DNA of 64,000 bases, taken from assembly GCF_004010195.1 (NCBI RefSeq), contig NC_057737.1, positions 14,128,511 to 14,192,510 on the forward strand. Reading direction: 5' to 3'. Below are positions 1 to 64,000 of the stretch, one piece after another. Below the pieces are notes generated by a model. The model made no database searches. It was not told where the DNA came from and worked only from the letters and a program-made list of their open reading frames with translations. How positions within the stretch are numbered: the first letter of the stretch is position 1; every line of letters starts with the position of its first letter. The DNA is from Chiloscyllium plagiosum. Taxonomy: Eukaryota. The position numbers and the translations under genes were made by a program.

Positions 1-127
1 ATGGGGGGGGAGAGAGTGGGGGAAGGGAGAGGGAAAAGATGTGCAGGAGGTTGAGATGGGGCGACGGGTGGGGGTGGGGAAGGCTTGCTTCTGTCTGTCT
101 GTCCCCGTCTTCAGTCTTTGCGTGTAC

Positions 128-324
128 CTCGGGTCTTCGAATTCTACGAAGGCAAACGGCGGGCCGCCGCGGCGGTTCTTCAGGTCGATGTCCCTGATGC
201 TGCCGTACTTGTAGAAGACGTCCTCGATGTCCTTGGTGCGGATGTCGGGCGGTAGATTGCCGACGTAGATCCGACAGTCGTTGTTGCCCGCCGGGCCCCG
301 GATCACGCCGCTGTGGTTCTGCAT
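128..324 (-). CDS. SRSF1: Serine/arginine-rich splicing factor 1, first coding exon (RRM1 N-terminal part); gene continues beyond the left edge
   Basis: Minus-strand translation [65 protein letters not shown](R) is near-identical to vertebrate SRSF1. ATG at 324; donor AG|GTACAC at 128/127 (phase 2). Confidence 0.97.
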
Positions 325-489
325 CCCGTTACCCTCCAGCCCGACGGTTGGCGAGACTCAAAAAAGGGGTCACGGTGGGGGGTAAAATCAAAAACCGTTT
401 GGTTTGAGGGAGAAATTTAAACCAAAATAAACGTAGACAAACGGAGTGGTTATTTTCGGATAAAAAAAAATCGCAAATGTCGGAGGACG

Positions 490-1050
490 ACGAAGGAAGT
501 GGATTGGCGCGATTTTCTTTTGAAGCACAACGTACGCGCTCAACCTGCCAGTGGACACACAGACACAACACACGCCGCAGAAAGATCGATGTCGAATAAA
601 ATGCGAGTTGTGTGTGCTTTTTTTTTCTAAAAAGGCGCTGTGTATATGATTGGAAGGAATCTCCCCAACTCTTGTCCGCCCCTTCCCGACACCAGATTAA
701 AATGGCGCCCACCTCGCTCCACACAAACCAACGGCACCAAGTAGTACCGCGGCGACTGCGCATGCCCATACCTCCCGACAAAGAGTTCCACCAACCCCTT
801 TCTTCACCTCTTTCCTCCGACACAACAAGTCCTTTCCCCCTGAGTCTCCGCGTATAGCTACATCGACGAACCGAGGGTCAACCGCGCTGTTCCCGCTCCT
901 CTCTTCCCTTCTCTTTTCTCTCGCTTCTCCGCCCCAAAGCTCGAACCCGCACTTCTCCCTCCGCGTCGGATGATTCACATCAGCGGCGGAGGGACAAGGC
1001 GTCCTGCCGGAAGCGATGGGGCGCTGACGTCACGGGATTTCGCGCGCACT
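490..1050 (-). promoter_or_regulatory. CpG-island promoter of SRSF1
   Basis: CpG-rich region. Motifs: ETS GGAAGT 495-500, CCAAT (ATTGG) 503-507 and 649-653, E2F-like TTGGCGCG 504-511, YY1-like AAAATGGCG 699-707, NRF1-like TGCGCATGC 757-765, CCGGAAG 1007-1013, CRE TGACGTCA 1025-1032, E2F TTTCGCGC 1038-1045. Confidence 0.75.
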
Positions 1051-1477
1051 TAGGACCTTTTGCACATACCCGTTCACTCACCTCTCTCCCTCCACCCACT
1101 GTTCCTCTACCACTCGCTCTTTCCCCCTTTCCTTCCCTCCCCCTCTATCCGCTCCTTTTGCACCACTTTATCCCCTCCCATCTCCCCACTCACGAACTTT
1201 TATTTTTGGGATTTCACACTGTCGTGTATTATACTGTTTGAGCTGCTACTGTTGTGTACCAACACTCAAGTTTTTGTTGAGTGATAAAGAGTGGAGCAAG
1301 AAGGGAAACAAAGCGTACAACTGTGGGTTTTAATTAAGCAACTACGTTATCTTCTTTTCACTGTGCGGTACCTTTTCGCTCATGAAGATTTTTGCACACG
1401 GAATGAAATTTGAGTACAGTAAAATCTTTGGAAGAGGCATCGCAGTAAGGTTAAAATCAAAATGTAGTTGTAATGAG

Positions 1478-1650
1478 GGATGATTTGAAGATGCCGGTGT
1501 TGGACTGGAGTGTACAAATCCATTCTGATGAAGGGCTTATGCCCGAAATGTCAATCTCCTGCTCCTCGAATGATACCTGACCTGCTGTGCTCTTCCAGCA
1601 CCACACTCTCGACTCTGATCTCCAGCATTTGCAGTCCTCACTTTCCCCTT
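1478..1650 (+). mobile_element. Penelope-like element terminal-repeat (pLTR) fragment carrying a hammerhead motif
   Basis: Same repeat end as at 9650-9750, 20911-21665 and 56365-56490 (GCTGTGCTTTTCCAGCACCACACT...TCCAGCATCTGCAGTCCTCACT). Confidence 0.7.
1522..1555 (+). ncRNA. Minimal type I hammerhead ribozyme motif
   Basis: ATT-CTGATGA-A-GGGC-TTAT-GCCC-GAAA-TGTC-AAT: core CUGAUGA and GAAA, 4-bp helix II, 3-bp helix I, GUC cleavage triplet. Confidence 0.7.
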
Positions 1651-2589
1651 CTGACTGAATAAGGCTACATGAGAACATATAGAATGGGAAAAGACTATTA
1701 TGCCTTATCTAGCCGGTTTCAGTGGTACAGACCGCTTGAGACGCATGCATTAAGACTCCATGCAGTAAGATAATGCTAATAATAATAATATTTGTGATAG
1801 GTTACTAGCTCAGGTCTTTCTTGCAAAGAGACTTATCTTCACTCTTGCTTTGCTGTTTGTAACCTTATATTACACTGTAGTGTAGACAATTATTTGTGGA
1901 ATTGTGACATGACAGTGCTGATGAAAAGTGGCAGGCCTCTCTTTGAGATAACATTACTGTGATATCATGTGAGTATATCATGTGGTAAATGCTTTCAATA
2001 TTTGGACAGTTTGTTATTGACAGTGTTATTTGGTCTTTTGTTGCCAATAATTATATATTAAAAAGCTAGTATATTTGTCCCATACAAAGTCAAACATTAA
2101 AAAGATTATACATCTACAAATGTTACTGACAGAATATTGCCTGATAACTAAATAGATGGAGCATTCCTAAGTAGAAAATGTTTTCCTAAATCCAACTTTT
2201 TATAACTAATTTTCAGTAAAGTGCTGTAGCAGGATGATCATAAATAATTTAAAAGTTTGGAACACTGTTGAAATTTTCAAGCATTAAGCATTATAACCAT
2301 TAAGGTTATAATGTGCAATCTTCTTGGGGTCTGAGCAACATGGGCTGTTGCAAGATTTGTGGCATAATCAGATAAGTATGTGAGGCCTGTCTCATTTTCA
2401 GGAGCATCTTGTTGCATCTTTCAGGCTTTGCCGAGTGGCAAGGCAAGTTTTTCATTAGGCAGCAGTGAGTTGTCAGCTGCGGTGATTGTAGCTGGTGAAA
2501 ATGCCTTACTAACCAGCCTAACTTGCCTCATTAATATCCAGCATCCTATTTTACCAAACAAGTTAGACATTGAGAATTATTAACATGAA

Positions 2590-2950
2590 AATCAGAGCAG
2601 GTACCTGGCAACGTCAGTTTGGTACTGGCTGCAAACAGCCTTCATATTGCTCAGAATCACACATCATCTCAGCATAATGCATGGGTACAAGCGACACGAA
2701 TATCCCTCCCCACACAGACATTGACATCTGACATTTGCTAACCCCCTTACAACCACCAAGGCATTTCTCCGATACACTTGCAAATGCTCAGGAAGCACAG
2801 ACTTGCATTGCAGAGTGCACTGGAAACATCATTCGGGACAGACCCATGCACTGTACAGGGCACAGTCCTGTGAAGTCCCAAAGTCCTGAACGTCCTAATC
2901 CATTGACTCCATGCTTTCTGTACACTTCCCTGCTGCAGATATCACTGACC
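2590..2950 (+). mobile_element. Possible highly decayed PIF/Harbinger transposase relic
   Basis: Translation LLTPLQPPRHFSDTLANAQEAQTCIAECTG...SPER loosely resembles the Harbinger DDE C-terminus (WLLTP...YNxAH...IERxFG...YSPE). Very degenerate. Confidence 0.3.
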
Positions 2951-4458
2951 ACCTCATTCACACCAACACTTTTGACACAGAGGCCAAAGGAAAGAGTAAA
3001 GATGCTGTAGAATGAGAGGCAATGGTGTCAGCAAGACTCATTGACCTGTATACGCCCTGTTCTGACAAATCACAGGGATGGTAGGGATGCTGAAACTGAC
3101 ATCAAGCTTTGGGTAAAAGTCCAAAAAAAAGTGTCAAGCAATGTTTATGTGCCTAATTATTATCATCAGCCCAGCTGGAGAGAGTGTTTATTTGACATTG
3201 GGCAAAGATGGCATTGAACTTGGCTGCAGTGTTCCAAGTTATTGGATAGCCTGCCAATGTCTTTGGCAGAGACCCGAAGATTTTCCACTTAGACACTAAC
3301 TGGTGCCCAGCAACTAAACAATGGCCAGCATCAAATAACAAATAGAGTGGCATCTGCAGGATCACTTATTTCAATAATCTGCACATTGTGTGTGTGTTGT
3401 TCATTTGCACAAGGTGTATTTTCTAAGCTGGAGGAAGCGGGAGGTGGCGTGTATGAACTGCAGCAGATATTTAAAAGGATGCCTGAACTAATAGGATGCA
3501 CTTTTATTTAAATTAGAGTTTAAATATTACTGTGCAACTTGGCTGCAAGAACTCTCATTAAACACAACTTGGAGCTTCAAATGAATTAGGCTTTCATAAG
3601 AAAAGTGATGATTTGGAGATGCTGGTGTTGGATTGGGGCATACAAAGTGCTTCCCAATAAACCTGTTCGACTATAACCTGGTGTTGTGTGATTTCTAACT
3701 TCAGAAAAGTGGCAATCTTTGGAGCTGAAGGTACAACCAAATAATGACTGTGGGTGGAACATAATGGTTCCAGCTTAGGAGGGTGGAGGGCCTGCTTGGT
3801 AGAAAGTGGTGGTGAGAGGCTAACCATCAGCTGGAAACCTCGTGGCAACCCTGATGTGGCAGTTTCCTGGAGACATGAGAGGCACTAATCTGATAAGTGC
3901 CAAGTGTGAGAGGAAATTGACCTTGAGAATCCTACTGGAGGGCAGATTTCCTGCCTCAAGAGAGCTGCCAGCCAATCAGTGGCCGATACCACATGGTGGC
4001 CTATACAGTGGAGAAAGGTGACTAGGACGTGTTCATTGGAACAAAACTGAGAGGTCTCATTGAAGAGGCCAATGGGGTAATCTCTAAAATGGCATAAAGG
4101 CCCAGAAGGAAAAATGATTAAACCTTGGCCTGATTTGTACATACTTCAAAATAGAGCTTCAGTATGAACAGTATGCATATTTCCATGTATTACACATTTT
4201 CTTACTGCTTTCTCCCTCCAGAATAGTTTGTTCCCTGGGTTCATCTGTTCCCACACATGCGTATCTCCATCAGGCCTAACAGTATGATCCATCTACCAGT
4301 GCCGAGGCCTGCGGTTTTTCTGGTTATAAGCTTGTGTGGTGTGGCCCATACCCATTGCTCATTAATTTGTTTTATTCACGCATGGGACATGGGTGACACT
4401 GGGTCAACATTTATTGCCTGTTGTTGTGGTTCTGTTCGCCGAGCTGGAAATTTTTGTT

Positions 4459-4498
4459 GCAAATGTTTCGTCCCCTGTTTACGTGACATCCTCAGTGC
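4459..4498 (-). ncRNA. Hammerhead ribozyme motif (left arm)
   Basis: GCA-CTGAGGA-T-GTCAC-GTAAACAG-GGGAC-GAAA-CATT-TGC on the minus strand. Confidence 0.6.
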
Positions 4499-4879
4499 TT
4501 GGTAGCCTCCTGTGAAGCGCTTCTGTGGTGTTTCCTCCGGCATTTATAGTGGCCTGTCCCTGCCGCTTCCGGTTGTCAGTTTCAGCTGTCCGCTGTAGTG
4601 GCCGGTATATTGGGTCCAGGTCGATGTGTTTGTTGATGGAGTTTGTGGATGAGTGCCATGCTTCTAGGAATTCCCTGGCTGTTCTTTGTTTGGCTTGCCC
4701 TATAATGGTAGTGTTGTCCCAGTCTAATTCATGTTGCTTGTCGTCGGCGTGTATATTGTAGTAGCCAATATACCGGCCACTACAGCGGACAGCTGAAACT
4801 GACAACCGGAAGCGGCAGGGACAGGCCACTATAAATGCCGGAGGAAACACCACAGAAGCGCTTCACAGGAGGCTCCCAA

Positions 4880-4919
4880 GCACTGAGGATGTCACCGAGA
4901 CAGGGGACGAAATGTTTGC
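4880..4919 (+). ncRNA. Hammerhead ribozyme motif (right arm)
   Basis: GCA-CTGAGGA-T-GTCACC-GAGACA-GGGGAC-GAAA-TGTT-TGC; helix I is GCA/TGC. Confidence 0.65.
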
Positions 4920-7819
4920 AACAAAAATTTCCAGCTCGGCGAACAGAACCACAACAATGAGCACCCGAGCTACAAATCTTCACCCAAACATTTATTGCCT
5001 GTCCCTAGCTGCCCTTGAGCAGATGGTGGTGAGCTGCTTTCCTGAACCACCACAGTCCACATGCTGTAGGTAGACTGACCATACCATTAGGGACAGAGTT
5101 CCAGGATTTTGACCCAGTAATAGTGGAGGAGCAGTGATTTTGTTTCCACGTCAGAATGACCTGGAGGGGAACTTGCAGATGGTGGTGTCACCATGTACCT
5201 CCTGCCCTTGTGCTCCCAGATGCTAGTGGTCATGGGTTTGGAAAATGCCATCTACAGATCTTTGGCAAATTATTGCAGTACGTCTTGTATATTGTTCACA
5301 CTGCTGCTACTGAACGTTGGTGGTGGAGTGACTAAATGTTTGTGGATGTGATGTCAAACAAATGGGTCTACTTTGTCCTGGATAGTGTCAAGCTTATTGA
5401 GTGTTGTTGGAGCTGTACTCATCCAGGCAAGTCGGACTATTCCATCACGCTGCTGACTTGTGCCTTGTAGATAGTGCACAGGTTGTGGAGAGTCAGGAAG
5501 TGAGTTACTCACTGCAAGATTCCTAGACTTTCACCTGCTCTTGTAGCCACTGTGTTTATGTGGTGAATCCAGTTGAGTTTCTGGTCACTGGTAACCCCAA
5601 GATGTTGATAATGGGGGATTCAGTGATGGTAATGTCATTGATTGTCAAGGTGTGATGGTTAGATTGTCTCTTATTGAGGATGTTCATTGTCTGGTACTTG
5701 TGTGGTACAAATGTTACTTGCCACTTTTCAACTCCAGCCTGGCTATTGCCCAGGTTTTGCGGCATTTGGACATGGACTGCCATGGACATGGAAAGTCTTT
5801 TGGTTATGTGTGTAAGTAAAGTATATGGGTTCGTCCACTGATACTCTCGATGCTTTTAAAGAAAGGTGGCACCACAGAAAATGGCATGCTTTATCACCTC
5901 CCTCTCTCCCTACGTCTCCCTCAACTTTGGTGTTATTGCATTGTTGTTAATGGGCTTTGCATGTAAATTAATCAATTGGAACACATGGGGTTTAGTGGTG
6001 GTTAATAGAGGAAACATACCATGGGTGATTTGGGCATAGGAGAAAAGCTGTTCAGTTATTTGTGATAACACTTCTGCAAACAATAGAAAAGAGAAATAGA
6101 GATCTGTTCTTCTTCCCTTTCCAACTCCATTTTGATTTAGACCTGGCCCTCTCATCCTACCTCTCCCTTGGTGGTAATGAATTTCCCTTAATGGGCTTTG
6201 CACATAAATTGATTAATAGGAAATAGGGTGATTTAGTGGTGGTGGTAAAGGTAAAGTTGTCATACTCTTGCCAGACCATAGGGCTGCTATCTCATTAGAC
6301 AGAAATGACTGGTGGTGTTTTAAACTGAGAGTCACTCTGCCTCAGGCGAGGGGAGAATTTGAAAAGGAGAGTCTTCCATGGTGATCTCAGCCAGTGTAGG
6401 AATTGAAGCCACGCTGTTGGTGTAATTCTGCATTGCAAACCAGCCATTGGTAGATATAAGTACCATGGGTGATTTGGTGGTTGAAAAGAGCACTTCTGGA
6501 TATAAAAAGAAATTAAAAATAAAAAAGTTGCGTTCCTTGGCCTCTTATGGTGCAGCAGAGATACCCTTACCATTGAGCAACGGGGCCTAGGTTCATGTCT
6601 CACTTGTTTCAGAGGTGTGTAATATCATCTATATGGGGCTTTTTAGAAATCTAATAAAAAGAGCTGGGTTCTTCCCAGTTGGGAAGTTGGCTTCTGGACA
6701 GGGAAAAGATGAAAACTGATGTTTATGTCTACAGATTTACAATAAAATCCTTGAAACTCTTTGAGAATCTTCTGCTGCGTATTCAACATATGCATATTGT
6801 ACTGTTAAACATTGAATGGTTTGGCAAGAAAGAGATTACTCAGTAGCTTGATGTTTAGCAAACAAAATTAACATCAATCTAAAACTGTTCATAAAAGATG
6901 GTTCAGAAATTCATCCTAGAGAGATGCTGGCAGATAAAGTCCCAGACCCAAACCCCAATAGATTTGTTTTGTTCCTTGGCACGTAGTTGTCAGGACCCAC
7001 CCCCGCTTGTTTCCAAACTATTTTGTCTTTTCATTTTCTCTCTTGAAACAAAGATAAAAGAAGTAGACTGCATTTAAATAATCTTTTATGCCCTCAAAAT
7101 GTCCTGCTTTATAACCAGTCAACTGATGACTCGGATAGGATCACCTGTCCACCTTTGGAGATTCATTAAACTGGTTATTCTTCATATGTGAACAAAGATT
7201 AATTGAACTGCATTTTTCTGGTGGAGTTAGCATATCTGGTTTAGTATGTTAATACACCACAATATTGTGATTTTGTTGCGACAAATAATTTGCTTGTTTT
7301 GTTAAGGTTCCTAAAATTTCTCTGGGCTACTTCAATGTTTCTCAGAGATCCACAGACCTTGGTGGTTTGTGACACTTGCCAGAATACTTGCATGAATGGT
7401 GGCTGGAGGTGGGTTGAATGTGGGATAGAAGCTTGGCTATCATGTGTCTGAGCAGAGGGGCCTGGCTGTCTCATCGCAGAGGGAAATCCACATGGAATAG
7501 TGTCAATTGCCAGGTAGACTCACAGGTGAGATCAGCCTCATTTGAGAAAAGAAAGTTCTGTGCTACTTAAACTCAAAGAATGGGCACAAAATACATGTTT
7601 GCCAATGTGTTGTATAGTATTGAGTTAAAGCTGGTGCATCAGAGATCATTGATTCAATTTAAAAAAAGTTTTTCAATTAGAAACGGTTGAGAACCACTGA
7701 TCTAGGTTAGTGGATGTTAATCAGCATCAGCAACCCTTGATCAACCGAGATAAAGCCCATGGATTAAATCTAAACTCTGCAGTCCCCCCAAATTCAATCT
7801 TGAGTGGTTGTGGATAATT

Positions 7820-9195
7820 AAACAACTAACTGAAGAAGGATGATCCACAAATATCTCCATCCTCATTGACGAGAGAGTCCAACACGTCAGAAAAGAATGA
7901 AGCATTTCCAACCATCTTCAGCCAGAAGTGCAAAGTGGATGATCTATCTCCGCCTCCTTCAGAGGTGCCCAGCATCACAAATGCTACTATTCTGCCAATT
8001 TGATTCACTCCACCTGATATCAAGAAATTGTTGGCGGCACTAGATAATACAAAGTAATTGGCCTTGGCAACATTCTGGCATTCTACTCAAGATTTGCGCT
8101 CCAGAACCACCCGTGCTACTAGCCAAGTTGTTCTAATACAGCTAAACATTGTCTTCTATGCAACAATGTAGAACATTGTCTGGGTATATATCCTGTTGAC
8201 AAAAGTAGGATAAATCTACCTGACCAGTTTCAGCCTCATCTGTCTGCCCTCTAATCATCAACATCAAATGCCAAGTACTCAGTAATGACTTGCTCACTGA
8301 CACTCAGTTTAGGCTCCATTAGGGCTAGTCGGCTCCTGATCTCATTGCAGCTTTGGGCCAAATATGGAAAAAGTGGTGAACTCAAGAGATAAGGTGACAG
8401 TGACTGCCCTTGACATCAAGGCTACATTTGACCAATTTGACCAATTGAAGAGTTCATTGGGATTGTGGAGAAACCCTCTGTGGTTTGAGTTACATCTAGC
8501 GCAAAAGAAGACTGTTGTAGTTATTGTAAGTCAGTCATTTCAGTAGTAGGATAGCTCTGGAGCAGTTCCTCATGGTAGATATTTTTAATCAACCTGTTCC
8601 AGTTCTTAGGTCCAACTATTTCAGCTGCTTCATCAATTACCTTCCCTCCAAAATAATGTCAGAAGTGGGAATGTTTGCTGATGATTGTGCAGTGTTCACC
8701 AACATTTATGACCCCTCAGATAGTGAAGCAGTTCATATCAATATTCAACAAGACCTGGACAATGTTCAGTGTTGGGCTGATGAGGGGCAGATAGCTTTTG
8801 CACTACACAAGTGCCAGGCGATAACCACCTCAACAAAACATAATCTAACCATCTCTCCTTGTCTCTCAATGGCATTATCATCATTGAATCCTTCTTGACA
8901 TACTGTGATTAGCATTGACCAGAAACCAAAATGAACCGACCATGTGACTACTATGGCACAAGAGCAGTTTAGCAGACTGGGAGTTCTGTGGTAAGTAACA
9001 TACTTCCTAACTTCCCAAAGCTTGTCCAGCATCTACAAGTCTAAGGTCAGGAAGACAGAATACTCATCACTTGCCTGAAATGAGTGCAGCACACAAAATA
9101 ATCTCAACACCATCAAGGGCAAAACAACTGCTTGGCATTAATAAACGCTGAACTACCGAGCCAGCAAAACCCATATCTGTGAATGAGTAAAAAAA
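7820..9195 (+). mobile_element. Decayed L2/CR1-group LINE (RT region to 3' end)
   Basis: RT motifs VTALDIKATFD, FSCFINYLP and MFADDC, with stops and frameshifts. Confidence 0.75.
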
Positions 9196-9649
9196 ATTGA
9201 TGAGTTTGGCAATAAGGTTGTTTGTCAAAAAGTATGGTGCTGGAAAAGCACAGCAGGTCAGACAGCATCCGAGGAGCGGAAGAGTTTATTTGACTTGTTA
9301 AGCAGCAATCAAAAGCAAATAAATAAATTTACACATGCTTGCCTTCAAGTCCAAAATAGGGGTAACGCTAAAGTGAAACTGAAAAACCAAAACAGTCAGC
9401 ATGGGTTAAAGTTGTAACCAGAGTTTTCTAGTTTGTAGCTTTGAGTTCCAAAACACAAGGGAATTGCTTAGAGAAGAGCTGCAATGAAGATTATAGCACA
9501 GAGGGAGACTGTTCTGCCTAATGCTGTTTCACTGTGAACAATTTGCTTATTCTCTCCCTCACCCTTTCTCCAGAGTCCTGCATTTAATTTCTTTATAGAT
9601 AACTATCCCGTTCCTATTTGAAAGTCATGACTGAATCTGGTGCCGTAGA

Positions 9650-9752
9650 CATCTATGTCGAGAGTGTGGTGCTAGAAAAGCGCAGCAGGTCAGGCAGCAT
9701 CTGAGGAGCAGGAGAATTGACGTTTCGGGCATAAGCCCTTCCTCAGGAATGA
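9650..9752 (-). mobile_element. Penelope-like pLTR fragment with a hammerhead motif (9719-9746)
   Basis: Minus strand CTGAGGA-A-GGGC-TTAT-GCCC-GAAA-CGTC, followed by the same tail as 1553-1620. Confidence 0.75.
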
Positions 9753-9931
9753 ACGTAGAGAGAGGAGACCTTCTTCAAGGTTTGCATCCTTGGAAGAGGC
9801 TTCGCAGTAGTGGTGAAGGGCTCAGTCTTCACTTTCGCCGTAGATATCTATGCCAAAGATTTTCTTTTTCCTCAGCTGCATTTATTGCTAAGAGGATGCA
9901 CTCACTGCCCAATCAGTTGCATTGCATATAA

Positions 9932-11548
9932 CATAGAGATGTACAGCATGGAAACAGACCCTTCGGTCCAACCCGTCCATGCCAACCAGATATCCCAACT
10001 CAATCTAGTCCCACCTGCCAGCACCCAACCCATATCCCTCCGAACCCTTTCTATTCATATACCCATCAGATGCCTCTTAAATGTTGCAATTGTACCTGCC
10101 TCCACCACATCCTCTTGGAGCTCATTCCATACACGCACCTCCCTCTGCGTGAAAAAGTTACCCCTTAGGTTTCTTTTATATCTTTCCCCGCTCACCCTAA
10201 ACCGATGCCCTCTAGTTCTGGACTCCCCCACCCTAGAGAAAATACTTTGCCTATTTATCCTTTCCATGTCCCTCATGATTTTATAACCCTTCAGCCTCTG
10301 ACACTCCAGGGAAAACAGCCCCAGCCTATTTAACCTCTGCCTGTAGCTCAAGTCCTCCAACCCTGGCAACATCCTTGTAAATCTTTTTTGCACCCTTTCA
10401 AGTTTTACAAGATCTTTCCAATAGGAAGAAGACCAGAATTGCATGCAATATTCCAACAGTGGCCTAACCAATGCCCTGTACAGCCGCAACATGACCTCCC
10501 AACCCCTGTACTCAATACTCTGACCAATATTTCTTCACTATCCTATCTACCTGCGACTCCACTTTCAAGGAGCTATGAACCTGCACTCCAAGGTCTCTTT
10601 GTTCAGCATCACTCCCTAGGACCTTACCATTAAGTGTATAAGTCCTGCTAAAATTTGCTTTCCCAAAATGCAGCACCTCGTATTTATTTAAATTAAACTC
10701 CATCTGCCACTTCTTAGCCCATTGGCCCATCTGGTCAAGATCCCATTGTAATCTGAGGTAACCTTCTTCACTGTCCACTACACCTCCAATTTTAGTGTCA
10801 TCTGCAAACTTACTAACTATGCCTCTTATACTCGCATCCAAATCATTTATATGAATGACAAAAAGTAGTGGACCCAGCACTGATCCTTGTGGCACTTCAC
10901 TGGTCACAGGCCTCCAGTCTGAAAAACAACCCTCCATGTCCACCCTCTGTCTTCTACCTTTGAGCCAGTTTTGTATCCAAATGGCTAGTTCTCCCTGTAT
11001 TCCATGAGATCTAATCTTGCTAACCAGTCTGTCATGGGGAATGTTGTTGAATGCCTTACAGAAGTCCATATAGATCATGTCTATAAAACTTTGGTTAGAC
11101 CGCACTTGGAATACTGGTCGCCCTATGTACTGTTCTATGTTCTATGTCTACAGTTCTGCCCTCATCAATCCTCTTTGTTTCTTCTTCAAAAAACTCAATC
11201 AAGTTTGTGAGACATGATTTCCCATGCACAAAGCCATGTTGACTATCCCTAATAAGTCCTTGCCTTTCCACATACATGTACTCCTGTCTCTCAGGATTTC
11301 CTCCAACAACTTGCCCATCACGGACATCAGGCTCATTGGTCTATAGTTCCTTGGCTCGTCATAGAGATGTACAGCATGGAAACAGACCCTTCGGTCCAAC
11401 CTGTCCATGCCGACCAGATTTCCCAACCCAATCTAGTCCCACCTGCCAGCACCCGGCCTATTGTCCTTACCACTTTTCTTAAATAGTGGCACCACATTAG
11501 CCAATCTCCAGACTCCCAGCACCTCACCTGTGACTATCGATGATACAT
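9932..11548 (-). mobile_element. CR1-type LINE (HER1-like), RT and 3' end, with two small nested CR1 tail pieces
   Basis: [56 protein letters not shown]. Nested tails at about 11083-11150 and 11358-11460. Confidence 0.9.
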
Positions 11549-12240
11549 CACTGCTGAATGGAGAGCAGAATGGGACTGGCAAGTGGGAAGTGGGAGAGCT
11601 GAGGGAAGGAGGACCAAATACCAGAGCTGTGAGTGGAGTGAGGATAGCAGGGGTTCTTTGAACCAGTGATGCCATTCACACTGTGTGAATGCACCCTCTA
11701 TTGTAGCCATGTGACAGCAGTACCATTTGCGGCTGTGGCTGTCTTTACCACCCATCTCAGGGTTGGCAACATGTCATCTGTTTTTCCTCAAGTTGGCTTT
11801 TAATGATTTTGCTATTTGCCTTAAATTGATATCCCCTGATTCTCAACCTTCTGCTACTGGGGACAGATTTTCTATTTATTCTGTAAAGTCCAGGCCCCTC
11901 ATTATTTTGAACTACTCTTTCAAATTTACTCTAAACATTCTCTTCTCTCAGGATAACAGACCCAAGTAATTGATCCACAGAACTGTAGTCCCTCATTTGT
12001 GAAACCACAGTCATGAATGTTTTCTGCATCATACGAATGCCTTCACATACTCCCTAATGTGTGGTGTGGAACACAATACTCCAGCTGAGGCTTAATCGGT
12101 GTTTGTAAAGATTACAAGTAAAATGCTGGAAATCCGAAACAAGCACAGTCCTGAAGAAGTGTCATACCAGACTTGAAATGTTAACTCATTTTCTCTCTCT
12201 ACAAATGCTGCCAAACCTGCTTAGTATTTCCAGTTTTCTC

Positions 12241-12344
12241 CTTTTTCATGTATAAATGTTCATTATCACTTTTTTCCTTTGGTATGCCTCTACTTTTGCA
12301 TGTATAAATGTTCATTATCACTTTTTTCCTTTGGTATGCCTCTA
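12241..12344 (+). repeat. 52-bp direct tandem duplication
   Basis: CTTTT(T/G)CATGTATAAATGTTCATTATCACTTTTTTCCTTTGGTATGCCTCTA, two copies. Confidence 0.9.
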
Positions 12345-12514
12345 CCTACCCTGCTGACTTCATTATTGCTCCAATCTCGCACCCAGTTTTGAATTGTATC
12401 CTTTTTCGGACTTCATTTTGCATTAAAATATATTACCTCACATTTCTTTAACTTTCATCTGTTACATGCTCACCCATTCGACCAAGTCATCTATATTCTC
12501 ATCTAGGCTGTCAC

Positions 12515-13000
12515 TATGAAGAATATGGAGCTTTTCAGCCTTAAAAGAAACAACTGAGGAGGACATTACATTGAAAAAAATTCTAACTGGAGGAAGGAAA
12601 AATTCTAAATTCTTCACTCTAAAACCAATCAACACTTACTTAAGACTTTGAGGAAGAGCAATGGTGGAAGGAATATGTAAGAAGAATTCAAATTCATGAT
12701 GAGTGTTGTAGTTCTTTTATGGATGACAAAGATGAACTAAAGATGAACTCCTATATCCATATTTATCTTGTAATTAAGGAGGTGTTGTTTTGTTCTTCTG
12801 ACCACCCAGTGATCACCATATGGAAGGTTTGAAGCCATAAAGAACAGGAAGTTACTATGATCCCTGGTTTGTGATGCATTATCTCAGCTGGAGCAGCAGA
12901 AGATTCACAACAATTGGCATTTGTCACCCAATCTCTGCAGCAGGGAGAGTCAGACATAATCTGTGGAATAATTTCCCATGGACAGCTACTGATTCTAGTT
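12515..13000 (+). mobile_element. Possible highly decayed Gypsy pol (connection/integrase zinc-binding) relic
   Basis: Fragments TTEEDITLKKILTGG, KDELLYPYLS and DHPVITIW...PGL loosely follow the Gypsy pattern D..L......GW / L.PY / GHPGI...WPGL. Confidence 0.25.
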
Positions 13001-13040
13001 TATTAAGTTTATTTCAAGTCTGAGATAGAAAAGTTTTTCG

Positions 13041-13112
13041 TAAGGGAATCGAGGGCTATGGGGTTAAGGGAATCGAGGGCTATGGGGTTAAGGGAATCGA
13101 GGGCTATGGGGT
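13041..13112 (+). repeat. 24-bp tandem repeat, three copies
   Basis: TAAGGGAATCGAGGGCTATGGGGT, three perfect copies inside an old LINE tail. Confidence 0.95.
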
Positions 13113-14485
13113 AAAGGCAAGAAAATCAAGTTGATGATTAGCAGATTGGCCATGATCTCTTGGAATGGCAGAGAGAACATCAATGGGTTGAATGGCTGAC
13201 TTCTGCTCCATCACATCTTGGTCTTATAATCACCTTCCTGTCTCCTGGCCAGTGGCAACTTATTCAAAAATGTACATCTGTGGGCTTGATGGAGTTTGAA
13301 TTCTGATGTCTTCATATTAAATAGTCTGTAACACCATTACCTATAAGACTCCACAAGACAAATAGCCATTGGACCATGGTATTGGAGTGTTGCCACTGCC
13401 TGAAATAAACATTTGAATATCAGTTAATAACTGCAAGAGAAAACAAAAGTAAAAATATTGTCTTATTTGAAAGATAGGGCACTGTAAAAGTACATCAGTT
13501 TCATTGAAATAGTATTGCAGACAGATCACTTCACAATGTTTTGATGACATGTCTGTATACTATTTGCCAGCTTGCACTAAAGTCTTTGTATGAAGACAAT
13601 GTACCTGTAATGTATTCATTTTTCAATTGATGCATCAATTTCTTCGTTACTATTAATTCTTGCAAACTCATCCCAGTCATCCCGGTCTACAGATTGTTGA
13701 TAGTACATGGTTACTGGACATATCCAAAACATATATACAGGAGTTCTTCCAATGTTCTGACCAACATTTATCTTTCAACCAAATTTCTAAAAAGTTATCT
13801 TTTTTTTAAATGCTGTTGTTTGTGAGAACTTAACTGTTAATTGGCGGCTGCATTCCTACTTTACAACATGGCATCAGTGATTCTTTGATTGAAAGTTGTT
13901 CTGGGATGTCCTGAAGAGCTTATGAGAAGTATCAGATAAATGCAACCTTTTTTCTCTTTACGGTCATGTCTGTTTCACCATCATTCACCAAGAGATTTTG
14001 CAGATGGGGGAAATACATTATTTATTGCAGATTTTATTAATCTATCCTTTCAGTAAGTTACAAATGGATGTTGTATGTTCTGTTTCAGTTATCCTTTTTT
14101 TAAATATTTCTTCTCCAGACTCTGTTTACTACATTTTAATTTCCTGAATGTGCCAGTTAAGATTGCAGGCCCACTTGAGAACAGTTTTTCAAAGACTTAT
14201 TTAAAAGTGTAACATTTAGGTGCCACCAATGGCACAGTTGGCTTACAAGTGACAGCTGACCCCAGTTCTATCAGATGATCTCAGCGGGAGGGGTCGGGGA
14301 GAGGGGAAAATCAACTAGGGCTCCTATTCCCAATCATAGGTACCATCCTGATTGTTTTCTGTGAAATGATACATGCACGTATGTGAAGCAAAAATGGAAC
14401 TTCACCATAATGATCGCAGCATTAAACAACATGCTTACCTTTACTGTGAAAATTCTCTGTGAAGAGCTGTAGCTTTTCCAAAGAT

Positions 14486-15083
14486 CATAAGAAATCGGAA
14501 CAGGAGTAGGCCATTTGGTCCCTCAAGCTTGCTTCTCCATTTAATGGGATCATTATTGAAACAACACTCTTCACATCCATTTTCCTGCCCATTCCCCATA
14601 ACCCTTGATTCCCCTATTGATTAAGAACTATCTATCTCAGCCTTAAACTTGAATGAAGACAGCGCACCCACACTTGTCTGTGGCAAGGAGTTTCAAAGAC
14701 TCACAAATTACTACAAGAAGAAATCCTCCTCATCTCAGCCTGTATTCTGAAACTATGCCTTCCGGTTCTGGACTCTCCCATGAAGGGAAGCATCCTCTCT
14801 GCATTTATCCTGTCAAGCTCCTTCAGAATCCGACATGCCTCAATGAGATCACCTCTCATTCTTCCAAATTCCAATGAGCAGAGTCCCAATTTATTTAACT
14901 TTTGCTGATAAGACAAGCCCTCCATACCAGGAATAATCTCAATGAACCTTATCAGAATTGCCTCCAAAGAAATTATATCTTAAAACAGGTGACCAAAACT
15001 GCTCACAGACTCAAAATGTGGTCTCACCAGCCCTTGTACAAGACTTCCCTATTCTTGTACTCCAACCCCCTTGAAATAAGGGC
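14486..15083 (-). mobile_element. Older CR1-type LINE 3' fragment
   Basis: IPGMEGLSYQQKLNKLGLCSLEFGRMRGDLIE...ESRTGRHS. Confidence 0.8.
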
Positions 15084-16436
15084 AAGTGGTTCCTATGGAA
15101 TAATATACCAACAAGAATTCAACTCATTCATTAAAGGAGAGGAGCGAATCTAAATGTAAAATAATAACAAAAAAGTTATTTAAATTTCACTCATTTAAAA
15201 TTTTAAAATTGCACTTTCTCAATTTTACCATTGTTTTTTGCTGAGACTTTAAAATAAGATTGCAATTCTTGATCAACACATGTTGCCTATTACAGGACAC
15301 TCTTCCTATTTACCTACTCAATAAGTTGGGATATGCCTAATTTTCATCACATTATTTACAGTGAATGGTATTTAACTTCAGTGGAAAAGCTATTAAACTG
15401 GGCAAATCTTTAATAACTATTTATTGCCCATTCTGAATTGTCCTTCAGCTACTGGGCATCACCTTCTTGAATACAATTCGGTGACTTGTTAAGTCCTGAC
15501 AGAGAAGCGTAAACCGTGGTTACCGTATCCAGAGTCATATGCAAGACAAACTGAGAAATGTTATCGACAGATTATGATTTTAAAAGTATTTCTGTCCCCT
15601 ATTCTCATTACCTGTCCATAATTAAACTGTGGTTTTATTTTCCTCCCTTTATTGAAAAAAAAGACATATTTTCTACATTTCCTCTGTTTGACAACCTGTA
15701 CCTTAAGGACCACAATAACACTGTTAAATAAGAAATAGGGTTTATTTCACAGACTCTTAACTGTGGAAGAGTACTTTTCAACTCACGCATGCTTGCAAAC
15801 ACACAAAGTAAAATCAAATTGAAATAGATAAAGAGATAATTCAATCAGCACAAATTGATTATAAAACAATCAAGAGATAGCAGATAATCAATGTCCTTGC
15901 TTTGAAGATGGAGTCCAAATGTCCAAAACTGAAGTGAGTAGTCTGCAATTCCTTTATGGAAATGGTTGATTAGCTAGTTGGCAGTTGAGGTGTTGTGCAC
16001 ATTTTTTTCTCTCTAAAAATCTCTTTGAAGTTCTTCTGTGAAAGTTATTTTTGCAATGTAACTTCTATTTCACTGTTTTGGCAAACACAAGTTGATTGTT
16101 GACAGATGTGGAGATGCCAGTGTTGGACTGGGGTGGACAAAGTCAGAAGTCACAGAACACCAGGTTATAGTCCAACAAGTACATTTGAAATCACAAGCTT
16201 TTGGAGTGCCGGTCCTTCATCGGGTGAAGTCTGGTGTGACTTCTGGCATTGTTTACAGAAATTACAAATAAAACTTGCTGGCTACGGAAGCCTTTTTCAT
16301 TTTTTTGCCCAGAGTTCGGGGTTTTCATAACGTGAGTAGATAGTGCATGAACTAGAATTGAGGTCTGCTTTTTTGAAATTGCATGGTTAAAAGGCAGTTG
16401 GATTCAGTACTATAGAGTCCTTGAGGGAAGGGTAAA

Positions 16437-17684
16437 CCTAATCTAGTCCCAACTGCCAGCACCTGGCCCATATCACCCTTCCTATTCATATACCCATCCA
16501 GATGCCTCTTAAATGTTGCAGTTGTACCAGCCTCCACCACTTCCTCTGGCAGCTCGTTCCATACACGCACCACCCTCTGTGTGAAAATGTTGCTCCCTTA
16601 ATCCCTTTTATATCTTTCCCCTCTCACCCTAAACCTATGCCCTCCAGTTCTGGATTCCCCCACCCCAGGGAAAAGACTTTGTCTATTTATCCTATCTATG
16701 CCCATCATGATTTTATAAACCTGTATAATGTCACCCCTTCCGATGCTCCAGGGAAAACAGCCCCAGCATATTCAGCCTATCCCTACAGCTCAAATCCTCC
16801 AATCCTGCCAACATCCTTGTGAATCTTTTCTGAACCTTCTGATAGGAAGGAGACCAGAATTGCATGCAATATTCCAACAGTTGCCTAACCAATGTCATGT
16901 ATAGCCGCTATGTGACCTCCCAACTCCTATACTCATGCTCCGACCAATAAAGGAAAGCATACCAAATGCCTTCTTCACTATCCTAACCACCTGTGACACT
17001 ACTTTCAAGGAGCTATGAACCTGCACTCCAAGGTCTCTTTGTTCAGCAACACTCCCCAGGACCTTACCATTAAGTGTTTAAGTCCTGTTCTGATTTGCTT
17101 TCCCAAAATGCAGCACCTCACTTTTATCTAAATTAAACTCCAACAGCCACTCCTCAGCCCATTGGCCCATCTGATCAAGATCATGTTGTACTCTGAGGTA
17201 ATTTTTGCTGTCCACTATACCTCCAATTTTGGTGTCATGTGCAAACTTACTAACTATACCTCCTAAGTTCACATCCAAATCATTTATATAAATGATGAAA
17301 AGTAGTGGACCCAGCACCAATCCTTGTGGCACACCACTGGTCACAGGCCTCCAGTCTGAAAAGCAACCCTCCACCACCACCCTCTGTCTTCTACCTTCAA
17401 GCCAGTTCTGTATCCAAATGGCTAGGTCTCCTTGTATTCCATGAGATCTAACCTTGCTAACCAGTCTCCCATGGGGAACTTTGTCAAACACCTTACTGAA
17501 GTTCATTGAGATCATGTCCACTGCTCTGCCCTCATAAATCCTCTTTGTTACTTCTTCAGAAAACTCAATCAAGTTTGTGAGACATGATTTCCCACGCACA
17601 AAGCCATGCTGACTATCCCTAATCAGTCCTTGCCTTTCTAAATACATGTAAATCCTGTACCTCAGGATTCCCTCCAACAACTTG
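16437..17684 (-). mobile_element. CR1-type LINE, 3' part (continues at 18972)
   Basis: SQHGFVRGKSCLTNLIEF, VPQGLVLGPLLF, SKFAHDTK, VWNELPEEVV. Confidence 0.9.
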
Positions 17685-18971
17685 TGCCCGGTGTCCGAAA
17701 TAAGAGTGATGAACCTTCTTTTCCATTTTTTTCAGGTTAGGGATTTCATCCAGAAGAAGACTGGAATCTCCTAAGCGCAGATGGTTTGGATGGAGCCGTT
17801 TTTGTCAGGTGTGTTCAGGAGGGGTTCCTTACTCAGTATATAGACAGACCAACGAGGAGAGAGGCCATTTTGGATTTGGTGCTCGGCAACGAGCCAGGGA
17901 CAGGTGTCAGATTTCATGGTGGGAGAGCACTTTGTTGAAAGTGATCACAACTGCCTCACATTTAGCATAGCCTTGGAGAGTGAAAGGAGCAGTTACCAAG
18001 GGAAGATATTTATTTGGGGAAAAGGAAATTATGACGCTATTAGACAGGAGTTGGGAAGTAAAGACTGGGAGCAATTGTTCCACAGAAAGGGCACAGCAGA
18101 CATGCGGAGACTATTTAAAGAGCAGTTGTTGTGAGTAATACACAAATTTGTTCTTCTGAGACAAGGAGGAAGGGGTAAGATTAAGGAACCTTGGATGACG
18201 AGAACAGAGGAACTTCATATCAAAAGGAAGAAGGCAGCTTACATAAGGTGGAGGAAGCAAGGATGTAGCACAGCTTTAGAGGATTACAGGCTTGCTAGAA
18301 AGGAGCTCAGAAATGGACTGAGGGGAGCCAGGAGGGGGCACGAAAAGGCTTGGCAAGAAGGATTAGGGACAACCCAAGGGCATTTTACTCATACGTGAGG
18401 AATAAGAAAATGATCAGGGAGAAGGTAGGGCTGATCAGGGATTGCGGAGGGAACTTGTGCGTGGAGTCTGTGCAGATAGGAGAAGCCCTAAATGAGTTTT
18501 TTTGCTTCGGTTTTCACCAAAGAAAGGGAACTTGATGTAAATGAAAACTTAGAGGAGCTGGGATACAGTCTTGACCAAATCAAGATTTGGTGAAGTTGAT
18601 GTGCTAGAAATTTTGGAAAACATTAAGATTGATAAGTACCCAGGGCCAGACCAGATTTATCCTAGGCTGCTCCGGGAAGTGAGAAAGGAGGTTGCTAAGC
18701 CGCTGGCGAGGATATTTGCCTCCTCACTCTCCACAGGAGTCATACTGGAGGATTGGAAGGAGGCGAATGTCATTCCTCTTTTCAAGAAGGTTAATAGGGA
18801 AATCCCTGGCAATTACAATCCAGTCAGTCTTACGTCTGTGGTCAGCAAAGTTTTGGAAAGAATTCTGAGGGATAGGATTTACGACTATTTGGCAAAGCAT
18901 AGTGTGATCAAAGGCAGTCAGCATGGCTTTGTGAGGGGCAGGTCATGCTTCACAAATCTTATTGAGTTCTA
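17685..18971 (+). mobile_element. Internal CR1 ORF2 fragment (end of endonuclease to start of RT), opposite orientation, nested in another CR1
   Basis: SDHNCLTF, KYPGPDQIYPRLL, PGNYNPVSLTSVV, SQHGFVRGRSCFTNLIEF. Flanked by AACTTG at 17679-17684 and 18972-18977. Confidence 0.85.
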
Positions 18972-19440
18972 AACTTGCCCACTACTGATGTCAGGTTTAC
19001 TAGTTTATAGTTCCCTGGTTTTTCTTTACCACCTTTCTTAAATAGTGACACCACGTTAGCTAATTTCCAGTCTTCTGGCACCTCACCTGTGACTTTCAAT
19101 GATACAAATATCTCAGCAAGAGGCCCAGCAATTACTCCCCTGCTTCCCATAGAGTTCTAGGGTACACTTGATCAGGTCCTGGGAATTTATCTACTTTTAT
19201 CCTTTTCAAGATATCCAGCACCACCTCCTTGTAATATGGACATTTTTCAAGATGTCACCATCTATATCCCCACATTCTATATCTCCCATGTCCTTCTCCA
19301 CAGTAAAACACTGATGCAACATACTTGTTTAATATCTCCTGCAGCTTCACACATAGAATGACTTGCAGATCTTTCAGGAGCCCTATTCTCTCCCTAGTTA
19401 CCCTTTTGTCCTTAATTATAAAAACCCTTTGGATTTTCCA
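18972..19440 (-). mobile_element. CR1-type LINE, 5' continuation of 16437-17684
   Basis: IAGPLAEIF..VPEDWKLANV..KPGNYKLVNLTSVVGK, colinear with the break at 17684. Confidence 0.85.
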
Positions 19441-19528
19441 TAACCCTATTTGCCTTAGACAAAAGGTTGAATTGCAGAAAAAACAATTGTGGCCTATCTC
19501 AGAAGGTAAGTGGAAAATAATTAACACA

Positions 19529-19900
19529 TAGACTCATAGAAATGTACAGTACGGAAACAAATCCCTCGGTCCAACTTGTTCATGCCGACCAGATATCCCA
19601 ACCCAATCTAGTCCCACCTGCCAGCACCTGGCCCATATCCCTCCAAACCCTTCCTATTCATATACTCATCTCGATGCTTTTTAAAGGTTGCGATGTACTA
19701 GTCTCCACCACTTCCTCGGGCAGCTCATTCCATACACATACTGCCCTCTGCGTGAAAAAGTTGCCCCTTAGGTCTCTTTTATATCTTTCCCCTCTCACCC
19801 TAAACCTATGCCCTCTAGTTCTGGACTCCTCCACCCCCGGGAAAAGGCTTTGTCTATTTATCCTATCCATGCCCCTCATAATTTTGTAAACCTCTATAAG
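19529..19900 (-). mobile_element. CR1-type LINE 3' end
   Basis: ESRTRGHRFRVRGERYKRDLRGNFFTQR, plus 3' tail. Confidence 0.9.
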
Positions 19901-20910
19901 TCTTCCTACAGGAGAGGTAAAACATGCAATTCAACTTAAATAGAATTTTAAAATATATTAGAGACCCCATTGTGTCATAACAGTTAACCTTCCAGTATCA
20001 TCTGGGACTACATGGGGTGTTGATTGGCTAATTTTGGCTTCCGAAACGTCTGGACGCTCACTGCTCAAAGCTATGTGCTTATAGTAGCCATCTATGGTGG
20101 GCTATTTAAGGTGCTTTTAAAACCATCTCTAAACACATAGAGTGTTATGTATTACTTCAGATTTTTAATCTGTCCATGACAGTAAGGATGCCAGGTCCAC
20201 AAACTCCTCTCATACAATGTCTTTTTTTTCTCTTAAATTGATGCTCTTCTAAATTGCCCTGATGAATGGAAGATTAAAAGCTTTGTCAAAACGTGTCTTT
20301 ATAGCAACATACAAGTTCGATATGACCAGACAAAAATTTGTTTTTTCTTAAGTATTTATAGTTTCGTATAAGTTTAGCAAATTCAATAGATTTTTCTCCC
20401 TTCATGGTTTAAATGGATTCTAAATTTTGTTGGGTGACATGAAAGGACCTGTCATATTATCAGATTACAGCCACCAGATTACGGAGGTTCTAATTACAGG
20501 ATTGACCCTTTCAAGTGCCATTAAAATAAAATGTTCCGTTATATTAATAAAATTACTTTCATAACTTCAGGATATTGTTATGTAGTTTTCACCTGATTAA
20601 GTAATTTTGTAATGCTGTCACTGTTATACTGTAGGAAGCACAGTCATGCAGCAAGCTCTCACAAACAGCAGCATGACCATGTCCAGATTTATGTGTTAGT
20701 GATACCAATTGAAGCATAAATATTCACTACGGCACTAAGTAGCAGTTCCCTGCTCTTTTTTTGAATACTGCTCTAGTATTTTATGTTCACCTCAACCGGT
20801 AGATGGATATTAGGATTTAATTTGGGGAGGGGAGCGGGGGGCAGAACAGAGGAACAAATATAATAGTCTACCATAGTATATACATCATTGATGTGCCAGG
20901 TACACATATG

Positions 20911-21665
20911 GTTGAAAAGTGTGGTGCTGGAAAAGCACAGCAAGTCAGGCGGCATCCAAGGAGTGGGAGAATCAACATTTCGGGCATAAGTCCTTCATCA
21001 GGAATATGGTGTTGGGGGAGGGGGGGGGGGGAGCGAAGGAAAGGGGGCTGAGGGATAAAGATGGTGAATGTAGGGATGGGCAAGGTAGCTGGAAAGGTGA
21101 TAGGTAGAGGGAGGTGGTGGGTGATGGTGATAGGTTGGAGGGGAGAGTGGAGCGGATAGGTGGGAAGGAAGATGGAGAGGTAGGACAGTTCGAGAGGGCA
21201 GTGCCAAGCTGGAGGGTTGGATCTGGAATGAGGTGGGGAGAGCGAAGATGAGGAAACTGGTGAAATCAACATTGATGCTGTGTGGTTGGAAGGTCCCAAG
21301 ATGGAAGATGAGGCATTCTTCCTCCAGGTATCAGGTGGTAGAGGAGGCCCAGGACTTGCTTGTCCTTGGCGGAGTGGGAGGGGGAGTTGAAGTGGTCGGC
21401 CACAGGGCGGTGGAGTTGTTTGGTGCATGTGTCCCAGAAAGGTCCCCTCCTCCATCACCCCCTGCCTCCATCTACCTTTCGCCTTCCCAGCTACCTTCCT
21501 CCAGCCCTAGCCCCATCCTCCTATTTATCTCTCAGCTCCCCCCCACAATTGCTGATGAAGGGCTTATGCCCGAAACATCAATTCTGCTCCTTGGACGCTG
21601 CTGTGCTTTTCCAGCGCTACACTTTTCGACTCTGATGTCCAGCATCTGCAGTTCTCACTTTCTCC
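20911..21665. mobile_element. Penelope-like element: head-to-head inverted pLTR pair with GIY-YIG tail
   Basis: Minus copy 20911-21418 includes LEEECLIFHLGTFQPHSINVDFTSF; plus copy spans about 21422-21665. HHR motifs at 20974-21001 (-) and 21552-21579 (+). Confidence 0.75.
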
Positions 21666-23039
21666 ATGTATACCTGTACAAAAAGAGTGTACATTATTTA
21701 TGTTTCAATTGATGTGAAATGCATCTGGCTGCCAGAAAACGTGAAGGAACTACAGCGCAGTAATCTAATCTGTCCAGATTAAACTTTACACTAACTTCAA
21801 TTAAGATCATTGTTCCTATTTAAAATGCTTCACATCATGGCAAAAGTATGAGAACCCAAATATTTGACATTTCAGTTATTCATTTTAGTTAAAAGCTTTT
21901 ACAAACTGTTGAAGATCTTTTTTTCTCCCAATCAGCTGAGTGCCTATATCAAAAGAGTAGCTGGCAGCACAGATCAAGAGGTCACAGGTTCAATTCCAGG
22001 AGAAAACTGATCTCGGAAGGTTGACAATAGAGTTGGTATGGTAGTCTTCAGCATCCCTGGGTTAGAGATAGAAGAGACAAGCCATTGTCTGGTGGCTGTA
22101 CTACAAAGTATACATGAAAGAGCATTATAAATGAATATGATCACGCTGTTTTGGTTTGCATGAGCGAATGTTCAGAACTTGAGTCAGTGGATAGGGTAAG
22201 AGTGTGAATGGCATAGAGGCTACAAAACAGATTTAAGGGCTGGGCAAAAGGTGGAAAGTTATGTTCCATAAACATCAGTGTTAAGATCATTGTTGTTCAC
22301 CATTTACATAAACTCTACATATTTAATTTTCTAAATGCAACAGAGTGATTTGGGGTTACAGGTACAAAAAGCATTAAACAATACGATGCAGGTTAATTTG
22401 ACCATTTAAATGAACCTGGAGTTCATTTCTGGAGGGACAGATCTGGAATGCAGAAACGTTATGTCAAATTTATGTCTTGTGGCACAGTGATAGTGTATCT
22501 GCCTCTGAGTCAGTAGCTCTAGGTTCAAGCCCTAGTCCAGGAGGGATGATCAGGGCAATGCTGTTGATTTCGTTTTTCTTTATTCTTAAGTTTTGATGTG
22601 AGCATCATTGGCAATGGCCTACGTCTAATTGTCCTTGAACTGAGTGGCTTATTGATCCATTTGCAAGAGCAATTAAGAGTCAGCCTCATTGCTGTGGCTC
22701 TCAAGTCCCATGAAGGCCAGACTAGATAATTTTGGTGAAGGTGATTTTTCAAAAAGACAAAAGGAAGGAAAGGGTGGTGGGAAAGGATTTTTGGTAAAAA
22801 GATGGAAGAAAGCCATGAGAAAGAACACATTGAGTATACATAGGACAGATTCCTAGAACAATATGTTGTGGATCCAACTGGAGATCAATCTATTTTGTGC
22901 AATGAGACAGATTTAATACATGATTTCACAGTAAAAGGTCTTGCAGGAACCAATGACCATAATATAGTAGAATTCAGCATTCAGCTTGATAGGAAGAAAC
23001 AACTGTGTTAAGCTCACAAAATGGTAATTGCAAAGGAAG

Positions 23040-23863
23040 GGATCTTGACCAATTGGGCCAATGGGCCAGGGAGTGGCAGATGGACTTTAGTGAAGATAAA
23101 TGAAAGGTGTTGCATTTTAGTAAGACAAATAAGGGAAGATTTACACAGTTAATAGTACGGCCCCTGGGGTGTGTTGTAGAACAGAGAGACTAAGGGGTTC
23201 AGGTACAAAGTTAATTCATAGTTGCATCACAGGTATACAGGGTGGTGTGGAAGGTGTTTGGCACAATTGCTATCATTGCAAAGATCATCGAGTATAGGAG
23301 TTGGGACATCATGTTGCAATTGTATAAGACATTGGTGAGACCACTTTTAGAGTTCTGTGTACAGTTCTGGTTGCCTTCTAGTGGAAAGATATTACTAAAT
23401 TGGAGAGGGTGCAGAAAAGATTTACAAGGATGTTACCAGGACTGGAGGGTTTGGGTTATAAGGAGAGGCTGATTGAGCTGGGCCTTTTTTCCCTAGAGTG
23501 TAGAAGGTTGATGGGTGACCTTATAGAGGTTTATAAAATCATGAGGAACATGGATAAGGGGAATGGCAAGGCTCTATTCCCCAGAATTGGGGAGTGCAAA
23601 ACTAGAGGGCATATTTTAAGGTGAGAGGAGAAAGATTTAAGAGGGACCCGAAATGAACTGCCAGAGGAAGTTTTACAAAAATTTTACAAAATGTCTTTTA
23701 AATTTTACAAAATTTAAAAGACATTTAGACAAGTCCATGAATCAGAAGCGTTTAGAGGGATATGGGCCAAACACAGTCAAAAGGGGCTAGTTTAGTTTGA
23801 GAAACTCAGATAGCATGAAAAAATTGGACCAAGGAGTCTGTTTCTGTACTGTATGACTCTATG
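23040..23863 (+). mobile_element. CR1-type LINE 3' fragment (nested)
   Basis: LQLYKTLVRPLLEFCVQFW, ERVQKRFTRMLPGL, and tail TATGACTCTATGA. Confidence 0.9.
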
Positions 23864-24917
23864 AATGAGGGCAGAGTTGGCTGGAGTGGACTAGGAAAGG
23901 AGTTTACCCAAAGGCTGTTGAGGAAAAGTGGTAGGATACAAGAAAACAGTCTGTGGATCACAGCAAAGACATATTCTAGTGAGGAAGAAGGATACTAATA
24001 AGGGGGTAAGCCAACCATGTTAACTAGGGAAGATAAGGATAGCAACAACTTGAAAAAAAAACATACAACATGGCAAAGATTAGTGGTAAGCCAGAGGACT
24101 GGGAAAGTTTTAAAAACAAGCAAATAATGACCAAAATATAGTAACGGAGAGAAAACAATGTTTGAAGTTAAACTTGCAAGTAAAACCAAGATAGACAACA
24201 AAAGCTTATAAAATATATAAAAGGGAAGTGAGAAGCCAAAATGAACATAGGCATCTTAAAGAAAGAGGCTGAGGAAATAATGGGGAAATAAAAGGCAGAG
24301 GAGTTGAATAAATACTTTGCACCAGTCTTCACAGTAGAAGACATTAATAGCTTTGCAAAATTATTAAACAATCAAGGGGTAAAAGGAGGAGGAGAATTAA
24401 ACAAGTATGACTAGAGAAAAAGTGCCAGTGAAAATTATAGAACTAAAGACAATATGTCCCTGAACTTAATAAGATGTACCCTTGGATATTAAAGAAAGTA
24501 ACTACAGAGATAATGGATTGACTTGTCATAATCTTGTAATAATAGACTATAAATTCATAAATACATAAAATGATCAAGCAGAGTCAGCATGGCTTCATGA
24601 AGGTGAAATCATGCCTGACAATTTTACTAGAATTCTTTGAGGTAACATGCAGGATAGATAAAGGGGAAGCCGTACATGTAACATATTTGGATTTAAAGAA
24701 AGTGTTTGATAAGGTATCACATAGTAGTCTACTTAGTAAGAGCTCATGGTGTTGGAGGTAATATATTAGCATGCATATGGGATTGGCTAACTAATAGAAC
24801 AGAGAGTTAGAATAATAGAGGCATTTTTAGGATCACAACCTATAACTAGTAGAGTGTCACAAGAATTAGTGCTAGCCACAATTATTTATAATATATATTA
24901 ATAGCTTGGATGAGGAT

Positions 24918-25226
24918 AGTGAATAGCAAAGCTGTCTCACAGCACCAGAGATCCGGGTTCAATTCCAGCCTCGGTGACTATCTGTGTAGAGTTTGTACAT
25001 TCTCCCCGTGTCTGCGCGGGTTTCCTCTGGGTGTTCTGGTTTCCTCCCAAAATCCAAAGATGTTCAGGTCAGATGAATTGGCCACACTAAATTGCACATT
25101 GTGTTAGATGCATCAGTCAGGGGTAAATGTAGGGGAATGGGTCTGGGTGGGTTACTCTTTGGAGGGTCGGTGTGGACTTGGTGAGCCAAATGGCCTGTTT
25201 CCACACTGTAAGTAATTTAATCTAAC
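24918..25226 (+). mobile_element. tRNA-derived V-SINE (HE1-like)
   Basis: B-box GGTTCAATTCC at 24956-24966, V-domain-like TTCTCCCCGTGTCTGCGCGGGTTTCCTC, and a CR1-like tail. Confidence 0.8.
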
Positions 25227-27239
25227 CTTATAACCAAGTTTGCAATGTCACAAAAATAGGTGGAAGGCAATTGGTGAAGATGACACAAAGGTCTGCAGAG
25301 GGATAGAGTCAGGTTAAGTGAGTGGTGAAAACCTTGACAGATGGAACATAACGTGGGAAAATGTGAGGTTAGAAGAATATTTATTCAAATGGAGATAAAC
25401 TGCAGAGAGCTACAGAACAAGGGAATTGTGAAGCCTTGTTCAAGGATCACAAAAAAGCTAGCATCCAAATTCAATGGGAATAGGGGAGGCACAGAGAATG
25501 TTGGGCCTTATTTCAAAGGGATTGGAATATAAAAGTAGAGCTGTTTTGTCAAAACTATATAAGGCACTAGTCAGACCACAGCTGGTGTACTGCATCCAGA
25601 GGTCTAGGGACTGCACTTAAGAGAAAATGTGAAGACATTACAAACAATGCAGAAGAGATTTAAGAGAAAGGTTCTAGGGTGAGGAATTTCAGATATGAAT
25701 ATAGATTGGAAGGACAGAACTATCTCTCCTTGAAGTAAAGAAAGCTATAAGGAGATCTGATTGAAGTTTTCAAAATAATGAGAAGTATGGACAGAATAAA
25801 TCTTCCCACTCTAAAGGATTGAAAACAAGAGAGCACAGGTTAAAAGAAGCAAAAGTGACATGAGGAAACTCTTTTTCACGCAGTAGTTGGCTACAACAGA
25901 TTACAACATGCACATAAAGGTATTTGTCACCACAGCCACCCAGCTGCATTGTAGGGCCATTTGGCTCAGCTAACTGGACAACCAGTGTGGTCAGGTTGGT
26001 GCCATTGGGATTTGATCCCTGTTCTCATTTTGTTGGATTCACGACCCTCCCCCTTGCCCTAGACATAGTGAAGGTGCTGTGGGTCAGACCTGCCTCAGGA
26101 TGAGAAGAGGTAAAAGCCTTGGTTGACCCACACTATGAACAGGTCTGGTCTCCATATTGTAAAAAGCATAACAAGGCATTAGGAATTGCAAAACAAAAAA
26201 TTGCTAGAATTAAACCAGAACTGAGAGTTTAGAGAGAAATGGCTGAGGTTCTTTCCTCTAGGAAAAACATGAAGTCATGACCTGATGAAGATCTTGAAAA
26301 CTGTGAAGGCGTGTGTTGGTGTGGTCGGCATGGACGGAAGGGTCTGTTTCCATGCTGTATAGCTTTGTGACTCTATGACTAAAGATTTAAACCACTGTGC
26401 GTAGCAACGTGAGGGCACTCTTGTAAAAGTACTTCATTGTCTGCGAGGTGTTCTGGCACACCCTTAAAAGTTCCAAAAGTCCCAGTGGAAAGCAGAAGTC
26501 TATTTCTCGCGTGAATAAATAAATGCTCTTTTGAGTGAGGTTATTCTTGACGTTTACGCTGTGCATGGAGCCAACTTATAGTCCTTGTGTTCAAGGCAGA
26601 TGGGAACAGTTGGTGAAAAAAATGGGGCGGGGGAGTATTGCTGACGAATATATTATTTCCTCACTCGATACAAACTGATTTCTAAAAAATATAACTAAAA
26701 TTCCAGTACTGGCCAATCGAATTTCAGTACCTCACTTTCAAGGGGACACTGGGATTCGGCTGTGAACTTTCACAAGGCGCCGCTCGGTGCATCACCGTTG
26801 GATAGACAAGTAGAGACATTAACAAAGTGATCACACACACACACACACCCCTGCAGAGAGCAACTGAAGCTCCGGGAGTGGCGCAAGCCAAACGCTCGCC
26901 CTTCCCACCAGGCATCGTCAATTTCCCTCAATCGAGGTACACAATCACTCATGTTTAGATGCAAAGACTGTGATAATAGAAACAGAGACCAGACAAAAGA
27001 CGGGTGGGTGAAGAGGGGTAGAAATCAACAAAACACACAGGTCTTGCTGGAGAAACTCAGCAGGTCTGGAAGCATCAGTGCAGAAAGCAATAGAGTTAAC
27101 ATGTCGAGCCTTCATAGGAAAGGGGTAGACATCATCCACTGCACCCATTCTAATCTTTCTTCTTTTTCTCCTCCTCCTGCTGTTACCGAGGTGCCATTCC
27201 CCCCCTGCTATCAGTGTGTATGTGTGTGTGTGTACCTTA

Positions 27240-27440
27240 AAACACTGTAGCCCAATCAGTAATGAGCAGCAGGGTTCCCTCAGCCCACTGCATTGTGGGC
27301 TGAAATAAGATGTGGGCACAATGAGGCCAGAGGAAAATGCACAGGCGGAGAGCACGGCCCGCGCCGAGCCAATGAACGTGGCAGGCGGCTCAGCCATTGC
27401 GGGGACTGGGCGGTATTTCAGGCAGGCAGGGAGGGGAGAG
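27240..27440 (+). promoter_or_regulatory. DYNLL2 promoter (CpG-rich)
   Basis: CCAAT at 27252-27256 and 27369-27373, GC box GGGCGG at 27408-27413, local CpG enrichment. Confidence 0.6.
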
Positions 27441-27444
27441 GAGG

Positions 27445-27559
27445 ACTGTCGCAAAAAAAACAGCGGATCGCATCAGGGAAAAGCGGTTACAGGGGAAAAA
27501 GGAGGTGGTAAAGCGAGCCGCTTTGCTTGGACATAGACTGGCAGATTAACATCTGGAAG
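27445..27559 (+). other. DYNLL2: Putative non-coding exon 1 of DYNLL2 (start approximate)
   Basis: Strong donor AAG|GTGAGA at 27559/27560 just downstream of the promoter; acceptor at 28689/28690 before the ATG. Confidence 0.6.
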
Positions 27560-28697
27560 GTGAGATCATCTCCTGCAAGGCTATATATATGTATGTATGT
27601 TTTTTTTAAAAATGTGATACCATCACGATTTTCAGTTACCTTTAAATGACCTAAGCTCTTTTTTTTCCCTTATAAAGTGGCTACGATTCCAAAGCATCAT
27701 TGCTAATGCATGTATTTGCTGCAGCTCCCATTCGGGATGGGGAAAATATAACATAACATTGTGTGTTTGGAAACCCAATTGGCTTTATATATGATTTTTT
27801 TTCAATCTGCGAATGACTGGTGCTTTTCTTTTGAAGGGGTGAACAGTATAAATTTAGTCGGAGTTGCATTCCTATAATTTGTAAAGTGGATGATTAGGCA
27901 GAACGTGATGGTGACTATGTTTTCGCGGATGTAAGGGGCTGATTTGGAATATCTGCAGAGATAAATGGGCTCCACCTTCAAACACATAGCCTAATCTCGA
28001 AATAATTAATCGGACCTTTTTTTTATAGCGGTGGATTTTCTTATGGTGGGAGGTGTGTCGGGAGAGAGGTGCGAGAGAATGGTGACCCTGCTGGGGAGGA
28101 GTTGATTGTCTCTAGTAATCTTAAAATGCTATATATTTCAAAAAGTCTGTTTGTACCCAAAGTGTTATTTCTGATGTTTTGCTCTCCCTTTTTTCATGTG
28201 CGTTCCCACCCCGATATTAATCTGTATCGAGACAGAATCTAGTTTTTTCATAGCTTGAAACGCCAAGTTTTTAAAGGGGGAAAAAAGGTAACGCTTCCTG
28301 TCATACCAGTGTAATTATTTTTCTATTTTTGTGTGTCTCTCTCTTTCTCTGTGCAAATGGAGGCTTTCCCGTCTCGACTTGCGTGTCTAATGGGGAGAGG
28401 GCGCTATAAATCCCAGATGAATGAGCTGCATCCGTGCAGAGTGCTCGTACTACTTAAATTCTTCCGCTCTTTCAAAGCGGGAAGTTTTAGGATGTGTTTT
28501 CGTGTCTGTGTTTTTTTTAAAATTCCGATTTAATGTTGGAAGTTCAACTACGATCCAGTCTTTATATCTGCTAGATGCACGTTCTTCTTGAAAGCCAACA
28601 GTCCCGTACGTAGCCTTTTATAATCGTGCTTTCAGATTAGTACAATTTTAAATCACGGTGTGCTGCTTTTTCTGTCTTCCCCTGTTAAGCAAGCACG

Positions 28698-28829
28698 ATG
28701 TCCGACAGGAAGGCTGTGATCAAAAATGCTGACATGTCTGAAGATATGCAGCAAGATGCAGTAGACTGTGCAACACAAGCCATGGAAAAGTACAACATTG
28801 AAAAGGACATTGCCGCCTTTATCAAAAAG
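28698..28829 (+). CDS. DYNLL2: Dynein light chain LC8-type 2, coding exon 1
   Basis: [44 protein letters not shown] with DYNLL2-type S2, D16, A21, D23 and M29. Donor AAG|GTAC. Adjacent to SRSF1. Confidence 0.96.
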
Positions 28830-29709
28830 GTACCTTGCGGTATACTTATTTTCTTTTCCGTTTTAACAATTGCTTTTAAATGGGTATAGCCTTCAGGTGA
28901 AGAGCTGGTTACCAAAACTCTGTGTGCAGGAGCCAGTTAACAATAACGTGCAGTTACCCTTGTGCTGTTGTAATGCAGCACCTGTATTGTTTATCGCTCC
29001 TCCTCTGCTTTTATTCCAATACAACATTCAACCATTTGAAATTGAATTCAAAATCATAAGATCAGACTTCACTCATGCTCTTCTGCAATAAAAGAACTTT
29101 GCCTGGCTTATCAGGATCTTGAGATAGAGTGAATATTGTGCAACTGTTGCAGGGTTTTATCCTTGACGTTTAGTGTCAGATAATTGTGTCGAGGTCCACA
29201 AAATCAGCATCTTCTAAAGGAATGTGGAGTGTGCTTGTATAGTGTAACTTAAAATCACCTGGGAAAACTAATATTGGAGCAGAAAAGGCCTCTGCCAAAC
29301 ACAAACCATGGACTTCGTACCCTGAATGAACAATAGGGGAAATTTTGTGAAGTCTTAAGACAGCGTGTACATTTTATACTTTTTAAATTCTTAATCAAGT
29401 CATGCTAGTTTAGCTCCATATAGTCTAAAAACCCTCATTTCAATTGAAATGTCTCTCTTCTTCTTCTTCTTCCAAAGATGGGTAATATATAACCAAATCT
29501 AATTTACTTTTACCCCAGAATTTTTTTCATTACAACCCCCTTTCACTAAACCTGGGACTCCATTGATTTGTATCTCTAGCACTGTACTATTTCAATTTTT
29601 TAACTTTACTAACTGTTGGTTTAAACAAAAATAAACATTTGTATTCGGGATTGACCTATACTGATGTGGGAAGATGTTCGTGTTTTTTTTTCAATGAATG
29701 AATGATTGA

Positions 29710-29871
<162 letters not shown>

Positions 29872-30985
29872 AAGGAGAAAGGGGTTTAAAAAATGAACTA
29901 ATGCACTGACGGCTGGAGCCACAGTCCCTTTAATGGCTAAACAGCTGCATGGACTTTATCTTGTGTATATGTAGCAGTAAACTTGCTTTAGTTGCCCAGA
30001 AAGGTTTTCTTTTCTTTGTATTCGATTTGAAATGGATAAATGCTTAACAGTGGCCTTTAAAAGAATAAACTGGAATGGTTTTACTTGAAGATTGGATCAC
30101 TGGACTTCTCTTCAGAAGCAAAGGTTTTTTTCAATTCAACCCCAATCCTATTTTTCTCCAATTCTTTCTATTTGGAAGAGAGGGCAGTTGTACTGGAGAT
30201 GTTGGGTGTATTGGCTTTCTTTTTTTAAGCTATATTTCTTTAATAGCAAAATTGCTATTGCATTGAATTCCATCAGCAACATGTTCCTTTTTTTTTAAAA
30301 TAAAAAGGTAATTTGAATTTGATTCACCACTGTTCTGAGGCTAAGTAAGACTTTATTTAAAAATCCGCTACATAGAAACATGAAATTGTTGGATTACCAG
30401 AATGACAAGGAAGGCTTGATTGCACCTTAAGCAGGGCAAAACAGTGTGTTTTCCCCCTTGTGCTGTAATCTGCCAAGAGTGGAGAAACTTTCAATACTTA
30501 TAATTCTGTGCAAGGTCATCATCAAACCAGCAACAGCTGAAGTTGCTCTGACTTGCTGTAAAATGTACAGATGCTACCAGGCAGTTTGTACATGATCATG
30601 TGTTTTTTTTTGTTTGCATGTTTTCCAAAGTGTCTGTAACATGGTGTCTTTTTATTTTCAAAACCTATCCCTTACAAAAACCATTTTAAACCTTTATAAG
30701 CTATCCTTATTATTATAAGCAAACTATATACTTTAAAGGTGCTTATATTGATTTTTTTTTTCTAGTCTTCCCAAATGATGTCAAACAAATCTAAACTGCT
30801 GAGAATTTTGATCCCCACTTTTTTTCCCAGCCCCCCCCTCCATACCTGTACTTGTGTATGTACTTAGACTACATAGCTTGTGATTAAAGCATGGAATAGC
30901 TTCACTCCTTGTTCATAATCTGTCAATGAGCTAACTGTTAATGTAATTGCCAATAAATGGAAAGTGTCAGACTTCTGTCAATTAT
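29872..30985 (+). other. DYNLL2: DYNLL2 3' UTR with candidate poly(A) signals
   Basis: Repeat-free, U-rich sequence. AATAAA at 30064, 30299 and 30952; the last is followed by a GT/T-rich tract. Confidence 0.55.
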
Positions 30986-33908
30986 GAAAGCTGTCTTGAT
31001 GTTTTTCTTTGATCATGAAGGGCTTGAATGTGCAAACGAGTGCATTGTTGCTTTTTGCTCATTGGAATGACAACTGTATCTGGATACCATCTTATGAATG
31101 AGCTGCCCTTTGGACTGTGCTGAATTCTATGCCATATAGTAACTCTTTATCCATTTGTATTAAATTTAACAACTGAGCACAAGTGGACCATTGTGCTTGT
31201 ACCTAGGTTTTGAGTAAAGCTCTCTTCTAACTTAGTTTATAAACTAATATTTTTGTGTGTATGCTCCTTTTTAAGGCCTTTTATTGTGCAATTGGATTTT
31301 TTTGGATCATCTTGGTGATGTAACTCAATGTACTTTGAAGGAAAGCAGTAGCTGAAGGACTAGCCTCAAAGCCTTTTTTTTTAAATATTTAAAAAAAAAA
31401 GTTATTCACTTGTCCATACGAATAGAGCAAAGAAAATAAGTTAAACTCCTAACTTTTTTTCTATAGTCTTTCCAATATACTGACTGGAGCATGACTTCCA
31501 AAGCTTTGGGTCAAAGAATCAAGATAACATTGAACACGTCCTGTCAATCTAATTGGTTTTGAGTGATTCTTAAATATTGTTCAAACAATGACCAGCTTTG
31601 CAAAGAAAAGGAAAAACAAAATTCTACATCCTGAGAATAGAAATTAAGGTTTGCAGGAAGGAGGGTGATAAGAGAAAGAAGACCACATTGTTTGATGCTA
31701 TCATGCTTAGTTTGTACTATTTAGGAAACTTCTTTAAAACTACATTGTTCAGTAGCAGCTAGGACTAATGGTGAGTGTTTTTCTTTCATTTGGGGTTCAG
31801 GAGAAGGAGTTTTGTTTTGGTTTTTAACAAAAGTTTATGAATTTGCATTTGAGAACTAGTTTAATAATTAGCCAGTTAATAACAAATCTTAATTGCACTA
31901 ACAAACTAGCTTTCTTTATATTGGTGTTTCTGCACTGCAAAGGCACAATTACCCGAGTGCTGTAGTGAGTTTGTTTGAATGTAGAAATCCCATTGAAATA
32001 AAAATGGAGTGGACCATATGGGCAAAAGTACTTCAGTTTTCTGTCCTATAACTGTTGGAGGAAGTAATTTGGTCCTTCAAACCTACAGGAGCAATACCAA
32101 CTTTATATCTCACCTTCTGCCATTACAGTTCTTAATTCCCATAATACCTAAAATGATCACAGTAGAAAAGTGGCCTTTCAAAAGGCTGAGGTAATTAGGA
32201 CTTTTCTGTTTATAATATAAACCAGAATAACCTACCATACCCAATGGCCATCATCACTGTCCTAGGGATGGCTGAGGTTTGGAGCAACCATGATCTACTT
32301 CAATGATAGTAAGTAGAAAGAGCTACATAACCTGCTCCTATTGCTCTATATGGCAATGTTCTTCACCATTGAGGAAACTAGATGTGGATTTCAATGTTTA
32401 GTGGTACTACTGCTGTCCAAGTCATGCAGATGTGGTGCTAGACTCAAACAAATTCTCAGCATATGAATGTAGTTTACTTCACTTAATGCCCTTAGTGAAA
32501 GTCCAGATCTTCATGGAAAAACTGGCCACCTTGGATTAATGGATCAGCACAAGAAGTGTATGCCACTATCAGTTTTAACAGCTTGGCACAATCTTGTTTT
32601 GGTTTATAAGCAAGGCAGGAAATAGTGTTTCAGAATGGAAGGATATGCTAGTTATACTGAAAATAATCTTGCAATATTATTTAGAAAGCCATTAGTCACC
32701 AGAAGTAGCATGTTGTAAACAGCTTTAGGATTCTAAAGTTTGCTGTATACCTTTTTGGTCCAATCGTGTTTAGGTTAAAAATGGCAGTTGGCATAGAGCT
32801 GAACATGCATGAATATTCATAGCCTCAACCAATGTGGCACTCTGGGAGTGAAAGACAAAGATGAAATGATTCTAACTGTTTTGAACCAGAAAGACAGCGT
32901 GTGTGGTCCCTTTCAGCCTCATCCCAATGACTTGTCATCCATATCATAATGTTATAAATGCAACATTAAGTGCAGTCACTAATGTTGACAATCCACACAG
33001 AAATAACCACTCTTTCGGTTTACTGACAATATGGATGATTGACCAGTTATATACTTTGTTTTAAAAAGGAAAATTTAATCTAATCCACTAAATTATTGCC
33101 ATATCAGCCTCCTCTCTGTCTTCAGTCCAATAGGGAAAGGGGTCATCAATAGTTTGGATGATTTAATGGTGAAATCAGGTTCATTAATACAGCTTAGCTC
33201 TAGATGTCATCACAGTCTTGATCCAGCACTGTGAGCTGAATGCTAATATTGAGGTTAGAGTACTTGCCCTTGACTTTAAGACAGGATTCAACCAGCTATG
33301 GCACCAAGCAAAACAATTCAATAGGGCCAAATCCTCCACTGGCTACAAAAAGGACATGTCAAACAGGAAGATGGTATTGCAGCCCCAGACCACGATGTAT
33401 CCAGATTTGATTCATCAATGACCATCACTCAGTTGTGAGGTCGGAAGTGGTGTGTGCTGATGAGTCCACAAGTGTTCAACTGCATCCGCACCTCTTTCAA
33501 AAATGAAGTAATCCTTGTCAGCAGGACATGGATAATGAGTTAATCAAAAGAAGTTCCAGACATTTCTCCATGACCTTCAATGACACAACCATCACAAAGG
33601 CTTCTACTGTTATCAGAGATCACCAAAATCTGGATGTTCACAATGAATGATTCACCTCCGAACTTATAAATCCCTACATACCATCTGTGAGATTTAATGC
33701 CCACCTGGAAAAATGCAGCATCAGCTATGTTGAAGGTGTTTGACATAATTCAGTGTATTTAAGGCACCCCGGTCACCTTCATTTATATGCATCCCTCTTA
33801 CCACTTGGTGTACTGTGGCTAGAGTTCCTAAGTCTGGCAAGGTTCACTGCAGCAATATAACAAAGCTTCTTTGACAGTATCTCCCTTCCCTGCAGCCTTG
33901 ACTACTGA

Positions 33909-34183
33909 GAATCATAGAATCCCTACAGTGTGGAAGCAGACCTTTTGGCCCATCAAGTCCATACCGACCTTCCGAAGAGGAGCATGTCACCCCTTTATCC
34001 TATTCCTGTAACCCTGCATTCCCCATGGCTCATCCACTTAACCTACACATCTTTGGTCTGTGGGAGGAAACCCACACAGACATGAGAATATGCAAACTCC
34101 ACACAAACAGTTGGCTGAAGTTGGAATTGAACCCTGGTCCCTGGTGTTGAGGCAGCAGTGCTAACCACAGTCACTGTACTACC
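33909..34183 (-). mobile_element. tRNA-derived V-SINE (HE1-like)
   Basis: Reverse complement of the SINE at 24918; same family as 55537-55843; tRNA-like head. Confidence 0.75.
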
Positions 34184-34907
34184 CAAAAAGTACCAAAGCA
34201 TCAATCTCATGAGAAAACCATAACTTTTAAATTCTTCAATTCACATGCTACCTGGAAATGGCCAGAAATCATACTCCTTCGATTTCCAATGCACCATCAT
34301 TAGGACTGCTGTCTTTGAGAAGAAGGCCTCACATGTAACACCAACCTCACCCTAGGACAACGGGATGGGAAATTAATATTGCCTTGTCATTGTCATTCAG
34401 AAACTTGGAAAAATATAGTAAGATCTTTAGGTCATTTCAGAACTCCGATGCTTTTGTACACAAACAATACTACAAAGTGTAGAGATAAGCCAAAGAGACC
34501 AGATAGGACAAAAATAAAATTCTTGGGTTGCTGGAAGCCAGAAATCAAAACAGAAAATGCCTGGCATTCTCCTGTCAAGAGAGAAACAGATTTAATGTTG
34601 CAGGTTAATGACCTTTGGTCAGAATTAGACTAGGTTACATTCTAGCTTCTAGGTTCAATCATCATTCTCTGTGGTTCTCAGCCAGGGAGGAAGCAGGAAT
34701 GCTAAAATCAATTTCTGCATCCCTGAGTTGTAGAGAGGAGTTAGGCTCATTCATATCTATCAAATCATCACAGTTGAAAGACATAGACAATGAATAAAAA
34801 CTAGATTCAGCTCATTTGAACTTGCATTATTTTTCCTATAGTTCATGATGTCCTTAAGAGAATGTCAGAAGTCACACAACACCAGGTTATAACAGGTTTA
34901 TTTGCAG

Positions 34908-34944
34908 TCACAAGCTTTCGGAGCGCTGCTCCTTCATCAGGTGA
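34908..34944 (-). ncRNA. Hammerhead ribozyme motif, intact-looking (tandem copy 1)
   Basis: TCAC-CTGATGA-A-GGAGC-AGC-GCTCC-GAAA-GCTT-GTGA: helix I TCAC/GTGA, 5-bp helix II, palindromic AAGCTT helix III, CUU triplet. Confidence 0.8.
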
Positions 34945-35365
34945 AGTGAAGAGAAGCACACAGGCACAGAATTTATAGGCAGAGTTCAAAAGATGGTACA
35001 AATGATGTGAGTGGAGTGTTGATAGACTAAATAGCAAGTCGCTGCAAGTGATCAAAATGTCAGATGGTGTGAGTAAAATGTAAACAGCTGAATTGCAAGT
35101 GAAGGGATGACCTATGATCCGATTAATTGAGGCAGAGAGATAATTACGAAAAAATTAAAAATAAGGTGGTGCTTAAGAGAACAACATTTATCATCCTTAT
35201 CAGGTATGGCCTACATATGGCTCCAGGCGCACAACTTTGTGGTTAAATCATATCTGTCCTCTGAAACATCCTAGAAAGCTTTACAATTTCATAGTAGTGG
35301 ATAATAAGTGCTGGGCTTGCCATCAGAAGTCACACAACACCAGGTTATAACAGGTTTATTTGCAG

Positions 35366-35402
35366 TCACAAGCTTTCGGAGCGCTGCTCCTTCATCAGGT
35401 GA
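35366..35402 (-). ncRNA. Hammerhead ribozyme motif, intact-looking (tandem copy 2)
   Basis: Identical to copy 1, 458 nt away. Confidence 0.8.
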
Positions 35403-36996
35403 AGTGAAGAGAAGCACACAGGCACAGAATTTATAGGCAGAGTTCAAAAGATGGTACAAATGATGTGAGTGGAGTGTTGATAGACTAAATAGCAAGTTGC
35501 TGCAAGTGATCAAAAATGTCAGACGGTGTGAGTAAAATGTAAACAGCTGAATAGCAAGTGAAGGGATGACCTATGATCCGATTAATTAAGGCAGAGAGAT
35601 AATTACGAAAAAATTAAAAATAAGATGGTGCTTAAGAGAACAACATTTATCATCCTTATCAGGTATGGCCTACATATGGCTCCAGGCACACAACTTTGTG
35701 GTTAAATCATATCTGCCCTCTGAAACATCCTAGAAAGCTTTACAATTTCATAGTAGTGGATAATAAGTGCTGGGCTTGCCAGTGACACTCACATCCTGTG
35801 AATAAATTATTTTTAAAAAGTACTGATGCCAATATAACGACACCCCAGCAAGATTAAAGGCATTCAAAACTGGAATGGTGAAAATTGTGCTTTCTATGCC
35901 CAACTTTTCCATAATTATTTTTCCTATTTTTAAGGTAATGAGGCTCTAATGCTTGGCTATAGTATGCAGGGAATAGGTCAGCCTCTAGTGATGGACTTCA
36001 TCCAAGTTGCTGATCTTCAATATGTGAGCATTGATGATGAATGTTAATGGAAATCAGCAGGATATTCAATAGTGAAGGCATCGTTACTAAGGCAGATTCT
36101 GTTTTAATTCAAAGTCCATTATGATGTACTGCTAAGAATGAGTTCTTGAATACAATTAGGAACAAAATCTGTGGTCTGTTTTTCCTTATTCTGTGTGGAT
36201 CAGCTACTGGAGCAGAGATTAGGGTTCGTTGCTGGTCTGCCTGATTCAGATACTTAGGAGATTAACTTGGTAAGCCTGTTTGGATCTTATTTGCTATAAA
36301 ATTATTAAATGATTCTCTTTCACAAAAAACGACCTTAAAATTACTCAGGCCTCTTGGTGCCACGCTCAGTCAAATGCACTTGATGCAAAGGCTGTTCTTA
36401 CCTCACCCTTGGAATTCAGTTGTGTTGACCCATTCTGGACTCAGGCTGTAACTGCTTTGGAGTTGAGTGGCTTTGGTAGAACCCAAATGGAATATTGCTG
36501 AACAAAATGCTACTTGATAAAATATTGATTACACCTTCCATTAAAATACTGTTAATTGATCCTACCTGCCTGGTAGTGTGTCAAAATATTGATTAAACTA
36601 ACTATACCTTGGAAGTTTTCATTTTCTTTCAGCTAAGTGTTGTATAGCTCTAGTGGAACAGCTTAGCTAGTTCTGGAGCATCAGTATTCAGCACTGCACC
36701 TGGGATGTTATTGGGGCCCATAGCCTTTACTGCATTTGTATACTTTGCCATTTTTTAATACTACATGTAGTGAGAGAAACTGACTGAAGACAGGCATCTG
36801 TGATTGTGGAGTTCTCAGGAAGAGACCAAGATGGATCAATTACTCATTGCTTCTGACTGAAAGTGGTTACAAACACTTCAGACTTGCCTTTTACGCTTAC
36901 ACGATACCCTCACCATTGTTGAACATGGGGAAATTCAGAGTCTCCTCCTCTCATTGACTGTTTAATTGTCCATCACCATTAATAACCAGAAATGGT

Positions 36997-38072
36997 GGCA
37001 GCGGGCCGTGGAGGGGGTCGTTAGGGCCGAAAAAAAAAGAAAAGAAAAAAAAAAAAACAAAAAAATAAAATAAATAAATAAATAAAAGAGCTCCTAACCG
37101 GAAAGTGGGTAGGGGCGGGCTGCCTTAGAGTGGTTGGAAGGTGGGAGAAAAAAAAAAAGAAAAGAAAAAAAAAATAAACAGGGGTGTTTGCCATCGGGCG
37201 GTGGGGATCCCCAGTGGAGGGCTCTCTATGCGGGAGTCCTCCCCCTTTCTCTCGGGGATCTGGGGTGGAGGGTGCTGCACGCAGCAGTCCCCTGCAACCG
37301 CAGATTGCGGTGGTTCACGGACTCCCAGCCCAACTGCTTGTTCTGTGGTGCTGTGGAGTCCGTGGACCACGTGTATATGGGGTGTGGGCGTTTGCACTCC
37401 CTTTTTGATTTCCTGAAAAACCTTCTCCTCTGTTTTTGGCTGCACTTCAGTCCCACGCTCCTGATCTTTGGGCACCCGGTACAGAGGGAGGAGGGCAGGT
37501 CTGAAGACCTCCTCGTGGGTCTGCTCCTGGGCCTGGCCAAACTGGCCATCAACAGGTCCAGGCAGCGGGCAGTGGAGGGGGACGTTAGGGCCGACTGCCT
37601 GCCCCTCTTCCGCGGTTACGTTAGAGCCCGGGTGTCCTTGGAGAAGGAGCACGCGGTGTCCACCAACACCCTGGAGTTGTTCAGGGAGAGGTGGGCGCCA
37701 CAGGGAGTGGAGTGCATCATTTCTCCCTCCAATTCTATTTTGATTTAGTCCCTACCCTCCCCTTCACTGTTTTGATCACACAGCACTGTCCCTTGATGTG
37801 AAGGGCAGTGCCTGTCACTGGCCACCCGGGTGTTTTCCTATCTTCCTGGTGGTGGAAATTGAATAAAGATTCGTGCACTTTGTCTTTCAGTGTGTCTCGC
37901 ACCTGCGCACACACACACACACCATGGGTTCTGGGGATAAAATAAGCACTACCGCACTTAGGTGGTAGTGTGGAATAAAAAAAATAAAAAAAAAAAAGAA
38001 ATAAAAGAAAAAAAATAAAAGAAGGGAGCCAATTGAATAAAGATTTGTGCACTTTGTGTCTCTAAAAAGAAA
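36997..38072 (+). mobile_element. Tx1/L1-clade non-LTR retrotransposon, 5'-truncated composite insertion
   Basis: Open ORF2 C-terminus (to 37748) with CCHC motif CLFCGAVESVDHVYMGC and DLGWRVLH. AATAAA plus A-tails. 16-bp TSD AATAACCAGAAATGGT at 36981-36996 and 38073-38088. Confidence 0.85.
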
Positions 38073-39480
38073 AATAACCAGAAATGGTAGGACAACACTT
38101 TAGTCTGATCCATTGTTTGTGGGATTGTTTAGCTATATCTATACCATGGGGCTTCAGTTGTTTACCACGTTTGCAGTCCGTTGTAGCTGCATCATGTTGG
38201 TAGCTCATATTTAAGAGCACCTGGTGCTGCTCTTGATGGGCTTTGCTATCATCTTAATTGAAACAGGATTAGCCTCATGGCTTGCAAATAGTAATGTTCG
38301 AGTCAGATATATGCCAGGCCATGAAGTTACAGATTCTGATGGAATAAAATTCTGCTGCTGTTGAAGCCACCATCATCTGAATGTGCAGTTTTAAAGTTGG
38401 TGGTGACTTTATGCTGATATGTTCCCATGATAACGTTAGGTTGCTAATTCCAAGATGTTGACCCTATCCACGTTTGGATGCTGAATGTAATGAATGAGAG
38501 ATGGCCTGACAAAAGGCAACAAAAACACAAATCTCTAGAGATTTAAAACAAAATGCTGAAAAAACACAGCTTTTCCAACAGTAAAGTAAAAAGCAGAGTT
38601 ACATTTTGACATAAGTCTTTGCTAGAATTGAAGACTGTAAGGAAGCTTGTCTAAAGACATTATGAACTTCCAAGATGAAAAATAGCTAAAATTTGTGAAA
38701 ACAAATGTACTTTCCAAAATTGAACAGGAAAGGATTCAAAATGAGATCCCCTTTTCTGGTGTACAATTAAGTTTTTTTTCATAGATCAAATTATCATTCC
38801 ATATAAGTTACTTGCCGAGCACTCAACACACGCCATCTCGTCTGCTACAGAGTAACAATCCAAATCTATCTGGCTTCGTACAGTGTAACTGTAAGGAAAC
38901 ATAGCGCATACCAACACCACTATCTCCACCTGGAGTAATTCACAATGCCAACCACTCAGTAAAGGTTACTTGTTACCACTGTGTATACATATAGTGTATA
39001 CTATAAATGTAACTACTTTTGTAACCAGAAAACAATTGGAATTATATTATTAAAAATATGGTTAAAGAACCGAAACTCGAAAGGTTTAAAAAAGAAAGGC
39101 CTAACAGAATAAAAGTGACAATGATCTATTAGTAAACCTTGTTACTAACTCAGGTTCCCAAACAGAAAAACTAATCCTTATTCACAATCAAAAACTCTTC
39201 ACAGTCATGAAAAAAAATCTTCCATTAAGTTTCCCCTTTGTCAAAGTCGCCCAAATGATTCGAATCTTGACTCAAATAATCTCGTTAACTCTGCCGGGAA
39301 GAACACTTAGGGTTCACAAACACAGCACTGAATCCCTCTTAATCGAGAGAAGAAAGAGACCTTTAGCAATCAGTTGTTGATGTAGGTGTGCCCTTTAACC
39401 CGGAGGAAGTCGTTGGTTGTGTACAGTTGTTGCCATAGAGAAGAGTTCAAATTGAAGGAAGTGAGTCAATGGGAAGAGCC

Positions 39481-39672
39481 ATGGCTGCTGAGGAAGGACA
39501 GAGGGGAAGAACAGCGGTTTACCCTCAGCCAGACTGTGGCTTCCACCGCTTCTACACCAAGCTCTCCACCATCAGGGCCTCGGACGACGAGAATTTTAAA
39601 ACCGAGGTCAACCTGGTGTTCGATCAGCTCATCTCGGAAAACTACCTCAACGATCCCAGCATCAGCCGCGAG
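39481..39672 (+). CDS. HEATR6: HEAT repeat-containing protein 6, exon 1 (alternative in-frame ATG at 39469)
   Basis: MAAEEG...FKTEVNLVFDQLISENY matches HEATR6 (TEIHLLFDQLISENY). GCCATGG Kozak context; donor GAG|GTAAGG. Confidence 0.9.
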
Positions 39673-39828
39673 GTAAGGAACAGGCGTGGGGGCAGAGCCC
39701 TGCTGCCTCTGGTCTGGGGTAAGTGACAGTCACTCCCAGCCACAGCCACCAAAATACAGTCATGTCGCAACCTCTTGCTGCAAATCGTTTCATCTGGGAA
39801 GCAACTGTTCAGATTTAGTTGTATAATG

Positions 39829-39940
39829 GTTCTTGTGGTGCGGTGGTAGTGTCCCTACCTGTGGACCGGGAGGCCCAGGTTCAAGGCCCGCCTGCTCCAG
39901 AGGTGTGAAGTAGTATTGCTCAACAGGTTGATTAGAAAAA
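39829..39940 (+). mobile_element. Short tRNA-derived SINE (other copies at about 6534, 22477 and 54695)
   Basis: A-box-like TGGTGCGGTGG and B-box-like GGTTCAAGGCC; shared tail CCAGAGGTGTG...AACAGGTTGATT. Confidence 0.65.
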
Positions 39941-39980
39941 TGGGTAATTTTTTAAAAAAAAAAGCATTGCCCCTCCCCTC

Positions 39981-40285
39981 TTCAGAGTAAGGGAGTCCAA
40001 AACTTGGTGGACCTAGGTTTAGGGTGAGAAGGGAAAAATTTAAAAGGGACAACCTTTTCACACAGAGGGTGGCACGTGTATGGAATGAGCTGTCAGAGGA
40101 AGTGGTGGAGGCTGGTACAATTACAATATTTAAAAGGCATCTGGATGGGTATATCAATGGGAAGGGTTTAGAGGGATATAGGCCAAATGCTGGAAGATGG
40201 GATGAGATTAAGTTAGGATATCTGATTGGCATGGAGGAATTGGACTGAAGGGTCTATTTCCATGCTATACATCTCTATAACTCTG
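39981..40285 (+). mobile_element. CR1-type LINE 3' end
   Basis: FTQRVARVWNELSEEVVEAGTITIFKRHLDGY, plus tail. Confidence 0.9.
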
Positions 40286-40797
40286 TCCTTCTGGTCTATT
40301 GGTTGGCATATTTAAAGGGGCACAATCTTGTAAACCTCCCCCATTTCAAACACAAGTTTTTCATCCCATTTCTTGCTGAACTCACTGCTCAAAACCTGGT
40401 CGAATCTGCCATACTTATTCACAGTTACTACTTATTTAAAAGAAATGCTTCATCTGTTGGAGAGCCCTTTGGAATATCTGGAGACACTATACAAATGCCA
40501 TTGTGTCTTTGACGGTGTGTGTTGTTAGAATGATTTGGATGTTGAGAAGGTGAATGCCACTTCATCATTATCCACTGTCTGCGAGTACACATGTTTTTAA
40601 ACAAGGTCTGCTTGATAATTATGAATGGATTGTTAAGGACCAGAACAAACCCCCTCAAAATATATTGAGAAGATAGCCCAAACCCTAACTTTTTCTTATT
40701 TTCAGTGTAAGTGTAAGAGTTTGCATTCCAGATGTAATTCAATTGGTCAAACTACTCGACTTTAAGCAAAACACACTTTATTGTTACACAACAGTTA

Positions 40798-41086
40798 CAC
40801 AATCCTTCATCTGAAATCCTTGGGGGCCAGTTGTTTTTCGGATTTTGGAATTTTTCAGATTTCAGAATGAATGACATTTTCACAGTGAAATAAAAAACAT
40901 ATTACCAAACAGCAGACCCACTTTTGACTAGTACAAGCTCTGAGACACAATTGACTCCTGCTGGTGATTTGAGTTGAGTAGGTGTGGAGCTGGGTCACAT
41001 TTTTGTATGCCAAAACAACCTTGTTATATAGAAAAGAACTTCATGAAAGACACTTCAGATTTCAGAATTTTACATAAAGGATTGTG
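40798..41086. mobile_element. Tc1/mariner (Tigger-like) MITE
   Basis: TA|CACAATCCTT...AAGGATTGTG|TA terminal inverted repeats; internal GATTTCAGAAT repeats. Confidence 0.75.
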
Positions 41087-41111
41087 TACTTAAAATAGAG
41101 ACGAAATAAAA

Positions 41112-42688
41112 ATAGAACATAGAACAATACAGCGCAGAACAGGCCCTTCGGCCCTCAATGTTGTACCGACCTGTGAAATATTTTAAGCTCATCCCCCTAC
41201 ACTATCTCATCATCATCCATGTGCTTATCCTAGGATTGTTTAAATCTCCCTAATGTGGCTGAGTTAACTACATTGGCAGGTAGGGCATTCCACCCCCCTA
41301 CCACTCTGAGTAAAGAACCTGCCTCTGACATCTCTCTTAAATCTATCACCCCTCAATTTGTAGCTATGCCCTCTCGTACCAGCTGACGTCATCATCCTAG
41401 GAAAAAGACTTTCACTGTCTACCCTATCTAATCCTCTGATCATCTTGTATGTCTCTATCAAATCCTCTCTTAGACTTCTTCTTTCTAATGAGAACAGACC
41501 CAAGTCTCTCAGCCTTTCCTCATAAGAGCTTCTCTCCAGACCATACAACATCCTGGTAAATCTCCTCTGCACCTTTTCAAATGCTTCCACATCCTTCCTG
41601 AAATGGTGCGAACAAAACTGTACACAATATTCCAAGTGCTGCCACACTAGTGTTTTGTATAATTGCAGCATGACGTTGCAGCTCCAGAACTCAATCCCTC
41701 TACCAATGAAACCTAACACACCATATGCCTTCTTAACAACACCAACCCTCTGCACATCCACACTACCAAGAATCTTTCCATTGACTCAGTATTCTGCCTT
41801 CCTGTTATTCTTCCCAAAGTGAATCACCTCACATTTAGCTGCATTGAACTCCATTTACCACCTCTCAGCCCAATTCTGCAGTTTATCCAAGTCCCCCTGC
41901 AAACTGCAATATTCTACCACACTGTCCACTACTCCACCAACTTTAGTGTCATGTACAATCTTACTAACCCATTTACCTATGCCTGCATCTAAATCATTTA
42001 TAAAAAATGACAAACAGCAATGGTCCCAAAACAGATCCTTGTGGCACACCACTAGTAACTGGACTCCAGGCTGAATATTTTCCATCAACCACCACTCACT
42101 GCCTTCTTTCAGAAAGCCAGTTTCTAATCCAAACTGCTAAATCGCCCTCAATCCCATGCCTCTGCATTTTCTCCAATAGCGTACCATGTGGAAGCTTATC
42201 AAAGGCTTTACTGAAGTCCATGTACACCAAGTCAAATGCCCTACCCTCATCTACATGCTGGGTCACCTCCTCAACAAATTCAATGAGGTTTGTGAGACAT
42301 GACCTGCACTTGACGAAAACATGTTGACTATCGGAAATCAAATTGTTGCTTGCTAGATGATTATAAATCCTATCTCTTAAAATCATTTCCAAAACCTTTC
42401 GTACAACAGAAGAAAGGCTCACTGGTATATAATTACCTGGGTCATATCTACTGCCCTTCTTGAACTAGGGCACAGCGTTTGCAATCCTCCAGTCCTGCGG
42501 TATTATACCTGTAGACAATGACAACTCAAATATCAAAGCCAAAGGCTCAGCTATCTCCTCCCTAGCTTCCCAGAGAATCCTCAGAAAATCCCATCTGACC
42601 CAGGTGACTTGTCTACTTTCACTCCTTCTAGAATTGATAACACCTCTTTGTAACTAACCTCGATCTTTTCTAGTCTAATATCTCGTAT
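41112..42688 (-). mobile_element. CR1-type LINE, RT and 3' end
   Basis: CLTNLIEF, LVYMDFSKAFDK, LQLYKTLV, GTRGHSYKL; tail TTCTATGTTCTAT. Confidence 0.9.
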
Positions 42689-45600
42689 AAGAATTGGTTT
42701 AACAGTAACTCTATTAAAATGCTTAACAAAATGATGTATGTTTTAACTATGACTAATTAACTGTTCCAATATAGTAACATTCCACAAACATTCCCTTGGC
42801 AAAGGCAAATTCAGTAAAATAGATTGTCTCACATGCAGCAGGAAGAGAGCCCCAGGTTTTAGCTGTAACAGAGAGATGGAGAAGAGTTTCTACATCCAGC
42901 CTCAGAACCCCAGCAGCTGCAGAAAGTTAAAACTAAAACTCCTGGTTCTGTGGGAGCTTGGCCCTACCCATTCAGACTACTTTTATTGATCCAACTTTAA
43001 AAAATAACCCCAAGGCCTCACAATCTGTTTACTTTATTGGCTTTGGTTGTCACCTCTGTCTCAATCTTTCTTCATTTTTAAAAAAAAGGATAAAATACAT
43101 CTTTTAAAGCCAAAGTATTGTCACATGGTTCCTTGGTAAATATTTATTCTGCTTTCCTGAACTCCCAAGATCACTTGTAGAGTCTGTACTACCAACCTCA
43201 CTGCAGTATAAATTGGAGATTAACCTTTTGGGTTCCTTGGTTGTGGTACAGTACTGCACTGTGTAGTACAAAGTAACTCACTGTTAATTTTTGTTTGCTC
43301 ACTTGGAAAACAACTGGCTGGATGGCCCAAGTCTTATGTCACACAGTGAAGCTTCTGTTCTTGTGCCAAAAGCATTGTCAACTTGACTGTGGTTCAGTCA
43401 ATGAAAGAAATGAAGAATGATAAAGTTGCACAATTTGTTTGAGGGCAGTCAGCACCAAGGAATTGTACCTCAGCATCTTTAAGGTTTTGTATGTAAGTGA
43501 TGAATTGTGGTGAGATGGATCGCCTGATCTTTTCTGTTCCTGCATAGATGTAGACTGTTGTATTTGTTGACATAACAAATTCAGTTTAACAACATAACAA
43601 TTACGTGGCGCTTTTAACCTACTAAATTGTCTCGCAGTACTGTGATTTGTTGGATATGAAGTGTTTCACATGCTTACAATATGCTTGCTTGTTCATCTCA
43701 GGAAATATGGGGACAAAATAGCAAGGAATCATCGTGACATGCATGATGTGTTGCATGTCTTATTCTCTTCTGTTATTAACTTCCTTAAAAGGTAATGTTG
43801 TACTAATGATTCTTAAAATGGATTTCAGTCATTTGGTTAGAAATGGGATTGAATGTTCTAGGGAGATAGATGAGTTAACCTTGGATGGATCAATAAGAGG
43901 CATGTACTGCAGAACAGCTATTATCTGGGGAAAATCTTAAACTTCTCATTCTGCTCACTGCCCTCAGATATACATAATGGGACGTAATAACAATGCAATT
44001 TGCAAGAAGTAATTTTGCCAGGTCCAATGAACTTGACCTATTCCCCACTTTGCGTCCTAAACTTCAAAATAATGGTATCCATTTAAATATGTTTCTAATT
44101 TAAACTGCACAGAAGAACTGATTATAAATATTCCAATATCTTCATTGATTTTTTTAAAAAAAGGAAGTTCTGTTGATTTGGCACCACGGAAAAACATTGC
44201 AGGAAATGTCCAATAATTTCTAACACTAAAGATTTGTATTCACGCAATAATTGTACAAAGCCTTTTGGTAAGCTTTGTGGAGTGGAACTGTTGTAATTAT
44301 GCATCTGTCTACAGGAGGACTTTCAAAAGAATGTGACTGGGAAAGAAGAACTGATTTTAGTTGGGCTGGATTGTTATGGAGCTGCAGCACTTTCCATTGA
44401 ATATCCACTTGATTATGTAGTTCTGACAGGCTTTTTTTTTCTAGTGTGCTATTTTGGTACATCTTGTATATTGTTTGCATTCAAGTTCTCCTTCTGGTTG
44501 TACATAGAAATGAGGGGAACACTTGCTTTGGAGGGCAGCCTGTGGCTGCCACATGACTTGTTGACCATGAGACTCTCTGCTCTTAGTGCCTGCTGTAAAT
44601 ATATTGAAAGTATTTGTGGATTGATAATCAACTACTTTGACTACACCATGAATACATCTTCCATGGATATCAAGTCCTGGAACTGGACTTGTACACAGAG
44701 CTACTGGCTTAGAGACAGGAACACTAACTACTGGGTTATAAGACTTGCGCATTTTAATATTCCCTGTTTCATGAACTATTGTCACAATCACATGACGTAC
44801 TTGGATAATTTCTGCTATTTAAAAGTGACTGCTGTCCTTCCAGCCTGAAACCAAGGTATGACTGAGGTATTCATTGGAAATCCTTGTGATCAATCTTGAA
44901 GCAGCCTTGCTTTTTGATTTTTTTTTTAAAAAAAACCATAACTCATTGATTGCTACCAGCTTGCAAGAGATACATGAGGAATCTCAAAATGGTGACAAAG
45001 GAGAAATGAAACTAGTTTCTCAAAGATAAAAAGGCTCTGAGATACCTTTTTATGTATAATGTAAACTATTAATCTGGCCCAGGAGAGGATGACTGCAGAA
45101 TTAACCATACCCCCTGAGGGAAAAAGGGATTTTATCACTGGTGTTCCAGCAGCTTGGTCAGTGTAAAGTGTAGTTTGTTTTATGAAAGCACTGCTTATGC
45201 AATATGAATCATTGGAAAATACTGCACGTCTACCCAAATCAGTCTCCCGATGAGACTGTCACTGTTAAGGATGGTATTTGTTCCCTACCTGTGACTGTGC
45301 TGGGAAAGTTTGAGACAACTGTGTAACTCTCAAGGTCACTGCAGAGGATAGTTAAGAGTTGCTTACACTTAAAGTACACATGTACCAGCCCAGGTGAGGA
45401 TGGACAGGTTTCCTTCCCTGCTAGAGATGAGAGAACCAGTTGGGTTTTAATGCCAATGCCAACTTTTACTGGCACTGAAATTTTGTTTTTAAATTTTTCA
45501 AACTCAATTCAAATTCTTGGACTCCCATTGCCTGGATTATTAGCCTGAGCCTCATGAAGATTAGTCCAGTAGAGGGACTGCTCAACAACCAAATACTGCA

Positions 45601-46567
45601 ATATCTGGTGCAGATAGATGTAAAGTACTACTTACGAGTATGTCAGAACTTCATTTGACTTTTCTCCAAATGCCAATCACTGCAGTTTTCCTGCATGTAT
45701 GATATCAGGACATAAGTTGTATGTTTTTCTTTTCCCTTCAGGTCAGTTGTTCCCACCCAACTGTGCTGCATTTTAGAGCCCACTATTATCTCCAAGAAGG
45801 GTGATGGGATGCTGGAGGTTACTAATAGAACGTGTGCTGCAGAGAAGCAGGGAAACTCAGTGGTTATCAACTGAGTCAATCATGAGGTTCTTAATAGAAG
45901 TAACAATTAACTCCTTGCAGATGTTGCCCTCCCCTCGCTCATTCTCATCAGTTTCTAGAGTCTTTAGGGGATTGTATGTTTTGCATAATCTGGTTGATGG
46001 CAGGTGTTGATGCCTGGATGCATTCCAGGAACACTCGGAAACCCACTGACATAGTTAGATTGCATAATATTGGAATACACACAATTAACAGGCTTGGTTG
46101 GTGTTTTTGTCGATTTAGGACAGAAGTGAAAACGTGATATTCCTGCTGCATGATATCCTTCTTGGATCTTCTTTCTACCTGACCATAGAGACCATTATCA
46201 CCTTTTTTATTGGTTGCAGTCCAGCACATCATTCACTGAAACATCTGAAACACTGTCAGATTTTATCAGAGTCTGATAGTCATTTTTTAACAGCACTCAC
46301 AGGATATAGGCATCGCTGGCAGGGCCAGTGTATTTTGCTGATTCCCTTTCCAAATTTCCTTTGAGAAGTTAGTGATAAGCTGTCCTCTTGAACTGCTGTA
46401 GTGTGTATGATTAAATAACTTACACAGACCTTATGAATGGTAGCTCCAAAATCATGATCCATCAGTGAAGGAAGTGACATGGTTCCAAGTCAGGATGGTG
46501 TTATTCCCATGCATCTACTGCATTTCTCCTTCTAGAAGGAAGAGATCATGTGTTTGCAAGGTGATGT

Positions 46568-47600
46568 CATAGAATCATAGCGTCCTAGAGCTGTACAGCA
46601 TGAAAACAGGCCCTTCGGTTCAACTTGTCCATGCCAACCAGATATTCTAAATAAATCTAGTCCCCTTTGCCAGCATTTGGCCCATATTCCTCCAAATCCT
46701 TCTTATTTGTATACCCATCCAGATGCCTTTTAAATATTGTAATTGTACTCGCCTGCATCACATCCTCTGGCAGCTCATTCCATACATGCACCACCCTCTG
46801 CATGAAAAAAAATTGCCCCTTTATAAATCTTTTCCCTCTCACATTACACCCATGCCTCTAATTTTGGACTTGCACACCCCAGGAAAAATACCTTGTCTGT
46901 TCACCCTGTCTGTGCCCTTCATGATTTTATAAACCTCTATAATGTCATCCCTCAGCCTCCAACACTCCAGGGAAAGGAGCCACAGCCTATTCAACCTCTC
47001 CGTACAGCTCAACCTCTCCAACCTTGGCAACATCCTTGTAAATCTTTTCTGAACCCTTTCAAGTTTCACAATATTCTTCCTGTCGTATTGCATGCAGTAT
47101 TCCAAATGTGGCCTAACCAATGTCCTGTAAAACCGCAACATGACCTCCCAACTCCTATACTCGATGCACTGACCAATAAAGGCAAGCATACCAAACGCCT
47201 TCTTCACTATCCTGACTATCCGTGACTCTACTTTCAAGGAATTATGAACGTGCACTCCAAGGTCTCATTGTTCAGCAACGCTTTGAATTAAATGTATAAG
47301 TCCTGCCCTGATTTGCCCTACCAAAATGCAGCATCTCACATTTATCCAAATTAAACTCCACCTGCCATTCCTTGGCCCATTGGCCCATCTGTTCAAGGTC
47401 TCATTTTACTCTGAGGTAACCTTTTTCGATGTCCACTACCCTGTCAATTTTGGTGTCATCTGCAAACTTACTAACCATACCTCCCATGTTCACATCCAAA
47501 TCATTTATGTAAATGCTAACAGCAGTGGACCCAGCACTGATCCTTGGAGCATACTGCAGGTCGTAGGCTTCCAGTCTGAAAAACAACCCACCACCACCAT
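46568..47600 (-). mobile_element. CR1-type LINE, RT and 3' end
   Basis: IYINDLD, SKFADDTK, LVRPHLEYC, VWNELPE. Confidence 0.9.
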
Positions 47601-48637
47601 CGAGCAAATCTTAAACAAGTTGCTGTGGTTAACCGTGTACATAGTAGATGCTAGAAACACTGTGCATTAGTGGGGAGAGAATTCCTGTGAAGATAGTAGA
47701 TGGGGTGCCAATCATGTGGGCTGCTTTGTCTTGAAACTCTTGGGCTTCTTAAGTGTTGCAGGTGTTACGCTCATCTAGGTAAGAGGCGAGTAGTCTATAA
47801 CACTCTTGACATGTACCTTGTAATTGGTGAAAAGGCTTTGGAGAATCAGGTAGCAAGTTATTCACTGCAGAATTTCCAGTAAGGCTCGTGTACAGTGGGA
47901 ACTCCGAGACTGTTGGTGGTGCATGATGGTAGTACAATTGAATATCAAGGACAAGTGGTTAGACTGTCACTTTTAGGAGATAGTATGAGTTTCATCTTTG
48001 AGCTATAACTTCAGTACTGCATGATAATATAACCAATTCCAAATGGTTATAAGACTAATTGCCTACACTACTGAATAATTGTTTAACTCTGATTTTTAGG
48101 TATCCATATTTACCATATTCTAATCCCAAATGGCTTTAAGGATGGCTACAGACATTGCCCAGTAGTCTCTACTCTCTGTGTGGCATAAATTAGCTTTAAA
48201 ATTAGGTCATCATGAGGTGGATTATCATACCCAGTCATTATGTCTATAAGAACTTTGTACTAATTTGTACTGTCCTCATATATTACCTAACAGGAAGCCT
48301 TATTTTAAATTTTATCAAGTCAGACTTATATAGTTTATCATATTGTCTCATGCTTGCCAGTTTACAAAATTAGTTTGGCATACAGGGGCAAAAACAAGAT
48401 CTCATTCTATGGAGAATAACAGCTGGTATTTGTGTATAATTAGTATAATATATGCCTTTTGCGAATGTATTTTCAAACAAAAAAGAAACTTTTCCGGATT
48501 GTAGTTTCTCCATGTCAGTTGCAGTTAATTATTACCAATTAAGGACGGAGCAGCAAACCTGACTTATTTTACTTGGCATTCCTTGATCTTCTTTCGTGAC
48601 TACAGATGTGGACAATTTTGATTTTTAAGGGTTTCAA

Positions 48638-49605
48638 ACAGTTCATAATATTAGCAGGATAGGTATTAAAATTGAACTCACAATTGCACCCCCTACCCCT
48701 TTATGCTGCCTGTGCTGTTCTGCTGTTCCCTGACCATGCCTTCAATTTCTGGTCTTTCCGTTGCCATTCTTTTCCTTTAGCTGTCGGCGATATCTTTTTT
48801 TTCTAGAGTCCTGATTAACAGATGGTGGCAAACTGGGTGATTCCGAGTCAGCAGCTGATTCAAAGCTTCTTAAGTTTGCTCCAATGCACAACAGCACTGA
48901 GATTTTACTGTGCAGCCTGTGTGATATTATCAAAATATCTGTGAAATTTTACAGATAAACCATTTTAGTTTATTCTTGCTCATCGTCCTTTTTACATCCT
49001 TTAAGAACATCGCACTTAATGATTCAAAAATCTATTTAAATAATTTTAGTATCTAGCCTTCACAACTCTATGGAGTGGAGAATTCAAGACGTTCAGTACT
49101 ACCTGAGAAAAGGGATTCTTTCCATCTCAGTTTTAAATGAGAGTCACAGAATAAGTGGCAATGTCCCCTTTCGAGATTCCCCCACTAGAGGAAACTGCTT
49201 CTCAACATCCAGCCTGTCAAGCCTCCTCAGAATCTTGTAGATTTCGACAAAGGTATCTCCTCATATCTCTAAACTCTCATGATTAATAGCCTAAACTATT
49301 TAGTCACTCTCCATAAAATCCCAGGAATCTGCCCAATGAATCTCTTTTGAATCCCAGTCAGTGCTAATTTATTCTTTCTCAGATGTGGGGATCAAAGCTG
49401 AGGACAGTACAGTCCATAATATTAGCAGGATAAGCATTAAAATTGAACTCATTTTTGCACCCCCTGTCCCTTTGTGCTGCCTGTGATGTCCTGCTGTTCC
49501 CTGACCATGCCTTCAATTTCTGGTCTTTCTGTTGCCATTCTTTTCCTTTAGCTATCGGCGATTATCTTTCTTCTAGAGTCCTGATTAACAGATGGTGGCA
49601 AACTG
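48638..49605 (+). repeat. Dispersed direct duplication of about 197 bp (48638-48835 and 49409-49605) bracketing an old CR1 piece
   Basis: Shared CATAATATTAGCAGGAT...CCTGACCATGCCTTCAATTTCTGGTC...GATTAACAGATGGTGGCAAACTG. Confidence 0.9.
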
Positions 49606-50249
49606 TGCAATCACCCAGAGTGTGGGTCCGGTTAAAGCCGTTTCAGATATCCGCAGTTTATCATGGCCTGACCATATTATAGAGAACGTTCCAGAACCAG
49701 GGGCCAGGGGCTGCTGGGAAGGTAAATTTCCCATTTAAATGAATGGGTTCGCATCTATCCACAGTTTTGGGCTTTCGCAGTGAGTCTTGGAAAGTATCCC
49801 CTGTGGGTATGGAGGGGACTACTGTACTTCAGGTGCTGCCTCACCACACTATGTATGATGTAGCCTGGAAAAATACATTGTTAATGGTCAAATACATGAA
49901 ACTGACCATCAGCAATCTTCAGCATGCTTTACATAAAAGAGGATTAAGGCTATTACAGTCCAAGTAAAGCTACCTATCTTGGATTTTTCTTTTAGCTGTT
50001 TCTATCCTGTAATGATTGCAGGAATGGCTTAATTTGTTTTTGGGAAAGGTATTTCATTTTCACTTTGTTGGTATGTGTGCAGTTTTAAAAAGAAACATTT
50101 TTGTTTTAACATTGTGCTTTTTTTCATGTCCTATACTTTCCACGTAGAGAATGTGCATTGGAAACCAATTTGTGGGCATTAGCCAAAATCATGATGTATC
50201 CTGTGGTCTGTATTCAGCATCTTCTGCATAAATGTCCATCAATGATTAG

Positions 50250-50860
50250 ATCTTTTGTGGGAGCCTTACAGAGGTATCACAGATACCAGTCTTCAGCCAA
50301 TTCATTTAATTCTGAGTGATATCAAGAAATTGTTGAAGGCACGGTTACTGCAAAGGCAATAGGTCCTGACAACATTTTGCAATAGCACAGAAGACTTGTG
50401 CTGCAGAACTTGCCACATCCCTAACCAAGCTGTTTCAGTACAGGTACCCTACACTGGCACCGACCTGACAATGTGGAATGTTGCCCCAGTGTGTCTATAC
50501 ACAAAAAGCAGGACAAATCCAACCATTCAATCAGTCTAGCCTCAATCATCATTAACATGATGGAAGGTACCATCAGCAGTGTTATCAAAGTGCTATCAAA
50601 CAGCACCTGCTTAACACTAACCTGCTTACTGATGCTCAATGCATGTCACACAAAAGAAAGGTAATGATCATCTTCTTAAGAAACAACCTTCCTTCACTGT
50701 TGCTGGGTCAAATTTATGGAACTCTCGACCTAATATTATTGTGGGTCTACTGCAGTGGTTCAAGAAGGCAGCTCAGCACCACCTTCACAAAGACAAGTAG
50801 AGGTAGGCAGTAAATGCTGGTTGAGCCAGCAACACCCAAGTTGTATGAGTGAATTAAAAA
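50250..50860 (+). mobile_element. Decayed L2/CR1-group LINE fragments
   Basis: GPDNI...KTCAAELATSLTKLFQY and HKKQDKSN; same family as 7820-9195. Confidence 0.65.
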
Positions 50861-53800
50861 TAAATTCCAGTATGCTCGCTGGAACAATTACACTAAGACT
50901 GAGGGTCAGGTGCAGATGGTATAGGATGAGTCCATCAGAAATTTGCAGTGATAGGAGAAGATCAAATACATTTCAGTGGAAAATATGTTCCACAAATAAC
51001 TGTCTGTGTTTCTATTGCACTTCATGCAGAAAAATGATCCAAGTGCTTTAAAAAAGCAAAAGCAAAAATGGAATTCGGCTAAAGAGCAAGATGTTAAGAT
51101 ATTAGGAAGCTGAAGTAGCAGTGCAAAACTCACAAATGACAAGGCTCTTAAATATGTTGTTGACTTCGAGAGCTACTGAGTATAACTTCTCAGACAGTCA
51201 CCAGAGCCTTGTCATTGGGTCTGTTGCTTCAGCCATTATCCACATTAAAAGTGTGATAGGTGTTGTTGCTGTTTTTATTGTCTCATTGTAATTGATCTTT
51301 TCCCAACACTGCAACTTCTTGTTAGTTCTCATCCTTTATTATCTGTACCTGACCTGCATTCTGGTGGTATCAGTTTCAACTAGCTTAATGGGATCCCACT
51401 CATTGAAAAGTTAGAGACCAATCCAGTGGATTGTGTGTATGCCGTGGGGGAGAGGGATGTACTGCAGGGAGCAGGCATGCAAAGGAAATATGTCGTCCTT
51501 GCCCAGTCTGGCTTACCTGTGACTCCAGACCCACAGCAATGTGCTTGTCCCTTAACTGCCCTCTGAAAATGACCTAGCAAAACAGTCAGTTCAAGAGGCA
51601 ATTAGGGATGGGATGCTGACCCAGTAAGTGACACCAACAACTGCTGAACGAAAAGTCAGAAATAGATGAGTGACCACTCAACCTGCCTTTGGTGATGATC
51701 ACCCTGGTATGATTGAAATGTTTATAGTGCTGCCGTTCAGGACTATTTCTGCTTTCCTCCACCGTCTAGTTGCACTTGCATTTTAGCCAGAGCTTCAATG
51801 TGAAGCAAAACTATGATTAGATACAATTAAATATGAATTTATGGCCTGCCATACAAATGCAACACAACTGGTACGCTTGTATCTCCTTATTTATTTCTGA
51901 CAGCCATAAAGCAGGAGCAGATGCCATATCACTAATAAGTTGAGAATTGTGGAAAATCCATTATAGACTCTCGAGTGTATTGGTTTTCAAATTTGTTTCT
52001 GGCATCTCTGAATGTTTTACAGGGTCACCAGATTTGGGTTTGGAAATATTGCACGTGGAGAGTACATCTTGTAAATTCTGCATTCTACATTTTTCTACAC
52101 TTGCTTACTTACTCCTTTCCTGCTTTTCTTATTGAAAGAGGATTTAATATTAAAAACACTTTCTGCCCTGTTTGTGTAATTTCCCCTTAAGCAGTTGACT
52201 TTCAAAAATGCTTCAGGAATTGGGGGTCTTTCTCATTTCATAAAACCAGTTTAAAGTGAAATCAAAATAGCTGTGCTTTTCTCTCTAGTTCTCCATGTAA
52301 GAGTTTGATAGATGTTCCATGAAACATTTTGATCCAGTTGCATATTCCAACTAGATCTTGGGAAGTTTTAGGTCTCTGCAATGATGGTAAAGTCGTCATA
52401 GTCCCAGGGGACATGAGGCTACTCTCTCATTAGAGAGAGAAGACTAATGGTGAGTTTAACCTGAGGGTCACCACATCTCAGGCAAGAGGAGACAGCTCTT
52501 AATAGTAACCTTAGCCGATGCGGGAATTGAATCCACACTATTGGCATTACTCTTTATCACAAGCCAATCATTCAATTAACTGAGCTAACTCCAGTCACTT
52601 TCATATAATATATAATATTAGTATTGGAAAATATTATTATTGATATATGCTAACATAGTAATAAAGTGTTGAAATTCAATGCTCATGGATTAATAACTGC
52701 TTGCCTGTTAAACTCACTGGCCAGTGTCATAAAAGTCATATCAGCATGGTATTTCAGCTGTGTGGAATGGAGGTCAACACCTTATTTATAAGAGCAGGAT
52801 TATTATTAGGACTATTCAACAATATACATGACAATGACATAATGCAGAGATCTTATTTCACATAAAGCTAGGGTTTCACTTGGAATGTTTTCACTTGGAT
52901 TTCATTAAAGTGAATGGTCAACAAGTGAAGTCTTTATATTTCTCCTGTCAACTGTGCACATAATCTGGGTACAGTTATAAATGCTGGACTTGTAAAATGG
53001 TATTGTACCTGAAAAGAGTATTTTGCACGAACAGCAGAAGAGTTTAGCACTGTACTGATCTTGCTGGTAATGTCCACATCCTATGAAAAGATAAAATAAT
53101 TGCAACATCAGACATGGTGAATAAAAGCTTGCTTCTAGCAGTACTGTTGCGGTATTGATTTGAGAGCATCATGCAAGAATCGTGATTTTAAGATGGACTG
53201 GTTTGGGTCTAATATTTTCTCCCTACATTGCCTTGATGGCAGTACAGTAACTAAACTGGTGATATCACAGAATTAAAAAAGCCATTCCTTTAAAAAAACT
53301 TCATATCTATTTCTGGTCTTCATTTATTATTAAGGGCACTTCTATATTTAACTGGGTTTTGAGAGAGCAATGCTCGTCCTTCATTTGAGAGTACTGTCCT
53401 TCCTTATCTGTGGTTAGTATGTCACTACAGATTAGTCAGAGGTCTTCAATTTAGAAAAGGTAAATCTATTTGTCTAAACATATACTGTCAGTGCATGAAT
53501 ATGGTCCACAGGGGCATGTACTATACAGAGTTTGTGAATTTATACTGTCCAGTGCCTCCGTTTGGTGTAGGTCCATTGGAGAATGCCAGTTTAGAAAGTG
53601 GAGAGTTTCCCTTTTGGGGAAATCAGATCTCAGTTTTTCAAATTAACATCCTCTAATTGCCCTACACTGAACTAGTGGAAGCTCGTACTGGCATTTTTTT
53701 TTTGCAGTAATGGAAAGTCGATATTTTGTGTCTTTAAAATAAAACAATGGCCTGGAGAGCCCATGCCTGGTAATGCAAACCTGCACCCCAGTGTAAGAAC

Positions 53801-54304
53801 ACTGGGGCACCAAAATGAATCAGGACAATTAGTAAGCTATGTAGGAGGCAGGGATTTTGTGGCATATCTGGAGACTCAGCAGAAAGTGGCTTGTCACTGT
53901 TGCTGGCTAAATAGAAGTAAGTAAATTTTAAATTCTAAATGTCATCGCACTACAAGAGCTGCAATGTTGAAGGAAGTGATTAAGAGGATTATGTCTGCGA
54001 GTATTTAAGATAGGAACTGATATGGAAGTGTTAAAATCAGAAAATTGCAATTTAAATCATGACATGGAATACAGGTATAAACTGTTGGAAGGCAAGTGAT
54101 GTAAATCATCCCAATGTGATGTCAACAAAATGTAACGTGAAAGTGCAAGAAATCCTTTACTACAGGACTAATATGTAAGGTGGATTGTTTGATCAGGTCT
54201 TATCTAAATTGTGACAGGTTTCTGAATCTTTATCACTGTAAATTATAAATAACCCTTCAACCATGAGAATGAATTAATTGAAAGCTTGTTTGGATGAAGG
54301 ATGA

Positions 54305-54505
<201 letters not shown>

Positions 54506-55536
54506 TAGTCCCTTTTTGTTTGCATTTAACTGGTTTCTAATTCCCTTCCAACTGCTGTTTTCAAGTACTTATACTCAGACACATTGAACTAATCTATTTG
54601 TTTCATTAAAAAGTCTAGTAAATGCCTATCTTATTCAGATAACAGTAGTGAATGGAATGGTTACAATTATCAAAGGTTATAAAGCAATATGTTCAGCTCT
54701 TGTGGAGCAGTGTTAGTGTCCCTACCACTGTGCCAGGAGGTCCAGTTTCAAATCCCACCTGCGCCAGAGATGTGTCAAAACATTCCTGAACAGGTTGATT
54801 TTAAAAAAAAAAGTAACATTAACTAACTGAATGGGAGAACAAGTGCAAGGGGCTGAATGGTTAAGTCTTTTTCCTGTGATAGGAAATGGAGTTAGAGTAT
54901 CATAATGTTTGAATAGGTAGCATTGGGGTACTAAACCATCTGACATACAACATCACAGTTTCAATCCCTACCATGGGCTTGAATCGGCTGGAGTGATGGC
55001 AGAAGTTTAACATTTAAAGCCTGGACTCAGAAGAAGAGGAAAAAGAAATTGCTCTTATGAACCCTAGTGGAAAGTGTGTGAAGATGTTGAGTAGGACGTG
55101 ATGGGGCTTTGCTGTTGTGCCACTTGCCTTTCCCATCTCCAGATTGTGTTTAAAATATAGCTATTTGATAGAAGTATCAATGAGCAGGATATTCGCAAAA
55201 CCATATTCCAATACTCAGAAGTGCTTCAAATAGAAGTTATAAGTTAGTACCCAAAGACTGAAGACTAAAGAAAGACTTGGGCTTCTTGGTCTTGAACACA
55301 GACCTTTAGGAGGTTATTTCATGGGCCCTTAAGGTAGTAAAATGGAAAAGTATATGTAGAACAGCACTTCATAGCACCAGAACTGAGGCCACTATGAACC
55401 ATAACGAAGTTGTTGTGTTGAAAAATATTGTCTCTTCTGTTCTAAGATGAAGAATTTTAATAATGGAAACTGGGAACAATGATTGCAACTGGACAAATGG
55501 GTTCCACCACTTTATCTTAATGCCCCTTACCTGCTT

Positions 55537-55843
55537 AGATTCCTTACAGTGTGGAAACAGGTCATTTGGTCCAATAAGTCCACACCGACCCTCCAAAGAA
55601 TAACCCACCCAGACCCATTTCCCTCTGACTAATACACCTAACACTATGGGCAATTTCCCATGGCCAGTCCACCTGACCTGCATATCTTTGGATTGTGGGA
55701 GAAAACCAAAGCACCTGGAAGAAACCCACGCAGACACTGGGAGAATGTACAAACACCCACAGACAGTTGCCTGAGGCTGGAATCAAACCCAGGTCCCTGG
55801 CGCTGTGAGGCTGCAGTGCTAACCACTGAGCCATCATGCCGCC
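55537..55843 (-). mobile_element. tRNA-derived V-SINE (HE1-like), full length
   Basis: Head GGCGGCATGATGGCTCAGTGGTTAGCACTG...GGTTTGATTCC, V-domain, CR1-like tail. Confidence 0.85.
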
Positions 55844-55939
55844 TCTTGATTCCATATCCTTTAAAATTCTGATATGCTTCGGAGTACCAGTTGGTGGAGG
55901 ATGGAACCTAGTCTCCGGGACCAGTATGTGGAGCATCTG

Positions 55940-56492
55940 TGTTCTGCACACACTAACCAACTCTAACTTCCAATTGCCATCCACTTTAATTCCCCCCTCC
56001 TACTCCCCCAGTGACATGTCCATCCTTGACCTCCTCCACCATCAGAGTGAGGCAAAACTGAAACTGGACGAACAGCACTTTGTATTTTGCCTGGGAAGCT
56101 TACAGCCCAATAGCCTCAACATCGACTTCACCAGTTTCAAAGTCCCTCCTCCTCCAGCTTTATCCCATGTCTAGCCCCTCCCCTCCTCCTCACCTCCCTG
56201 ACCTGTTCTAACCTGCCCAGCTTCCTATTCCGCTGCACCCTTCCCACTGACCAATCACAGTAACCTCCTACTTGCATCCACCTATCACCATTCCACCGAC
56301 CCTTCCCCCCAGCCCCACTCTCCTCCCTTCTGTTTTATTTCTGCGCTTCCATCCCCCTCCCCAGTCCTGACGAAGGGTTTCAGCGTGAAATGTTGACTTT
56401 CTTCTCCTCTGATGCTGTCTGACTTGCTGTGCTTTTCCAGCTTCACGTCTGTTGACTCTGACTTCCAGCATCTGCAGTCCTTACTGTCTCCT
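55940..56492 (+). mobile_element. Penelope-like element 3' end (GIY-YIG tail plus pLTR with a degenerate HHR at 56367-56394)
   Basis: KLDEQHFVFCLGSLQPNSLNIDFTSF, then CTGACGA-A-GGGT-TTCA-GCGT-GAAA-TGTT. Confidence 0.75.
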
Positions 56493-57475
56493 GTTGAGAT
56501 TGCACCTGTCCACTAGTGTTTAGTAACTTCTGAATACTGATCCCTAAACCTCACAGCTCCTCCACGGTTCCTGGTTCCTTACAGTTTAGAAGATACTCAG
56601 ATCTATCTTTCCAAAGAAAATGACCTTGCATTTCCCTTCATTAAGTTCAATTTGTCACAGTTTATCCACTCATTTAACTTGTCAATTATTCTTACTGCTT
56701 TACCTTCACTGTTTACCATGTCACCACCTCACTTGGTGGTGTTAGCAAACTTAGATAGACAGTTCTCGCTTCCTTTTATTTAAGTCAGTGATAAATACAG
56801 ACCCCGGCACAGCACTCTGGGGAACATCAGTCACATCCTGCCGATTGGAGTACATACTCATTATCCCTTCTCTCTGTTTCCTGACTCCTAAGCAGTTCTC
56901 CAACTTGAGGGTTGGCTCCAATGCCACACTCTTTCATTTATGTGAGCATCTCTTGTTTAGAATCTTATCAAAGGCTTCTGGAATTTGATATTAAAAAAAT
57001 GGACACTCCCTTATAAGCTTTGTTAGCAAAACTCTTCAAAACAAAATTAACCAAGTTAGATCAATAGTTGTGATTTGTGGAGTGTTATTTACATCAAAAT
57101 AACCTTCCACCAATCACTACAAGTTCTCTCTGATCAGTTCATCTTCATCAAAGTGATAAGGATAGCTGGAGAACAGCAATCAGGAAGAACATCTCCCGAT
57201 AAGGGAGATCCAATGACATTTGGTCTGCTTGAATTGGCTGCTGAGACATTGAATACTCTAACAGAAACTGTTTGGGGGCAGTGCAAAATATTCCCTAATG
57301 GCTTATAAAAGAAATGTAGAGAAGTATTTTAAGACTTCTGTTTTTAAAGGTACAGGGTGAAGATTACATGACATGTTCTTCTAGGGAGCCACTGTTAGTA
57401 ATAGGTGGCCAGCTGGTCTGTTTTCTGTTGAGCTTTTAGAGAGAGGAATGTTGGTCAAGACATTTGGGGAATTAA

Positions 57476-57748
<273 letters not shown>

Positions 57749-58273
57749 TGATCTGAGTCAGTGTTTTTAATAGCATGGGAAAAGGCTCTTTGGCCCATCA
57801 TAACCACATTGATTATCTATCTATTTCTGGTCCCATTGTCCAACACGAGGTCTGTAGCCTTGTATGCTATGGTATTCCAAGTCGTTGGCTAAATACTTCA
57901 TAAACATCTTGAGGGTTCGGGCCTCTCCTGCCCTTTTTAGGCAGTGAGTTGCAGATGCCCACTAGTCCCTGGGTGAAAACATTTTCCCTCTAAACTCCCT
58001 GATCTTTACTTTAAAACTCTGCCCCTGATTATTGACCATCTACGAAGGGGAAACGTTTCTCCCTATCTACTCCATCTGTGCCCCTCATGAATTTGTACAC
58101 CTCCTCTTGGCCTTCTCTGCTCTTAGGTAAGATCACCGGTCATCTAGTCTCTCTTCTCAGCTAAATTGCCCCAACCCAGGCAACATCCTGATGAATCTAC
58201 TCTGCAATCTCTCTAGTGGAAGCTCAGCCTTCCTATTTTTTAAAAAAAGGAAATTCTGCGGATCCTCTAACTC

Positions 58274-58482
58274 AAAAACAAAACAGAAATTGTTGGAACA
58301 ACTCCGCAGGTCTGGCAGCATCTGTGGAGAGAAATCAGAGTTAACATTTTGGATTGAGTGACCCTTCCTCAAGGTCCTCAGGCCTGAGGAAGGGTCACTC
58401 AACCCAAAACATTAACTCTGATTTCTCTCCACAGATGCTGCCAGACATGTTGAGTTGTTCCAGGAATTTCAGTTTTTGTTCC
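58274..58482. repeat. Near-perfect palindrome formed by two head-to-head Penelope-like pLTR ends
   Basis: Arms of about 95 bp; central perfect palindrome TCCTCAGGCCTGAGGA at 58375-58390; decayed HHR CTGAGGAAGGGTCACTCAACCCAAAACATT. Confidence 0.85.
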
Positions 58483-59774
58483 AAACCTCATTACAGCAAG
58501 TCAAGTGAGTCAAAGAGGGACAACAAGGAGAAATAATCTTGAACTGTTTGGAGTGTGCTGCCTTAAAAGATGGAGGGTTCAGATTAAATAGCTTTCTAAA
58601 GGCAATTTATATATAACTAACAAGGGAAAAAGGTGCAGAGTGATGGAGTGTGAGTAAGGTGACAGGGTAGGTGGGTGGTGGATTGGTTGCTCGGATGAAT
58701 CGATTCGCTCGTTCAAAGGGCTGGGCCAAGTGATCGCCTCCTGTGCTGTGTGATTCTTTGAATGTATTTAGAGGAGAGGGGAGAAATATAAATTTTTTTT
58801 CCAAACATTTTGGATGCAGAGATTTTAGCTCATTTGGTTATGTTAATAATGAATATTGCTGAACTCCCATTGAATTAGTTTTTTTTGCTCTGTTACCATG
58901 GAAATGGAAAAAATAAATTGGAAGGAACTCATGTAAATCTGCAGTAAAGTCAGAAAATTACAGAAATACTAGAATCTGAAGAGAAAAAAGGTCAGATCAG
59001 TGTTTCAGGCCTTTTATCTGAAATGGACCTAGTCATAGATAGCTATGTTTCCTGACATTGTTATGTTGTATAAAATGAGGTGGAACCTCTGTCTATTGAT
59101 AGAGTTCCATGGTGACATTGTTCCAAACTCTGGGGATGTTGCTATCTGGCTAAAAAGGGCAGGTTCCTGGGTCTTTAGCCCTGCGTTGGCAGCAGAACCT
59201 CGGAGTAGCATTCCAGTTGTCTAAGAGGGGAAACTGTGGGATTAGATCAATTGGATTATTTTCCCCCTGAAGAATTGGGGCTGTGATGAAATGCTGTGAT
59301 ATTGCAGCTCTCCACAGGCATTTTGTGACTGGTCCCATCGAGGTGTGAAACTGATTGTACTCCCAGAGAAGCCATACAAATTCTCCAGGACACTCCCCTC
59401 AAACTACTGCCAGCCCCGATTAGGAAAAGGTCAAGAAATACTGTAGCTCCCAGCTTGGATTCTGTTTACAAAGTAATGGGAGCAGGAACTTAGTGAAACT
59501 GGATTTTGCTCCAGATTCTGTCATGCGTCTCAGCAGAGTCCTTTCCTCTAACCCTTCTGGGAAGCTTCTTTCTACTGAGGTGTCTGGCTAAAGTGACAAC
59601 CTGAACTTATTCCTTGCAAATACTGACAGATCTACAGCACTGCCTTTTCCTACGTTTCTGTTTTCATATGCATTTTCTTTTTGCTTTTCCCTGTGATGCT
59701 GAGAGGCATGCAGGTCATTAACTTCAATCAGTTAATTTTGAGATGTGTTGTCTGTATTTTGTGTTTTCCTCTAG

Positions 59775-59890
59775 TTCCTTCCAGACCTGCTGGGGAAAGA
59801 AGGAATCTTACTTCAGCTTAGCACACCAACCCAGCCAGACGTGGACCTGCGGAGGGCTGCGGTGTATTGCATGGCCAATCTCTGTCTTGG
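59775..59890 (+). CDS. HEATR6: HEATR6 exon 4
   Basis: TAG| [38 protein letters not shown](G) |GTAAGT; ends in phase 2. Confidence 0.95.
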
Positions 59891-61364
59891 GTAAGTTTTC
59901 AAATATAAAGTAATTTGGCCCAGGTTTGTTCACAGTTTAGCAAATATTGAAACTTCAATTCCTTTATATTCCTCACTGGCTAGTGCCATTTTAGGAAAGA
60001 GAAAGACACTAGGGTGGTAAGATTTAGAGTAGTTTATCTTCAAAGCTTTTCCCTGGTAGGCTGACAGGATATGAATTAGTAGCAAAGTGAAACAACCTGT
60101 TCACTACTTGGAATGCACTGCTCTGTCCTGTTAAAATGCAATCTTCCATCTAATAGTTAAATTGAAGAATTGTTTGATGACAAAAAGATTGTTGGTTTTA
60201 CAGTTTCAGGGCATGACAATGGAATTTTATGTCTTTTTTGATTAGATTATTAATTCACTGTTTAATTCTCTTCTTGGGATGTGGGTATTGCTGATATGTT
60301 TGTTTGTTGCCCATTCCTAATTACATTTTGAACTGAATGAATTGCTGGGATATTTCAGAGAGCAGTTAAGAATTGTCCAGACCCAATTTCTGTGGGTCTG
60401 GACTCTCCATGTAGACCAGACCAGGTAAGGATAGCAGATTTCCTTCCTTAAAGGACATTTGTGAGCCAGATGGGCTTTCTTGACGATTGATGATAGTTTC
60501 ATGTTGCTATGTCCGAGTCTAGTTTTCACTTCCAGATTTGATGTGGGCATCACCGACGAGGTCAGCATTAATTGCGCATCCCTAATTAGTCTTGGAAAGG
60601 TTTTGTCAAGTTGTAATATTGAACCGCTGCAGTCCATGTGATGTAGACACTCCAACAGTTTTTGTTTGGGAAGAACGTCCTGGCTTTTGACCCAGTGGTG
60701 ATGAAGACACCTCAAAATATTTCCAGATCAAGATGATACAAGATGCTTAGAAATGGCAGTTTTCCTAAGCGTCTACTTCTTTTGTCCTTCTGGGTGGCAG
60801 AGGCCTTGAGTTTGGAAGGTGCTGTGGAAGAAGCCTTGGCAAGTTATGGCTAGGCATCTAGTAGACTGTTACAAACTGTGCATGTCAAGGCAATGTTGAA
60901 AGGAGGTTTGACCAAAATGTTCTGAGTTGATGGGAATTAGAAAATACATTTATTTGCAACCAATATTGATTTTTGGTCCTTAAACTTTTTGTTTAGGCAA
61001 TAGGATGGAGACCAGAGTCTGTATGATTCTGACCTGTATTCCAAACCCACAGGCCCCACTCTCCTGTGACCCCCTTCATCTGACACACCATAGAAACACC
61101 TTTCAAGGCTGAGGAACAATGGTCCCTGGGTGTTCATGGCAGTTGGCCAAAGCAAATTTGCCAGATTTGTCTCTGGCATCATACACTTGCACTTATGTCG
61201 TTGACAGCATAAGCATAATATAAAAGTACATTAAACCATTCTCCCACTTCATGGGTTTCATTGGTTTATTATAAACTGAGAATGTGTATCTGTGATAGAT
61301 GTGAGCTGTTAATGCAAATATTGCACTAAAATTTTAAAGGATTATTTCACTTTCTTGCTAATAG

Positions 61365-61479
61365 TATGCCTGGACAGCCATACTTGGATGAACCGTACAA
61401 AACTGTGGCTCTACAAACCTTTCTCATTGTGATGCGGAACCCAAGGTCTCCTGATGTTGATGATGTCACCGTATGTAAG
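61365..61479 (+). CDS. HEATR6: HEATR6 exon 5; gene continues beyond the window
   Basis: TAG|T MPGQPYLDEPYKTVALQTFLIVMRNPRSPDVDDVTVCK |GTAACT; phase matches exon 4. Confidence 0.95.
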
Positions 61480-61597
61480 GTAACTAATAAAGTGTGATGG
61501 TACAATTATTTCTAATCACAATACAAGTTTAGCTCCTGCTGCTAAGTAGCTAATTGCTGGGAGGTGCATTTAAATAACCAGAACACCTTGACTTTTA

Positions 61598-62124
61598 CAG
61601 GTAGTTTTCCGATAACATGGTAGTTGCATTCCAGCAAAACCTCGCTTAATTGAAATAATGGGGCCTATGGGAAAATTGGGGCAGACCAGCAAAAATATCA
61701 CCCATGGTCACTCAAAAATCACCCAGAAGTCTAACGCAAAGTATATCACAGCCTGAATGAAGGTTGAAATCATATTTATTAACGAAACAAAAGTAAATTT
61801 AACACAGTACATTTATAAAATGTAAGAAAGCTGCTCTTTGTACAGTATCTCTCTCAGAAAGCTGCTCTGTTGGCAGCTTACATCAGCACATGTGCAGAAT
61901 GGCATGCAGACTGGCACCAACGTCGCAAATACGCAGACGCCGGCATATGTGCAGAATGGCAAGATCATCGGCACATGCGCAGAATGAAGCGCACGAACCG
62001 ATCCCCGCTGGAATCGTGCTATTGCCAACAGAGGTAAACGTACACCAAAATACCGTTCCCTAATTTTTCAGCGAAGTTATAGCCAATTGCGCTGCTGAAA
62101 CATGCATTATCCCAGAACTACCTG
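61598..62124. mobile_element. Tc1/mariner (Tigger-like) non-autonomous element
   Basis: TA|CAGGTAGTT...AACTACCTG|TA; three internal GCACATGTGCAGAATG-like repeats. Confidence 0.75.
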
Positions 62125-62408
62125 TATTTTTCATTTCATTTTCTGTAGGGAATTATCTGGCTATCACTTAATTCCTTAGCACGACAGAAAGATTGTGGGG
62201 TCAAGTCCTGTTTCAGACACTTGAGCACATGATCTAAGCTGATACACCCAGTACAGAATTGAGGGAATTGACATGCCATCTGTCTGATGAATTGTTAAAC
62301 TGAGGCTTTGATTGACCTCTCAGGCGAATGTAAAATATTTCAGAGGATGATTCATAGAGCAAAAGCGTTCTCTCTGACTAACCTTTATTCCTTAATCAAT
62401 TCTTCTTG

Positions 62409-62630
62409 TGGAGAGTGGTGCATGTATGAAATGAACTGCCAGAGGAAGTGATGGAGGCTGGTACAATTGCAGCATTTAAAAAGCATCTGGATGGGTATAT
62501 GAATAGGAAGGTTTAGAGGGATATGGGCCAAATGCTGGCAAATGGGACTAGATTAATGTAGGACATCTTGTCGACATGGACGAGTTGGACCGAAGGATCT
62601 GTTTCCATGCTGTACAGGTCTATGACTCTA
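62409..62630 (+). mobile_element. CR1-type LINE 3' tail
   Basis: AATGAACTGCCAGAGGAAG...TTTCCATGCTGTA...TATGACTCTA. Confidence 0.85.
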
Positions 62631-64000
62631 AGTAAAACAATAAATCCAGTTCCATAGTTTGTTGCTGCTAGGGGGATTTTGGTGTGCCCAAATGGCCACT
62701 TCATTTCCTACATTAAAATAGCAGGTAGACTTTAAAAGTATTTGTAAGATGAAAAGTGCTTTGGGTTGTCCTGTGGTTGTGAAAGGCCCTGTATCTATAA
62801 CATATGTGCAATACACAAAGTCTTTCTTCTTTCCTTATGTCATACAGTATGAAAACTCATGTTGCTGTTTTCATGACATTCACAATTTCATGGCCACAAA
62901 CAGCTCATGATGTCCAGATTATGTTCGATAATGAGGGACATCTAGGGAATATTCAAATATTTTTAAGACCGAGGTGGATAAATTTTTGTTAGGCAGAGAA
63001 ATAAAAGGTTATGGGTAGAGGGGAATGTAGAATTCAGAATACAAACAGATGATCTTACTGAATGGTGGATCAGACTCGGGGATTTGAATGTCCTATTTTA
63101 GCTCCCATTAAAATGACGTGGGTATTGCTTGCTGAGTATTATTTTCTGCTGCTCTTCATCTTGGCAAGTAGCACAGCTTAAATGTTAAGACTGCTGCCAT
63201 TATTCAAACAAATATAATAAAAATTAAATTAATTGTTAATCCCATTGCTGCAACCTGCTCATAGGCTCTGACACAGACCACGTAGTTAACTGTTGGGATG
63301 TGGCTGGACCTTTGATTATTACCTGTGTTCCTGTGGGGATGTTACCTGACCTTCTGCTCATCATTTCATTGTGATAGCTTTGCTCAGCCAGAGTTCACCA
63401 TGTGACAGCCTGGTTTTGAGTTGACATTGCACAGTGTCTTAGATTTGCTGTCTCAACAGCCAGCACTGTTCTAAGTGAACTCCCTTGTTTTGTGTTTGTT
63501 TCTTTTCAGCAATCTGGTCACAATGTTTCTGTTCCCTTAGATTGAGGGAAGTGTCCATGATGTGATGAAAAGCATCTAGTGTATAATAATGTTCCAAAGT
63601 GTATCATGTGGTTACCGATATGCACAAGGACTCTAGTGACAGAATTTGTTATGAAACAAAGTTCTGCTGTATGTGATCAACAGAAAAGTAGCTTTTGTGA
63701 GGAAGCAAGACCTTACAGGTCACAAAGTCAGTTAAGTTGTTCCTGACTGTTGACAATTGTGCATACAACCTGTTCAACAAAATTCAGTTTGCAAAGAACC
63801 CAATGTTTGTGACCTGAATTTTCACTGTACAGTAAGAAAATTGGAAGAGATGAAAATGGAGACTTTGTTCTACATGATTCTATCTTCTGAAACAGTGTGG
63901 AAGATATCAAAGGCTGTGTGAGTCTGGTCTTTTCTAAGTCCAATTTCCATAGAATGAGCATTCTCCAAGAGAAGCCATTGGAAAGTGATCAGGACCTGGA

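What the first reader, a model, noticed from the sequence alone, without database searches (positions are those of the whole stretch)
34865..35781. Tandem 458-bp unit with two intact hammerhead ribozymes: candidate retrozyme-like self-processing or circular RNA locus
Seen: two ~98% identical head-to-tail units. Each carries, on the minus strand, a complete minimal hammerhead (TCAC-CUGAUGA-A-GGAGC/GCUCC-GAAA-GCUU^GUGA). Predicted cuts are at 35370/35369 and 34912/34911, releasing a 458-nt monomer. The unit includes about 150 bp of unrelated flanking repeat, and the first pLTR copy has a 10-bp TSD (CTTAAGAGAA at 34853-34862 and 35172-35181). Known: Penelope-type minimal HHRs have a loopless palindromic helix III (here AAGCUU) and cleave as dimers, and tandem HHR repeats (newt satellite 2, metazoan non-LTR retrozymes) produce monomeric and circular RNAs. 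Inference: the duplication places two HHRs in cis, which could complete the dimeric ribozyme and create a new chimeric retrozyme-like unit, possibly transcribed divergently from the HEATR6 promoter about 4 kb away.
Basis: partly seen in the sequence, partly recalled or inferred. Interest (0 to 1): 0.8.

Follow-up and report, generated by a model that had tools for sequence, protein, structure and literature searches.

The report
Locally duplicated Penelope hammerhead fragment
Two real self-cutting-RNA (hammerhead) motifs sit 458 bases apart because the tail end of an old, very common jumping gene was later copied once in place along with some neighbouring DNA; such pairs are frequent in this genome, so the locus looks ordinary rather than a new RNA-circle device.

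Summary
Observation confirmed: two units (458/459 bp, 8 differences), each with a minus-strand minimal hammerhead, cut sites 458 nt apart, 10-bp TSD. Each unit is a 308-nt 5'-truncated 3' end of an old Penelope-like element (PLE) plus 151 nt of older host repeat. The insertion is shared with two related species, whose contigs show one unit; the copies share 28 private columns and differ at 7, so the duplication came later. The junction occurs once in the genome: the unit has not spread. Same-strand intact pairs are common: 31 others among 131 loci fetched from four 31-nt spacing windows. One polyA RNA run gave no sense reads on the unique flank (blind to circles). AATAAA follows each cut site by 9 nt, and family RNAs are polyadenylated there. 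Verdict: an inert local duplicate of a known kind; the junction is not yet confirmed in independent reads. The scan met this family many times in this genome (99 notes). One lead: the junction lies on the family's proximal natural 3' end, as do 2 of 5 other long duplications (0.18 expected), hinting at PLE-triggered in-place copying.

The parts
34853..34862 (+). left copy of the 10-bp target-site duplication of the original insertion
   Evidence: sequence; right copies at 35172-35181 and 35631-35640
34864..35171 (-). element copy 1: 5'-truncated 3' end (308 nt) of a high-copy Penelope-like element, no ORF
   Evidence: 4274 candidates, best other copies 83-86%; 6.8% from family majority; longer relatives carry RT/HTH_animal-type ORF fragments upstream
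34908..34944 (-). minimal type-I hammerhead 1 (C3 at 34940, predicted cut 34912/34911, CUU triplet)
   Evidence: descriptor scan
34897..34902 (-). AATAAA 9 nt after cut site 1, followed by a GU-rich stretch
   Evidence: 145 reads of other family copies carry polyA at the matching place 34891
35172..35322 (.). host flank in unit 1 (TSD copy + 141 nt of an old unrelated repeat)
   Evidence: 99-100% only at this locus, others 71-90%
35322..35323 (.). duplication junction; 1 nt inside the element's 3' end, +7 after the family's GTGTGA anchor
   Evidence: unique in the genome at up to 2 mismatches; position
35323..35630 (-). element copy 2
   Evidence: 98% to copy 1; 8.1% from family majority
35366..35402 (-). 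minimal type-I hammerhead 2 (C3 at 35398, predicted cut 35370/35369), identical to hammerhead 1
35355..35360 (-). AATAAA 9 nt after cut site 2
35631..35781 (.). host flank in unit 2, continuous with unique DNA to the right
   Evidence: contigs of related species run from it into the right flank

Best explanation
Step 1 (shown by sequence and family comparison): an old PLE inserted a 308-nt 5'-truncated 3' end on the minus strand into an older repeat between a dynein-light-chain gene and the next gene, with a 10-bp TSD. Its minimal hammerhead and AATAAA are the family's standard equipment and happened to stay unmutated. Step 2 (inferred from shared private changes and from related species): much later, in this lineage only, 458 bp (element plus 151 bp of its 5' flank) were copied once in place, most likely by re-synthesis from a nick or break at the element's 3' end followed by end-joining (trigger: host repair/slippage about 60%, PLE machinery about 40%). 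Step 3 (inferred): the pair is a passenger. It has not moved, is not detectably transcribed in the run laid, and a Pol II read-through would tend to be cut and polyadenylated right after the first hammerhead, so dimeric cleavage and a 458-nt monomer or circle are rare or absent in vivo.
For: High-copy family: 4279 matches of a 29-nt hammerhead pattern; PLE hallmarks: bimodal natural 3' ends 35-40 nt apart (37 and 43 of 91 copies), frequent head-to-head inverted copies, RT/HTH_animal ORF upstream in longer copies. Age order: 28 shared private columns vs 7 differing; unit-unit 1.5% vs 12.4% to the nearest other fetched copy; organisms B and C (about 3-5% diverged) hold the left insertion junction and cover 35144-35322 with a single contig at flank-like depth (10.8 vs 9.9; 13 vs 10-12) that runs on unlike unit 2. 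Not mobile: junction 1 hit in 3.56 Gb. Common: 6 of 60, 7 of 25, 5 of 20 and 13 of 26 fetched pair loci have both hammerheads intact; 3 of 75 descriptor-positive loci chosen by motif alone have a same-strand partner; other element-plus-flank duplications exist (L043, L148, L170, L178, L251). Silent: run X21 has 0 sense-strand depth in bin 35191-35360 and 0 in 34296-34832, against 67-92 on the neighbouring gene's 3' UTR; no pile-up of read ends. 6 of 7 substitutions are transitions, 3 at CpG, as for real mutation.
Against: No listed contig spans the junction in any of the three contig runs (only 23 of about 57,650 pieces are shown); the conspecific run X2 has one contig that runs from the flank into right-hand DNA with 2 rather than 4 differences to unit 1, which fits a one-unit allele or a collapsed duplicate. 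The RNA run is one 3'-polyA single-cell library, 2% read, blind to circles and to cleaved RNA. Only 1 of 28 long copies of this old subfamily still passes the descriptor, so an intact motif is uncommon (about 8% expected by chance at 7% divergence).
Confidence: 0.72

Rival explanations
1. PLE-driven in-place copying (concerns how the duplicate arose; compatible with its being inert now). A still-active related PLE protein bound a read-through transcript of this locus, nicked DNA 151 bp upstream of the element, began reverse transcription at the element's proximal internal start site and copied element plus flank until it rejoined the homologous DNA; or its endonuclease nicked at the element's end and host synthesis did the rest.
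For: Junction at +7, inside the proximal natural 3'-end mode +5..+14 (chance 2.3%); L148 (+6) and L170 (+12) do the same; 4 of 13 duplications vs 0.80 expected (P 0.006), 3 of 12 without this locus (P 0.04), 2 of 5 long ones without it (P 0.012). PAc starts RT at two internal sites bounding the tail and is proposed to nick its own pLTR (PMC11167929, main text read). PLEs mobilise flanking host DNA in trans (PMC3846280, passages).
Against: Small, post-hoc sample; L043, L178, L251 and six of the seven short units fall outside the zone; 7 rows were dropped by my judgement before the count; the site is AT-rich and next to a hairpin, which could attract slippage; a 2-nt GT microhomology with loss of 1 base fits host repair too.
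Confidence: 0.3
2. Assembly artefact: two haplotypes of a single-unit locus placed in tandem.
For: Junction not seen in any listed contig; X2 contig passes from flank to right-hand DNA unbranched.
Against: Units differ by 1.7% while X2 differs from the window by about 0.3% (6 substitutions in about 1,890 nt of five listed intergenic contigs); no N in the window, chromosome-scale contig; junction sits on a biologically meaningful site; X2 contig depth 9.35 also fits a collapsed duplicate; short junction contigs are easily dropped.
Confidence: 0.11
3. One reading: the locus is transcribed on the minus strand, the two hammerheads fold as a dimer, and a 458-nt monomer or circle is made: a newborn chimeric retrozyme.
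For: Both motifs intact, identical, with palindromic helix III and in cis; dimers of weak hammerheads cleave better than monomers in axolotl (PMC7229834, passages); meets the TRF-plus-two-HHR definition of the 2026 preprint; if the PLE-copying rival holds, the locus was once transcribed in the germ line.
Against: No sense reads on the unique flank; AATAAA after the first motif; monomer circle MFE -87.1 vs shuffles -90.3 +/- 5.2; dimer fold 16 kcal/mol above the MFE, no better than shuffled contexts (17.4 +/- 4.8; bare motifs 9.8; model lacks tertiary terms); U at the cut site is the weakest choice (recalled); min-HHR dimers cleave poorly (PMC4209133), PAc HHR needs its protein and no reads end at its cut site (PMC11167929), 8 of 9 Xenopus dimers inactive (2026 preprint); no dispersed copies.
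Confidence: 0.06
4. The tandem formed during the original insertion, was homogenised by gene conversion, and collapsed to one unit in the relatives.
For: PLE insertions often form partial tandems (PMC8557442, passages; L108, L145, L220); junction at a natural 3' end.
Against: Needs repeated conversion (1.5% vs 7-8% from the family majority) and loss in both B and C.
Confidence: 0.04

Closest known systems
Minimal hammerheads (min-HHR) of metazoan Penelope-like elements and their truncated solo copies (Cervera & De la Pena 2014, PMC4209133)
   Same: [quoted passage not shown]
   Different: here two copies lie head to tail through a secondary duplication that includes host DNA, not as the two pLTRs of one element
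Animal non-LTR retrozymes (Cervera & de la Pena 2020, PMC7229834; Li, Clavereau & Pollet 2026, bioRxiv 10.64898/2026.07.22.740005)
   Same: tandem units of a few hundred bp, each with a type-I hammerhead, PLE-derived, intergenic, GC 40%; the preprint reports such tandems in one chondrichthyan and proposes local amplification of PLE ends
   Different: single locus, two units, one third host repeat, minimal rather than canonical hammerhead, monomer not self-paired, no expression seen
Penelope/Poseidon-type insertion architecture (PAc, PMC11167929; PMC8557442)
   Same: 5' truncation, two 3'-end positions bounding a 35-40-nt tail, head-to-head inverted copies, partial tandems in the family
   Different: this tandem post-dates the insertion and carries 151 nt of upstream target DNA

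Membership tests
PLE minimal hammerhead | intact core, extra nt before G10.1, helix II, short helix I, palindromic helix III | tested here: met
   compared with the features listed in PMC4209133
PLE minimal hammerhead | self-cleavage as a dimer | not testable with these tools
   needs in vitro transcription; folding model gives no support
Endonuclease-bearing Penelope-like element (family of the fragment) | PLE-type reverse transcriptase upstream of the hammerhead-bearing end in longer copies | tested here: met
   321-aa frame of L114: Atlas 0.95 to HTH_animal clusters, 0.94 to HTH_animal/RVT_1, RVT_1 only E 0.026, below cut-off; it matches 10 of the 28 loci L003-L030, 8 of them in the element's own orientation upstream of it. 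That HTH_animal marks PLE RTs is recalled
Endonuclease-bearing Penelope-like element (family of the fragment) | C-terminal GIY-YIG endonuclease | tested here: inconclusive
   VYLI..C...WYIGET-like motifs between RT and 3' end in L007, L008, L011, L053, L059 (motif reading recalled); 0 of 5 fragments hit a GIY-YIG family in Pfam
Endonuclease-bearing Penelope-like element (family of the fragment) | optional 30-40-bp tail; inverted and partial-tandem copies | tested here: met
   3' ends at +5..+14 (37 of 91) and +40..+54 (43 of 91); inverted pairs in many loci
Non-LTR retrozyme | tandem repeat with a complete type-I hammerhead in at least two consecutive units (operational definition of the 2026 preprint) | tested here: met
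Non-LTR retrozyme | multi-copy family of the same unit, spread as monomers or multimers with their own TSDs | tested here: not met
   flank part at 99-100% only here; junction unique; TSD belongs to the element alone
Non-LTR retrozyme | highly self-paired monomer circle | tested here: not met
   72 of 100 shuffles fold as well
Non-LTR retrozyme | abundant linear and circular monomer RNA | tested here: inconclusive
   no sense reads on the unique part in a 3'-polyA run that cannot see circles; contigs of X2, which behaves like RNA (depth in thousands on the UTR), cover the flank at 9 like neighbouring intergenic DNA at 5-12

The most novel reading that the evidence does not exclude
Penelope-like machinery re-copies its own old insertions in place: starting at the element's proximal reverse-transcription start site it duplicates the element together with hundreds of bases of host flank, so that chimeric two-hammerhead units (this locus, L148, L170) are born continually and form the raw material from which non-LTR retrozymes arise. 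This would be a missing birth step between PLE ends and retrozymes and a source of tandem duplications in shark-like genomes; this locus need not be active for it to hold.
Probability: 0.22. Interest if true: 0.55.

Novelty: new member of a known kind. Interest (0 to 1): 0.17.

Why it matters
As it stands it matters little: one of many in-cis hammerhead pairs left by an abundant retroelement. If the locus did make a 458-nt circle it would be a datable newborn retrozyme with captured host DNA. If the junction bias holds genome-wide, it would show how PLEs seed retrozyme-like tandems and add a duplication mechanism that can be tested with the PAc in vitro system.

Tried and rejected
Rfam scan of the window: 0 hits at gathering score. 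Local MFE folds do not form the hammerhead (z -0.5 and +0.2); weak evidence, since such models penalise the junction. Pfam on decayed ORF fragments gave nothing useful; PDB search nothing. The deep read signal on the hammerhead bin in X21 (89.6) was rejected as locus expression: loose ends differ from the locus and the unique flank has none. Gene name for the exon at 39481 not confirmed; HEATR6 and the paralogue number DYNLL2 are recalled (Pfam confirms only dynein light chain). First junction test had a hand-set zone and mishandled three loci; it gave 4 of 13 vs 2.4 expected (P 0.20) and 3 of 6 long ones vs 0.59 (P 0.013); redone with the zone taken from natural ends. Rows dropped before that count: L159 (looks like unequal crossover between two older copies), L199, L206, L207, L262 (independent neighbouring insertions), L247 (same locus as L229), L254 (new insertion inside a long duplicated target). 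14 of the 74 other hits were not fetched. Literature searches for this family in sharks (1 paper each, listing only) and for PLE-linked flank duplications (1 review, listing only) found no description; the library lacks most subscription papers. Supplements of the 2026 preprint, which may list the chondrichthyan families, were not seen.

Full report
Observation. The tandem is there as described: 34865-35781, two units of 458 and 459 nt with 7 substitutions and 1 indel. A descriptor for minimal type-I hammerheads finds both minus-strand motifs with cuts at 35370/35369 and 34912/34911, and 0.03 hits per shuffled window. The 10-mer CTTAAGAGAA stands at 34853, 35172 and 35631. The layout is X-TSD-[element-TSD-flank]-[element-TSD-flank]-Y.

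What the element is. The window lies on a chromosome-scale contig of a 3.56-Gb genome; 'shark-like' is my recall of its repeats. The 308-nt element part has 4274 first-look candidates, the best 38 other scored loci at 83-86%; a 29-nt hammerhead pattern matches 4279 times. The 28 best fetched relatives all run on upstream, so the window copy is 5'-truncated. Upstream they carry decayed coding frames; a search with one of them found 10318 candidates, and a 321-aa frame from these scores 0.95 to HTH_animal clusters and 0.94 to HTH_animal/RVT_1 in the Atlas (Pfam RVT_1 only E 0.026) and matches 10 of the 28 loci. GIY-YIG-like motifs follow but reach no Pfam family. Natural 3' ends fall in two modes, +5..+14 (37 of 91 copies) and +40..+54 (43 of 91) after a common anchor, which is the 30-40-bp tail between two RT start sites described for PAc (PMC11167929, parts 1-2 of 4 read). 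Head-to-head inverted copies are frequent, as described for PLEs (PMC8557442, passages). The motif has the min-HHR features of PMC4209133 (parts 1-2 of 4 read). So the fragment is the 3' end of an old Penelope-like family.

Order of events. The two copies are 6.8% and 8.1% from the family majority, share 28 private columns and differ at 7; they are 1.5% apart against 12.4% to the nearest other fetched copy. In contigs of two related organisms, about 3-5% diverged, the left insertion junction is present and 35144-35322 is covered by one contig at flank-like depth that continues unlike unit 2 (1283 nt in X9, 26 nt in X16). The insertion therefore predates these splits and the duplication is later. 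Against: no listed piece spans the junction, and the conspecific run X2 is ambiguous (one contig running into right-hand DNA, 2 differences to unit 1, depth 9.35 vs 5.5-12). An artefact is not excluded, but the units differ five times more than X2 differs from the window, and the changes are mostly transitions, three at CpG.

Is it a retrozyme? It meets the computational definition of the 2026 preprint (parts 1-3 of 5 read), which reports such tandems in one chondrichthyan and found cleavage in 1 of 9 Xenopus dimers. It fails the features of characterised retrozymes (PMC7229834, part 2 of 6 and passages): the flank part occurs at 99-100% only here, the junction once in the genome, and the monomer circle folds no better than shuffles. 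Pairs like it are common. A half-site pattern with 415-445 nt between halves hits 75 places, control 0; of 60 others fetched, 6 have both motifs intact. Three more 31-nt windows gave 25, 20 and 26 places, with 7, 5 and 13 intact pairs (two loci occur in two windows). Among 107 loci chosen by motif or similarity alone, 75 pass the descriptor and 3 of these have a same-strand partner. Other duplications of element plus host flank exist (L043, L148, L170, L178, L251).

Expression. In raw polyA single-cell reads (X21, 2% read) the dynein-light-chain 3' UTR is covered at up to 92 with a polyA site at 30984; the unique flank bin has 0 sense-strand depth, the left flank 0, and no read ends pile up. 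The 90-fold signal on the hammerhead bin comes from other family copies; 145 such reads carry polyA about 15 nt after the family's AATAAA and several hundred run across the cut site uncleaved. That hexamer lies 9 nt after each cut site here, so a transcript from the right would meet a polyA site before the second hammerhead (inference; this copy lacks 4 nt after the hexamer). The library cannot see circles. About 3.7 kb separate the tandem from the next gene's first coding exon, with a 1.1-kb retroelement piece between. The dimer fold costs 16 kcal/mol over the MFE, as in shuffled contexts, weak evidence. Published min-HHR dimers cleave poorly (PMC4209133) and the PAc motif needs its protein (PMC11167929). 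The dimer work of Lunse et al. 2017 is recalled; only its title phrase was seen in a search listing.

How the duplicate arose. The junction lies 1 nt inside the element's 3' end, at +7, in the proximal natural-end mode (chance 2.3%). Among 13 near-identical hammerhead-bearing tandems, 4 have a breakpoint there against 0.80 expected (P 0.006); without this locus 3 of 12 (P 0.04); among units of 290 nt or more 3 of 6, or 2 of 5 without it (P 0.012) (a first version with a wider hand-set zone gave P 0.20 overall; seven rows were dropped as listed). This fits a nick or an RT start at that site by PLE machinery, with PLE capture of host DNA known from rotifers (PMC3846280, passages), but the sample is small and post hoc, and host repair at an AT-rich site with 2-nt microhomology remains at least as likely.

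Verdict. A correct catch of a real motif pair, but an ordinary product of a very abundant PLE family plus one local duplication; earlier notes of this scan reached the same view for other loci of this genome (not counted as evidence). Interest 0.17; the junction bias is the one lead worth a genome-wide test.

Noticed in passing
L148 (G000:C6:9832800-9835100), L170 (C31:876100-878400), L178 (C43:3004000-3006300), L043 (C1:17709800-17713200), L251 (C17:57572174-57575459): Other head-to-tail duplications of a hammerhead-bearing PLE end with host flank (291-489 bp, 0-2.5% substitutions); two start at the family's proximal 3'-end site.
   Followed up: partly
L254 737-3012 (G000:C27:8390357-8393636): An inverted PLE piece of about 430 nt lies between two 921-bp copies of target DNA that are 99.7% identical, like an insertion with a giant target-site duplication.
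   Followed up: no
run X21 on window 34891: 145 reads of family copies are polyadenylated about 15 nt after the AATAAA that follows the hammerhead, and many span the cut site: PLE ends appear to donate polyA sites to transcripts.
   Followed up: partly
window 36981-38088: About 1.1-kb GC-rich retroelement piece with two A-rich runs and a 16-bp TSD (36981-36996, 38073-38088), between the tandem and the next gene.
   Followed up: no
window 1525, 9746, 21001, 21552, 56367, 16143-16230, 3656-3696: Further hammerhead-like remnants of at least two families; only 1525 (GUC triplet) passes the descriptor.
   Followed up: partly
window 28698-30984: Dynein light chain gene on + (Pfam PF01221), expressed, polyA site at 30984.
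   Followed up: partly
window 4421-4957 and 58280-58476: Long inverted repeats (193 nt, 97%; 92 nt, 90%); the first holds hammerhead-like core motifs at 4883 (+) and 4495 (-).
   Followed up: no
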